Shown: positions 1-51,516 of the stretch, piece by piece
How positions within the stretch are numbered: the stretch's first letter is position 1
Layout: each line of letters begins with the position of its first letter
From: Candidatus Bathyarchaeia archaeon
GTDB lineage: Archaea; Thermoproteota; Bathyarchaeia; Bathyarchaeales; Bathycorpusculaceae
Direction of reading: 5' to 3'
Length of the DNA stretch: 51,516 bases
Assembly: GCA_050012755.1 (NCBI GenBank)
Contig: JBEKGO010000015.1
Location: forward strand, 1-51,516
Position numbers and translations under genes: made by a program
Notes under the pieces: model-generated
The model's input: only the letters and a program-made list of their open reading frames with translations
What the model was told of the DNA's origin: nothing
Database searches by the model: none

Positions 1-114
1 GGACGGAGGAAAACGTTTTTTACTAGTAAAAATTGTGTTTAATTTTTAACCTGCTCACAAAAACCTATAAATCTGGTTATTTTATCCAATTAAGCTTAAA
101 ATAAGTCTGAATTG

Positions 115-160
115 TGGTGCGGAGATTGGGATTTGAACCCACGAACCCCTGCGGGATAGG
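115..160 (-). repeat. Duplicated 3' half of tRNA-Leu (att-like direct repeat, 46 bp)
   Basis: tggtgcggagattgggatttgaacccacgaacccctgcgggatagg matches 1523..1568 at 44/46 positions; identity stops at the anticodon loop. Confidence 0.92.
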
Positions 161-277
161 CGTTGCTTTGGAGTTTCTATTTACTATGAGAACGTGAGGC
201 TGCAGAGTTTTCCATGTGATTTGCAACGATGAAGTTCGGGGTTTGGTTGCTAGGCGGCAAAGCTAAAATACTTTGAT

Positions 278-302
278 GGGCATAGTTCTTTGCTGGGCAT
301 AG
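278..302 (+). repeat. 25-bp direct repeat, copy 1 (immediately upstream of ATPase start)
   Basis: gggcatagttctttgctgggcatag; 22/25 identical to 1476..1500. Confidence 0.75.
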
Positions 303-306
303 TAAA

Positions 307-1347
307 TTGGCAATAGCGTTTAAACAAGGCCCGTGCAAAAACCGAAAAGAATTGTATGATAGAAATGATGAAGTAAACCAAGTGATTCGGCTGGTCCGAC
401 AAAATACTTGGGTTGCTTTAATGGGACTGCGAATGGCAGGCAAAACGAGCGTCGCTCAAGTCGTCCAGTCAGAACTTCAAGGAGAGTTCTCTTCTGCATA
501 CGTGGATCTGCGCGGAGCACGCGGTACAAGAACTGCTTCTGAAAGGATAATAAATGCCCTGCCAAAAGATGCTTTACAACGAATCGGCAAATTCATCACC
601 AGCCATGTAGAACAAATTCAGGCTGAACCATTTGGGATAAAGCTAAGAAAAGGCGAAGATGCCACCAACATTTTAGAAACTCTTTTCGATCTTTTGTCCA
701 AAGACAAGAAACTCTTATTGATACTCGATGAGGTACAAGATGTTGGAGGTGGCACGAATCACTTTCTTAACATGTTGTCTAGGATCAGAAACACCAGCAA
801 AAGAGTCAACTTCATCTTCACGGGGTCGGAGATAAACTTGATGAAGGTTATTATGAACCCTGAAAAGACCGCGCTTGCAGGCAGAACCCCCGTTAAGATA
901 AACATTCTTCATTGGGAAAAAAAAGTTGCCGTCAATTTTCTTTGTGAGGGCCTGAATCAGTGTGGTGTTAGTTTCAACGAAAAAGAAGTAGATGAAGTTG
1001 TGTCCACTCTTGGAACACTACCTGGCTGGCTTAATTTCTATGGTCTACGCCGTTGTGCTGGTCAATCTCACAACAAGAGTTTAGCTGAAGCAAAAGTAGA
1101 ATCTGTGGCTGTAGCAAATAAAGAATTTCAACACCTTCTGGAAGGGAGGGGCGCATGGGCTCCACAAGTCATAAGAACTGTGGCGGCATACACAGCAAGA
1201 TGGAAAGATCTTGATGCCGATGCACCGCCAAAAGGGCTGAACGATCTTCTCAAACGCTTGAAAGACTCGTTTATTATGGCTGAGGAAAATGAGCGTTACT
1301 TGATTTCAGATCCCGTATACAATGAAGCAGCAAAACGGCTAGAATAA
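307..1347 (+). CDS. Archaeal AAA+/STAND-like ATPase with probable C-terminal winged helix
   Basis: N-terminal P..RKELYDR.DE motif, Walker A GLRMAGKTS, Walker B LLILDEVQ, FIFTGS, GTLPGWL, C-terminal YLISDPVY; TTG start. Confidence 0.85.
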   Translation: MAIAFKQGPCKNRKELYDRNDEVNQVIRLVRQNTWVALMGLRMAGKTSVAQVVQSELQGEFSSAYVDLRGARGTRTASERIINALPKDALQRIGKFITSHVEQIQAEPFGIKLRKGEDATNILETLFDLLSKDKKLLLILDEVQDVGGGTNHFLNMLSRIRNTSKRVNFIFTGSEINLMKVIMNPEKTALAGRTPVKINILHWEKKVAVNFLCEGLNQCGVSFNEKEVDEVVSTLGTLPGWLNFYGLRRCAGQSHNKSLAEAKVESVAVANKEFQHLLEGRGAWAPQVIRTVAAYTARWKDLDADAPPKGLNDLLKRLKDSFIMAEENERYLISDPVYNEAAKRLE

Positions 1348-1374
1348 ACTTGCTCCTGGCAGCGGTAAAGTTTG

Positions 1375-1396
1375 CGTCTCTTTGAATAAAGAGACG
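1375..1396. terminator. Perfect 9-bp hairpin downstream of ATPase gene
   Basis: cgtctcttt-gaat-aaagagacg; terminator role is inferred only. Confidence 0.35.
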
Positions 1397-1475
1397 TTAA
1401 CATTCAGACGAGGAAACGGGAGACGTTCAAACAAAAAGAGGGTAAGCACAAAGAGAAATTAGTTCAACCTATGGG

Positions 1476-1500
1476 GGGCAAAGTTCTTTGGGGGGCATAG
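1476..1500 (+). repeat. 25-bp direct repeat, copy 2 (near tRNA 3' end)
   Basis: gggcaaagttctttggggggcatag; 22/25 identical to 278..302. Confidence 0.75.
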
Positions 1501-1522
1501 CAATTATTCACAGGCTTTGGGT

Positions 1523-1610
1523 TGGTGCGGAGGGTGGGATTTGAACCCACGAACCCCTGCGGGATAGGAGCCTCAGTCCTACGCCTTTGGCCATGCTGGG
1601 CGACCTCCGC
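1523..1610 (-). tRNA. tRNA-Leu(GAG), intronless, CCA encoded
   Basis: Reverse complement GCGGAGG...TAGGA-CT-GAG-GC-TCCTA (anticodon arm), long variable arm, GTGGGTTCAAATCCCAC T-arm, CCTCCGC-A-CCA. Confidence 0.97.
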
Positions 1611-1771
1611 ATGATTGTTTTTTGTTTTTTGAGGTTGGTGCGAAATATAGAATTAGCCTTGGCATTTAAAGGCTTTACTTTGTGGCGGCATGCGGTGGGT
1701 TGTTAGATTCGTTTATTACTTTGAGTTCAATGATTATTTTTTGGGGATAGTAAGGTTTATTTCCCTAAAGT

Positions 1772-1790
1772 ATTATAACACCGTTATAAT
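1772..1790. promoter_or_regulatory. Inverted repeat (candidate operator) upstream of cysK
   Basis: attataac-acc-gttataat, lying between a TATA-like tttattt (~1756) and the GGTGA ribosome-binding site (1792-1796). Confidence 0.5.
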
Positions 1791-1804
1791 TGGTGATTAG
1801 ACTT

Positions 1805-2755
1805 ATGACAAAAATCTACCAAAATGTCCTCGAAACCATAGGAAAAACACCACTAGTAAAATTAAACAAACTAACCCAAGACACAAACGCCATCGTAATC
1901 GCTAAACTCGAAGCTCGCAACCCAGGAGGAAGTGTCAAAGACCGCATCTGCCTAAGCATGATAGCAGAAGCAGAAAAACAAGGCATAATCAAACCCGGCG
2001 CGATCCTCATCGAACCAACAAGCGGCAATACAGGCATCGGCTTGGCCATGGTAGCAGTCGTAAAAGGATACAAATTAATACTCACCATGCCAGAAACCAT
2101 GAGCATCGAACGCCGAAACCTGCTCAAAGCATACGGCGCACAACTCGTACTCACTCCGGGTCCAGATGGCATGGGCGGCGCTATCAAAAAAGCTGAAGAA
2201 CTCGTCAAAGACACGCCCAACAGCTTCATGCCCCAACAATTCAAAAACTTAGCCAACCCCAAAGTTCACAGAGAAACTACAGGTCCTGAAATCTGGGAAG
2301 ATACTGATGGCAAAGTAGACATTGTAGTTGCAGGTGTTGGAACAGGGGGGACAATAACAGGCATTGCACAGTACATTAAACCGTTAAAACCGGGGTTCAA
2401 AGCGGTGGCTGTTGAACCGGCAGCTTCGCCAGTCTTAAGCGGCGGACAAAAAGGACCACACAAAATTCAAGGAATCGGCGCAGGCTTCAAACCGGACGTG
2501 TTAAAACTCGATTTAGTGGACGAAATCTTTAAAGTAAAAGATGACGACGCAATCCAAACCGCAAGACAACTTGCTCAAAAAGAAGGCTTACTTGTCGGCA
2601 TATCATCTGGTGCAGCAGCTTATGCAGCCATAGAAATAGCGAAAAGACCAGAAAACAAGGGCAAACTTGTTGTTGCCATTCTACCAGACACAGGTGAACG
2701 CTACCTCAGCACAGTATTATTCCAAGAACCGCTAAATACAAATTCAAACACATAA
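1805..2755 (+). CDS. cysK: Cysteine synthase A (O-acetylserine sulfhydrylase)
   Basis: NPGGSVKDR (PLP lysine), [33 protein letters not shown]; ATG at 1805 follows GGTGA (ORF track starts at 1790). Confidence 0.97.
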
Positions 2756-2821
2756 GCCCGATTTTAAGACGCTTCTCTTATATCCTTCTTTTTCACAATA
2801 ATGAGAGGAAGGACGCCAAAA

Positions 2822-3883
2822 ATGTCAGCAAAAGCTAACAAGCCTCGGCCAAAAAACTGCAAAGAATGCGCAGAGCAGAATCGTGATATCGACTGCTGGA
2901 ACCCAGATCGCATGCTAGATGCTCTCATGCATAACCACGATAAAGTGGAGCAGGACTGGGTTGAAAAAGGCTTACCGAAATTAGTTGACGAGATGATAAC
3001 TAATTATGAAGCTTTCGGCGGCATGGACCATCTTGAAGGAAAAGATTTGCCGTCAAAAAAAGTTGTCATTGAAGTTTTAGAGGATTTATTTACTATTCTT
3101 TTTCCAGGGTATCTGGGAAAGGAAGAGATGACGAAAGCTAACATAAAATATCGGTTGGGCTCCATGTTAACTTCTGTTTATACTCGTCTCACAGGTGAAA
3201 TTGAGAAAAGCCTAAAGTATATTTGCAGAAAAATAAGTGAGTGCCCACAAGATGTTTGCCAAAAACGAGCCCACGTTGTAGTTAAAGAACTTTTGGAGAA
3301 CCTGCCGCAAATAAGGGCAACATTAAGCGGTGACATACAAGCAGCCTACGCAGGCGACCCTGCAGCGGTAAGTACAGATGAAGTTATCTTGAGCTATCCC
3401 TGCGTACTTGCCATTACAACGTACAGAATATCCCATGAACTCTATCTTAAGGGCATTCCGTTGATTCCGCGAATAATGAGTGAACATGTCCATTCTTTGA
3501 CTGGGATTGATATTCATCCGGGTGCTAGAATCGGCAAAAACTTCTTCATAGATCACGGCACAGGCGTAGTCATTGGAGAAACCGCTGAAATAGGCGACAA
3601 CGTGAAACTCTATCAAGGTGTAACATTGGGTGCTCTCAGTTTTCCTAAGGATGAGAAGGGAAACATAATCAAAGGAAGAAAACGGCATCCCACAGTTGGA
3701 AATAACGTGGTTATCTATTCAGGCGCAACTCTTCTTGGAGCGGAAGCAGTCATAGGCGATAATGTAGTGATAGGCGGAAATGTCTGGATAACCTCGCCTG
3801 TTGCTTCAGGAACAAAAATAACTATCTCTGCACCAGAACTGAAATATAAAAAAGAAAATCATGCCCCAAAGCCAGCAACTTAG
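2822..3883 (+). CDS. cysE: Serine O-acetyltransferase (long form)
   Basis: GDPAA, TGIDIHPGARIG, FFIDHGTGVVIGET, KRHPT hexapeptide-repeat motifs; start 2801 or 2822. Confidence 0.93.
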   Translation: MSAKANKPRPKNCKECAEQNRDIDCWNPDRMLDALMHNHDKVEQDWVEKGLPKLVDEMITNYEAFGGMDHLEGKDLPSKKVVIEVLEDLFTILFPGYLGKEEMTKANIKYRLGSMLTSVYTRLTGEIEKSLKYICRKISECPQDVCQKRAHVVVKELLENLPQIRATLSGDIQAAYAGDPAAVSTDEVILSYPCVLAITTYRISHELYLKGIPLIPRIMSEHVHSLTGIDIHPGARIGKNFFIDHGTGVVIGETAEIGDNVKLYQGVTLGALSFPKDEKGNIIKGRKRHPTVGNNVVIYSGATLLGAEAVIGDNVVIGGNVWITSPVASGTKITISAPELKYKKENHAPKPAT

Positions 3884-3973
3884 TTTGCTCGCAACTATTT
3901 ATTTCGAATAGTAACAACTAAAGAATCAAAGGCTAAATCGCTATCGATGGCTTTTGGGGAAAAATGATGAAGT

Positions 3974-4423
3974 CTACAACAAGCGAAAGTTTTCCTTAAC
4001 TGTTGTCAAAACCACATGTGTATTTGTCCGCTCGATGAAGGGCAAAGATAGCAATTTCTTCGTAAATACGCCAAGGTCTTCACGACTTTTGAATTTAGCA
4101 ACAATTATGGCGTCAGTTAGGCCTGTTACGTCGTAGACACTGCATACGTTGGATATTTTGGCTATTTCATGTTCAGTTTCTACAAGTCTGCCCTTTGAAA
4201 CAGTAATCTCAGTCACCACGGTCAATTGGAAACCAAGCTTTTCATGATCCAAAAGAACCGAATAGCCTTTAATGAGACCCTCTTCCTCCATCCTTTTAAT
4301 TCGAGACAAAACGGTTCCAACTGATACACCCACGTTCTTGGCGATTTGTCTACTTGAAAACCTTGCATCTTCTAAAAGGGCTTTGAGAATTTTTAGGTCT
4401 GTTTCGTTTAGCTCCATAAACAC
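3974..4423 (-). CDS. Lrp/AsnC family transcriptional regulator
   Basis: D.KIL..L.EDAR.S...IA..VGVS..TV..RIKRMEEEGLIKGY HTH plus RAM domain (VYDVTG.D); start 4423 or 4417. Confidence 0.93.
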   Translation of the reverse strand: MFMELNETDLKILKALLEDARFSSRQIAKNVGVSVGTVLSRIKRMEEEGLIKGYSVLLDHEKLGFQLTVVTEITVSKGRLVETEHEIAKISNVCSVYDVTGLTDAIIVAKFKSREDLGVFTKKLLSLPFIERTNTHVVLTTVKENFRLL

Positions 4424-4545
4424 AACTTCCTGTACATTCTTTCAATTAAACTGGCTTTTTTGAAACATTAGTTTTAACTATCATAGGACTATGTTAATAA
4501 AAGTTTAGCTTTCACCTCGGCACTTTAAGCATACACTATCTGTCT

Positions 4546-4580
4546 TGTATTGACAAATTGTATCAACAAAATGTATTGAC
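4546..4580. promoter_or_regulatory. Three tandem 13-bp-period repeats in the divergent lrp/guaA intergenic region
   Basis: tgtattgacaaat / tgtatcaacaaaa / tgtattgac. Confidence 0.45.
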
Positions 4581-4739
4581 GTTGACCTACCTATAGGTTC
4601 ATCAGAGAGAAATAAATCTAAAGAAAAAATGCTTGGAGCTCCCAAAGAATTGTTTAGGAATATAAACCGCTGTGACTTTGACAAAAAATAGAGAGCAATC
4701 TTAAATTACTAGCTAAAACCCAAATAAATAGCGCTTAAA

Positions 4740-6290
4740 ATGCAAGTGAAATATGATACAATCTTGGTTCTTGATTTTGGGGGGCAATACTGCCATCTTA
4801 TTGGCAGAAGAATCAGAGAAAATGGCGTTTATTCAGAAATTGTGCCGCACGATATATCGCCTGAAGAAATAAAAGCGCTAAATGAAAAATTCAACATCAA
4901 GGGATTAATTCTCTCTGGCGGACCCTCAAGCGTCTATGAACCAAACGCGCCTAAGCTTAACCCACGTATTTTAGAAGTTAATTTGCCAATCTTAGGTTTA
5001 TGTTATGGGCACCAGTTGCTAGCTCAGCTAACCAATGGCGAAGTTAAACCAGCAGCTTGCAAAGAATATGGAATTGCACAAGTAGCTGTCGACAAGCCAG
5101 TTGGCGTTCTGAAAGGGTTAAGTAAAGAAGAAAGAGTTTGGATGAGCCATGGCGATACAGTTTACGCATTGCCACCAGACTTTGAAGTATTAGCGCACAC
5201 AGATAACTGTCCAGTTGCCGCATTCAGACACAAACAAAAACCAATCTACGGCCTACAGTGGCACCCAGAAGTAATCCACACAGAAAAAGGAGCCCGCATG
5301 TTACACAATTTCATTTTTGAAGTCTGCAAATGCGAAGCCAACTGGAAAGTAGAAGATATAATTGAAAAAATGGTCAAAGAAATAAAGGCTGACGTTGGTT
5401 CAGCCAAAGCAGTCATAGGTTTAAGCGGAGGCATTGATTCAAGCGTCGCAACTGCATTGGCAGCCCAAGCATTAGGCGACAAACTTACAGCTGTCTTCGT
5501 TGACCACGGATTTATGCGAGAAGGCGAACCCGAAGCTATCAAAGCTACATTCGAGAAATTCCCGATCAATTTTGTTGTAGCAAACGAGCAAGACCGATTC
5601 ATGGAAAAACTCAGAGGCGTGGCTGATCCTGAGAAAAAACGCAAGGTAATTGGGGAAGAGTTCATCAGGGTGTTTGAGGAAATCGCCAAAAAATCAGGTG
5701 CCCAATACTTGCTTCAAGGAACAATTTATCCAGACCGAATTGAATCAGGCATCCGAAAAAATTCAGACGTAATAAAATCTCACCATAATGTTGCAGGATT
5801 ACCCAAAAACATTGCCTTCAAAAAAATTGTTGAACCACTCCGTGACCTCTACAAAGATGAAGTGCGTAAAGTTGCTACAATGCTCAACTTGCCTAAGGAA
5901 CTTATCAATAGGCAGCCTTTTCCAGGACCAGGCCTGGCGGTCCGCATAATAGGTGAATTAACCCCGGAAAAAGTGATCGTCGCAAAGAAAGCCGATGCTG
6001 TTGTTCGCCAAGAAATCGAGAAAAGCCATTTAGAAGAAAAGCTATGGCAATATTTTGCGGTATTAACCGACACGAAAGCAACAGGCGTTAAGGGTGACTC
6101 AAGGGCTTATGGATATGTAGTGGCGGTTCGCGCGGCAGAAAGCCGAGAAGCCATGACAGCCAACTTCGCACAAATTCCTTATCCTGTTCTTGAAAAAATC
6201 TCAACTAGAATCACAAATGAAGTCCCGCAAGTTACTCGAGTAGTTTATGACATAACTCACAAGCCACCCGCAACGATTGAGTGGGAATAG
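4740..6290 (+). CDS. guaA: GMP synthase (glutamine-hydrolysing), fused GATase + ATPPase
   Basis: DFGGQY, GLCYGHQ, QWHPEV, SGGIDSS, IKSHHNV, C-terminal KPPATIEWE. Confidence 0.97.
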   Translation: MQVKYDTILVLDFGGQYCHLIGRRIRENGVYSEIVPHDISPEEIKALNEKFNIKGLILSGGPSSVYEPNAPKLNPRILEVNLPILGLCYGHQLLAQLTNGEVKPAACKEYGIAQVAVDKPVGVLKGLSKEERVWMSHGDTVYALPPDFEVLAHTDNCPVAAFRHKQKPIYGLQWHPEVIHTEKGARMLHNFIFEVCKCEANWKVEDIIEKMVKEIKADVGSAKAVIGLSGGIDSSVATALAAQALGDKLTAVFVDHGFMREGEPEAIKATFEKFPINFVVANEQDRFMEKLRGVADPEKKRKVIGEEFIRVFEEIAKKSGAQYLLQGTIYPDRIESGIRKNSDVIKSHHNVAGLPKNIAFKKIVEPLRDLYKDEVRKVATMLNLPKELINRQPFPGPGLAVRIIGELTPEKVIVAKKADAVVRQEIEKSHLEEKLWQYFAVLTDTKATGVKGDSRAYGYVVAVRAAESREAMTANFAQIPYPVLEKISTRITNEVPQVTRVVYDITHKPPATIEWE

Positions 6291-6344
6291 AAAGTTCCAC
6301 AACTCTTAAAATAAAAAGAGTCAATACATTACTCTAACTGTAAG

Positions 6345-7436
6345 GTGACAAATCTGAAAGCGGTTATCTTGGCTGGTGGTTTTGCAACAAGGCTCAGACC
6401 ACTTAGTTGCGCCAGGCCTAAAACACTTTTTCCAATAGTTAATAAACCATTACTTGAATGGATTTTTGAAGGACTGGCTGATAATGATGTTAGCGAAGCC
6501 ATATTGGCAGTTAACGCATTAACGCAATTTCATATAAAACAGCAACGACCGCGCAGGCACGGTTTGAAAATAAAGTTTTCAATTGATCCGCCAAAAACAC
6601 CACTTGGAACTGCTGGACCTGTCAAAAAAGCTGAGAAGCTAATTGGCCATGATGAACCATTCATTGTTTTGAACGGCGACATTTTTGCACATTTAAGTTA
6701 CAAAGAATTGCTTGCTACACATGTGAAATCGAATGCTTCAGCAACAATTGCACTCTGCAAAGTCGATGACCCGTCGAGATATGGCGTTGCTGAAATGGGA
6801 AATGATGGCTACATTAAAAGATTCATTGAAAAACCACATAGAGACAAAGCTCAAAGTAACCTCGTTAATGCAGGCGTTTACGTTTTAAGCCCTAGAGTCT
6901 TCGATCTTATTCCATCTGGAAGGTCAGTTTCAATGGAACGTGAAGTTTTCCCTAAACTAGCGGAGGAAGGTAAACTGTGCGGTCATTTTGTCAATTGCTT
7001 ATGGATGGACATAGGAAGACCAGAAGAGTATTTGGAAACAAACAAAATAATACTTGATTCTTTGGGCAAAAATAACAAACAGGAAAAAGCAAAAGACTTT
7101 AAATTAAAAAACCCGGTAGCCCTTGACACAGGTGTTTCTATTGGCGAAAAGTCAATCATTGGCCCCTATGCCATTTTGGGAAAAAATGTGACTGTTGGAA
7201 AAAAAGTACAAATAAGCAACTCGGTGATTTTTGCAGATGTAACAATAGAGGATTGTGCATCCATCGACGGAGCATTAATTGGGGAAGCAGCAAAAATTGG
7301 AAAGAATGTGAAAATTCGCTGTGGCTGCATAATCGCTGACCATGCAAAAGTAAGAGACAATCTTGTACTTTCAGGTAAAGTCTGTCCAGGTAAAGAAGTG
7401 GCTGAAAACGTTTTAAAACCCAAGGTTCACTGTTAA
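6345..7436 (+). CDS. NDP-sugar pyrophosphorylase (mannose-1-phosphate guanylyltransferase-like)
   Basis: LAGGFATRLRPL..PK, PLGTAG, NGD, EKP, C-terminal left-handed beta-helix repeats. Confidence 0.9.
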   Translation: MTNLKAVILAGGFATRLRPLSCARPKTLFPIVNKPLLEWIFEGLADNDVSEAILAVNALTQFHIKQQRPRRHGLKIKFSIDPPKTPLGTAGPVKKAEKLIGHDEPFIVLNGDIFAHLSYKELLATHVKSNASATIALCKVDDPSRYGVAEMGNDGYIKRFIEKPHRDKAQSNLVNAGVYVLSPRVFDLIPSGRSVSMEREVFPKLAEEGKLCGHFVNCLWMDIGRPEEYLETNKIILDSLGKNNKQEKAKDFKLKNPVALDTGVSIGEKSIIGPYAILGKNVTVGKKVQISNSVIFADVTIEDCASIDGALIGEAAKIGKNVKIRCGCIIADHAKVRDNLVLSGKVCPGKEVAENVLKPKVHC

Positions 7437-7459
7437 AATAACCAAGAGATGCAAAATTT

Positions 7460-8827
7460 ATGAGCGAAAGAAAGCTTTTCGGAACAAACGGGATTCGAGG
7501 ACTAGTTAACATAGAATTAACGCCTGAAATGGCAATAAAAGTTGGTTGTGCAATTGGAACTTTTTTTGGAAGAAAAAATTTACTTTTAGGATATGATGCT
7601 AGAACCAGCGGACCCATGCTTGCAAAAGCCGTTATTTCTGGTTTAACATCTACAGGTTGCAACGTATTTTTTGCTGGAATGGCTCCAACGCCATCTTTAC
7701 AATTCGCAGTTAAAAATCACAAGTTGGATGGCGGCGTAATAATCACTGCTTCCCATAATCCTCCGGAATACAATGGAATTAAAGTCATTTGGAACGACGG
7801 CATTGAAACGTCACATGAACAGGAAGTTGAAATAGAAAATATTTATTTTGATAACAAAATAGCGTTTGCCGATTGGAATAAACTTGGAATGAAACGTGAA
7901 CTTCCAGGAATCAATGATGAGTACGTCCAAGCCATAAAAAAACATGTCAACCTAAAAAAAATAGCTGAAAAACGCTTTCACGTCGTTGTAGATTCAGCAA
8001 ACAGCGTGGGCGGCCTTACAGCGCCACCTTTGCTAAGGGAACTTGGTTGCAAAATAACCACCATTAACGCAAACATTGACGGCACTTTCCCAGGTAGATT
8101 ACCTGAGCCACGACCAGAAAACCTTACGGATTTGTCTTCAACAGTGAAAGCAATCGGTGCAGATATGGGAGTGGCTTTTGACGGCGATGCAGACCGCTCA
8201 ATCTTTACTGATGAAAACGGTACCATCTACTGGGGAGACAAAACCTTTGCAGTTGTCATAAAACAGTTTCTCATCAAAAACCCCGGCGCAAAAATAGTTA
8301 CGCCTGTGAGCTCTTCGACACTCATCAAAGATACTGTTCAAGCCTACAAAGGCGATTTAATTTGGACTAAAGTTGGAAGCGTTACAGTTTCTCAGAAAAT
8401 GAAAGAGATCAACGCTAAATTGGGCGGAGAAGAAAACGGTGGTATCTTTTATGGACCACACCAAGCCGTTCGCGATGGTGCAATGACCACGGCTCTGCTG
8501 CTTAACATAATGGCTGAAACAGGCCAAAAGCTTTCTAAACTAGTAGCTGAACAACCTCAATACTTTATTGAAAAAGGAAAAATTGAGTGTCCCGACGAAA
8601 AAAAAGAACCATTGCTTAAGAGACTCTTAGAACAAGTGAAGGGCGAAAACATCAATACACTTGATGGAGTAAAAATTTGGTTCAACGATAACAGCGCCAT
8701 TCTGATTAGACCAAGTGGGACAGAAAAAGTGTTCAGACTTTACGCTGAGGCAAAAAATCAAGAGAAAGCCCTAAAGCTAATCAAAGACTACAGTGCGAAA
8801 CTTGAAAAAATTCTTAAAACCATCTAG
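7460..8827 (+). CDS. glmM: Phosphoglucosamine mutase / phosphomannomutase
   Basis: FGTNGIRG, ITASHNP (phospho-Ser), DGDADR, GEENGG, RPSGTE; substrate specificity not resolvable. Confidence 0.85.
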   Translation: MSERKLFGTNGIRGLVNIELTPEMAIKVGCAIGTFFGRKNLLLGYDARTSGPMLAKAVISGLTSTGCNVFFAGMAPTPSLQFAVKNHKLDGGVIITASHNPPEYNGIKVIWNDGIETSHEQEVEIENIYFDNKIAFADWNKLGMKRELPGINDEYVQAIKKHVNLKKIAEKRFHVVVDSANSVGGLTAPPLLRELGCKITTINANIDGTFPGRLPEPRPENLTDLSSTVKAIGADMGVAFDGDADRSIFTDENGTIYWGDKTFAVVIKQFLIKNPGAKIVTPVSSSTLIKDTVQAYKGDLIWTKVGSVTVSQKMKEINAKLGGEENGGIFYGPHQAVRDGAMTTALLLNIMAETGQKLSKLVAEQPQYFIEKGKIECPDEKKEPLLKRLLEQVKGENINTLDGVKIWFNDNSAILIRPSGTEKVFRLYAEAKNQEKALKLIKDYSAKLEKILKTI

Positions 8828-8856
8828 CAAATTCAGCTATCTGGAGAACCCACCTA

Positions 8857-10188
8857 ATGCCCGCAGTTCTAAATCTAAAACCCGAAGACATTGATACTAT
8901 TGAAAAACGCTCCAAATATACAATAAGCGTAATAGGATGCGGGCAAAACGGAATTCTCCTCGCTACAGCCTTTGCAGATGCAGGATTCAAAGTAATATGT
9001 ACAGATGAAAATCTAAGCGTTATAAAAAAAGTCACAAGAGGAAAAACCTCGTTTACAGGACCAGAAATTGAAGGCAAACTAAAGGGCTTAATCAACTCAG
9101 GACAATTGAACGTCACTAGCGAATTGAAAAAAGCGGTTACACAAAGCGACATTATAATCATAACCGTTGGCGTAAAAGTTGACAGTAGGAAGAAAATCGA
9201 TTATTCAGACGCAGTAGCGTCATGCAAGCAAGTTGCCGCAGCACTCCGTGCCGGCACACTGGTTATTTACTGTAATATTGCGGCTTTCGGTTTCAATGAA
9301 GGAATAATGAAGGAAACATTTGAGAACACGTCAGGTCTCAAAGTGGGTCAAGATTTTGGTTTAGCCTACATTCCATTACAAACCTCAGATGCTAAGTATG
9401 CAAGTCAAATATCAAATTTGGAGTTGAAAGTTGCAGTAACTGGAAAAACAAATATTGAGGCGGTCACTAACATTCTAAAAAAAATAACTAAAAACGTCAA
9501 GGAAATTAATGATGTAAAAACAGCGGAGATAGCAACTCTTTTTACAGTTGCCAGAAAAGATGCAAGCAGGGCATTAGCTAACGAGTTGGCAGTTTTCTGT
9601 GAAAACGCACACATAGATTATTTTGAAGTTTTAAAATTGTTAGATGTCAATGATCCAAGCTTTTGGCCGACGACTGTTGAGGAGGAAAACAAAAACGAAG
9701 CATATCTTCTGCTGGAAAGCGCAGAAAACCTAAATGCTAAGCTCAGGCTTCCCGCATTGTCTAGGCAAATAAACGAAGATATGATTAAACACGCTGTTAA
9801 TTTAACTCAAGATGCTCTACGGGCTTGTAATAAAACGCTAAGAAGGGCACGTGTTGCGGTTATGGGAACGGTGAACCAACCAACAGGCATTTTTGTAAGA
9901 ATGCTGGAGTTAAAGGGTGCTAAGGTCAGTCTCTATGATCCTTTGTCAAAGAGAGAATCTTTGGATTTAGGAGTAGTGAAGAGCAGAAACTTAAATGAGA
10001 CTGTTGAAGGCACTGACTGCATTGTAATACTTACAGGCGAAGATCAATTTAAGAATTTGAACCTAAAAAAGTTAAAAGCGTTAGCTAAAACGCCCGCTGT
10101 AATCGTAGATTTAGCGGGTGTGTTTGAGCCAAAAAAGGTGGAGGCAGAAGGTTTCATATACAGAGGGTTAGGTAGAGGTACTGATTGA
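8857..10188 (+). CDS. UDP-glucose/GDP-mannose dehydrogenase family protein, apparently catalytically degenerate
   Basis: Rossmann GCGQNG, SGLKVGQDFGLAY, ALANELA, C-terminal IYRGLGRG; canonical catalytic Lys and GGHC Cys not present. Confidence 0.8.
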   Translation: MPAVLNLKPEDIDTIEKRSKYTISVIGCGQNGILLATAFADAGFKVICTDENLSVIKKVTRGKTSFTGPEIEGKLKGLINSGQLNVTSELKKAVTQSDIIIITVGVKVDSRKKIDYSDAVASCKQVAAALRAGTLVIYCNIAAFGFNEGIMKETFENTSGLKVGQDFGLAYIPLQTSDAKYASQISNLELKVAVTGKTNIEAVTNILKKITKNVKEINDVKTAEIATLFTVARKDASRALANELAVFCENAHIDYFEVLKLLDVNDPSFWPTTVEEENKNEAYLLLESAENLNAKLRLPALSRQINEDMIKHAVNLTQDALRACNKTLRRARVAVMGTVNQPTGIFVRMLELKGAKVSLYDPLSKRESLDLGVVKSRNLNETVEGTDCIVILTGEDQFKNLNLKKLKALAKTPAVIVDLAGVFEPKKVEAEGFIYRGLGRGTD

Positions 10189-10191
10189 ATA

Positions 10192-11142
10192 ATGAAAAAA
10201 CTTGGAGTAGCAGTAATCGGAACAGGTTTTTGGGGCAAAAACCACGCAAGAGTCTATAAAGAATTAGCTTCAACAGAACTTATCGCAATTTGCGATGTTA
10301 ACGCTGAAAGAGCCGAAGCTATCGCTAACCAGTTTGGCGTAAAAGCATACACTGGCAGCACTCAAATGCTGAAAAACAAAGAAATAGAAGCCCTAAGCGT
10401 TTGCACATGGTCAACTGTTCTTGCCAAAGAAGCGCTCAAAGGCCTCAAAGCAGGAAAACATGTTCTAGTTGAGAAACCCATGGCCACCAACACAAAACAA
10501 GCACAAAAACTATGTGAAACCGCTCAGGAAAATGGCCTTCACTTAACTGTGGGTTTTCTGATGAGGTTTATTCCTGGACTACAGACCATCCGTGAAGCAG
10601 TGGAAACCAAGAAAATCGGGCAATTAGTGTGCGTTAACGCCAAACGAGTTTCTCAATGGCCTGAGAGAATAGGCGATGTTGGAGTAGTAAAAGATACAGC
10701 GATACATGACATAGATGTTATGCGTTTTATATCCAAACAAGATCCAGTCACTGTTTACGCGAAAATGGGAAACATGAAACACCGAAAATTCGAAGATTAC
10801 GCACACATAATGCTCACATACAAAAGTGGAGAGAGCGCTTTTATAGAATCCAACTGGCTAACACCCTACAAAACTCGAGCGTTAACTGTCACAGGCTCCG
10901 ACGCCATCATGAGATTAGATTATATAACTCAAGACCTATGGATTGAACAGCAAAAAGAGACAGTACAACCCAGATATCCATTCCAGGAACCATTAAAATG
11001 TGAACTTCAACATTTCGCAGAATGCATACTTGAAAAGAAAAAACCGCTTATTACCGGAGAAGACGGAGTAAAAGCCTTAGAAGTAGCTCAAGCAGCAATG
11101 CAATCTTCAGCCAAAAACAGAGCAATAAACCTAAAGAATTAA
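10192..11142 (+). CDS. Gfo/Idh/MocA oxidoreductase (probable UDP-sugar 3-dehydrogenase)
   Basis: GTGFWG, HVLVEKP, D...HDID, ESNWLTPYK; nucleotide-sugar operon context. Confidence 0.85.
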   Translation: MKKLGVAVIGTGFWGKNHARVYKELASTELIAICDVNAERAEAIANQFGVKAYTGSTQMLKNKEIEALSVCTWSTVLAKEALKGLKAGKHVLVEKPMATNTKQAQKLCETAQENGLHLTVGFLMRFIPGLQTIREAVETKKIGQLVCVNAKRVSQWPERIGDVGVVKDTAIHDIDVMRFISKQDPVTVYAKMGNMKHRKFEDYAHIMLTYKSGESAFIESNWLTPYKTRALTVTGSDAIMRLDYITQDLWIEQQKETVQPRYPFQEPLKCELQHFAECILEKKKPLITGEDGVKALEVAQAAMQSSAKNRAINLKN

Positions 11143-11145
11143 AGA

Positions 11146-11415
11146 TTATTTTAAGTTGAATGGTTTTCCTTCAGCCACTATTTTTTCAGGAACTTTTGCC
11201 TTCCATTTCTTTAAAAAGGGTAAGTCATCAGCTTCTTTTCGTAACTCATCAGGCAACATTTCTGGAATTTCATCTCTTATTGGATACCAGCGTAAACATT
11301 TGGGACAAACGATTAAGCCCTCAACTATTTCGTCTTTTTCTTCAAAAACATGCAGTTCAAGAGGATGATATTTGTCGATTGGGCAAGCCAAAATTTCCAT
11401 CAGTTTACGTTTCAT
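11146..11415 (-). CDS. trm112: Trm112 family methyltransferase activator
   Basis: MKRKLMEILACPIDK...EGLIVCPKCLRWYPIRDEIPEMLPDE. Confidence 0.92.
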   Translation of the reverse strand: MKRKLMEILACPIDKYHPLELHVFEEKDEIVEGLIVCPKCLRWYPIRDEIPEMLPDELRKEADDLPFLKKWKAKVPEKIVAEGKPFNLK

Positions 11416-11448
11416 TGGTAATCACGAATTAAATAGTTAACCACCTAT

Positions 11449-12324
11449 CTATAAAAACTTGTTTGACAACGAATCGACATGTATGTCTAGAACGGTCTGA
11501 TACCAATTAGGACCTGTTCGTCGAACTACATGAGAAAAAGCAAAAACGTAGCCCACGCCTAGACCGTCAAGTTTTTCCGCCACCTTCAACCGAGTTTTTT
11601 CAGCCGGATTTTCATTTCCAACTGCATGCTGGAAATCGTAGTAATGGATCCAACCGCCTCGTTTCTTAAGCGAACAAATTGCATACGGCAAGTATTCGAG
11701 GGCTTTTTCAGGTAAAGGCATCAACACTCGGTCAGCCTTGCATTGCAAGTCAGCTTCGATTATTTCCTTTGAATCACCAAGCAAAGGAATCACTTTGCCG
11801 AAAACTCTGTTGATTCTTATGTTCTCTTTCATAAATTTAATCGCCACTGGATTAACATCAATAGAAAAAATCTTATTTTTGTCGAGAGTTCTGGCAATTA
11901 TTATGCTAAAACAACCAACTCCCGCAAACATGTTAACAATTGTTTCATCAGGCTTAACCAAACCTGCAATCCGTGATCGCTCATGCAAAAGTCTGGGAGA
12001 AAAATAGCATTTCTCAACATCAACCGCAAACACGCATCCAGATTCTCTATATCTGGTAATTGTTTTGTTCTCCCCCGCCACCAACCTTAACGCTCTAACC
12101 CTAAATTCACCCAAAATTGGACTATCTTGGACAAAAACCGATTTCACGCCTCTGTGGATGGACATTATTTTGTTTGCGACTGCTTTTGCATTAGAATTGT
12201 TTCCATTACGCATCTTAATGATTGCAATATCGCCTATTATGTCGAATGAATTGTAAATTTGATCCAAGTCTTGCGAAGAAAGATCACTCGAAAGTTTTTC
12301 TCGAAGCCGTTTCCTCGCCTTCAT
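11449..12324 (-). CDS. Trm5/Taw2 family tRNA methyltransferase (Met-10+ like)
   Basis: SFDIIGDIAI, YFSPRL..ER, NMFAGVG, DRVLMPLP; start moved to ATG 12324 (MKARKRL) because the longer ORF overlaps rpo12. Confidence 0.85.
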   Translation of the reverse strand: MKARKRLREKLSSDLSSQDLDQIYNSFDIIGDIAIIKMRNGNNSNAKAVANKIMSIHRGVKSVFVQDSPILGEFRVRALRLVAGENKTITRYRESGCVFAVDVEKCYFSPRLLHERSRIAGLVKPDETIVNMFAGVGCFSIIIARTLDKNKIFSIDVNPVAIKFMKENIRINRVFGKVIPLLGDSKEIIEADLQCKADRVLMPLPEKALEYLPYAICSLKKRGGWIHYYDFQHAVGNENPAEKTRLKVAEKLDGLGVGYVFAFSHVVRRTGPNWYQTVLDIHVDSLSNKFL

Positions 12325-12397
12325 ATCTTCATTACTCGCAAGGTATTGGAAATGTTTAAAAGCAAAATACTTTTCTTTGTAGGAAGAGGCGTTTCTA

Positions 12398-12559
12398 ATG
12401 GAAAAATCAGGAATTGTATATGAATGCATGAGATGTGGGGCAAGAGTGCCATCTGAAGAGCTGGAGTTACGAGGCGGAGAAACAAAATGCATCATCTGCG
12501 GCTATAGAATTTTAAAGAAAGTTAAACCGCCAGTAGTAAAACGTGTTCAATCAAAATAA
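12398..12559 (+). CDS. rpo12: DNA-directed RNA polymerase subunit Rpo12 (P), 53 aa, absent from ORF track
   Basis: Hand translation MEKSGIVYECMRCGARVPSEELELRGGETKCIICGYRILKKVKPPVVKRVQSK: YxCxxC...CxxCGYRILxK signature. Confidence 0.95.
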   Translation: MEKSGIVYECMRCGARVPSEELELRGGETKCIICGYRILKKVKPPVVKRVQSK

Positions 12560-12618
12560 GAAGGAAATGCTCGTGTTTTCACGAGTTGTTTAATTTTTCA
12601 ATTTTTTCAAATAATTAT

Positions 12619-12909
12619 TTAATAGATTTCCTTGTCCCCAAGCTTGCGCAACGCTTTACCTCTAAGTCTTATTGATTCGCCTAGGAAATCGTCTTCAAAG
12701 TCTTTTTCAACGGTTTTGCGTTTCACCATTTCGCCGCAAACTCCTCCAGGCAACAAACGTCTTTTCATACACATAGAATATGTGCAGTTTGCAATGTCAC
12801 ACTTTTCTTCTGTCAACCTACATCCAACGGAGTCTCGACGGAAGAAGATGTTGTTTTGTGCGCATTTAAAAGAGCTGCATGTTGGAGAACAAGTCTTTGA
12901 TTGAGCCAA
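12619..12909 (-). CDS. Small Cys-rich hypothetical protein
   Basis: Eight Cys in about 55 residues; TTG at 12909 preceded by GAGGTG (ORF track start 12924). Confidence 0.7.
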   Translation of the reverse strand: MAQSKTCSPTCSSFKCAQNNIFFRRDSVGCRLTEEKCDIANCTYSMCMKRRLLPGGVCGEMVKRKTVEKDFEDDFLGESIRLRGKALRKLGDKEIY

Positions 12910-13020
12910 TAAGATACACCTCAATTGTCAAATCAAAATCTTAGTTTGTTTGTCCTTGTATCTGCTTATGTTATTGGAGGCAATATAAACTTTTTTCCAA
13001 AAAAGGGAATAATTTCCTAT

Positions 13021-15141
13021 TTAAGTTGCAAGGGTACGTTTAACTCTTTTTCGTCGATAGATTTCCACAATCGCTAGCAAAATTACAGCTACCAATATTA
13101 CAATTACGGCAAACAATGAACTCACCGGTATCAATAGCGATCCCAAAACAACATATCTCTCAATTGTCACTTGAATTGAAGTTGGCTGATTAACGGTTAC
13201 AGCCACAGCTTGATAAGCATCTTGTGCTCCTATAGCAAACGCTACTACTTGCATATCGCCACCAATGACGTTATCAAAAACAGCTTTCCCATTGCTTTTT
13301 GTTATAGCTGAAAAACGTTCAGTTGCTGGGCCATTTAATGTGACGTTAGCATTTGAGATTGGGTTGCCGAAAAAGTCTACAACTTTTACCGACACTTGAA
13401 TACCGTAGAGCGTACATAGGACTAATTTTTGGGTGGCTCCGAAAACTTCGAAGGTTGTTTGGTTTATGAGAATATTGTCTTTGTAGAATTTTGCTTGATA
13501 TATTCCAAAACTAACTTGTGTTGTAACTGAACCTGAACTGTCTGTTGTTGTCGAATAGAATATTCCAGTTGTCTGTTCAACGAGTTCTATACGTGCGTCA
13601 GGAATTGCCGCTTGGTTATTACCAACTACGTTAATGTTTAGTGTTTCACTTGGGCAAATTATTACTAAGTTTGTGAAGGCTTGGGCGGTGATATTGTAAA
13701 AAGTGCTATTATCTGGATTGAAAACGATATTGTACAATGAAGCTTTTATAGTGTAGCTTATCCCAATTAGCGAAGAATTCAGCTCGAAAGCTCCTGAGAA
13801 ATCTGTTTGGCCGGAAACATTGACGGATTTATATGTGCCACTGGTCGCAGGCTGGTATTGATAGGTAATGGATAAATTAACATATGGCAGTGAAACCCCA
13901 TTTTGGTTTTGAACCACGATTCTAATATCAGTTAGTTGGCATTGAAAGTTGAAAGCCCCTGCGTCGACAACTGTTATGTCGGTTGTCCCAACGTTAGCTC
14001 CATTCAAAAAGGCTGTCAAACCATAAGTTCCAGCTTCAAGATTCAGGTTTACTATGCCGTCTGCTTCAGATGTACCATTATATTGATCGTTGGTTACTTT
14101 ATCTAAGGCCTGTACTGTTACTTGAGGAACAACTTCATTGGCTAAGTTTAAAGTTTTAATTTGTACAGAATACCCACTAATCAAAAATGTTTCCGAGTCC
14201 TGTATGGTTTTTGCGACGCCTTGAGGAGCTATCGAAACTGTGTAATTTCCAAGAGCAGCATTTGATGGAACTATCCATGTTTTAGTAATGACACCATCTG
14301 CTGTTGCCGTTACAGATTCAGAATCCAGAGAGCCACCACTTGAACTTGAAACACTTAAAGTTGCAGCTTGATTCGGCTGATAGCCCACTGCTCTTATCGA
14401 AACTGTTTGGCCCCTATGGTAAGTTGTGGAATTGAGAAAACTTACGTAAACACCGGCTGTCCATAGTTCTTCAGATTGATTAAAGTATACGGTGTATGAA
14501 CCTACATAATCGGTAAGCGAACCATTCGGCTGGAAAGAATTGTCGGGATAAGTAACTTGTGCAGTTGCAGTTCCTTTTTGGTTGGCTGTTCCTAACGATA
14601 CTATTTTTGAATATTGTGTGTTGAGTGGGCTCGGAAGTACAACAGAAACGTTAGCGTCATAAGAAGTGCCAACAGTTCCTCCGGTGACCGCAACATTAAG
14701 ATTCATACTACTTCCTTCTTGGATTTGAGAAGAAGCTGTTATGGTATAGTTAGTTGTTACTGTAAAATCTGTTTCAGTTGAATTTATGTTAGCACTAATA
14801 TCCCTAAGTCTTATGGCATAGGTGCCAGCTGGAACTTCAGGTACGGAAAAGTTTGCATCAACATAATATCCCTGAGAAGTACCACTTGCAATAACTTGAC
14901 TTTGAAATAGCACTTGGTATTGACCATAGGATATATAGATGGTTCCTTGAAGAGTTAACGCATCGCCAACCGACGACTCGTTAGTTGTTTGTCCTGCGAT
15001 GGGTTGAGCGCCTATCGGATTGATTTGAATAATGGTCACACCTAGGTTTTGGTTTTGCCCAAAGACTAACCAAAGGGGAGCCGCTGCAAAAGCGATGGAC
15101 ATCAAGATTAATAATGTAACTGCAACAATTTTTTTATTCAA
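13021..15141 (-). CDS. Secreted, C-terminally anchored cell-surface protein with repeated beta-sandwich (carboxypeptidase-regulatory-like) domains
   Basis: Signal peptide MNKKIVAVTLLILM..., S/T/N/V-rich repeats (e.g. VVDFFGNPISNANVTL), many N-x-S/T sequons, C-terminal TM + RRKRVKR. Confidence 0.82.
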   Translation of the reverse strand: MNKKIVAVTLLILMSIAFAAAPLWLVFGQNQNLGVTIIQINPIGAQPIAGQTTNESSVGDALTLQGTIYISYGQYQVLFQSQVIASGTSQGYYVDANFSVPEVPAGTYAIRLRDISANINSTETDFTVTTNYTITASSQIQEGSSMNLNVAVTGGTVGTSYDANVSVVLPSPLNTQYSKIVSLGTANQKGTATAQVTYPDNSFQPNGSLTDYVGSYTVYFNQSEELWTAGVYVSFLNSTTYHRGQTVSIRAVGYQPNQAATLSVSSSSGGSLDSESVTATADGVITKTWIVPSNAALGNYTVSIAPQGVAKTIQDSETFLISGYSVQIKTLNLANEVVPQVTVQALDKVTNDQYNGTSEADGIVNLNLEAGTYGLTAFLNGANVGTTDITVVDAGAFNFQCQLTDIRIVVQNQNGVSLPYVNLSITYQYQPATSGTYKSVNVSGQTDFSGAFELNSSLIGISYTIKASLYNIVFNPDNSTFYNITAQAFTNLVIICPSETLNINVVGNNQAAIPDARIELVEQTTGIFYSTTTDSSGSVTTQVSFGIYQAKFYKDNILINQTTFEVFGATQKLVLCTLYGIQVSVKVVDFFGNPISNANVTLNGPATERFSAITKSNGKAVFDNVIGGDMQVVAFAIGAQDAYQAVAVTVNQPTSIQVTIERYVVLGSLLIPVSSLFAVIVILVAVILLAIVEIYRRKRVKRTLAT

Positions 15142-15354
15142 GTCATTCTGCTCTCCAAATCAACAGCTGGCAATATTTGTAATGACTCATGATTTAACTA
15201 AAGATGATTTTAAACTTTGCCGTGTAACTACATCATTTAAGGCTTGAATTAATAAGAACAAATAGAATAATTAATATTCCTTGGAAAAAATTCATTTAAG
15301 CAGCAGGATTTTTAATAGAGAGTTTTCCTTAGGTTAAACAAATTCGGTGAAAAC

Positions 15355-16317
15355 TTGGAGAAAAACCTTGCAGCCACGCTTACTGGAGCTCTAAAAAAAC
15401 AAAAATACCACTTAGTTGGCAATCACTCAGCCGTTAAAAGGTGCAAATGGCTCTATGAATCTATTGTAAATGAGAGGCCATGTTATAAGCAGAGATTTTA
15501 TGGCATAAAATCGCACAGATGCATCCAAATGTCGCCCTCCCTGTACTATTGCACACAAGAATGCTTGTTTTGCTGGAGAGCTCAAAGCGGAGATTTAGAA
15601 GTAACTTGGGATGAGATGAAAATTCCAAAAATAGATTCGCCGGAAGAAATTGTTGAGGGCTGCCTTAAAGCTCAAGAAAAAATTTTGACTGGATATAAAG
15701 GAAACCCGAAAACAAACTGGCGCAAATTTCAAGAAGCCCTAATCCCAAAACATGTCGCAATAAGTTTAACAGGCGAACCAACGATCTATGACCCGTTAGG
15801 AGATTTAATTGAAACATTTTCTCGAAAAGGTTTAACAACATTTCTTGTTTCAAACGGCACCTTGCCATCTAAACTCTCTAAGTTAAGCAAAGAACCTACC
15901 CAACTCTATATTTCCGTATGTGCACCCAACGAACACATATACAAGCAAGTCTGCCGTCCCCATTTTCCAAACGCTTGGGCCAAATTAAATGAAACCCTTG
16001 GATTTCTGAAGAGTTTCCGTTGCCCAACAGTAGTTCGAACTACTCTGGTTAAGGAACACAATATGGAACATGTTGATCAATATGCGAAGCTAATTGTGAA
16101 AGCCAATCCGACGTATGTAGAAGCCAAGGCGTACATGCATATTGGTTTTTCAAACCTCCGCCTAAGTTTTGAACACATGCCCACGCACAACGAAGTTAAG
16201 GATTTTGCAGCCGAATTAGCTGAGAAAACGGGTTATAAGATTATAGATGAAGCTCCTGAGAGCAGAGTAGTATTGTTGAGCAGGTTGGAAAAGCCTATTC
16301 AGGTTGGAAACATCTAA
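15355..16317 (+). CDS. taw1: 4-demethylwyosine synthase (radical SAM)
   Basis: HSAVKRCKW, CYKQRFYGIKSHRCIQM, CTQECLFCWR, HVAISLTGEPT, SRVVLL. Confidence 0.95.
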   Translation: MEKNLAATLTGALKKQKYHLVGNHSAVKRCKWLYESIVNERPCYKQRFYGIKSHRCIQMSPSLYYCTQECLFCWRAQSGDLEVTWDEMKIPKIDSPEEIVEGCLKAQEKILTGYKGNPKTNWRKFQEALIPKHVAISLTGEPTIYDPLGDLIETFSRKGLTTFLVSNGTLPSKLSKLSKEPTQLYISVCAPNEHIYKQVCRPHFPNAWAKLNETLGFLKSFRCPTVVRTTLVKEHNMEHVDQYAKLIVKANPTYVEAKAYMHIGFSNLRLSFEHMPTHNEVKDFAAELAEKTGYKIIDEAPESRVVLLSRLEKPIQVGNI

Positions 16318-16560
16318 CCCTAATTGAATTGCTTGAGCAGCGTATATTAAAGTTTTTGGAGTCTAGTTTTACTAGTGAATACTCGGGACAAGCCGTCGTC
16401 AAAAGCCGTTAAAACTGGATAATTGAAAGAAGAAGGACAATTGAAATTAGCGTCGTGTCCTACTTCTTCTAAGATACTTGCTGTATCCTTAAGGACACAG
16501 GAAAAATTTTTGGGAAATTGAAATAAGCAACTTTGGCTTCATTTGGTACAAGGTGCTATT

Positions 16561-17217
16561 TTGTCGGCTTTAGAAACTGTCTTAAAAAAAATAAAAAATG
16601 ACCTTATGCATAAAAACGAAGTTCGTGAGCAAGCACATGAAAGCATGCGGAAAACAACTAGCCAATCCAAACAAGCGATTCTGCTGATCCACCAAAAAAA
16701 ATATGTTGACGCTGAAAAACTTATTGAAAGCGCCAAAGAAAAAATTGTAAACCTTCACAATTTAGCCAGGCAGTACCCAGAGATTGTTTATGGAGGAATG
16801 TTTAGTGCAGCTCTTCAGGAATATTCCGAAGCACAAATATTTTTAACACTTGTTGAAGAAACTCGTTTCATAACGCCCACCGAGATAAACGTGTCATCGG
16901 TTGACTATATTTTGGGTTTGGCAGATGTTATAGGAGAATATAGGCGATTAGCCCTTGACAATTTACGTGAAGGCGAAGTAAAGAAGGGCGAAGAATGTTT
17001 AAAAATCATGGATCAAGTATTCATTCAGCTTTTAGCTCTTGATGAGGCTTACATGCTTGTTCCTGGACTCCGTCATAAATCTGATGCCGCGAGAAGAATA
17101 ATTGAAGCCACACGTGGTGACGTTACAATAGAAATCCGCAGAAAATCACTGGAAAATTACTTAAAAAAATTCGAACTAAACAAACCTGTTTCTAAGCGAA
17201 AGAAGAAGAAAGAATAA
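16561..17217 (+). CDS. Translin/TRAX family endoribonuclease
   Basis: LQEYSEA and YILGLADVIGEYRR motifs, LRHKSD; TTG 16561 follows AAGGTG (ORF track start 16543). Confidence 0.88.
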   Translation: MSALETVLKKIKNDLMHKNEVREQAHESMRKTTSQSKQAILLIHQKKYVDAEKLIESAKEKIVNLHNLARQYPEIVYGGMFSAALQEYSEAQIFLTLVEETRFITPTEINVSSVDYILGLADVIGEYRRLALDNLREGEVKKGEECLKIMDQVFIQLLALDEAYMLVPGLRHKSDAARRIIEATRGDVTIEIRRKSLENYLKKFELNKPVSKRKKKKE

Positions 17218-17221
17218 CTTT

Positions 17222-17911
17222 TTGAGCAAATATCTCGAGTTAAAGAAGAATTTTTCAATAAAAAAAGCACATAAAACCCAAATACGTTTATCGAAAAAAA
17301 TTATTTCAGAAGATAATTTACCATCAAAAATAAGAACAGTTGCAGGTGTTGACGTATCTTATGTTGGGCAACTGGGCGTCGGCGCGGTAGTAGTCTTAGA
17401 TTATGAAGCGTTAGAGGTTTTAGAAACCCAAGTTGCAAGCTGCCAAGTTAAGATTCCTTACATTCCAACTTTGCTCGCTTTCAGGGAAATTCCTCCTGCA
17501 GTAGCGACTATCAAAAAGCTGAAGATTCAACCTGATGTCTTCCTTGTTGATGCACAGGGGTTCGCTCATCCCTACAGGTGTGGATTTGCCAGCCACTTGG
17601 GACTTATTTTAAGCAAACCAACTATTGGAGCAGCAAAAAGCAGGTTGATTGGCACGCCAGTGGAATTAGATGGGACAACTTTTTTGATAGATAAGGGCGA
17701 AACCATCGGTGCCGTATTAACTTCAAGTCAGAGCGGTAAGCCTGTTTTTGCAAGTGTTGGTCATATGGTGTCGCTTGAAACAGCCATAAAAATAGTTAAG
17801 CATTGCATCAAAGACCGAATGCCAGAGCCGTTACTACAAGCACACAAGTTAGCCGCTAAAGAGAGAATCAGATTTGAACAGGAAAACAAAATAAATATCA
17901 ATGAAAATTAA
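17222..17911 (+). CDS. nfi: Endonuclease V
   Basis: AGVDVSY, PYIPTLLAFRE, LVDAQGFAHP, GFASHLG, AKSRL, SVGH, PEPL. Confidence 0.93.
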   Translation: MSKYLELKKNFSIKKAHKTQIRLSKKIISEDNLPSKIRTVAGVDVSYVGQLGVGAVVVLDYEALEVLETQVASCQVKIPYIPTLLAFREIPPAVATIKKLKIQPDVFLVDAQGFAHPYRCGFASHLGLILSKPTIGAAKSRLIGTPVELDGTTFLIDKGETIGAVLTSSQSGKPVFASVGHMVSLETAIKIVKHCIKDRMPEPLLQAHKLAAKERIRFEQENKININEN

Positions 17912-17919
17912 ACTATCGT

Positions 17920-18267
17920 TTGAGCGTGAAGCATGTGGCTGAAGAAATATCGTTTGATGAGTTCCAAAAATTGGATTTACGTGTAGGAAAAATAATCGAA
18001 GTTACCCAATTACCAAACTCAAAGAAACTAATCAAAATTATCGTTGATTTTGGCTCGGAAAAAAGGCAAGCGGCAGCGGGTCTTCTCAAATATTATCAAC
18101 CTGAGGAATTGGTTGGGAAAAAATGTGTTTTTCTTCTGAATCTTCAAAGGCGCATGTTGGCGGGAGTAGAATCGCAATGCATGATTTTAGCGGCTGAAGA
18201 TAGCGAAGGAAACGTTACGGTGCTTATGCCTGAGAAGGACATTGCTGAAGGAAGCAAAATTGGTTAA
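17920..18267 (+). CDS. Stand-alone tRNA-binding OB-fold protein (Trbp111/CsaA/MetRS C-terminal like)
   Basis: ISFDEFQKLDLRVGKI, NL..R.LAGVESQCMILAA. Confidence 0.88.
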   Translation: MSVKHVAEEISFDEFQKLDLRVGKIIEVTQLPNSKKLIKIIVDFGSEKRQAAAGLLKYYQPEELVGKKCVFLLNLQRRMLAGVESQCMILAAEDSEGNVTVLMPEKDIAEGSKIG

Positions 18268-18373
18268 TTAACCAAAATCTTGGTTGTGCTAAATTAAAGC
18301 CAAATTACTAGGAAAAGTTAAATTATCAATTTAAACCACTTTACTGTATAATTTATTGTGAAAGGTTATCTTT

Positions 18374-19372
18374 ATGGCAGTTAATGAAGAAGCCCTTATG
18401 TGGGTCGAGAAATATCGCCCAAAAAACCTAAACGAAGTTGTAGACTTACGCGATATCGTTGCAAGCTTAAAATCTTTCATGAAAAACCCAAAAATAATGC
18501 CTCATTTAATGTTCGCAGGAATACCGGGCACTGGAAAAACCACGCTTGCATTATGCATAGCGCATGAACTTTTTGGTCCAAACTGGAAAAACTTTACCCT
18601 TGAGCTAAACGCCTCAGATGAAAGAGGAATTGATACCGTTCGTGAGAGAGTTAAGGATTTTTCACGTTATAGCCGTTCAGGCTTCGGCAACATACCTTTT
18701 GCGTTGATTATTCTCGATGAATGTGACCAGATGACAGGCCCAGCTCAGACGGCGCTGAGAAGAATAATGGAGACCAGCTCCCGCACATCCCGCTTCATTC
18801 TAATTTGTAACCAATCGAGCAAGATTATTGAACCAATACAAAGCCGCTGTGCCATATTCCGATTTTCAAGGCTAGATAAACAAGCAATGAAAGAGCAACT
18901 GCAATGCATAGCCAAAAAAGAAAACGTTAAACTGTTACCAGAAGCGGCTGAAAGAATAGTGGATTTCTCTGAAGGCGATCTTAGGCATGCCATAAACGCT
19001 TTGCAGACAGCTTCAGCGTACAAGCAAGGTGAAGTGGATGAAAAAACAGTTTCTTTAGTCATTGGTGAAGCAAGCCCAATTCAAGTCCAAAAAATGATTA
19101 GAAAAGCATTATTCGGCGATTTTATCGAAGCAAGGAAAACCATGTATGAAATAATGGGTTCATATGGCTTTTCAGGCACCGAAATAATACGCCAAGTACA
19201 ACGAGAAATCTTTAAAATGTCTGATCTAACGCCTGAACAAAAAGCAGAGCTATCAAACATGATTGGCGAATATGACTTTCGCTTAACACAAGGCGCAAAC
19301 AGCGACATCCAGCTGAGCGCATTGCTTGCTCAATTCGCAAAATTCGGTAAAGCCATAGGGGAAACCTATTGA
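18374..19372 (+). CDS. rfcS: Replication factor C small subunit
   Basis: WVEKYRP, GIPGTGKTT, ELNASDERGID, LDECD, IQSRC. Confidence 0.96.
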   Translation: MAVNEEALMWVEKYRPKNLNEVVDLRDIVASLKSFMKNPKIMPHLMFAGIPGTGKTTLALCIAHELFGPNWKNFTLELNASDERGIDTVRERVKDFSRYSRSGFGNIPFALIILDECDQMTGPAQTALRRIMETSSRTSRFILICNQSSKIIEPIQSRCAIFRFSRLDKQAMKEQLQCIAKKENVKLLPEAAERIVDFSEGDLRHAINALQTASAYKQGEVDEKTVSLVIGEASPIQVQKMIRKALFGDFIEARKTMYEIMGSYGFSGTEIIRQVQREIFKMSDLTPEQKAELSNMIGEYDFRLTQGANSDIQLSALLAQFAKFGKAIGETY

Positions 19373-20598
19373 AAAATGATCTTTTGTGGGTTGAAAAGTA
19401 TCGCCCAAGAAAGATAGAAGATATAATTGGCAATGAAGAAGCGAAAGCTACTTTTATCGAATGGTTAAAAAGCAAGCGCAAAACCAAGAAAGCCATTTTA
19501 CTTTACGGTTCGCCTGGCGTTGGCAAAACCGCGTTAGTCAATGCCGCTGCAAAAGAGTTCGGGCACACAATTATCGAAATGAATGCGAGTGACACCAGAT
19601 CAGAGAAAGCCATCAACGAAATTGCTAAACCAGCTACATCATATCTTGCACTAGATACTTTTACTATTGAAAGCAAAGGTAACCTGCTTTTTCTCGATGA
19701 GGTCGACGGCATCGCGGGCAACGAGGACAGAGGTGGAGTAAGCGCCATAATAGAAATTGTCGAAAAAACCCAAGTTCCAGTTATAATGGCTGCGAACGAT
19801 CCAAACATTGACAAGTTAAGACCTCTTAAGAAAATTTGCTTGCTGATTCGTTTTCACCAAATCCGAATACCGCTTATAATCGCACTTTTACAGAAAATTT
19901 GTTTGTTGGAGCATGTGAAAGCAGATTTTGAAGCACTTGAACACATTGCCCAAAACAGCAAAGGCGACGTTCGGTCAGCCATAAACGACCTTCAAAGCCT
20001 CAGCGAAGAAAATCACATCTTAACGCTACAGGACACCATGACACTTACATCCAGAAACAAAGACATCAGCATGGATGAAACACTCCGCGGCTTTTTCAGC
20101 GCAAAATCAATTGAGGAAGCAGCATCTTTACTTTTCCGCTCAAGCGTTGACTACGACGAGTTTATAATGTCAGTTAGCGACAACCTTCCCAGACGGTACA
20201 CCAATCCAGACGAACTTGCCCCTGCCTACGATTATGTTTCCAAAGCAGATCTGTTTAGAGGAAGAATTGGAACAGAACATTGGCACCTTCTAAAATATTT
20301 TTTCAACGAGTTATCAGAAGCCGCCGCAGTTGCCCCTGAATCATACAAACCTTTCGAATTCATTGCGCCGCCAATTAGAATCATTACTTTGTTTTGGACT
20401 AAAAGCAAAAGAACCACGCTTGACAATATCTGCGGAAAAATTGGCGCTCAATGCCATGTCTCCCATTCAATCGCTAAGCATGAATTCATCCCATTCCTTA
20501 AGATCATGCTTGAAAAACAAAAATCAAGCCCTCTTATTTCTTGGCTTGACCTTACGCCTGAAGAGGTTGATTTCCTAATTAAAATGAACAGATATTAA
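19369..20598 (+). CDS. rfcL: Replication factor C large subunit
   Basis: WVEKYRP, GSPGVGKT, EMNASD.R, LDEVDG, GDVRSAINDLQ; TTG start overlaps rfcS stop. Confidence 0.93.
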   Translation: MKNDLLWVEKYRPRKIEDIIGNEEAKATFIEWLKSKRKTKKAILLYGSPGVGKTALVNAAAKEFGHTIIEMNASDTRSEKAINEIAKPATSYLALDTFTIESKGNLLFLDEVDGIAGNEDRGGVSAIIEIVEKTQVPVIMAANDPNIDKLRPLKKICLLIRFHQIRIPLIIALLQKICLLEHVKADFEALEHIAQNSKGDVRSAINDLQSLSEENHILTLQDTMTLTSRNKDISMDETLRGFFSAKSIEEAASLLFRSSVDYDEFIMSVSDNLPRRYTNPDELAPAYDYVSKADLFRGRIGTEHWHLLKYFFNELSEAAAVAPESYKPFEFIAPPIRIITLFWTKSKRTTLDNICGKIGAQCHVSHSIAKHEFIPFLKIMLEKQKSSPLISWLDLTPEEVDFLIKMNRY

Positions 20599-20610
20599 GG
20601 GAAAAAGGAA

Positions 20611-20949
20611 ATGGTAGCTGTTCTAAATCCGAAAGGATTCAAGCTTCCTAGAGTTGAAAAAGAAAAATTTGTCCTCTTAATACGTTTGGGCTTAGATTAT
20701 AATCGTGAACAATGTCTCTATTCAATCAAAAATTACAATAATATCGAAAAGCTTCTGGAAACAATTGCCAGTACATTAAATACTGAAGTTATGTTTCTCC
20801 AAAATTGTATGCGATGTGGAAAAGATTTTCCATGTTCAGATTGCAGCTACAATGACTTATGCTCAACAAAGGACCTTCCGTTCAGCTGTGTTTGCCCTCA
20901 GTGTTTGAGGGACAGAAAACACTTTGAAGAATATCTCGAGAAATTTTAA
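20611..20949 (+). CDS. Cys-rich hypothetical protein (probable zinc binding)
   Basis: CMRC...CSDC...C...CVCPQC; ATG 12 nt after rfcL stop, purine-rich leader. Confidence 0.75.
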   Translation: MVAVLNPKGFKLPRVEKEKFVLLIRLGLDYNREQCLYSIKNYNNIEKLLETIASTLNTEVMFLQNCMRCGKDFPCSDCSYNDLCSTKDLPFSCVCPQCLRDRKHFEEYLEKF

Positions 20950-20999
20950 GGCTAACCCTTATTTTTCGTTCTGCATGTTATCCCCCATTTAATAGAATG

Positions 21000-21015
21000 T
21001 ATGACAATTGTCATA
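21000..21015. promoter_or_regulatory. Perfect 16-bp palindrome upstream of gdh
   Basis: tatgacaattgtcata, additionally flanked by agaatgta...tacattct. Confidence 0.5.
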
Positions 21016-21156
21016 TTTTTTACATTCTTAATGTTAGACAACTAAGTTGCTTTGGATTTCAATTTCCCGTATACAAAAGCATCAACCAAACACACAAAAA
21101 GTAGCGAAGGCAAATCTTATCTAGCCATTCCTAATTAACTTTTAATATAGAAGGCT

Positions 21157-22413
21157 ATGATTATGGCAGAAGAACATACACCATTAACCGTTGCACTTTC
21201 CCAACTTAAACTAGCTTGTAAAAAGTTGCAGTTGGATTCTGGAATGCATAGGATGCTGAGTTTGCCCAAACGCTCCATCAGTGTAAGCATCGACATTCGA
21301 ATGGATAATGGAGCTGTCGGCGTTTTCAACGGCGTCCGAGTTCAACATTGGGATGCGCGTGGACCATTCAAAGGTGGAATCCGCTATAGCCCAAATGTTA
21401 CACAAGACGACGTTACCGCATTAGCGATGTTGATGACTTGGAAATGCGCAATTGCAGACATTCCGTTTGGAGGAGCAAAAGGTGGAGTATGCGTTGATTC
21501 TAAAAAAATGAGCAAACATGAGCTTGAGCGGTTAACTCGAAGGTACGTCAGCCTAATTTTTGAGTATTTAGGGCCGCACCGCGACATACCCGCACCAGAC
21601 ATGTACACAGATGCACAAACCATGGCTTGGATCATGGATACTTACAGCCAACTTAAAGGCTATAGCATCCCAGAAAGCGCCACAGGCAAACCGGTAGAAA
21701 TCGGAGGTTCATGGGGGCGAACAGAAGCCACAGGCAGAGGCGTCATCCACTGCATAAAACAAGCTGCAGAAAACAACGGTCTCAAACTAAAAAACTCAGC
21801 CATAGTTATTCAAGGCTTTGGTAACGTTGGCTACAACGCTGCCATCGCTGCGCAGGAGATCGGCGCTAAAGTGATAGCTGTTAGCGATTCCACAGGCGGT
21901 ATCTATTGCCAAGACGGCTTAAACATACCAGATGTTTTAGCTCACAAAGAAAAAACTAGTTCAGTTCAGAATTACAAAAGCTGTAAAAACATAACTAACG
22001 AGGAACTGCTTGAATTGCCCTGCGATGTACTCATTCCTGCAGCACTCGAAAACCAAATCACATGCAAAAACGTGGATAAAATCAAGGCTAAGATGGTTGC
22101 TGAGGCAGCAAACGGACCCACAAATCCTGATGCTGATAAGGTGTTGTATGAAAAAGGAATCTGCTTAATACCAGACATTCTTGCGAACTGCGGCGGAGTA
22201 ACTGTCAGTTATTTTGAATGGGTACAAAACCTAACACGCGAGCAGTGGCCGCTGGAGAAAGTTAACAGAAAGCTGGAAGAAAAAATGACTAAAGCATTCA
22301 ACGATGTTGTTGGAATTGCTGAGAAAGAGGAAAGTGATATGCGCACAGGCGCACTCATGCTCGGCGTGGGAAGAGTTGCGAACGCGATAAAGACATTGGG
22401 ACTTTGGCCATAA
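21157..22413 (+). CDS. gdhA: Glutamate dehydrogenase (Glu/Leu/Phe/Val family)
   Basis: RGPFKGGIRY, MTWKCA, GGAKGG, DIPAPD, GFGNVG, EAANGP, GGVTVSYFEWVQN. Confidence 0.95.
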   Translation: MIMAEEHTPLTVALSQLKLACKKLQLDSGMHRMLSLPKRSISVSIDIRMDNGAVGVFNGVRVQHWDARGPFKGGIRYSPNVTQDDVTALAMLMTWKCAIADIPFGGAKGGVCVDSKKMSKHELERLTRRYVSLIFEYLGPHRDIPAPDMYTDAQTMAWIMDTYSQLKGYSIPESATGKPVEIGGSWGRTEATGRGVIHCIKQAAENNGLKLKNSAIVIQGFGNVGYNAAIAAQEIGAKVIAVSDSTGGIYCQDGLNIPDVLAHKEKTSSVQNYKSCKNITNEELLELPCDVLIPAALENQITCKNVDKIKAKMVAEAANGPTNPDADKVLYEKGICLIPDILANCGGVTVSYFEWVQNLTREQWPLEKVNRKLEEKMTKAFNDVVGIAEKEESDMRTGALMLGVGRVANAIKTLGLWP

Positions 22414-22545
22414 ACACGTAAATATCTTCAAATTCGCACGTTATTTTTGCATTTTTTTCTAGTGCAAACGCTTAAAACCTCTCTCGCCATATCCTTTGAA
22501 CCCCACAAAAGCAAAAACAATGGGACTTGAGAAGGAAAAAGGAGT

Positions 22546-23097
22546 TTGGCAGCCAAAATTTGTACCTTAGACTTCAGTTATGAGAACTCACTGGTAAAGA
22601 TTGTTGCTAATAGGAATTGTCCTGAAATCAAGCTTGCCGGATTAACGGTTGGTCCATTTGATGAGGGAAATGAGTATGAAGTTTATTTTTGGGTGGCAAA
22701 AGAGTTAGCCAGCTCGGGAATGGTTCATTTCCGCGAAGACGACGTTCTGGATGCAACTAAACTGTTTAAGGTACAATGGAAAGAAGGCGTACAAATTCCC
22801 GGGCAAATTTCAGAGTTGCCTGAAGATTTTTACCCTAAACTCCGCAGGTTCATTTCAGACCTGAAAGATCAAGCTTCAAAGCCCGAAAAGTACCAGGAAC
22901 ATTTCAAAGCAAAGCAATTAGCACGAGACATCGTGAATTCTCGCTTAAAGAAAATCGTTGCATTGTCATCTGCTCCAGCGCAGACTGAACAGGTTTTAAA
23001 AAAACTCACAACTGAAGAAAAAATCCTTTTTGAACAACTTGTTAAAATAATTTCTCAGTGGAAGACTGAAATATTAGAAAATGAAGGAGAAAAGTAG
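22546..23097 (+). CDS. gins23: GINS23 (Psf2/Psf3-like) subunit
   Basis: B-domain-first layout (EVYFWVAKELA), ISELPEDFYPK, RLKKIV, LT.EEK; directly upstream of mcm. Confidence 0.8.
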   Translation: MAAKICTLDFSYENSLVKIVANRNCPEIKLAGLTVGPFDEGNEYEVYFWVAKELASSGMVHFREDDVLDATKLFKVQWKEGVQIPGQISELPEDFYPKLRRFISDLKDQASKPEKYQEHFKAKQLARDIVNSRLKKIVALSSAPAQTEQVLKKLTTEEKILFEQLVKIISQWKTEILENEGEK

Positions 23098-23098
23098 A

Positions 23099-25135
23099 AT
23101 GGCTAACACGCAATTAACTGTTGATCCACAACAGCTTTTTCAAGAGTTCTTCAAGAAAGAAAAGTATCGACAAAGAATCGCTCAGTTAGCCATCACCGGA
23201 AAAAACTCAATAGTTATTGATTTCGAAGAGCTCTATGGGTTTGATCAAGCACTCGCTGAGCAATTACTAAACAGACCAGAAGAATACCTGCAACATGCTG
23301 GCAAAGGAGCCTATGAACAACTCCGCATTGAAGACTCAGAATACGCGGAGAAAATAGAAAAAATCAATGTGAGAATCGTACAGCTTCTGGGCAAAGAACA
23401 GCTCAGAAAACTTGGCTCCAGACAAATGGCAAAGCTAGTCATGGTTGAAGGCATAGTAGTGAGAGCCACACCAGTCCGACCAATGGTTCTTCAAGGAGCC
23501 TTCAAATGCAAACGCTGTGGAACCATGAACCAAGTGGAACAAACCGGTCAATTCTTAAAAGCCCCAGCGATCTGCCAAGCCCCTGACTGCGGCAGAGATG
23601 GCCCCTTCGAATTTACGCAAGAAGAATCCACATTTATAGATTCCCAAGACCTACGGTTGCAGGAGAAACCTGAAGATTTACCTCCGGGACAATTACCACG
23701 TACATTAGCCGTGAAGACTGTCGGCGACGACATTGTGGATGTTGCAAGACCAGGCGACCATATCGCGATAGTCGGCATCGTCCGCGCTTTTGCGCCTTCG
23801 CTGATGGGAATGGGAAAACTCCGAACATTCATCCTTCAGCTTGATGCTAACTCAGTAGAAGTGCTCGGCAAAGAACCAGAAACATCCCCGCCAACTGCTG
23901 AAGAGGAAGAAAAAATCCGCCAGCTATCCCAAGATCCATTGGTGCATAAAAAAATCATGCAGTCAATAGCGCCATCAATCTTCGGTTACGAGCACATAAA
24001 AGAAGCAATAATGTACCTGCTCTTCGGTGGAGTATCAAAAAGCCTTCCAGACGTGAACATCAGAGGAGAAATGAACGCACTTTTAATCGGTGACCCTGGT
24101 ACCGCAAAATCACAATTACTCCAATATGTGGCTCGAATAGCCCCGAGGGGACTTTATACTTCAGGCAGAGGAACAACCGCTGCAGGCTTAACCGCGGCAG
24201 TAGTTAGGGAAAAAGGCGGAAGCATGAGCCTTGAAGCGGGCGCACTCGTATTAGCCGATAAAGGCATTGCCTGCATTGACGAAATGGACAAAATGCGTCC
24301 TGAAGACCGAGTTGCCATCCACGAAGCCATGGAGCAGCATACTGTTTCAGTTGCAAAAGGCGGAATTGTAGCCACATTAAACGCTCGGACAGCGGTGCTT
24401 GCAGCCGCTAACCCATCCTTAGGCAGATATGAACCGAACAGAACAGTCGCCGAAAACGTTCCGTTGCCAGTAACAATTCTTTCCCGTTTCGACTTAATTT
24501 TCGTTTTGCGAGATGTACCCAACAAAGAATCAGACAGTAAAATGTCACAGCACATTCTGGAAATTCATCGCAGAGGAGTCAGCCCCGTGGAAGCACAAGT
24601 GGACGCAGAATTGCTTCGAAAATACGTTAGCTTCGCAAAAGGAATTAAACCAGTGCTTAGTGTTGAAGCAGCAAAACAGCTTAGCGACTTTTACTTAGCT
24701 ATGCGTGCGGCAAGTGAAACAGAAGGTTCACCAGTGGCAATAACAGCGCGCCAGTTAGAATCCCTTGTTCGAATTTCTGAAGCCCGTGCACGTGTAGCCT
24801 TGCGAAAGGAAGTAACAGCTGAAGATGCTGGAGCAGCGATAACTCTTATGAAAAGGTCTCTGGAGGAAGTGGGAATCGACTTATCCTCATACAAAGTAGA
24901 TATTGATTTGATTATGACGGGCAGACCAAAAAGCATGCGAGATAGATTACACATCATCCTGTCAACACTAATGGACATGGAGAAAATAACAGGCATAGTT
25001 GAGAAAGACGCACTTGTCACCGAATTAGAAACCAAACATAAGATACCCAGAGGAGAAATTGAACGCATGATAAGCCAGATGCTGCGAGAAGGCACAATCT
25101 ATGAACCCCGCGAAGGATGCCTAAAGAAAACCTAA
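23099..25135 (+). CDS. mcm: MCM replicative helicase, intein-free
   Basis: Zn finger CKRC...C..C, PPGQLPR, GDPGTAKSQ, IDEMDKM, SRFD arginine finger, C-terminal winged helix; start 23099 or 23081. Confidence 0.97.
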   Translation: MANTQLTVDPQQLFQEFFKKEKYRQRIAQLAITGKNSIVIDFEELYGFDQALAEQLLNRPEEYLQHAGKGAYEQLRIEDSEYAEKIEKINVRIVQLLGKEQLRKLGSRQMAKLVMVEGIVVRATPVRPMVLQGAFKCKRCGTMNQVEQTGQFLKAPAICQAPDCGRDGPFEFTQEESTFIDSQDLRLQEKPEDLPPGQLPRTLAVKTVGDDIVDVARPGDHIAIVGIVRAFAPSLMGMGKLRTFILQLDANSVEVLGKEPETSPPTAEEEEKIRQLSQDPLVHKKIMQSIAPSIFGYEHIKEAIMYLLFGGVSKSLPDVNIRGEMNALLIGDPGTAKSQLLQYVARIAPRGLYTSGRGTTAAGLTAAVVREKGGSMSLEAGALVLADKGIACIDEMDKMRPEDRVAIHEAMEQHTVSVAKGGIVATLNARTAVLAAANPSLGRYEPNRTVAENVPLPVTILSRFDLIFVLRDVPNKESDSKMSQHILEIHRRGVSPVEAQVDAELLRKYVSFAKGIKPVLSVEAAKQLSDFYLAMRAASETEGSPVAITARQLESLVRISEARARVALRKEVTAEDAGAAITLMKRSLEEVGIDLSSYKVDIDLIMTGRPKSMRDRLHIILSTLMDMEKITGIVEKDALVTELETKHKIPRGEIERMISQMLREGTIYEPREGCLKKT

Positions 25136-25150
25136 GAGAGAAAAAACGCA

Positions 25151-26242
25151 ATGAAACCAGTTGTAGTGGTCGCAGGAACAAGACCAGAAATAATTAAGAT
25201 GGCGCCAATAATTCGCGCATTGAAGAAAGCTAAACTGCCTTTGATCTTTGTCCATTGTGGCCAACACTATGACTACAACATGGCTCAACAATTCATTGAA
25301 AACCTTGAGCTGCCCACACCTGACTACACTTTTGAAATTGAAGCCTCCTCTCCAGGAGCACAAACAGCGGAAATAATGCTGAAAACAGACCAGTTGCTCG
25401 AGAAGATTGAGCCCTCAATCGTCCTTGTCGAAGGCGATACAAACAGCGTTTTTGCGGCCGCAATAGCCGCTAATAAACGATTCATCTCAATTGGGCATGT
25501 TGAAGCTGGATTGAGAAGTTATGATTTCCGAATGCCTGAAGAATATAACCGACGTTTGACTGATCATGTGTCGGAATATTTGTTTGCTCCGACAGAGAGA
25601 GCAAAATCAAACCTCGCCAAAGAGAATGTTTGGGGTAAAATATACGTAACAGGCAACACAGCGATCGACGCAGTACTTCAGCACTTGCCGATTGCTGAAA
25701 GAAAATCCGACATAATGGACAAAATACCCTTCGAAACCTATGCTCTGGCAACAGCTCACAGAGCAGAAAATGTCGACAACGTGTCGGTTCTAGAATCTTT
25801 TGTAGATGTTTTCTCAAAGTCACCTATTCCAATCGTTTATCCAATGCATCCGCGTACAAAAAAGAGACTGGAAGAAAATAATATGCTTGCAAAAATGGAA
25901 GCGTCAAAGAAGGTGTTGATTCTTCCGCCCCAAGGATACTTGGATTTTTTGGTTCTAATGAAAAACTGCAAACTGATCATTACTGATTCAGGCGGTATCC
26001 AAGAGGAAGCTACTGCCCCAGCTATAAGAAAACCAGTGCTTGTAATGCGTTTGTCAACTGAAAGGCCAGAAGCTGTAGAAGCGGGATTCGCAAAAGTTGT
26101 CGGAACTGACAGCAAAAAAATCTTGGAGGCAATGCGAGATGTCGTTAAAAAGGAAGTTGACTTGCCGCATACTTCACCTTTCGGCGACGGCACCGCAGCA
26201 CAAAAAACAGTGGATGTAATAAAGAAAAATTTTGCTGCTTAA
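25151..26242 (+). CDS. wecB: UDP-N-acetylglucosamine 2-epimerase (non-hydrolysing)
   Basis: GTRPEIIKMAP, GQHY, HVEAGLRS, PEEYNR, TDSGGIQEEA, TERPE, PFGDG. Confidence 0.95.
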   Translation: MKPVVVVAGTRPEIIKMAPIIRALKKAKLPLIFVHCGQHYDYNMAQQFIENLELPTPDYTFEIEASSPGAQTAEIMLKTDQLLEKIEPSIVLVEGDTNSVFAAAIAANKRFISIGHVEAGLRSYDFRMPEEYNRRLTDHVSEYLFAPTERAKSNLAKENVWGKIYVTGNTAIDAVLQHLPIAERKSDIMDKIPFETYALATAHRAENVDNVSVLESFVDVFSKSPIPIVYPMHPRTKKRLEENNMLAKMEASKKVLILPPQGYLDFLVLMKNCKLIITDSGGIQEEATAPAIRKPVLVMRLSTERPEAVEAGFAKVVGTDSKKILEAMRDVVKKEVDLPHTSPFGDGTAAQKTVDVIKKNFAA

Positions 26243-27012
26243 GAGATGTAAGTGGTTTTTTTATCTTCTTCTTTACGGGTTTCTTCAGCTTGCAGAGCTC
26301 GTTTTTCCTCGATTTGTTGTAGACGAGTCACCATGGTTTCTGCCCGTGCAATTTCCTCATTCAATCCGGTTAAGTCTAACTCGAAGTTAAATGCAGATTT
26401 TAAAACTTCCAAAATGCTTTTTGCTGCAAGCGGATCTGGAAGGTAGCCGCGTGTTTCACCAAGAAGACAAAGAGCAGTTATTTTTTTGAATTTGGCTAAC
26501 CCAAGAATTAACCCTGCTGTACCGACAATAGGACTGCCTGAGGTGCTTAAGGTTGCGCCTGCTTTCAATGCTTTGTCCAAGATTTCTTGTGAAGTCGCGG
26601 CTATGAAGACTTTAGGTTTTTCTTTAGGCTCCATTCTGTAGCCACCGATAGTTGCAATCGTTTTTACGCCGTGTCTTTCTGAGAAATTAAGGATTTGGTC
26701 TGCAATTTCATATTGCCCTTCTATTGTTTGTGATTGGCTATCGCCCGTGAACAAAACAAGGTCGTTTTGACCATTTGGATTCTTGTAGTAGTAAAATGCT
26801 CCTCTTAATAGACGAACATTGCCTTTTTTGTTAACCAAGACAAAATATGGAAAATGGGGAGAATAGAGGTAGGCGACTTTTTTGGCTTTCAACTGTTTAA
26901 TTAAGTAACGAAGAGCGATTTTTCCCACAAGTCCTAAACCTGGCAGACCTTCGATCAGAATGGGATTGTTTGGTTCTATTTCTGTAAATTCTTTAATGTA
27001 GGTTTCTTTCAT
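26239..27012 (-). CDS. PAC2 family proteasome assembly chaperone
   Basis: IEGLPGLGLVGKI, TIGGY, IVG.AGL, CLLGETRGY..DP; conserved position after nop10. Confidence 0.9.
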   Translation of the reverse strand: MKETYIKEFTEIEPNNPILIEGLPGLGLVGKIALRYLIKQLKAKKVAYLYSPHFPYFVLVNKKGNVRLLRGAFYYYKNPNGQNDLVLFTGDSQSQTIEGQYEIADQILNFSERHGVKTIATIGGYRMEPKEKPKVFIAATSQEILDKALKAGATLSTSGSPIVGTAGLILGLAKFKKITALCLLGETRGYLPDPLAAKSILEVLKSAFNFELDLTGLNEEIARAETMVTRLQQIEEKRALQAEETRKEEDKKTTYIS

Positions 27013-27176
27013 TTGGTACTGCTCCTTTTCATTTCCATTCTATATTTTAAGTATTTATCATCAGGCGAAAACTTCGGCGGATGCGGAATTCTTACTGGTC
27101 CACCGCAATAAGGGCACTTATCCTTTTGCAGAGTATATTTTTCACAGTTTACGCATCTGCGAAGTTGCCAGACCAA
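27009..27176 (-). CDS. nop10: H/ACA RNP protein Nop10, 55 aa, absent from ORF track
   Basis: Hand translation (TTG) MVWQLRRCVNCEKYTLQKDKCPYCGGPVRIPHPPKFSPDDKYLKYRMEMKRSSTK; PHPPKFSPDDKY signature. Confidence 0.96.
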   Translation of the reverse strand: MVWQLRRCVNCEKYTLQKDKCPYCGGPVRIPHPPKFSPDDKYLKYRMEMKRSSTK

Positions 27177-27281
27177 TTATTTTTCCCTTCCAAAAGCGTA
27201 AACATCAAAATCTGTAACAGATTTTATAGTGGCAATTACTATGTTGCCAGCTTCTCGCCACTTGAGCTTATGCTCAGCCAT
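27177..27281 (-). pseudogene. eif2a: Remnant of translation initiation factor 2 alpha (34 codons, large internal deletion)
   Basis: Hand translation MAEHKLKWREAGNIVIATIKSVTDFDVYAFGREK*; resembles the aIF2-alpha S1 N-terminus (W/LPE.GE.V..TV..V.D.GAY); occupies the S27e-nop10 slot. Confidence 0.8.
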
Positions 27282-27296
27282 TAATTACTTCATCCC

Positions 27297-27494
27297 TTAT
27301 TCAAGAACCGCTTGTACGTCGCCTTTGATTTTTGCTCTTCCACCAGACGGTTCGGCTAATGTATCTCCGCACACATTGCAGGTTATCTTGTTAACGGCGT
27401 TGCTGAAGACTAATTGTTCATTACCACATTTTGGACATTTAACTCTAAGGAAGACACTACTTGGTTTTGGAATAAGTTTGCTCCATTCAGACAT
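27297..27494 (-). CDS. rps27e: 30S ribosomal protein S27e
   Basis: IPKPSSVFLRVKCPKCGNEQLVFS...C.VCG..LAEPSGGRA; ATG at 27494. Confidence 0.96.
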   Translation of the reverse strand: MSEWSKLIPKPSSVFLRVKCPKCGNEQLVFSNAVNKITCNVCGDTLAEPSGGRAKIKGDVQAVLE

Positions 27495-27508
27495 AACTTT
27501 TCTCTCCA

Positions 27509-27793
27509 TTATTGTATAACTAGTTTTCTTAAACGAATCCCGTCCTTGTGCCTCATGAAATTGCAGACTTTGCATTTAAGGCGCAAGGTTTGTTTTTTGG
27601 TTGTCTTAGCGAATTCTCTTTGAAGTGGATATTTTTGTCCACCGTAACCCTTCTTTTCTCTCTCGTGATGGCGTTCACCATGAGCTAAGGCTCTGCGCTT
27701 TCCAGGCTTGTAGAGGGTTACACTGTGAATTTGATGAGCTTTACATTTAGGACAGTATGTCTTTACTTCTTTAGGAACGTTCACGTTCTTCAC
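27509..27793 (-). CDS. rpl44e: 50S ribosomal protein L44e
   Basis: TYCPKCKAH..H.V, GYGGQKYP, AKTTKK..L.LKC..C. Confidence 0.96.
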   Translation of the reverse strand: MKNVNVPKEVKTYCPKCKAHQIHSVTLYKPGKRRALAHGERHHEREKKGYGGQKYPLQREFAKTTKKQTLRLKCKVCNFMRHKDGIRLRKLVIQ

Positions 27794-28020
27794 TACCAGC
27801 TTTGCATAAAAGAAACATACGCATTCTTATACTTTTTCACCTATATGCTAAAAACTGTAGCGTTCAACCTTTTGGACTAGCCCTTGGCGTAGTCTAGGTC
27901 TTTCTTGACAACTGTTATTCTGAAAGGCAGTTCTTATAGGCCTATTATTGGCAAAAAGGCGTAGTGTTTTTTAAACCGAAACAATCTTTACATTGTATTC
28001 AGTCTGCAGGTTTGAATGCG

Positions 28021-29103
28021 TTGACATCACAACTTTTTTTGAAAATTAAAAGCCAATCAGATTTAATCATAAAATTGTTACCGATATTTGCATTCGCCAT
28101 TCCGCTAGCTATTCTGTATTTAATGAATTTGCCTGATCCCTATCTTGGATCCAGTTCCCAGTATTCATTTCAGTTAATGTGGAAGGGCAGAACGTTCCAG
28201 TTGTTTTTTGTTTGGTTGATAGCATTGGAATTTATTCTCAGTTGGGAAAATATAAAAACAAAAATTAACAAGCAGAATAAGGCGGGACTAACAGCAGTTT
28301 CCATAGCATTGCTGCTTCCGACACTCTATGTGATTTCAGAATATTTTTTCGGATTAAATTCAGCTATCGCAAGTGCCGCCTTTCAAAGCGGAATTTACTT
28401 TTACAATTCAATGCCAATCGCTATTGAGTACATTGTTTTTTCGGTTCTCTTTTGCTTGATTGCTTTCCTTTGCTTTGGAAAAAAGGGTTTACGTGGCTTC
28501 GCTTTACCTGCTATATTTGCTGCGATAGTCGGCATAATTTACACGATCGATAACGTTTTTCCTTATGGCAAATTCACTCCATTTCAACTGTTGGTTCCAA
28601 CAACCGCTAATCTTGCCGGTTCTGTCCTTCGATTAATGGGGTACGCTGTTTTGCCCGGAACAGAAAACGGCATGCCGACCTTGCAGGTTACAGGATCATT
28701 AGGAACAACGACAACATTCGCTATCGCTTGGCCATGCGCAGGCGTTGAAAGTCTCTTAATTTACACGGCTGTATCTTTGCTGTTTTTACAACGTATGCCG
28801 TTGACTTGGAAATCCAAAGCAGGATTCTTCGTTGTTGGAGCAGCCGTTACTTACTGCATAAACGTTTTGCGAATAGCAAGCCTCTTCATTATTGGCACAC
28901 AGAATTTTGGAAACATAAACGCACAACCCGTGCAAGATTTTCATTTCTATTATGGCCCATTATTTTCGCTTGCATGGATAGTTTCATACCCGTTAATTAT
29001 CATGGTCGGCCTAGATTTAAGGCGGAAAAATAAGAAAGAAAAGGTTAATTCCGACAAAGAAAAAACTATGAAACCTCAACCGACACAGCTAAGCCTTGTT
29101 TAA
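28021..29103 (+). CDS. Archaeosortase/exosortase family transpeptidase (thaumarchaeosortase-like)
   Basis: Polytopic membrane protein with Cys (IAWPCAGVESL), Arg (INVLRI), His (FHFYYG) triad and MWKGR motif; start 28021 or 27964. Confidence 0.82.
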   Translation: MTSQLFLKIKSQSDLIIKLLPIFAFAIPLAILYLMNLPDPYLGSSSQYSFQLMWKGRTFQLFFVWLIALEFILSWENIKTKINKQNKAGLTAVSIALLLPTLYVISEYFFGLNSAIASAAFQSGIYFYNSMPIAIEYIVFSVLFCLIAFLCFGKKGLRGFALPAIFAAIVGIIYTIDNVFPYGKFTPFQLLVPTTANLAGSVLRLMGYAVLPGTENGMPTLQVTGSLGTTTTFAIAWPCAGVESLLIYTAVSLLFLQRMPLTWKSKAGFFVVGAAVTYCINVLRIASLFIIGTQNFGNINAQPVQDFHFYYGPLFSLAWIVSYPLIIMVGLDLRRKNKKEKVNSDKEKTMKPQPTQLSLV

Positions 29104-29626
29104 CCAACATTTTAGCGTTCTCAACGGGCAATGAGGCAACATCTTCAGCTATAAAAGGACCGTAAGTTTTCATATCTGCGCCAATAATAGTCGGAATATT
29201 CTTAATGAATCTTAGCACCACCCGTTTATGGTTGGCTTGAGCTTCAACTTTAACATCTATTTTGGCAGTTTGACCCTGCATTAGGTTTCTAGTGAATTTT
29301 TGATATGCGTCACTAAAGGCGATAAAATTCTTACATATCTCTGCTTCTTCAACAGTTAACAAATCTGAAGGCATTTTTTGGCTTTGAGTGATTGTTCTAA
29401 CCAGTTTCTTGTATCTCGTTCGAAGCAATTCCTTAAGCATCAGATTTACGTTTTGCGATTCATGCTCAAGCAAATTTACTTTGAGTGATTTTTTGTCAAG
29501 AATTTTGTTTTCTTCGTTTAGACGCCGAAGGTAATCTGCTATTCTATTGTAAAAGTCAGGAGGTAATCCTCCAAGCGAAACTTCTTCAATTTCTTTTCGC
29601 CAAGCTGCATAGAGCTCATTGTACAT
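29066..29626 (-). CDS. gins15: GINS15 (Psf1/Sld5-like) subunit
   Basis: LPPDFY, R..K, LT.EE, C-terminal B domain IIGADMKTYGPF..EDVASLP.ENA..LVKQG; directly after priS. Confidence 0.9.
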   Translation of the reverse strand: MYNELYAAWRKEIEEVSLGGLPPDFYNRIADYLRRLNEENKILDKKSLKVNLLEHESQNVNLMLKELLRTRYKKLVRTITQSQKMPSDLLTVEEAEICKNFIAFSDAYQKFTRNLMQGQTAKIDVKVEAQANHKRVVLRFIKNIPTIIGADMKTYGPFIAEDVASLPVENAKMLVKQGLAVSVEVS

Positions 29627-30853
29627 TTAGTCCACCACCTTCGCCCTTCCCTTGCAAATAAGCATTACTGCCGCTGCAACAGGCAACTCAACCGTTTGAT
29701 TCTTGTATGGACCCAATGTTTCTCCCCCCAACTTAAACTCTGGTGCGTCAGAGACGAACACTTTTACCGCGCCCTTTTTAAAAGCTACCGCTCCAGTGAA
29801 AGGGTCAAAATCCTTAAGGTTTTTTGCTGGAAATTCAACTTTCTTTAGTCCTGTCTTACCATGTAAAGTGCCATTCATCCTGATTAAACGGTGAACGTCA
29901 GTTGTTACGACAGTATCGATATTTGCCGATTGCAATTCGCGTATATGCTCAGCCAATTTGAGCCATGTTTGAACGCTGACTCCATTAATACTCTCCCATC
30001 GACCATCATTTATACAACGTTTGATGACGGTTTCCTTGTTGTTCAGAAGTGCGTTATTTTTTATGCCAATATTTTTCAGATCTTCTTTTGTTGCGGTGAC
30101 TAAAAAATTTTGCATGCCTAATTTTAACCGTTTGTTCCAACCAAAATTGTGCAAATTAAATCTTTTAGCGGCACTTTTCTTCTTTGGTTTTTCTATAGCA
30201 TTTTTATCTAATATGGCTAGACCTAACCCACTAACATAATCAACAATTTCCTTCCGTGCCATAGCGTCTAATGACCTGACAGCCTCATCCTCGACGTGAA
30301 CATGGTATCCTCGATGACCAGAAAAAAACACATGCAACTCATCTGAAGAAAAGCCAAAATCGTTTTCCAACATATCAAGCAGTTTTGCAGTTTCGTCCCG
30401 AGCAGATTTTATGCAAAGCTCGCATGGCCATGTTTTTGTCTCGAATTTTGTTGCTTCACAAGCAGGACAAACGTCTGGAGTTAATCCCTTGCCGCTGAAC
30501 CCACATTTGACACATGTGAATTCGTCATGGATTTTGTCGCAGGTTGTTGGAATATGGTCAGCGTCTATGTCAAAGACCAAATCGGCGCCTAACCACCCTT
30601 TTTTGTCCATGTCGAAATCTGGGTTTTCATAATAGGCGCATGAATGATAAACATCCGAAGGAACAGTTTCACTAAGCATTGACCGCAGAGGTCTGATTCC
30701 CTCGAATCTTTTATGCCTAACCATGAACCGTTCTTTGAAAAGCAAATAGGCAAACTCTCTTTGATTAGGTGAAATTGGGGCAGGAATAACTGTTGTGGGC
30801 TCCCGGTAGTATTCGCAGAATTTTTGATAAACAAAGTCTCGAGAAGCTTCCAC
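29627..30853 (-). CDS. priS: DNA primase catalytic (small) subunit
   Basis: QREFAY, DLVFDIDAD, FSGHRGYHVH, D..VTTDVHRLIR..GTLHGKTG. Confidence 0.95.
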   Translation of the reverse strand: MEASRDFVYQKFCEYYREPTTVIPAPISPNQREFAYLLFKERFMVRHKRFEGIRPLRSMLSETVPSDVYHSCAYYENPDFDMDKKGWLGADLVFDIDADHIPTTCDKIHDEFTCVKCGFSGKGLTPDVCPACEATKFETKTWPCELCIKSARDETAKLLDMLENDFGFSSDELHVFFSGHRGYHVHVEDEAVRSLDAMARKEIVDYVSGLGLAILDKNAIEKPKKKSAAKRFNLHNFGWNKRLKLGMQNFLVTATKEDLKNIGIKNNALLNNKETVIKRCINDGRWESINGVSVQTWLKLAEHIRELQSANIDTVVTTDVHRLIRMNGTLHGKTGLKKVEFPAKNLKDFDPFTGAVAFKKGAVKVFVSDAPEFKLGGETLGPYKNQTVELPVAAAVMLICKGRAKVVD

Positions 30854-30961
30854 TTTCCCTTTTACCCCATGTTGTATACTGATTATGCCTCCTAAATTTA
30901 TCTATATATCGTATTACTGAAAATGCACTAGCGGTAAGAGGGCAATCAAAAGAGTAGGCTA

Positions 30962-32668
30962 TTACCTAATCGGCAGGGGATTAGGCAAGTGAGGCTGCAA
31001 ATACCCAACAAACGGGTAATAATTTCCCCCAGCAAATGAAAGCACAAAAATCATAAAGAAAAGCCACAGCATAGTAACTTCTAACTCTTTTTTTCTTTGA
31101 GGAATTAAAGCATAAATGAAAATGAAGGGTACGTACCAATCTTGGAAGTAAGGCAGCATAAAACTGGGCAAAAGTAGAAAAACCGCTGATAAAGAAAGCA
31201 AGCTGTTTTTGTTAAGCATGTACATTAAGTAAGCAATAGTGATTGCCAAAGTTACCAAAATAGAGACTGATTGGGTTAACCAGCCAATGTGAATGTTAAA
31301 TGAAAAGGCGTTAATTCCATTCGCGATTAATTGGGATCCTGCCCCAATAAGGTATGGAACACTTAAGGAAGCAGTGAAGATGCTAACAAACCCAAAAATA
31401 AAGCCAGTAATTACAGCTTTATTTCTTAGCAAACTGCTATGATTATTTGTCAGGAAAAGTTTAACCAAACCAACAACAATTAATGGAAAAAGGAAAATGC
31501 CTGCTTGATATTTAAAAAAAGTCGAAATTGCAACAAGTAAGAAAAAGTAATCATAACGTTCAATCAAAAACATGGATATAGCAAACAGAGAAAATATGAA
31601 GGCGACGGAATCAAACATGCCATCAGCCGCGAAGACAATCAAAGTAACATAAATTATGTAAACCCCGATTAATTTGAGAAGCAAAGCCATGTTCCTTGTA
31701 AACAAACCCTTAAGGAAATAATAAACACAAACGGTGGCAAAAAATAGAAAGATAGCAATCTCAACTTTGTATATCAGAGCAGAATCCAAACCGTTCTGAA
31801 GTAGAATACCAAAAGGCAAGAAAAGTAAAATGCTACCTAAAGGGTACAAATGTGGCATTTCAGGCCAAGTTACGAAATCGTGTGATGTGGTGTCGACGCT
31901 TGCAAGTTTACTTAGAGGTTGACTAAATACTGAAAGACCATCTTTCAGAAATAAACTTGAAACATAAGTGTCTCTGCCATTATCTGTATACCAGTTTTCA
32001 AAAGTCCCAAGTGGATTGGCGTTGACTACAAGAATAGAAAGCCAAATTATTAGCGATAAGGACAGTAGTGCTATGAGCCGTTGGCGGTTTTTCTTGCTAA
32101 AAGCCTGCGTGCTCGAACTACTTAGTTTAACATAGTTGGAATTAGACATCGTGATTTTTAGAGTTAGAAGCATTACTGCAGCTAAGCTTATTATAAATGT
32201 TATTTTTGATACTTGAGTTAACCATGAGTATGCAAAAATAGCTTTTGGTTCTTGAACAGAGACTTGAAAATGCACAAGACCTGCACTTTGTGAAGAAGAA
32301 GTAAAAACTGCGTCATAATAGTCAGCATCTGCTACAAATGAATAGCTAATATTCGATTTTGTAGAAACATGGTAACATGAGTCGCTATTTATCAGCAGGT
32401 AGGTGGAGTTTGGAAAATCTATCGAAAAGTTTTTTTGAAAAGCTAATGGACTCTGGACTAGAAGCGAAATGTTTTCGCCGCTGTGAAATGAACCTAAGCC
32501 TTGCCTATAGGTTTCATTTGGATTTAATGTAAAAGTATCATTAATCATAACGTTCGATTGTGTGCCGCCGGGATAAGTCGGAAATAAGCTAACGACTGCC
32601 ATTAATATACTTAAGATTAAGAAAAGGATAGCTACCAATAGCATTTTAGTGACGCTAGGCCGTTTCAT
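30962..32668 (-). CDS. Polytopic membrane glycosyltransferase, GT-C fold (GT87/PIG-M-like) with N-terminal extracytoplasmic domain
   Basis: About 12 hydrophobic segments; acidic first loop NWYTD, LYPLG, DGMFDS, FKYQ; cotranscribed downstream of a Dol-P-Man synthase gene. Confidence 0.6.
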   Translation of the reverse strand: MKRPSVTKMLLVAILFLILSILMAVVSLFPTYPGGTQSNVMINDTFTLNPNETYRQGLGSFHSGENISLLVQSPLAFQKNFSIDFPNSTYLLINSDSCYHVSTKSNISYSFVADADYYDAVFTSSSQSAGLVHFQVSVQEPKAIFAYSWLTQVSKITFIISLAAVMLLTLKITMSNSNYVKLSSSSTQAFSKKNRQRLIALLSLSLIIWLSILVVNANPLGTFENWYTDNGRDTYVSSLFLKDGLSVFSQPLSKLASVDTTSHDFVTWPEMPHLYPLGSILLFLPFGILLQNGLDSALIYKVEIAIFLFFATVCVYYFLKGLFTRNMALLLKLIGVYIIYVTLIVFAADGMFDSVAFIFSLFAISMFLIERYDYFFLLVAISTFFKYQAGIFLFPLIVVGLVKLFLTNNHSSLLRNKAVITGFIFGFVSIFTASLSVPYLIGAGSQLIANGINAFSFNIHIGWLTQSVSILVTLAITIAYLMYMLNKNSLLSLSAVFLLLPSFMLPYFQDWYVPFIFIYALIPQRKKELEVTMLWLFFMIFVLSFAGGNYYPFVGYLQPHLPNPLPIR

Positions 32669-32750
32669 TAAGCAGTGTCGCCTTTTTCTTTTTGAAAAAC
32701 GGACTTGTATAAGTGATTTTTAATGAAAATAAGGATTGCTTAACCAAGCG

Positions 32751-33494
32751 CTAAAAACGTGAGATTGTTTTCAAAGTATAAGTCATGTAGCTTCGGATTT
32801 CAGCCCAAGAAAGTTTAGATTTTCCAATTTTTCGATTAACAAATAAGACAGGAGTTTCTTTTAAGCAAAAGTTTCTCAGAGTAGCTTGTCTTATTGTTTC
32901 TATTTGGATTTCGTAAGTGTGACTGTGAAGGTTAGTGATGGTTGCCCTTAGGAACTTGGTGGAATAGCAGCGGAAACCGCTTGTGCAGTCGTGAAGCTTT
33001 AGGCCAAGCGAAAAACGGGCTATGGAGTTAGCAGTTCGACTAATTATTTTCCTAGTGAAAGGCCAACCTTCAATTTTGCCGCCTTTAACATATCGGCTAC
33101 CAATCACAATTGCGCATTCAGATTCGTACATTTTTGACAAAAGCTGCGGGATGTCCTGCGGATTATGCGAGTAATCTGCATCCATCGTTATGATGTATTT
33201 TGGCGGTTGTTTTAAAGATAGAAAATATTTGAAGCCGTCAGTTATGGCGGTTCCTAAACCGCTTTTTCTAGGTCTAACACATAATAGAATATTTTTGTAT
33301 TTGTTTTGTTTTTCTTGTACGATTTCAGCGGTTTCATCTGGGCTTGAATCGTCGATGACAAGAATTGAAGCATCTAGTTTTAGGTCTTCTATTGCTTCAA
33401 TTAATTTGGAAATGTTATCTTCTTCTCGATAGGTCGGCAGAATGACGCCGATCTGAGAGGTAACCAAGTTGTCACCGATTATTTGATAATGCAT
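32751..33494 (-). CDS. dpm1: Polyprenol-phosphate mannose synthase (GT2, DPM1-like)
   Basis: ILPTY.E, IDDSSPDET, GLGTA, MDADYSHNP, GSRY..GG, DCTSGFR, FVNR..GKSKL. Confidence 0.9.
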   Translation of the reverse strand: MHYQIIGDNLVTSQIGVILPTYREEDNISKLIEAIEDLKLDASILVIDDSSPDETAEIVQEKQNKYKNILLCVRPRKSGLGTAITDGFKYFLSLKQPPKYIITMDADYSHNPQDIPQLLSKMYESECAIVIGSRYVKGGKIEGWPFTRKIISRTANSIARFSLGLKLHDCTSGFRCYSTKFLRATITNLHSHTYEIQIETIRQATLRNFCLKETPVLFVNRKIGKSKLSWAEIRSYMTYTLKTISRF

Positions 33495-33542
33495 ATGACT
33501 CCACCTAATTTACAGCACAGTCAATTAATAAATCTATACCAA

Positions 33543-34595
33543 TTATTTGGACTGATTTAGAGCAAGTTGTTGTTTAATTTTATAATATTTCAAAGGATGA
33601 TAGATACGGCGGCATAAATCATCTCTGTTTTTGCATACGCCATGCGTCTGCAATATAGAACATTGCGGAGGAGTATAACGTGTTCCTGAGCCTCTTTCTC
33701 CTGCAATATGCTCGATTTGGTAACGAGTCAACCTTTCATTGTAATCTGAAAAACTCTTGTAAATTTCACTTACTTTTTCCGTGGACATTCCAATGTTTAA
33801 AAGAAAAGCTGTCAACGTGAATCGCTCCATCTGCGAGAGATGGTGAGTGGTTGATGCTGCCTCGTAAATTGCGTTTATGCAGGGCGGGAAAGCGGTTTGA
33901 ACAATAGTTTTGGGAATTTCCTCGACATTCTCTTCAATGTTTTCAGCAGCCAGTTTCTTTAATTTTTCAGCGATCATAATTAGCTCAGGTGGAAATTTTG
34001 GAGGCTCAACATCTAACCGTTTTTCAATACGCCTCCGCACTTCCTCTTCCAATAATCGCGTAACGTCTTTCTTGTTTAGGTAAACGTTGCCATTGAGTAA
34101 AATGCTGTTAGTTAGTTTCCATTTTTTGTCATGCAAATGCGCTGCGTTTCTCAAGTAGTCCGTGAAGTGAATGGTAAAATCAAGAGGTGAGTCGACATTT
34201 GATGTGAGTTTTATTTTCCAATCAAAATCCTCGGCTATTTTGAGAATTTTTTCTTTCGATTCATTAAATAAATCAACGGATGCTTGCTTTGCCTCTGCGA
34301 GCGCATACCTTTTTTTGATAAAAGAATTTTCAGTGGCTACCACTAATAGAAGTGCAATTGGAAAAGAGAGAATTTCAATGTCTATTTTTTTACTATCCCT
34401 GCTAATACTTCTCGTTATTATAGCTTCATTAATTCTTTCTTCGGCACGTTTGAGAGCCTGATCCATACCCATGCTTGCTAAATCGTCTATTTGCAAGTCT
34501 AAGGGTTTGATGTATTCTGCGGTTTCTTTTAAAAAAGGATACTTTGCCAGATCATTCTTTGTGAATCCCGCCGATGCCGTTTGCAAGGTTGCCAC
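33543..34595 (-). CDS. priL: DNA primase large subunit
   Basis: LAKYPF, FPPCI, TRYQIEHIAG, YTPPQC......C.....C...HPLKYY Fe-S domain. Confidence 0.95.
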   Translation of the reverse strand: MATLQTASAGFTKNDLAKYPFLKETAEYIKPLDLQIDDLASMGMDQALKRAEERINEAIITRSISRDSKKIDIEILSFPIALLLVVATENSFIKKRYALAEAKQASVDLFNESKEKILKIAEDFDWKIKLTSNVDSPLDFTIHFTDYLRNAAHLHDKKWKLTNSILLNGNVYLNKKDVTRLLEEEVRRRIEKRLDVEPPKFPPELIMIAEKLKKLAAENIEENVEEIPKTIVQTAFPPCINAIYEAASTTHHLSQMERFTLTAFLLNIGMSTEKVSEIYKSFSDYNERLTRYQIEHIAGERGSGTRYTPPQCSILQTHGVCKNRDDLCRRIYHPLKYYKIKQQLALNQSK

Positions 34596-34596
34596 G

Positions 34597-35352
34597 TTAT
34601 TCGGTTTCGATTCTTGGCGCCAAGAAGAAAGTTAACTTTCCCTCTTTTGTCTGTTGGAAGTCGATTTTCACAGGCATATCACTGGAAAATTCAAGCGTAG
34701 CAATGTCTGATGTGGCTGAAGCAGCTTTTATGATTTCAGACAAATAGCTGAGGCTGAATGTTGCTTTCGCGTTTTCTTTAACTTCTAAATCAAGAAGAGC
34801 ATCATTGCCTTTCTGCAAAGTTATAGTTGCACCCATCAAATCGCCTGAAGCGCTTAAGGTTAATTTTTCTGGTTCAGCTTCGATGCGCACATGGTCACTT
34901 ACTAGTTGTGCATCTTCGATTGCTTGGCTTAAGCCTTGAGTTGTAGTTTTCGCTTTTACGTTGAAGGTTATTTTTGGAGTTGGAACTTCTTCTTCTGATG
35001 CTTCAAGGGTCGGCATTGTGAAGTTGCGGCTGTATTTGCCTGTTATTGTGATTTGTAATCGTCCAGTTTTATCGTCAAGAGCGAGCTCGACGGCTTCGTC
35101 TCTTCCAGCACGTTTGAGAAGTTTCAGCAGTTCGCTAATGTTAATGCACATTTTCGATGGGTCAGTAGCCACGTATTCTTGAAAAATAGATTTCGGCCAT
35201 TCAAAATCTATCATGGCGACACGTGAGGGATCCATCGCCCGCAGTTTCAAACCTTCAGGGTCAATCTTGAATGTGGCTTCATCTACAAGGATGGATATGG
35301 CTGTAGCCATGTCTCTTAATAATTTAGCATCAGACACTTTGAGTTTGAACAT
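34597..35352 (-). CDS. pcn: PCNA sliding clamp
   Basis: LRAMDPSRVAMI, FSLSYL, DMPV, FFLAPR. Confidence 0.97.
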   Translation of the reverse strand: MFKLKVSDAKLLRDMATAISILVDEATFKIDPEGLKLRAMDPSRVAMIDFEWPKSIFQEYVATDPSKMCINISELLKLLKRAGRDEAVELALDDKTGRLQITITGKYSRNFTMPTLEASEEEVPTPKITFNVKAKTTTQGLSQAIEDAQLVSDHVRIEAEPEKLTLSASGDLMGATITLQKGNDALLDLEVKENAKATFSLSYLSEIIKAASATSDIATLEFSSDMPVKIDFQQTKEGKLTFFLAPRIETE

Positions 35353-35518
35353 GTTACTCCTCTACCTCGCTATTGCATATTATTGTAAAGTTATATAGCT
35401 TATGATTACACCCTGAGCTAATAAATAAATTGTTCTAGCAAAAAATAGAAATATGCAACTAGCAAGCTGTCGCTGAAAAGTTGGCAAAAGATAAAGAGAA
35501 ATAAAATTGAAATTAATT

Positions 35519-35875
35519 TTAGCTATATTCTCTAAATGTGTAGCTGCATTTCGTGCAACGGAGAAACTGCGTTGAAGATTCGTCGGCTCCGCGAGTTTGC
35601 ACCTGCCAGACATAAGCTGTGTTGTTGCCACATCTTGGGCATTCAATCCGCACTGTTGGTAAGGTGCTTAGTTTCTGCTCTTCTTTCCCGATGACGGCGA
35701 CAAGCTGCTGAGGGCTATGTTGGATTACTTTCGGCGTTACTTTTTGTTCTGCTTTGTCGCCAGCCTCAGGTTTCTTATATCCACATTTCGGGCAGACGAG
35801 AACTAAAGAAGCGTCTTTACCGCTCTTGGATTTCTTTGGTTCAAGACGAGATCCACATTTAGGGCAGAATTCCAT
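35519..35875 (-). CDS. tfs: Transcription factor S (TFS/RpoM)
   Basis: MEFCPKCG, CPRCGN, QTRGADESSTQFLRCTKC with catalytic DE. Confidence 0.96.
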   Translation of the reverse strand: MEFCPKCGSRLEPKKSKSGKDASLVLVCPKCGYKKPEAGDKAEQKVTPKVIQHSPQQLVAVIGKEEQKLSTLPTVRIECPRCGNNTAYVWQVQTRGADESSTQFLRCTKCSYTFREYS

Positions 35876-35949
35876 ATACCGTCACATCACTATCTGTTTC
35901 GGATTCCCTTAGCATTGTACCTTTTAAACTTTGTCTAACTCAGGCTTAA

Positions 35950-36528
35950 TCATAGGGTAATTCCGGATGCGATGAGATGTGCAACCCGCAAAGGTTCAGG
36001 AAAACTGCTTCTGGTCGCGGTCAATTTAATAATTTTTTGCGCGTCAGTCAGAGAAATTCCGGCTAAAGCAATGTAAAGTTTCTTATTTCGGCTGGATATT
36101 TCATGGATTTCTCCAGCTTCAAGAACTGTCTTCCAACGCTCGTCGGTTTTAGGCAGGTTGTTGAGCGCGTCGCGAATGGAATCTAAATCAGGCTTATCAC
36201 CTGTTAAAGCGATGACAGGAAGGTTCGTGGCGAAATTTAGTTTTTTTATGTTAGCCACGTTGAATCCAGCGAACGTTATCCCGTTTAACATTATCAAACG
36301 TAGCTGTTTACAGTGCGGTGAACTGTTAATCATGGAAGTTATCTGTTCTGTAGCATCAAAGCCGTCTATTGCAATGTTAGTGTGCATTACTCCATCAAGC
36401 CAGCAACCGCCTCTGAAAACAACGCCAACCACTATCACGGTGCCTTCGGTGTGTGGGGTGAATTTGCCGTCATCAACTCCGATTACCCGTATTTCCGATT
36501 TTATCGTTCGAAAATCTTTAACTGCCAA
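35950..36528 (-). CDS. DUF99 family (endonuclease V-like) protein
   Basis: IGVDDG, DGFDAT, GITFAGFNV, PEPLRVAHLIA; TTG 36528 likely start. Confidence 0.85.
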   Translation of the reverse strand: MAVKDFRTIKSEIRVIGVDDGKFTPHTEGTVIVVGVVFRGGCWLDGVMHTNIAIDGFDATEQITSMINSSPHCKQLRLIMLNGITFAGFNVANIKKLNFATNLPVIALTGDKPDLDSIRDALNNLPKTDERWKTVLEAGEIHEISSRNKKLYIALAGISLTDAQKIIKLTATRSSFPEPLRVAHLIASGITL

Positions 36529-36625
36529 AATCTTACCTTGAAAAAGTATAAGGAACACTTTAGCTTTTAAAATTTAACATTAGACAATCGAGCCAAAAAA
36601 GAAAAACTAAAAACGAAAAAGAGAA

Positions 36626-36907
36626 TTAAGCTTTCAGAACACGATTTAACTCTTCGCCAAAGGCATCGTTGGCTTCTCGAACTTTTTGAACAGCCCTAAT
36701 CAATGCACTTTCAGGCTTAGCAGCCCCCTTCATTCTAACGTAAATGATGGGGTTTGACGCCAAAGGATGAGGGACATCATAGCCTGCAAATTCCACGGTC
36801 TTATCCTCTAGAAGCCGCTTTGCCAAAAGGTTACAAATGCCGTGAGTGCCGCCTTCGATTTCAATCTTAAGCTCATTATCTGATTTGGTAATTACTTTTA
36901 CCTTCAA
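36626..36907 (-). CDS. rpo11: RNA polymerase subunit Rpo11 (L)
   Basis: EIEGGTHGICNLL, FAGYDVPHPL; conserved position after csl4. Confidence 0.92.
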   Translation of the reverse strand: MKVKVITKSDNELKIEIEGGTHGICNLLAKRLLEDKTVEFAGYDVPHPLASNPIIYVRMKGAAKPESALIRAVQKVREANDAFGEELNRVLKA

Positions 36908-36923
36908 TTTTTATTCCTCTTTG

Positions 36924-37511
36924 CTAAACAATTGGTTCTTTTCCATAATCTGGCGCTATTTTACGTTTTTCTATATTGCCGCATTTTGGACAACGTAGTT
37001 CATCATACCGAAGGGATTCAAGTGAACCGCCACATCGAGAACAGAAAGCATAGAGAACGCCCAGATTTTTGTCGTTGGCTGTTAGGTGGAAAATACGGTT
37101 TTTGGAGCTGATAACCCTGGCTCTGATAATATCACCTGGCTTGCATACATCATTCATCGAATCAATGTACCGGTCGGAAACGTCAGAAATGTGCAATATA
37201 CCGCCGAATTCGCCTGATTGTTTATTGTTTGTTGTTTTGAAGATTTTGACTAAAACGTTATCAGACTGGGGGTTACCAATTTGCCCCACAATTATTGTCC
37301 CAACTTTTGGGACTAGTTCACTATTAACTAGTGGGTAAACAGAAACACGTTTGTTTAACAAGTCAATCAATGCACGACCAACAGTTTTGGAGTAGATAAC
37401 GCCATCTTTAACGTATGTTCCCGAGTCTGGAATAAACTCTTCGATAACACCTAAGCGTTCTCCAGGAACTACTAAACGACCGGTTTTTTGTTCAGGTGAT
37501 TTTAGACTCAT
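36924..37511 (-). CDS. csl4: Exosome RNA-binding protein Csl4
   Basis: VVPGERLGVIEEF.P..GTY, S1 domain, LGV.YA.CSRCG...CPKCGNIEKRKIA. Confidence 0.95.
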   Translation of the reverse strand: MSLKSPEQKTGRLVVPGERLGVIEEFIPDSGTYVKDGVIYSKTVGRALIDLLNKRVSVYPLVNSELVPKVGTIIVGQIGNPQSDNVLVKIFKTTNNKQSGEFGGILHISDVSDRYIDSMNDVCKPGDIIRARVISSKNRIFHLTANDKNLGVLYAFCSRCGGSLESLRYDELRCPKCGNIEKRKIAPDYGKEPIV

Positions 37512-37640
37512 GACGATTTACCTTTTGTTTTAAATAAGCTAAACAAGCGTATTTGATAAATGCATATGGTTAGTTTCCATTCGTATCAATAAACCTTTTG
37601 ATTAATAATCAGATTACGCCCAGACCCTTATTGCAAAAGT

Positions 37641-38345
37641 CTATTTAGCGTTCACCTTTTTGATTACATATAGGTCAACGACAAAGTCATGTTTGAGTTT
37701 TGTATGAAAGTCAAACATCTTTGGAATAGTCATAAGCATAGCGTAAACGCTTTTAACAATTCCATTATTTTTTGAAACAAACTTTTCTAGAAAGGGCGAA
37801 GGCGAGACTTCCAAAAACCCATTACTTGCCTTAAGCTGCTTGATTAAGTGCCTATCTGTCACAGGATGATTGTGCAAAGAGTAAACGGAATCGCCTACTT
37901 CCAAAGCCTTTTCAAGAAATGCTCTATCTGCCTCACGGGTTTGTACTCCGAAAGGGGGATTCTGCAAAACAGTATCAAATCGTCCAACAATAGAATTGAT
38001 TTCGCCCATAATCCATTGGACTCTCCCAGCGTGAACGGTTTTCAGTGCGTTTTCAACGGCAGTCCTAATTGCTAACTTGTCGATGTCTATTCCTACAACG
38101 GTCTTAGCGCCAAGATAAGAGGCGCCTATAGCCAGCCTACCTGTTCCGCAGCCTAAATCTAACACCGTTTTTCCATTAACATCATCATTTGCGTAGGCGG
38201 CGATGTACAACATGTTTGATGCAATCGACGGTGAAATAGTGTATTGTTCAAGATGCGCTTGAGGTGTAGACTGAGGAGCAATTTTTGAGAGAAAAAGCTC
38301 TAAATCTAGTTTTCGAATAATCCTTTTTTGAGCATATTCTCCCAT
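37641..38345 (-). CDS. METTL5 family rRNA N6-adenine methyltransferase
   Basis: LEQY, DLGCGTG.L, NPPFG, VYSLH, F.FH; start uncertain (overlaps dph2). Confidence 0.88.
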   Translation of the reverse strand: MGEYAQKRIIRKLDLELFLSKIAPQSTPQAHLEQYTISPSIASNMLYIAAYANDDVNGKTVLDLGCGTGRLAIGASYLGAKTVVGIDIDKLAIRTAVENALKTVHAGRVQWIMGEINSIVGRFDTVLQNPPFGVQTREADRAFLEKALEVGDSVYSLHNHPVTDRHLIKQLKASNGFLEVSPSPFLEKFVSKNNGIVKSVYAMLMTIPKMFDFHTKLKHDFVVDLYVIKKVNAK

Positions 38346-39316
38346 GATTCCTCGCCCATAGCCACCATAAACTCGTTAACAGTTAATACAGGCTTTGAAA
38401 ACTTTTGCGGTGCCTCAAGAGAAATTCTAGGGCATGCAGTGTTAACATAGGCGTCAATGGACGGAAATTCCAAGAGCGTTTCAGGAACAATTTCTTTAAC
38501 TGTAAACAGATAGACTGATTTCCCATGTTTCTCTGCCAACTCCTTAATCTTTAAGGCGTGGTCAAAGTGTTTTTGGCCTGGTTTAGAACCGATAAGAACT
38601 CCGAATGTTTTGGCATTTGTCGCTTCTTGAACGCATTGCCAGCGTTGCTTTAGGATTTTTTGGGCTTCATCATTAATTGAGAAAGCACGATTATCATAGG
38701 GATCTGCTATAAAGGTTGGTTTAGAAGTGCTCAAAGCTATGCCTAAGGCATGGAAGATCCCGCCTCCGATGAAAAGGAAAGCGTCCACTTCGTCGGCGAT
38801 TGATTTTACGTTGCTGTAATTGCAGCCTGTGACTTGTCCAGGATAATTCATTTGGCCACAATTGCCAACAATCACTGTTTTTCCAGCTTTAACCAATATG
38901 GTTCTTGTCTGTTTTAGAGTATCTAGGTGTTGGACTGTAGTAGCTAAACCGATTTCACGGTATTTACTCAGAAGCGGCAAAGCTTTCTCAACAGCCTCCT
39001 TAACCACAGCTGTTGATCTTGCTTCAACATATACTGTCGGAATCTTGGATATCACAAGTTTCGCATGCCCAAAATGCACTATCAAATCCACACCTAAACT
39101 GTCGGCTTCATTTATTGCGATATCGCAGGCTCCGTAGCAGGGGTCAGCAGAAATTATTGGAATCGCTCCACTTGCCTCAACGATTTTGGCTAAACGTGGA
39201 CCTTCAGGTTTCAATCCTTCTGGAAGCTGCAGTAGCACACGTTTGGCGCCAACTCTAGTTATCCCTTGCTTTATGCGTTCTTCTTCAAAATCGAAGCCTT
39301 TCATGTTTTTGTCCAT
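38306..39316 (-). CDS. dph2: Diphthamide biosynthesis enzyme Dph2
   Basis: LQLPEGL, CYGACD, HFGH, GQVTGC, ACPRI (three Fe-S cysteines). Confidence 0.95.
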   Translation of the reverse strand: MDKNMKGFDFEEERIKQGITRVGAKRVLLQLPEGLKPEGPRLAKIVEASGAIPIISADPCYGACDIAINEADSLGVDLIVHFGHAKLVISKIPTVYVEARSTAVVKEAVEKALPLLSKYREIGLATTVQHLDTLKQTRTILVKAGKTVIVGNCGQMNYPGQVTGCNYSNVKSIADEVDAFLFIGGGIFHALGIALSTSKPTFIADPYDNRAFSINDEAQKILKQRWQCVQEATNAKTFGVLIGSKPGQKHFDHALKIKELAEKHGKSVYLFTVKEIVPETLLEFPSIDAYVNTACPRISLEAPQKFSKPVLTVNEFMVAMGEESWENMLKKGLFEN

Positions 39317-39385
39317 CCACCGTCATTTATCAAAAGATTGAGTATAAGAAAAGAAAAACTAGACGGTTTAATAAGAGCTTTTATA

Positions 39386-41815
39386 CTAACGTGACCATTC
39401 CCAATCTTGTGTCGGTTTCTTAAGTGGTTGCCCGCGAGCCAAAGCGGCTTGTTCAGCTAAGCGTTCAAGAATTATCTTTTGCTCAATCGCAGCGACGTTC
39501 TTTCTTGTAGTTATTACAGCATCGTTGTTTACGGATATACTGTCGATTCCAACGCGTACAAGAAATTCTGCAAAGTCTGGAAGGTTCGATGGTCCTTCAC
39601 CGCAAATCGAGACTGTGCATCCATTTTCATGTGCTGCCTTGATCAGATGTGCAATGATTCTTTTTACGGCTGGATCTCTTTCGTCGAAGTAACCCATTTG
39701 ACCTAACCGTTCAGAGTCACGGTCAATCATCAGTACACCTTGAGTCATGTCATTTGACCCTATCGAGAAGCCGTCAACTAGCTTTGAGAATTCATCAGCC
39801 ATTATGCCTATGGACGGCGTTTCAGCCATAAACCATACCTTGAAGTCGCGGGAGCGCTCTAGGCCTTCTTCCTTCATTATCTCCAACACTTTTTTGGCTT
39901 CCCAAAGAGTTCGAACCATGGGCAGCATGACATAAACGCCTTTAAGTCCCCATTCGGTGCGACATTTCTTTATGGCTTGGCACTCAAGTCGAAAAGCTTG
40001 GATATACCATTTGCTAATGTAGCGGCTGCAACCTCTCCAACCCAACATCGGGTTTTCTTCCACGATTTCGTATTTTTCTCCGCCTTTTAAGCCCCGGTAT
40101 TCGTTTGTCTTGAAGTCACTTAATCGTACCACTACGGGTTTGGGCTGAATTGCTCGCGCGACGGTTGCAATGCCCTCCGCAAGTTTGTCAACAAACTGTT
40201 GACCTTGACCTGCGTCAACAAATGCCATTGGGTGCTGACCTATAGCGCTTGCCAAGATGAATTCGGTACGCATTAAGCCGATCCCTTCAAACGGCAGATT
40301 TTTGTATTGTTCAATCATCTCAGGCGTTCCCAAATTCATGTAGATTTTTGTAGCTGTTACTGGACCTGAATCTGCTACTTGCATAACCATGCCGGATCCG
40401 TTTTGCGCAACTGCAGGTTGAAGGGCTTGCTCCATTATGCCTTCGTAAATTATTCCATTTCTTGAGTCAACAGTGTATTCTTTTCCTGTTTTCATTACCT
40501 GCGTAGCTATTTCGGTTCCTACAACACAAGGAATGTTAAGTTCTCGGCTTACGATTGCAGCGTGAGAGGTGATTCCGCCTTTGTCAGTGACTATGGCACT
40601 TGCCATTTTCATGAATGGTACAAAGTCGGGGTCAGTCATGCCCGTGACGAGAATATCTCCCTTTTTCATATCTCGGTTTGCGTCATCAGGATTGAGGACA
40701 ACTGTTGCTTTTCCTATCCCGTAGCCTCTTCTTCCTGCCGAAATTCCTCTGACTACAACTTTTAATTGTTCATGTTGTGATGCTTCCATTTTAGGCGCCT
40801 CCATTACTTTTGTGCCAAAAACTGTTTCTGGCCTAGCTTGAACGATAAATATGTCCTGTGGATATGACAAATCTTGGTCAATTGCCCATTCAATGTCCAT
40901 GGGTTTACCATAGTGCTTCTCAATCCTCTTCGCCAGCTCTGCCAACGCCAAGATTTCCCTGTCGTCTATGCAGGTTATTTTCTGCTTGTCCGCTGGCACC
41001 TCTAAATGCACTGTTTTGCCTGTCTTAGGATCGCGGATGTACTCTACAGTCTTGCGAGAAATCCTACGTTCCTTGATCGTAGTGGTGGTCTTGTCAATAA
41101 CAAAGTCGTCAGGGTTAACAGCGCCTGACACAACGGTTTCTCCTAAGCCGTAGTTGCCTTCGATAACAATTTCATCACGGTTTCCAGAGACAGGATTTAT
41201 CGTGAACATGACTCCGGCGCACCCAGAATTAACCATTTTTTGTACGCCGACGCTGATGAAGACTTTTTCGTGTGGGAACCCTTTTTCATTTCTGTAAAAG
41301 ATTGCTCGTGGCGTGAATAGGCTTGACCAGCATTTTACGACTTTGTCAATCAGGTCATCGGCGCCTCTTACGTTGAGGAAAGTTTCTTGTTGGCCTGCAA
41401 AGGATGCGTCAGGCAAATCTTCAGCTGTAGCGCTTGATCGTACAGCGACAAAAGTATCTTTTAGATCGAGCCGTTTGTTGAGTTCCTTGTAAGCAGCCCT
41501 TATCGCAGTTTCGATTTCTTTAGGCATTGGAGTTTTTTCGATGAGTTCACGAATCTTCTTTGATGCCGTGTCATATTGTTTTGGGTCATTTAGGTTCGTA
41601 ACTGTTTCTTTTATTATTTCATAAATTCTCGCGGCTATGTTTTTTTCTTGAATATATTTTTCATAAGAATAAGCGGTTACGGCAAAACCTGGTGGAACAG
41701 GTAAGCCGGCATTAATCATTTCGCCGAGGCTAGCGTTTTTGCCGCCAACCAAAATAACATCAGTATTTCTTACATCATTAAACCATAAAACCAGTTGCTT
41801 CTCTTTAGCGCTCAA
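39386..41815 (-). CDS. ppsA: Phosphoenolpyruvate synthase
   Basis: VGGKNASLGEM, AVRSSATAEDLPDASFAGQQET, TSHAAIVSRE (phospho-His), ENPMLGWRG, SIGSND; TTG start overlaps rpl10e stop. Confidence 0.96.
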   Translation of the reverse strand: MSAKEKQLVLWFNDVRNTDVILVGGKNASLGEMINAGLPVPPGFAVTAYSYEKYIQEKNIAARIYEIIKETVTNLNDPKQYDTASKKIRELIEKTPMPKEIETAIRAAYKELNKRLDLKDTFVAVRSSATAEDLPDASFAGQQETFLNVRGADDLIDKVVKCWSSLFTPRAIFYRNEKGFPHEKVFISVGVQKMVNSGCAGVMFTINPVSGNRDEIVIEGNYGLGETVVSGAVNPDDFVIDKTTTTIKERRISRKTVEYIRDPKTGKTVHLEVPADKQKITCIDDREILALAELAKRIEKHYGKPMDIEWAIDQDLSYPQDIFIVQARPETVFGTKVMEAPKMEASQHEQLKVVVRGISAGRRGYGIGKATVVLNPDDANRDMKKGDILVTGMTDPDFVPFMKMASAIVTDKGGITSHAAIVSRELNIPCVVGTEIATQVMKTGKEYTVDSRNGIIYEGIMEQALQPAVAQNGSGMVMQVADSGPVTATKIYMNLGTPEMIEQYKNLPFEGIGLMRTEFILASAIGQHPMAFVDAGQGQQFVDKLAEGIATVARAIQPKPVVVRLSDFKTNEYRGLKGGEKYEIVEENPMLGWRGCSRYISKWYIQAFRLECQAIKKCRTEWGLKGVYVMLPMVRTLWEAKKVLEIMKEEGLERSRDFKVWFMAETPSIGIMADEFSKLVDGFSIGSNDMTQGVLMIDRDSERLGQMGYFDERDPAVKRIIAHLIKAAHENGCTVSICGEGPSNLPDFAEFLVRVGIDSISVNNDAVITTRKNVAAIEQKIILERLAEQAALARGQPLKKPTQDWEWSR

Positions 41816-42396
41816 GCCGTCTCCGTCTCCGGTTCCGCTTTCTCAGCTTCGTTAGCTAAGTCTACTTCTGGAGGTGCTTCAATTTTGGAGATAACTATTT
41901 TGCATGGTATTGGAAGTTTTGCGCTTCCTCTCTTGAGGGATTCTTTGGCGGTTTCCTCAAATCCGGCTTTTACTTTGACTGTCATGAGTGGTTGGCCTAC
42001 TTCTACTTTTGCTGCAGTTCCAATCGCTGTTCCGAAGGAACGTCTCATTCCCTGTTGAAGTCGGTCTGCATGAGCGCCGAAAATCATTTTGTTTTCTCTA
42101 AGAATAATGTGAGGATATGGATGAACAACCATAAGATAATCATTAATAACTTTGTCAATTAAAACACGGTTTGTAGCCACACGCATTGCTTCGAGGGCAC
42201 TGTGACGAATTTGGGCACGTTCTAAAGCAATAAGTTGACCTTGAACAGCAAATGTGCCCTTAGTATCACCCATGGTGAACTTCACTATTTTTGGGGGTGG
42301 AAAACCTCTAGCGTATTCTTTTCTTGTGTAGGCTCGATTTTTAACGTGCCTGTAATTTTTTGCGTGCATGCTACGTCCCTTTTTAGCATTACTCAT
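41812..42396 (-). CDS. rpl10e: 50S ribosomal protein L10e (uL16)
   Basis: YTRKEY, QIRHSALEA.R, YPHIILRENKM..GAHADRLQQGMR.SFG. Confidence 0.96.
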   Translation of the reverse strand: MSNAKKGRSMHAKNYRHVKNRAYTRKEYARGFPPPKIVKFTMGDTKGTFAVQGQLIALERAQIRHSALEAMRVATNRVLIDKVINDYLMVVHPYPHIILRENKMIFGAHADRLQQGMRRSFGTAIGTAAKVEVGQPLMTVKVKAGFEETAKESLKRGSAKLPIPCKIVISKIEAPPEVDLANEAEKAEPETETA

Positions 42397-42536
42397 TTAG
42401 CGGTATTTAAACGATTTGTAATATTTCACTTAAGCTTGTGTATATTTTCAATGTATATTTGTAAAGTCTGCAGGTATGATTCTAGTCATAAGGGGGCGTC
42501 AGTTCTTATATACTTAGGTAACTCTTCATCTTCCAG

Positions 42537-43835
42537 ATGCCAACAGTCTTATTTATTTCAGGGAAAAACTGGAAGTTGTCCTTAGCGGAGCTTGTTTCTT
42601 ACCTGAAATCTAGAGAGTTGAAATTTGAAATAAAGTTTTTTTCTAAAGACTTTTTTGTCATTGAATTTCCAAGTGGCTTTGATGCGTCTGCGATCGAAGC
42701 ATTAGGCGGAACAATAAAAATTGGCGAGGAGAAAGCAAAATTTCCAACCCAAATAATAAGGGAAGCTTTTGTTAATAAAAACAAGCAAGCCCAAATCCAA
42801 ATAACCCAAACTTTGGAATCAAGCAGCTTAGTTAATGAGATAGACAAGTCTGCCGAGAAGCTGTTTTTTGGAGTAAGCGTATATTGCGCTGAAAATCCAT
42901 TGCGCCCCTTATCAGGGACCATCCAGCGGTTTGTCGGAAGCGCCATAAAAGACGAGCTGAAGGGGTATGGCAAGAAATCAAAGTTTATGGGTTTTTCTAA
43001 AGAGAGACACTCAGCTCAGCTAAGCCATGTGGAAGTATTAAAGAAAAATTTAGTCAAAAATAAAGCAGAAATATTGCTGTGTATTGGCAAGGAAGAATCA
43101 TGGGTGGCTCAAACCGTAGCTGTTCATAATCCCTTTGAGTTTCAAAAAAGAGATGTGTACAAGCCGGTTCAACGAAACATTTTTGGTATGCCTCCAAGGT
43201 TAGCCAGGATAATGGTTAACTTATCTGCTTGTACGCCTGGAAAGGTTTTGCTTGACCCGTTTTGCGGTGTTGGCACTGTCCTTCAAGAAGCGCTGCTTGA
43301 GAGGGCAAACGTTGTTGGCGTAGACGTTAATCCTTGGTGTGTTAAGGCTGCAAATGAAAACTTGCAGTGGGTAAAAAGCGAGTATAGCCTTGAAGATGCA
43401 GAGTTCAGAGTTGTGCAAGGAGATGTGATGAGGTTAACCGAGAAGGTAGGGCAGGAAACAGTTGATTGCATTGTAACTGAACCTGATTTGGGTCCAGCTT
43501 TGCGTCAGGTACCCACCGGACCATATGCCCAGAAAATTATCGAGAAACTGGAACCATTATTCTTTAATTTGGTTGACCAAGCGCGAAATGTTCTGAAAAA
43601 TGATGGTCGACTGGTTCTTGTGACGCCTTATATCGTTACTCGTTCGGGGCAATCAGTAACTATGCCTATTGCTGAGAAACTTGAGAACATAGGATTCAAG
43701 CTAGTGCAGCCATTCTCTGAAGATATGTTTTCCCAGAATGCCAGAGAACATGAAGAACTAGTGAGTATGCGTTCCTTAATAGAGGTTGATGAACGACATA
43801 AAATCAGCAGACAAATTCATGTCTACCAAAAATAA
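42537..43835 (+). CDS. Trm11/TrmG10-like RNA methyltransferase
   Basis: PPRLARIMVNL, LLDPFCGVGT, IVTEPDLG motif IV; target not resolvable. Confidence 0.78.
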   Translation: MPTVLFISGKNWKLSLAELVSYLKSRELKFEIKFFSKDFFVIEFPSGFDASAIEALGGTIKIGEEKAKFPTQIIREAFVNKNKQAQIQITQTLESSSLVNEIDKSAEKLFFGVSVYCAENPLRPLSGTIQRFVGSAIKDELKGYGKKSKFMGFSKERHSAQLSHVEVLKKNLVKNKAEILLCIGKEESWVAQTVAVHNPFEFQKRDVYKPVQRNIFGMPPRLARIMVNLSACTPGKVLLDPFCGVGTVLQEALLERANVVGVDVNPWCVKAANENLQWVKSEYSLEDAEFRVVQGDVMRLTEKVGQETVDCIVTEPDLGPALRQVPTGPYAQKIIEKLEPLFFNLVDQARNVLKNDGRLVLVTPYIVTRSGQSVTMPIAEKLENIGFKLVQPFSEDMFSQNAREHEELVSMRSLIEVDERHKISRQIHVYQK

Positions 43836-43908
43836 ACATCCTACTTGCAGAGATAATTTATTAATTTCTTTGATGAACTATGTGTCTAAAGATTTGAGGC
43901 AGCAGACT

Positions 43909-44394
43909 ATGGAACATCATTCAAGACCCAATTGGGACAGATACTTCTTAGATTTATGTGAAGCAGTTGCTAGGCGCGCCACTTGTGACCGAGGAAGAAG
44001 CGGCTGCGTCATCGTTAAGGACAAGCGAATAATGACCACTGGATATGTCGGGGCTCCTGCCGGTTTGCCTCATTGCGATGAAGCCGGGCATGACATGCGA
44101 AAAGTATTTGACATCAACGGGAATGTTACTCAACATTGTGTGCGTACCCTTCATGCGGAACAAAACGCGATCATTCAAGCAGCTAGATTTGGGATACCGC
44201 TTGAAGGAGCGACACTTTTTTGCAAAATGACTCCGTGCAGAACCTGTGCCATGATGATAATCAACGCTGGCATAAAACGAGTTGTCTGCGAAAAACGTTA
44301 CCATGCTGACACTGACACCATAGACATGTTCAAGCAAGCATGCGTAGAACTAACGATAGTGAATAATGAATTCGAAAAATACGACAAACAGTAA
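43909..44394 (+). CDS. dCMP deaminase / ComEB family
   Basis: RPNWDRYF, RATCDR, HAEQNAI, PCRTC; ATG at 43909 (ORF track extension overlaps upstream gene). Confidence 0.92.
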   Translation: MEHHSRPNWDRYFLDLCEAVARRATCDRGRSGCVIVKDKRIMTTGYVGAPAGLPHCDEAGHDMRKVFDINGNVTQHCVRTLHAEQNAIIQAARFGIPLEGATLFCKMTPCRTCAMMIINAGIKRVVCEKRYHADTDTIDMFKQACVELTIVNNEFEKYDKQ

Positions 44395-44460
44395 CCCTAA
44401 CTCGCAGATTCTCTTGAAAGGCACTTCCAAAAAAATGTTCACTAGTGGGATAATAAAAAA

Positions 44461-44613
44461 TTAAGTTTGCAAGGCATATATTGATTGATTAATTGTAACT
44501 TTAAAATCATTATGACATTTTTTACACCAATAAGCTTGAATGATAAAACAATAATTCTTCAGTTCTCTTGAAGGTTTAGCAACTTCTTTACCACAGCTAG
44601 GACAGTGAGCCAT
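44461..44613 (-). CDS. Small zinc-ribbon protein (Cren7-like), copy 1, 50 aa, absent from ORF track
   Basis: Hand translation MAHCPSCGKEVAKPSRELKNYCFIIQAYWCKKCHNDFKVTINQSIYALQT; two CxxC; paralog 277 bp away. Confidence 0.85.
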   Translation of the reverse strand: MAHCPSCGKEVAKPSRELKNYCFIIQAYWCKKCHNDFKVTINQSIYALQT

Positions 44614-44945
44614 TGAGCATCACTCTTTCTTTTGGATACATTAAGAATATCAATGTTATGAACCCAGAATATACAAAAAAATATTGAATTCAGATAGGAC
44701 AGCCTGCAATCATCGAAAATATTCACGAGTAAATTATGATTGACTAAACGATATATAATGCTTGATTAATTGTGACTTTGAAGCTATGATGACATTTCTC
44801 ACAATTATATGCTTCAATAGTAAAGCATTGATTCTTCAGTACACTTGAAGGTTTGCTAACTTCTTTTCCACAACTAGGACAATGAGCCATATGTATCAAT
44901 CATCTTTTTTGCGCATTAAGAATATGAACATTATGAACTCAGAAT
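44485..44945. repeat. Diverged tandem duplication (units ~44485-44670 and ~44762-44945) including gene and promoter
   Basis: Shared blocks ttgattaattgt, ttcttcagt..cttgaaggttt, cattaagaatat, ttatgaac.cagaat at 275-277 bp offset. Confidence 0.9.
44744..44890 (-). CDS. Small zinc-ribbon protein (Cren7-like), copy 2, 48 aa, absent from ORF track
   Basis: Hand translation MAHCPSCGKEVSKPSSVLKNQCFTIEAYNCEKCHHSFKVTINQALYIV; 34/48 identical to copy 1. Confidence 0.85.
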   Translation of the reverse strand: MAHCPSCGKEVSKPSSVLKNQCFTIEAYNCEKCHHSFKVTINQALYIV

Positions 44946-45014
44946 CAGCAAAAATATGCAATTTGGCTTTAAAAGATAACATAGAAAAAATATAACCGCA
45001 GTTTTAAGAGATTT

Positions 45015-45344
45015 TTATTTCATTTTTTGAACAACAATCCACTTAACGTTATCAAAACCATACTTCGTTATTAAAGGATCAAGGAAATCTGGAGCCAAGT
45101 CATCATCAATTTCCGACAAAACCACTGTGTCGCCTATTCTGTAAACGATGCCTATTTCCGTGAGGTCTTTTAAGCCTGCGTATTTACCTTTGATTTCCCA
45201 ATAGCCAGGCTCGTCTTTCCCAATTTCCATGATCCAAGAGTACTTGTCTCCAGGATGCATGCCTTCTGTAGCATTAAATTCACAAACAATATCTCCAACC
45301 GTTTTGGGGTCATCGCTTGTTTTGACATAAAACCAAATCGTCAT
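45015..45344 (-). CDS. Hypothetical protein
   Basis: Open frame with ATG at 45344 after GTGGTGA; acidic, Trp-rich; no recognised motif. Confidence 0.7.
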   Translation of the reverse strand: MTIWFYVKTSDDPKTVGDIVCEFNATEGMHPGDKYSWIMEIGKDEPGYWEIKGKYAGLKDLTEIGIVYRIGDTVVLSEIDDDLAPDFLDPLITKYGFDNVKWIVVQKMK

Positions 45345-45412
45345 ATTAGTCACCACAATAACCAATACAACATTCCTTTATTTGCTTTTCAGAAGCAAGA
45401 AGACTCTACGGC

Positions 45413-46036
45413 TTACCCCAGTTTATTTTTGGCTTCTATTAGTGTTAAAGTTTCAAAGAAAGGCAATTTATGTTCGGCTTTGATGCTTGCTTCCAGATTG
45501 ATTTCCTCAAATTTCCTAATCGTTTCTTCGGCATTTGCAAGGGTAGACTGCATTAAGAGAATTCGCCCGCAGGCTTTCAAGTGTGATGGTGCTTGGGAGA
45601 GAAATCGGTCTATAACTTGCCTACCATTAATGCCACCTGCCCAAGAACAAACCATCCAAGAATCTTGTTCACACTCCGCCGAAGGAAGGTACGGGGCATT
45701 AAAGAGAATTAAATCAAACTTTGCGTTTTCATTAAAAGCTGTTAATAGACCAGATTGTATGAAAGCCATTTTACTGTGTACATTGTTAAGCGCCGAATTC
45801 TTTTTTGCACAACGAATAGCATACGGATTTAAATCAACCGCAACTACATAGGCAGCTTTTTCAGCGGCTAATATGCCAAGTATGCCGCAGCCCGTGCCAA
45901 CATCCAAAACCTTGGCGCCTTTTTTTACGTCAAGATTTTCGGCGAAAAGAAAGGAATCTTCCGCAGGCTCGTAAACTTCCTCTGAAACATCAAAAATGCA
46001 TTCCCCAAAGGTTACTCTCTTAACTGAGAATGGCAT
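45413..46036 (-). CDS. HemK2/Mtq2 family release-factor glutamine methyltransferase
   Basis: VYEPAEDSFL, DVGTGCG, FNAPY, WAGG..GR.VI, FFETL. Confidence 0.9.
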   Translation of the reverse strand: MPFSVKRVTFGECIFDVSEEVYEPAEDSFLFAENLDVKKGAKVLDVGTGCGILGILAAEKAAYVVAVDLNPYAIRCAKKNSALNNVHSKMAFIQSGLLTAFNENAKFDLILFNAPYLPSAECEQDSWMVCSWAGGINGRQVIDRFLSQAPSHLKACGRILLMQSTLANAEETIRKFEEINLEASIKAEHKLPFFETLTLIEAKNKLG

Positions 46037-46838
46037 TTGTTAATTCTCCAAAATTTCTGGGCGACAACTCTCTTGCACGCCTTTCATGAAAAGGCAAGGC
46101 TAAACTAAGCTTCTTCGCGTCTTCCTTGCTTAACTTCAAATTGGTCTTAAGAAAAGGCGCGAGTGCTTTGCCTAATTTTTTGTTCCGCTGGGTAAAAAGC
46201 CACTTAACCATTTGAGTGAAAAATCTTGGATCTTTCACTTCAAAGGGTTTTTTACTCCAAGGTTTTAAGGTAAGGATTATTGAATCTACTTCAGGTTGAG
46301 GATAAAACATCTCTTTAGGAACTGAATCCAAAAGCTGAACTTCTGCCTGCTGATCGGTAACAACTGTTAACCAATTGTAATCTTCACTGTCTACTGAGGC
46401 AACAATGCGAACGGCAAATTCCTTTTGCAAAATCAACACACCACAGTCGATTCGGCGATCAAGAAGCCAAGTTATAAGATGAGAAGATAGGTAGTATGGG
46501 GGGATTGCTATGACCTTATTAAAGTCGGGCAATGCTGCTTTCAACACGTCGCCTTCAATAACAGTCACGTTGCTGATTCCTTTGGTTTGTTCACGAAGCA
46601 CTTCTGCAACCTGCCGGTCCTTCTCAACTGCAATTACTGATTTGCATTTTTTAGCCAAGAAACGGGCAAGAAAACCGAAACCTGCGCCAGCATCCAACAC
46701 CACATCTGAAATTTCAAGGTGTGCATAATCGCACAATTTGTTGTATAGTGAGGTCTCAACCATGAAATTTTGACCCAGAAGCTTGTTCGGTGATATTCGG
46801 TGTATTCGAAGCAGCTGCTTCGTTTCCTCAAGGCTCAT
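46020..46838 (-). CDS. ksgA: 16S rRNA adenine dimethyltransferase KsgA/Dim1
   Basis: LGQNF, GAGFG, PPYYLSS, QKEFA.R, FYPQPEVDS, FTQRNK. Confidence 0.92.
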   Translation of the reverse strand: MSLEETKQLLRIHRISPNKLLGQNFMVETSLYNKLCDYAHLEISDVVLDAGAGFGFLARFLAKKCKSVIAVEKDRQVAEVLREQTKGISNVTVIEGDVLKAALPDFNKVIAIPPYYLSSHLITWLLDRRIDCGVLILQKEFAVRIVASVDSEDYNWLTVVTDQQAEVQLLDSVPKEMFYPQPEVDSIILTLKPWSKKPFEVKDPRFFTQMVKWLFTQRNKKLGKALAPFLKTNLKLSKEDAKKLSLALPFHERRARELSPRNFGELTNAILS

Positions 46839-46848
46839 CGTTTATGCC

Positions 46849-47424
46849 TTATTGTACCCTCGTGAACAATCGGTACTTGCTGTCGCCTTCAAGCTCTTCC
46901 ATAACACGCTTGGTGATTAATTTAACTGGATTAGGCAACTCTGTACGCTTCTGCAAATCTTCAAAACTCTCAAAGGGCTTGCGCTCTCTTTCATTGATCA
47001 CTTGCCACATGTATTTTTTCCCAATTCCTGGGACAAGTTCTAAGGCGTGCATGCGAGGGGTAATGGCGCGTGTTGTGTTGAAAAAGTTTACAAACCACTT
47101 TTCACGATTTACAACTATTTTAGCTATGTCACTGGTAAGCTCAGCTTTGGCTGAAGCGGTTAATTCTTCAAAGCCAATTCGTCCAATAATATAGGTGACT
47201 TCTTGTCGGCTGTCTTTGCCAACGTAAACGCGGTCTCCTGGCTTAAGCATTAAACCTTCTTTTACCAAAGCTTCTAAAAGTGTAAAGAACTCTTCGCCGA
47301 TGCACTGAATCAGAGCTCCCGCTCGATAACCTGCTCGCCCTGTCGGGCGAAACCCAGGCTTACCGTGGGATAAGAAGTCTAACACGTAAGCATATTCTTC
47401 ATACCGCTTTTCCATAATAGTCAC
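46849..47424 (-). CDS. DUF655 family putative RNA-binding protein
   Basis: EEYAYVLDFL, GEEFFTLLE, RMHALELVPGIGKK, PFESFEDL; conserved between rpo4 and ksgA. Confidence 0.9.
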   Translation of the reverse strand: MTIMEKRYEEYAYVLDFLSHGKPGFRPTGRAGYRAGALIQCIGEEFFTLLEALVKEGLMLKPGDRVYVGKDSRQEVTYIIGRIGFEELTASAKAELTSDIAKIVVNREKWFVNFFNTTRAITPRMHALELVPGIGKKYMWQVINERERKPFESFEDLQKRTELPNPVKLITKRVMEELEGDSKYRLFTRVQ

Positions 47425-47478
47425 TGAGCTCTCTAGTGTATTGTGCTTACTCCTTAAAAATACTTAGTCACTTAGCGC

Positions 47479-47817
47479 CTACTTCAAAGTCCTACTCTCA
47501 TTTAGAAGCTCAACAATAGAGTGCAATTTTGAGGTTTCTATGATTTTGCGACCGCCAGCTAAGAAAACTCTCAACTCTTCAACAGTTTCAGGAAGACAAT
47601 TTATGACTTGAATTGCTTCAACTTCATCAATTCCGTATTCTTTAACAAGCGTTTGAAGAAGCTCTTCAGCTTTTTCAGGGTCCACTTTGGAGAATTTGTT
47701 TACATAATCAAGAGTTCTTCGTTGTAATTGGTCTAGATTTTCCTCGCCAACTAACTCTAATGCTTTCTTGACTTGCGGTAGGGTCAAGCGGCTTTCGCTT
47801 ATTTCTCTCTTACTCAT
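47479..47817 (-). CDS. rpo4: RNA polymerase subunit Rpo4 (F)
   Basis: QRRTLDYVNKFSK, IN.LPETVEELR; position after rpl21e. Confidence 0.9.
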   Translation of the reverse strand: MSKREISESRLTLPQVKKALELVGEENLDQLQRRTLDYVNKFSKVDPEKAEELLQTLVKEYGIDEVEAIQVINCLPETVEELRVFLAGGRKIIETSKLHSIVELLNESRTLK

Positions 47818-47822
47818 TTCCC

Positions 47823-48119
47823 TCACTTACCTGTATAAGGCTCTAGATGTTCTGCACGAGTGATGATTTCTTTGATGCTATTGCCTTGAGGGACGGTAAT
47901 TACGTATCCGCGTCCACGCTTCTCTTTTATTACACCTATTTTACCGTGGAACCGTTTATGAGGCATACTCTTCTGCACGCTAGAATCCATCTTTATTATA
48001 ACTTGAGACCCAGGCAGATACTCTTGAAGTATTTTGCCAATGTTTGGCTTGCCTTTTTCTCGGGTTGGTTTTTTCAGTAAACTGCGAGTGCCAGTGTAAT
48101 ATCCTTTTGAACCCTTCAT
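47823..48119 (-). CDS. rpl21e: 50S ribosomal protein L21e
   Basis: SKGY..GTR.LL.K, MPHKRFHGKIG, EHL. Confidence 0.95.
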   Translation of the reverse strand: MKGSKGYYTGTRSLLKKPTREKGKPNIGKILQEYLPGSQVIIKMDSSVQKSMPHKRFHGKIGVIKEKRGRGYVITVPQGNSIKEIITRAEHLEPYTGK

Positions 48120-48133
48120 TCAATTTTCACCTT

Positions 48134-49465
48134 TTAATCCATTATTACTTTTAAAACGTCAAGCTTAAGCGTCTTCGCTCTGTTTTTGAGCAAATCCGAA
48201 ACGTTTGGTATTGTTCGACCTTCATCTCCAGACACCAATTCTTTGACATAGAGACCGCCTTGGCAACGAATTTCCAATAGAGCCCTCTTAAGCGACACCT
48301 TCTTAACTTTAAGCTTATATATGTACCTTTCTCGAATTAAATCCGCCCTTCTATGCATAACGCGTAGAGGCGTCTGCTGTTTAATTGTGGCTCCAGTGAG
48401 CTTCTCTTCTAACATTCTCAGATCCTCATCAGAAACTGGGTTCTCAAATTCGGCAAGTAACCGATATTCCTTCTGAGCGCTCTCACCTTTCTTGAGGTGC
48501 CTAACCACATCTTTAGTGGCAAAGCGTAATCTTGAAACCTCGACTTTACCTACTGCTCCTGCATTGATTTTGGCTTCAATTTCTTTCAAATCAATAGACC
48601 GTTTCTTAGGCTCAGAAACCTCAATAACAAAAGGACGCCCAGTTCCAAGCATTCGAGCGTCTATGTCTTCGCGGCCAGAAGCGTGAAATAGTGTTTTTTG
48701 CCCTTCAGCTGCTTCAAGCAGTTGTTTTGAAGTTAGTTCCTCAACTGATTCAGGATACATTTTGCCTGTTCCACCGCATTTCTCGCATCCTCTTCCTCGG
48801 CAACTTGAACAGAACCATTTTGACTGTGGGATATCCCGGACTAGTTTGCGGTATCTGCCGCCGACAAAAAGCGGGTTAACCTGAAGGCGCACGCTTTCTC
48901 GAAAAGGATTGATCACCACAACTATGTCAGGGATTAAGTAATCTGCTTCTTTACCTGTTCGTAAAGCAAGTGCTTTACCAAATAATCGGCCAAATTCATG
49001 ATTCATGCTTTCGCTGTAGCCAAGGTTGAAGTTAGCTTTGAACTCGTCCTCGCGTTCTTCGACTTTAACAGGTACTTCGACGCCTACAAGAAAAGTTGTA
49101 AATTCGTAACTCTCAATAGCTGCTGAAGATTTCTCAATTAAGCTGTTTAGAAGCTCAAATTTGCCTTCACAAAGATAGCACTTTCTTTCTGAGACCTGTT
49201 TTTGAATTCTTTTTTTGAGATGCTTTAAGGTTTCTTGGGCTTCTCGTGAAAAACCATTTGTTGCCAAAACTTTTAGCCGTTTTACGCCCTCAACATTTTT
49301 TTCTTTGGCCAACTCGTTAGCTTGCAGGGTTAAACTGATTTTTAACGCTGAGCCACGCACATTGTTTTCCATGCTGTAGCCAAGCAACGCAAATTGTCTT
49401 CCGAGGCAGTGGTCGCAGAGAGGATATTTGCTAAGAAGTTCAAACGCTTTTTTCAAAACATCCAT
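48134..49465 (-). CDS. pus10: tRNA pseudouridine(54/55) synthase Pus10
   Basis: LCDHCLGR, GRYRKL.R.IPQ, HASGREDIDARMLG.GRPF, QQTP.RV.HRRAD, GLYVKEL.SGD.GRT.P. Confidence 0.95.
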   Translation of the reverse strand: MDVLKKAFELLSKYPLCDHCLGRQFALLGYSMENNVRGSALKISLTLQANELAKEKNVEGVKRLKVLATNGFSREAQETLKHLKKRIQKQVSERKCYLCEGKFELLNSLIEKSSAAIESYEFTTFLVGVEVPVKVEEREDEFKANFNLGYSESMNHEFGRLFGKALALRTGKEADYLIPDIVVVINPFRESVRLQVNPLFVGGRYRKLVRDIPQSKWFCSSCRGRGCEKCGGTGKMYPESVEELTSKQLLEAAEGQKTLFHASGREDIDARMLGTGRPFVIEVSEPKKRSIDLKEIEAKINAGAVGKVEVSRLRFATKDVVRHLKKGESAQKEYRLLAEFENPVSDEDLRMLEEKLTGATIKQQTPLRVMHRRADLIRERYIYKLKVKKVSLKRALLEIRCQGGLYVKELVSGDEGRTIPNVSDLLKNRAKTLKLDVLKVIMD

Positions 49466-49470
49466 GTCAT

Positions 49471-50817
49471 TTAGCCTACTGGAAAATTAGCGGGCATTCC
49501 CTTTCCGCCAAGCCCGAAGGGCAGTTTCTTTTTGCGTTTAAACGTCTTTAGCATTTTACGCATCATGAAATACTGTTTGACAAGTTCTTTAACGTCTTTT
49601 TCTGTTGTTCCGGAGCCTCGTGCTATTCGTCTTGCTCTTGAAGAATTCAATATCTTCGGGTTTTCTTTTTCTTTAGGTGTCATGGACTGAATTATTACTT
49701 GCCATTTTTCCAAGCGACCCTCAGCAGTATTCAACATCTCGTCAGGCACGTTAGAAGACATACCAGGCAACATCTGGAGCACTTTCTTGAATGGACCCAT
49801 ACCTTTGACGGCAGCAAACTGCTCGTACATGTCTGTGAGGGTAAAGTTGCCACTCATTATTTCTTTGGCTTTTTTTGGCGGAACCTTAATTTCAGCTTCA
49901 TGCACCTTTTCCAAAAGCGTTTCCAAATCGCCCATGCCCAAGAGCCGACCAACAAAACGTGAGGGAATAAACGCTTCTACATCTTCGATTTTTTCGCCTG
50001 TGCCAATAAACTTTATTGGTGCACCTGTTGCTGCAACGGCTGAAAGTGCGCCTCCTCCACGAGAAGTCCCATCAAGTTTAGTAACTATAATTGCCCCAAT
50101 CGGTGTCGCCTCATGGAACGTTTTGGCTTGGATAAGAGCTTGCTGACCAATGGTGCCGTCAATAACCATTATGACTTCGTCAGGCTTAATGTTCTTTTCA
50201 AGGTCTTTCATTTCCTTGATTAACTCTTTCTCTTCTTTGTGCCTGCCCGATGTGTCAATGATTAATAGGTCCTTGTCGCCGAATTGTTTTAACCCTTCTT
50301 TGACGACCTTTACTGGATTTTTTTCTTTCAGGTCGCCGTAAATAGGAACGTTTATTCTGGCTGCCAATTGCTGAAGCTGAGCATATGCCCCCGGGCGAAA
50401 AGTGTCAGCGCAAATTAAAGCTGGCTTTAAACCTCTTTTCTGGAAGTACCGGGCCAGTTTGGCTGCGTGAGTAGTTTTGCCTGAGCCTTGAATTCCGACT
50501 AGCATTATGATCTTTCTTTTGCCAGGCTCCACCTTGAGTGGAACCGGTTTATCCCCTACAAAGCGAGTTAGTTCTTCATAGACGACTTTTATTACGTGCT
50601 CGCGTCTGGAAATGCCAGGGGGAACTTTTTCTTTTAGTGCTCGTTCCTCAATTCTCTTAGAGATTTCAAGAACAAGTTGGACGTTAACGTCAGATTGAAG
50701 TAAGGCTCTTTGTATGTCGCGGACAAGTTCTTTCACTGCAGCTTCGTCCACTACGCCAGCTTTAAACAGCTTTTTTATAGCGTCAGTTAAAGAAGAACCT
50801 AACTTTTCTAATGCCAT
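49471..50817 (-). CDS. srp54: Signal recognition particle protein SRP54
   Basis: GIQGSGKTT, DTFRPGA, DTSGRH, TKLDG, Met-rich M domain, RIARGSG. Confidence 0.97.
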   Translation of the reverse strand: MALEKLGSSLTDAIKKLFKAGVVDEAAVKELVRDIQRALLQSDVNVQLVLEISKRIEERALKEKVPPGISRREHVIKVVYEELTRFVGDKPVPLKVEPGKRKIIMLVGIQGSGKTTHAAKLARYFQKRGLKPALICADTFRPGAYAQLQQLAARINVPIYGDLKEKNPVKVVKEGLKQFGDKDLLIIDTSGRHKEEKELIKEMKDLEKNIKPDEVIMVIDGTIGQQALIQAKTFHEATPIGAIIVTKLDGTSRGGGALSAVAATGAPIKFIGTGEKIEDVEAFIPSRFVGRLLGMGDLETLLEKVHEAEIKVPPKKAKEIMSGNFTLTDMYEQFAAVKGMGPFKKVLQMLPGMSSNVPDEMLNTAEGRLEKWQVIIQSMTPKEKENPKILNSSRARRIARGSGTTEKDVKELVKQYFMMRKMLKTFKRKKKLPFGLGGKGMPANFPVG

Positions 50818-50899
50818 CGGAGTCTCTCAGCCATAATCATTCTACTGTTCCTTTAGATAAATATTACAGCAATAAAGTCGAAGAAACACCTAAAATTGG

Positions 50900-51003
50900 A
50901 TCTCAGAGCGCCGCATCTTTGAAGCCTCAGTTCCCCATTGTAATTATTCTTCACAATTCAGACGGCTCTTCATGCATCATTGGCTTCATCACAGAAAGCT
51001 CCG
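50900..51003 (-). ncRNA. Candidate box C/D sRNA
   Basis: Minus strand: C box GTGATGA (50992-50986), D' CTGA (50961-50958), C' TGAAGA (50953-50948), D CTGA (50930-50927), extra CTGA (50906-50903); TATA-like element near 51035. Confidence 0.6.
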
Positions 51004-51075
51004 ACTAGAAAATAAACGTTGACAGAAAATCTTTTAACAATATGTGGAAATAGTGGTACAACTTGGGAGTAAAAG

Positions 51076-51276
51076 ATGACAACAGAACGGGTAATTCACG
51101 CAAGCATTTTTATGCTATTACTTATTGGTTTTTCAGTCTTAATTAGTTGGGCAAGCTACAATTACTTGCAAAGCAACCTTGTACTGGTAATTGGAAGTAT
51201 CCCGTTGGGATGGGGAATAATTCTGTTAGCGATGTATCTGAGCTTCAAGCGGCTAGGCTGGAATTGGTGGAGCTAG
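51076..51276 (+). CDS. Small two-TM membrane protein
   Basis: Two hydrophobic segments, ATG after GGGAG. Confidence 0.6.
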   Translation: MTTERVIHASIFMLLLIGFSVLISWASYNYLQSNLVLVIGSIPLGWGIILLAMYLSFKRLGWNWWS

Positions 51277-51414
51277 AACATTTTTGTGCTGATTTCCGTC
51301 GGCAATATTGCTGAAGACGTTAGAACATCATCCCAAGCACCTAATTGAGTCATAGGGCAAGAAAAGTTTAATCGATTCGTGAACCATTAAAATGTGATAA
51401 GTAAGGTGAAAATA

Positions 51415-51516
51415 ATGGTTAATAAAAAATTGGAACTTGTGTTCATCGACAAGGAAGGAAAATGGTATCCTTTAGACGAAGTTGATCGAGACGAATTAGC
51501 GCAAGGTTTAGAGAAA
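51415..51516 (+). CDS. Partial hypothetical protein running off the window end
   Basis: ATG after AGGTGA; MVNKKLELVFIDKEGKWYPLDEVDRDELAQGLEK... open to the end. Confidence 0.55.
   Translation, partial: MVNKKLELVFIDKEGKWYPLDEVDRDELAQGLEK

Follow-up and report, generated by a model that had tools for sequence, protein, structure and literature searches.

The L44e-S27e-aIF2alpha-Nop10 cluster is among the most conserved gene orders in Archaea. After a duplication, paralogues can be lost differentially, one or the other copy disappearing according to the lineage, with constraint relaxed while both copies exist. Translational coupling by termination-reinitiation was reportedly described by Huber et al. 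in 2019 (PMC6728339) for overlapping or abutting gene pairs. According to the accessible part of a later study (Huber et al. 2023, PMC10666635), termination-reinitiation requires an overlap or a very short distance between the two genes, ~20 nt nearly abolishing it. The same part of this source indicates that 15 nt at the end of the upstream gene are enough for the process and that, at a distance of 14 nt, reinitiation amounts to 60% for one gene pair and to under 20% for another (PMC10666635).

The locus described here lies in a window of 51,516 nt, the whole stretch of DNA analysed, from the genome that we call G000; other G-numbers designate the genomes compared with it, 120 of the genus together with outgroup genomes. 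It displays the same genes, in the same order and on the same strand, as the LSIN cluster (L44E-S27E-aIF-2 alpha-Nop10) of Berthon et al. 2008 and, as in the accessible text of that paper, a PAC2/COG2047-type gene comes next while PriS and a GINS gene are near (PMC2643942). Unlike the cluster as this text presents it, the 'I' is here reduced to 34 codons, a scar, and the working aIF2-alpha is located elsewhere, and so it is in 66 of the 120 genus genomes. By definition G000 does not contain an LSIN cluster, since L44e, S27e and Nop10 are present in order and the place of aIF2-alpha is occupied by the scar only. The features of the locus are the following:

27509..27793, minus strand: L44e gene, first in the L44e-S27e-(aIF2-alpha)-Nop10 cluster (Pfam PF00935, E 5.8e-25)
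27297..27494, minus strand: S27e gene, with the ATG at 27494 taken as start (Pfam PF01667, E 5.3e-21)
27282..27296, minus strand: spacer of 15 nt from the S27e stop to the scar ATG, sequence GGGATGAAGTAATTA
27195..27281, minus strand: 5' scar segment, comprising the start codon and codons 1-29 and derived from the operon aIF2-alpha at its S1-domain N-terminus
27177..27194, minus strand: 3' scar segment, made up of the final five codons of aIF2-alpha (F G R E K) and TAA
27009..27176, minus strand: nop10, with a TTG start immediately 3' of the scar TAA (Pfam PF04135, E 5.4e-24)
26239..27012, minus strand: PAC2-family gene (Pfam PF09754, E 5e-46)

The S27e Pfam match was made on the longer ORF 27297-27575, and relatives align over residues 1-65 from the ATG at 27494. 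The scar is a minus-strand ORF of 105 nt and 34 codons at 27177-27281, with its ATG at 27281 and the translation MAEHKLKWREAGNIVIATIKSVTDFDVYAFGREK. Its TAA (27179-27177) abuts the nop10 TTG (27176) at a distance of 0, and the slot, measured from the S27e stop to the nop10 start, is 120 nt in G000. The first-pass annotation had described these 120 bp, with an ATG...FGREK-TAA frame stopping directly against the nop10 TTG, and the sequence agrees with it. The spacer includes an SD-like stretch, which is weak, as well as the two-codon ATG-AAG-TAA. Further downstream, the PAC2 ATG and the nop10 TGA overlap by 4 nt (ATGA).

PriS, Gins51, PriL and MCM are close to the locus on the same stretch. A gene for an exosortase/EpsH-like membrane protein (27964-29103, plus strand; Pfam PF09721, E 1.2e-11) is inserted on the opposite strand between Gins51-PriS and L44e-S27e, where it splits the replication-translation supercluster described in the accessible part of PMC2643942. 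A 568-aa ORF (30962-32668, minus strand) without Pfam match at E <= 1e-5 lies between PriS and a family-2 glycosyltransferase.

The scar ORF is a fragment of aIF2-alpha by descent, not a member of the family by function. Members of that family have ~260 aa, with an S1 domain, a helical domain and a C-terminal alpha-beta domain. The peptide resembles both termini of the protein: codons 1-29 share 59% identity with residues 1-29 of the intact aIF2-alpha that G000 carries elsewhere (tblastn E 4.2e-4; 54/90 nt), and its end, F-G-R-E-K-stop, corresponds to F-K-R-E-K-stop in the intact copy. The NCBIfam model of aIF2-alpha, NF003064, recognizes scar residues 6-29 at model positions 4-27, weakly (E 0.0099), and the score of 15.3 bits, against a cut-off of 252, places the scar outside the family. 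A Pfam search of the 34 aa matched no family. The decisive evidence for a remnant is that the same slot is full elsewhere and that graded remnants with the same ends exist. Among the outgroup genomes with both flanks, which represent 9 other families of the same order, 12/12 have a full aIF2-alpha (795-873 nt) in this slot. Within the genus, the slot is full-length (795-812 nt) in 54/120 genomes and shrunken (59-300 nt) in 66/120; no slot between 300 and 795 nt and none below 59 nt was found in the 120 genomes. Shrunken slots share a common start (MAERKPEWPE...) and a common end (...FRREK-stop) and form a graded series of remnants. The first-pass annotation had likewise assigned this slot to aIF2-alpha across most archaea. 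A thirteenth outgroup genome (G040, closed, from another family) has L44e-S27e-aIF2-alpha and, within 2.5 kb downstream, Nop10 and PAC2 remained unmatched, a different break of the same cluster.

Compared with the nearest full-length relative, G003, in which 786 nt separate ATG and stop, the 105 nt of G000 correspond to a net loss of 681 nt. The deletion is in frame and joins codon 29 to the last five codons, with the junction between 27195 and 27194, much as the first-pass annotation had deduced in proposing an internal deletion of ~700 bp that fused the gene start to its last codons. In the sister genomes the junction consists of GCTTACGCT followed by TTTAGAAGG, with a 2-nt CT microhomology. 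The 119-121-nt form of the slot is also encountered in assemblies of five other species, G115, G104, G111, G048 and G015, the first four of which group with G000 in one clade of the operon-gene tree. It is therefore not an assembly slip and, being common to a clade of species and diverged, it is old, two points on which the earlier view holds. The G015 locus (L057) has the same junction, GAYA/FRREK, in a slot of 119 nt, compared with 27177-27296 in the window, and G015 is positioned elsewhere than the G000 clade both in the operon-gene tree (weak support, 39) and in the tree of off-operon copies; this identity reflects either recurrence at the 2-nt microhomology or recombination between species.

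The G000 assembly, a draft of 65 contigs with 100% completeness and 0.97% contamination, contains an intact aIF2-alpha on another contig (C4:23852-24640), which the whole-genome search suggested by the first-pass annotation was able to recover. This open 262-aa frame has the domain set of the family, Pfam S1 (E 1e-09) and EIF_2_alpha (E 1.3e-25), and scores 259.6 bits with NF003064, narrowly over the curated equivalog cut-off of 252 (283.8 for the G003 operon copy), which makes it an aIF2-alpha; compared with its G115 counterpart, omega is 0.02. The aIF2-gamma of G000, for which loss of the alpha-binding loop had been envisaged, is intact as well (640 bits versus a cut-off of 514.5). Initiation without aIF2-alpha in this lineage, one of the two alternatives raised at first, is ruled out by the intact C4 copy. 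The other alternative, a relocated gene, is retained in another form: the gene did not transpose but was duplicated long ago, after which the operon copy was lost. The off-operon protein would bind aIF2-gamma and deliver the initiator tRNA, as suggested by its being the sole full-length copy in 59 genomes and by the intact aIF2-gamma in G000.

Two ORFs accompany the off-operon gene. One of 112 aa (L001:1942-2280, on C4 in G000) begins 12 nt after aIF2-alpha and occurs at 37/60 off-copy loci; another of 103 aa (L001:783-1094), located upstream, occurs at 22/60. Neither has a match in Pfam. The off-operon paralogue may have acquired a conserved new partner.

The 120 genus genomes were searched and every full-length aIF2-alpha match (E <= 1e-40) was listed, its placement in or outside the operon being assigned manually and the totals then checked. 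The DIFFERENTIAL LOSS tally over these genomes gives 25 with the operon copy only, 29 with an off-operon copy and a full-length slot, and 66 with a shrunken slot. An off-operon copy is carried by 59 of the 66 shrunken-slot genomes, and a shrunken slot occurs in 0/25 of those with the operon copy only. Full-length aIF2-alpha is present in all genomes that are at least 90% complete (73/73); at this threshold of E <= 1e-40 it was not found in 7/120, all with a shrunken slot and 52-88% complete. Stops interrupt the operon copy of G088 and of G086, both among the 29 genomes with an off-operon copy and a full-length slot. That of G088 (L075) is full-length and decayed, with 56% identity, one TGA and a longest ORF of 135 aa, the PAC2 gene being intact; this operon pseudogene represents the stage before deletion. 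G091 contains two off-operon copies (contigs C8 and C9), both 83% identical to the query, in an assembly with 6% contamination; the pair reflects either another duplication event or mixing in the bin.

The draft state of G000 could prompt the suspicion of an assembly or binning artefact, the full gene being in reality at this locus or the C4 copy belonging to another organism. The recurrence of the 119-121-nt form in the five other species' assemblies contradicts the first possibility. As to the second, off-operon copies exist in 88/120 genomes, closed ones included, in G003 both copies are on one contig, 374 kb apart, the tree of off-operon copies broadly follows that of the operon genes, and contamination of G000 is below 1%. 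An artefact is scarcely credible.

In a protein tree of 124 aIF2-alpha copies (60 off-operon and 52 operon copies from the genus, plus outgroups), the genus copies are monophyletic with respect to the outgroups (support 99). The 60 off-operon copies constitute one clade (support 100), whose stem is long (0.319) and whose sister group is formed by the 52 operon copies (support 67). They are 62-74% identical to operon copies of the genus and 44-56% to those of outgroups. A single off-operon clade sister to the operon copies implies that the gene was duplicated once, at the base of the genus or earlier; a recent jump or a distant import of the off-operon copy is excluded by this tree. Nei-Gojobori estimates for sister pairs, which are few and not all independent, give an omega of 0.02-0.06 where the off-operon copy alone survives (8 pairs) and of 0.03-0.10 where only the operon copy is present (6 pairs); in two-copy genomes the two copies give 0.04-0.13 (8 pairs). 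This pattern fits the prediction of redundancy followed by loss. Almost certainly, then, the gene was duplicated, the off-operon copy diverged and became the sole functional one in many lineages, that of G000 included, and the operon copy was removed by internal deletions.

The G000 scar has drifted more than those of its sisters, with K-L-K-W-R in place of K-P-E-W-P, and is equally near both lineages (17/29 residues shared with the operon type and 17/29 with the off-operon type). Sister scars are nearer the operon type (21-22 versus 17-18 in G115). The scar is assigned to the operon lineage because of its position and of the remnant series, not of the residue count.

What was left in the slot was then compared across the genus. 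Twelve assemblies in which PAC2 (10 genomes) or the off-operon copy (2) is split or has stops were set aside because of probable sequencing indels, leaving 108 good assemblies of the genus, with 57 of the 66 shrunken slots. In 46/57, the slot contains a coupled ORF, starting at most 20 nt from the slot start and stopping between -2 and +2 nt of the nop10 start (53/66 when the 9 noisy assemblies are added). By length and sequence clustering, the shrunken slots fall into 20 forms, a conservative number as some clusters merge genomes of different clades; they were placed on an operon-gene tree of 1438 columns only. A majority of genomes is in frame in 15/20 forms, with a binomial P of 1.7e-4 against an expectation of 1/3, a simple null, for forms that are not fully independent events; the number is 17/20 when at least one such genome suffices. 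Five out-of-frame lengths lie 1-2 nt from an in-frame sister (44/45, 55/57, 211/213, 217/216 and 284/285). The large deletions were thus multiples of three in nearly all cases, small frameshifts coming later.

Nonsense changes are absent among at least 166 substitutions in five allele groups (P ~1e-3 under a simple uniform-mutation model), and in the other two frames of the same scar ORFs stops number 107 and 183 per 1756 codons. The peptide itself is not constrained, since nine independent scar pairs show 58.5 nonsynonymous and 15.5 synonymous differences, an omega of ~1; in the flanking genes of the same pairs, dN is 0.000-0.020 and dS 0.07-0.56. A functional small protein, for example a fragment with an S1 fold, could be imagined from the open frame, its start codon and the first codons (MAERKP) recurring in most remnants. 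With such an omega, with remnants ranging from 14 to 94 codons (the shortest a 14-codon ORF in a 59-nt slot) and having unrelated middles, with no Pfam family, and with only ~65% of scar residues alike between G000 and G115 when 98% of their PAC2 residues are, this idea is very improbable.

The same omega is what would be expected of a neutral relic, undeleted junk whose open frame and stop at nop10 have been inherited by chance. Slots that go on shrinking in nested steps and the exact arrangement being gone in 11/57 good assemblies also agree with it. Of these 11 uncoupled slots, 7 have a stop 13 nt upstream of the nop10 start, a TAG inside TTTTAGAAGG, one has its stop 5 nt upstream, two continue into nop10 and one has lost the ATG; the constraint is therefore leaky. 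Chance inheritance does not account for 15/20 forms in frame where a third would be expected, nor for the missing nonsense changes. Moreover, in most pairs the scar diverges 2-4x less than the synonymous sites of the flanking genes (about equally in the 232-nt form), and both of its ends are nearly fixed, 0/66 slots being shorter than 59 nt. We regard neutral persistence as unlikely.

The conserved ends deserve attention in their own right. In the six genomes with the 119-121-nt form, the middle of the scar is variable, whereas the spacer 27282-27296 with the following ATGGCTG, and the TTTRGAAGGGAAAAWTAATTG end, are nearly invariant. Families across the order share a conserved sequence over the final ~20 nt of aIF2-alpha (TTYAAAAGGGAAAAATA). 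A TAATG overlap of its stop with the nop10 ATG is seen at most of the 12 outgroup loci, and the nop10 start column is ATG in 12/12 of them, compared with TTG in 85, GTG in 18 and ATG in 3 of the 108 good assemblies of the genus. An SD-like GGAAGGG (27185-27191) is found inside the 3' part of the scar, 8-14 nt before the nop10 TTG. No 16S rRNA gene was found in the G000 assembly and, with the 16S 3' tail taken from three closed relatives, this motif forms a duplex of -6.6 kcal/mol, 10.7% of background positions reaching -6 or lower; the value for the spacer, -5.2 kcal/mol, is not above background.

These ends could be retained as cis-elements only, the 3' end as the ribosome-binding site of nop10 and the 5' end as a signal for the end of the S27e transcript, translation being irrelevant. 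Conservation of the last ~20 nt across families, pairing of GGAAGGG with the 16S tail and the survival of out-of-frame forms are all in line with this. It leaves unexplained the in-frame excess and the absent nonsense changes, as well as the ATG found at the ancestral start position in 50/57 good shrunken slots. Nor does it explain G101, G121 and G094, which have lost the ancestral ATG and in which an in-frame ATG further upstream has taken over and opens the coupled ORF. Cis-elements alone seem to us an unlikely explanation, a shade more so than neutral persistence. In the short-slot clade, loci L102-L132 (slots of 62-81, 120 and 141 nt), the mini-ORF is opened by an in-frame ATG that precedes the ancestral start by 12 nt and follows the S27e stop at 2-3 nt (MNSK/MSTQ-MAERK...). 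The equivalent ATG of G000, within 27282-27296, runs into AAG TAA and gives the two-codon ORF.

We propose, with a probability of roughly 0.7, that the scar is a relic which would be kept translated for coupling to nop10. In the genus, nop10 has a weak TTG start set directly after the aIF2-alpha stop, and any deletion would have had to spare the last ~20 nt of aIF2-alpha, the presumed ribosome-binding stretch of nop10. Ribosomes would initiate at the old aIF2-alpha ATG, translate the scar and terminate at TAA-TTG. They would then be passed to nop10 by termination-reinitiation, or else their passage would hold the nop10 start region unfolded, and from nop10 they would go on to the overlapping PAC2 gene. 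Selection would act on the start region, on the open frame and on the position of the stop, the peptide being an unselected by-product.

The two ORFs are on the same strand with stop and start at distance 0, the positional arrangement of a coupled pair. Frame retention, the absence of nonsense changes and the retained ATG suggest that the scar is translated, and nop10 probably depends on this translation. Coupling of the frame to nop10 had already been put forward in the first-pass annotation; the frame excess, the lack of nonsense changes and the fixed ends now lend it comparative support, the coupling step, which we still infer, being by itself about as probable as the whole proposal or slightly less so. 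These data would fit equally well a related effect, the loss of downstream expression through an untranslated stretch, and reinitiation proper. In addition, a moderate SD-like stretch (-6.6 kcal/mol) belongs to nop10 itself, which therefore may start unaided. A compensatory change was sought in the nop10 start of the 11 uncoupled genomes and none was found, TTG being present in 11/11 versus ATG in 3/46 of the coupled ones.

The 13-nt gap of seven uncoupled genomes can be compared with the 14-nt distance for which the accessible part of PMC10666635 gives reinitiation values, and the proposed coupling would fit the experiments published there. Two studies provided four metatranscriptome runs (shares of 0.05-0.07), whose contigs are 85-99% alike to the locus, none at 99%, and therefore come from relatives and not from this organism. 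Some of these RNA-library contigs, in which DNA carry-over is possible, span S27e and the 5' part of the scar (27222-27434). One spans nop10 and the 3' end of the scar (26987-27194) and then enters a longer remnant. For the G000 locus they are evidence neither of transcription nor of transcript ends.

The aIF2-alpha protein was able to leave one of the most stable archaeal clusters once a duplicate existed, yet something still seems to need translating in its place, which points to coupling as one force freezing gene order. In a tentative extension, to which we give somewhat less than even credit, the aIF2-alpha/nop10 adjacency, conserved almost Archaea-wide, would be held by the need of nop10 for ribosomes terminating upstream and not by a link between the proteins. 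More boldly still, the long-stem off-operon paralogue would be a changed aIF2-alpha that has repeatedly displaced the ancestral one because it functions better outside a ribosomal-protein operon. On the first of these readings, the natural deletion series of at least 20 forms would map the minimal coupling element to three components, namely the start region, an open frame of any kind and the final ~20 nt. Termination-reinitiation could be studied in this uncultured archaeal lineage on natural 'constructs', of which the genus provides dozens. On the practical side, pipelines that rely on synteny for aIF2-alpha annotation or as a marker would miscall these genomes, and scars may become hypothetical proteins.

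In the open-access papers and bioRxiv preprints searched, neither an aIF2-alpha paralogue in this lineage nor the retention of scar ORFs for coupling is described. The loss of the operon copy resembles differential paralogue loss, with one duplication, loss of either copy and relaxed constraint in two-copy genomes. It departs from the ordinary case in that one of the two loci belongs to a tightly coupled operon, so that the loss would leave a selected footprint instead of nothing.

With the coupled gene pairs described in the accessible part of Huber et al. 2023 (PMC10666635), the locus shares the stop abutting the start (0 nt here, TAATG in most outgroups) and an upstream ORF whose short 3' part is the conserved portion; an SD-like stretch within the end of this ORF is a candidate ribosome-binding motif for nop10. 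Unlike the pairs presented there, the upstream ORF is here a relic whose product is not conserved, and coupling is deduced from comparative counts only. The nearest published analogue that we found would be comEB-comEC of Bacillus subtilis, where, judging from the accessible portion of the preprint (10.1101/2020.12.30.424838), the upstream protein is dispensable while the downstream gene requires that the upstream ORF be translated and that it contain a weak ribosome-binding site. ComEB is full-length in that account, unlike the present ORF, which has been repeatedly cut, down to 14 codons. The mechanism would thus be ordinary translational coupling, and what is new would be its object, a relic trimmed repeatedly within one genus and apparently still obeying the rules of a coupled ORF.
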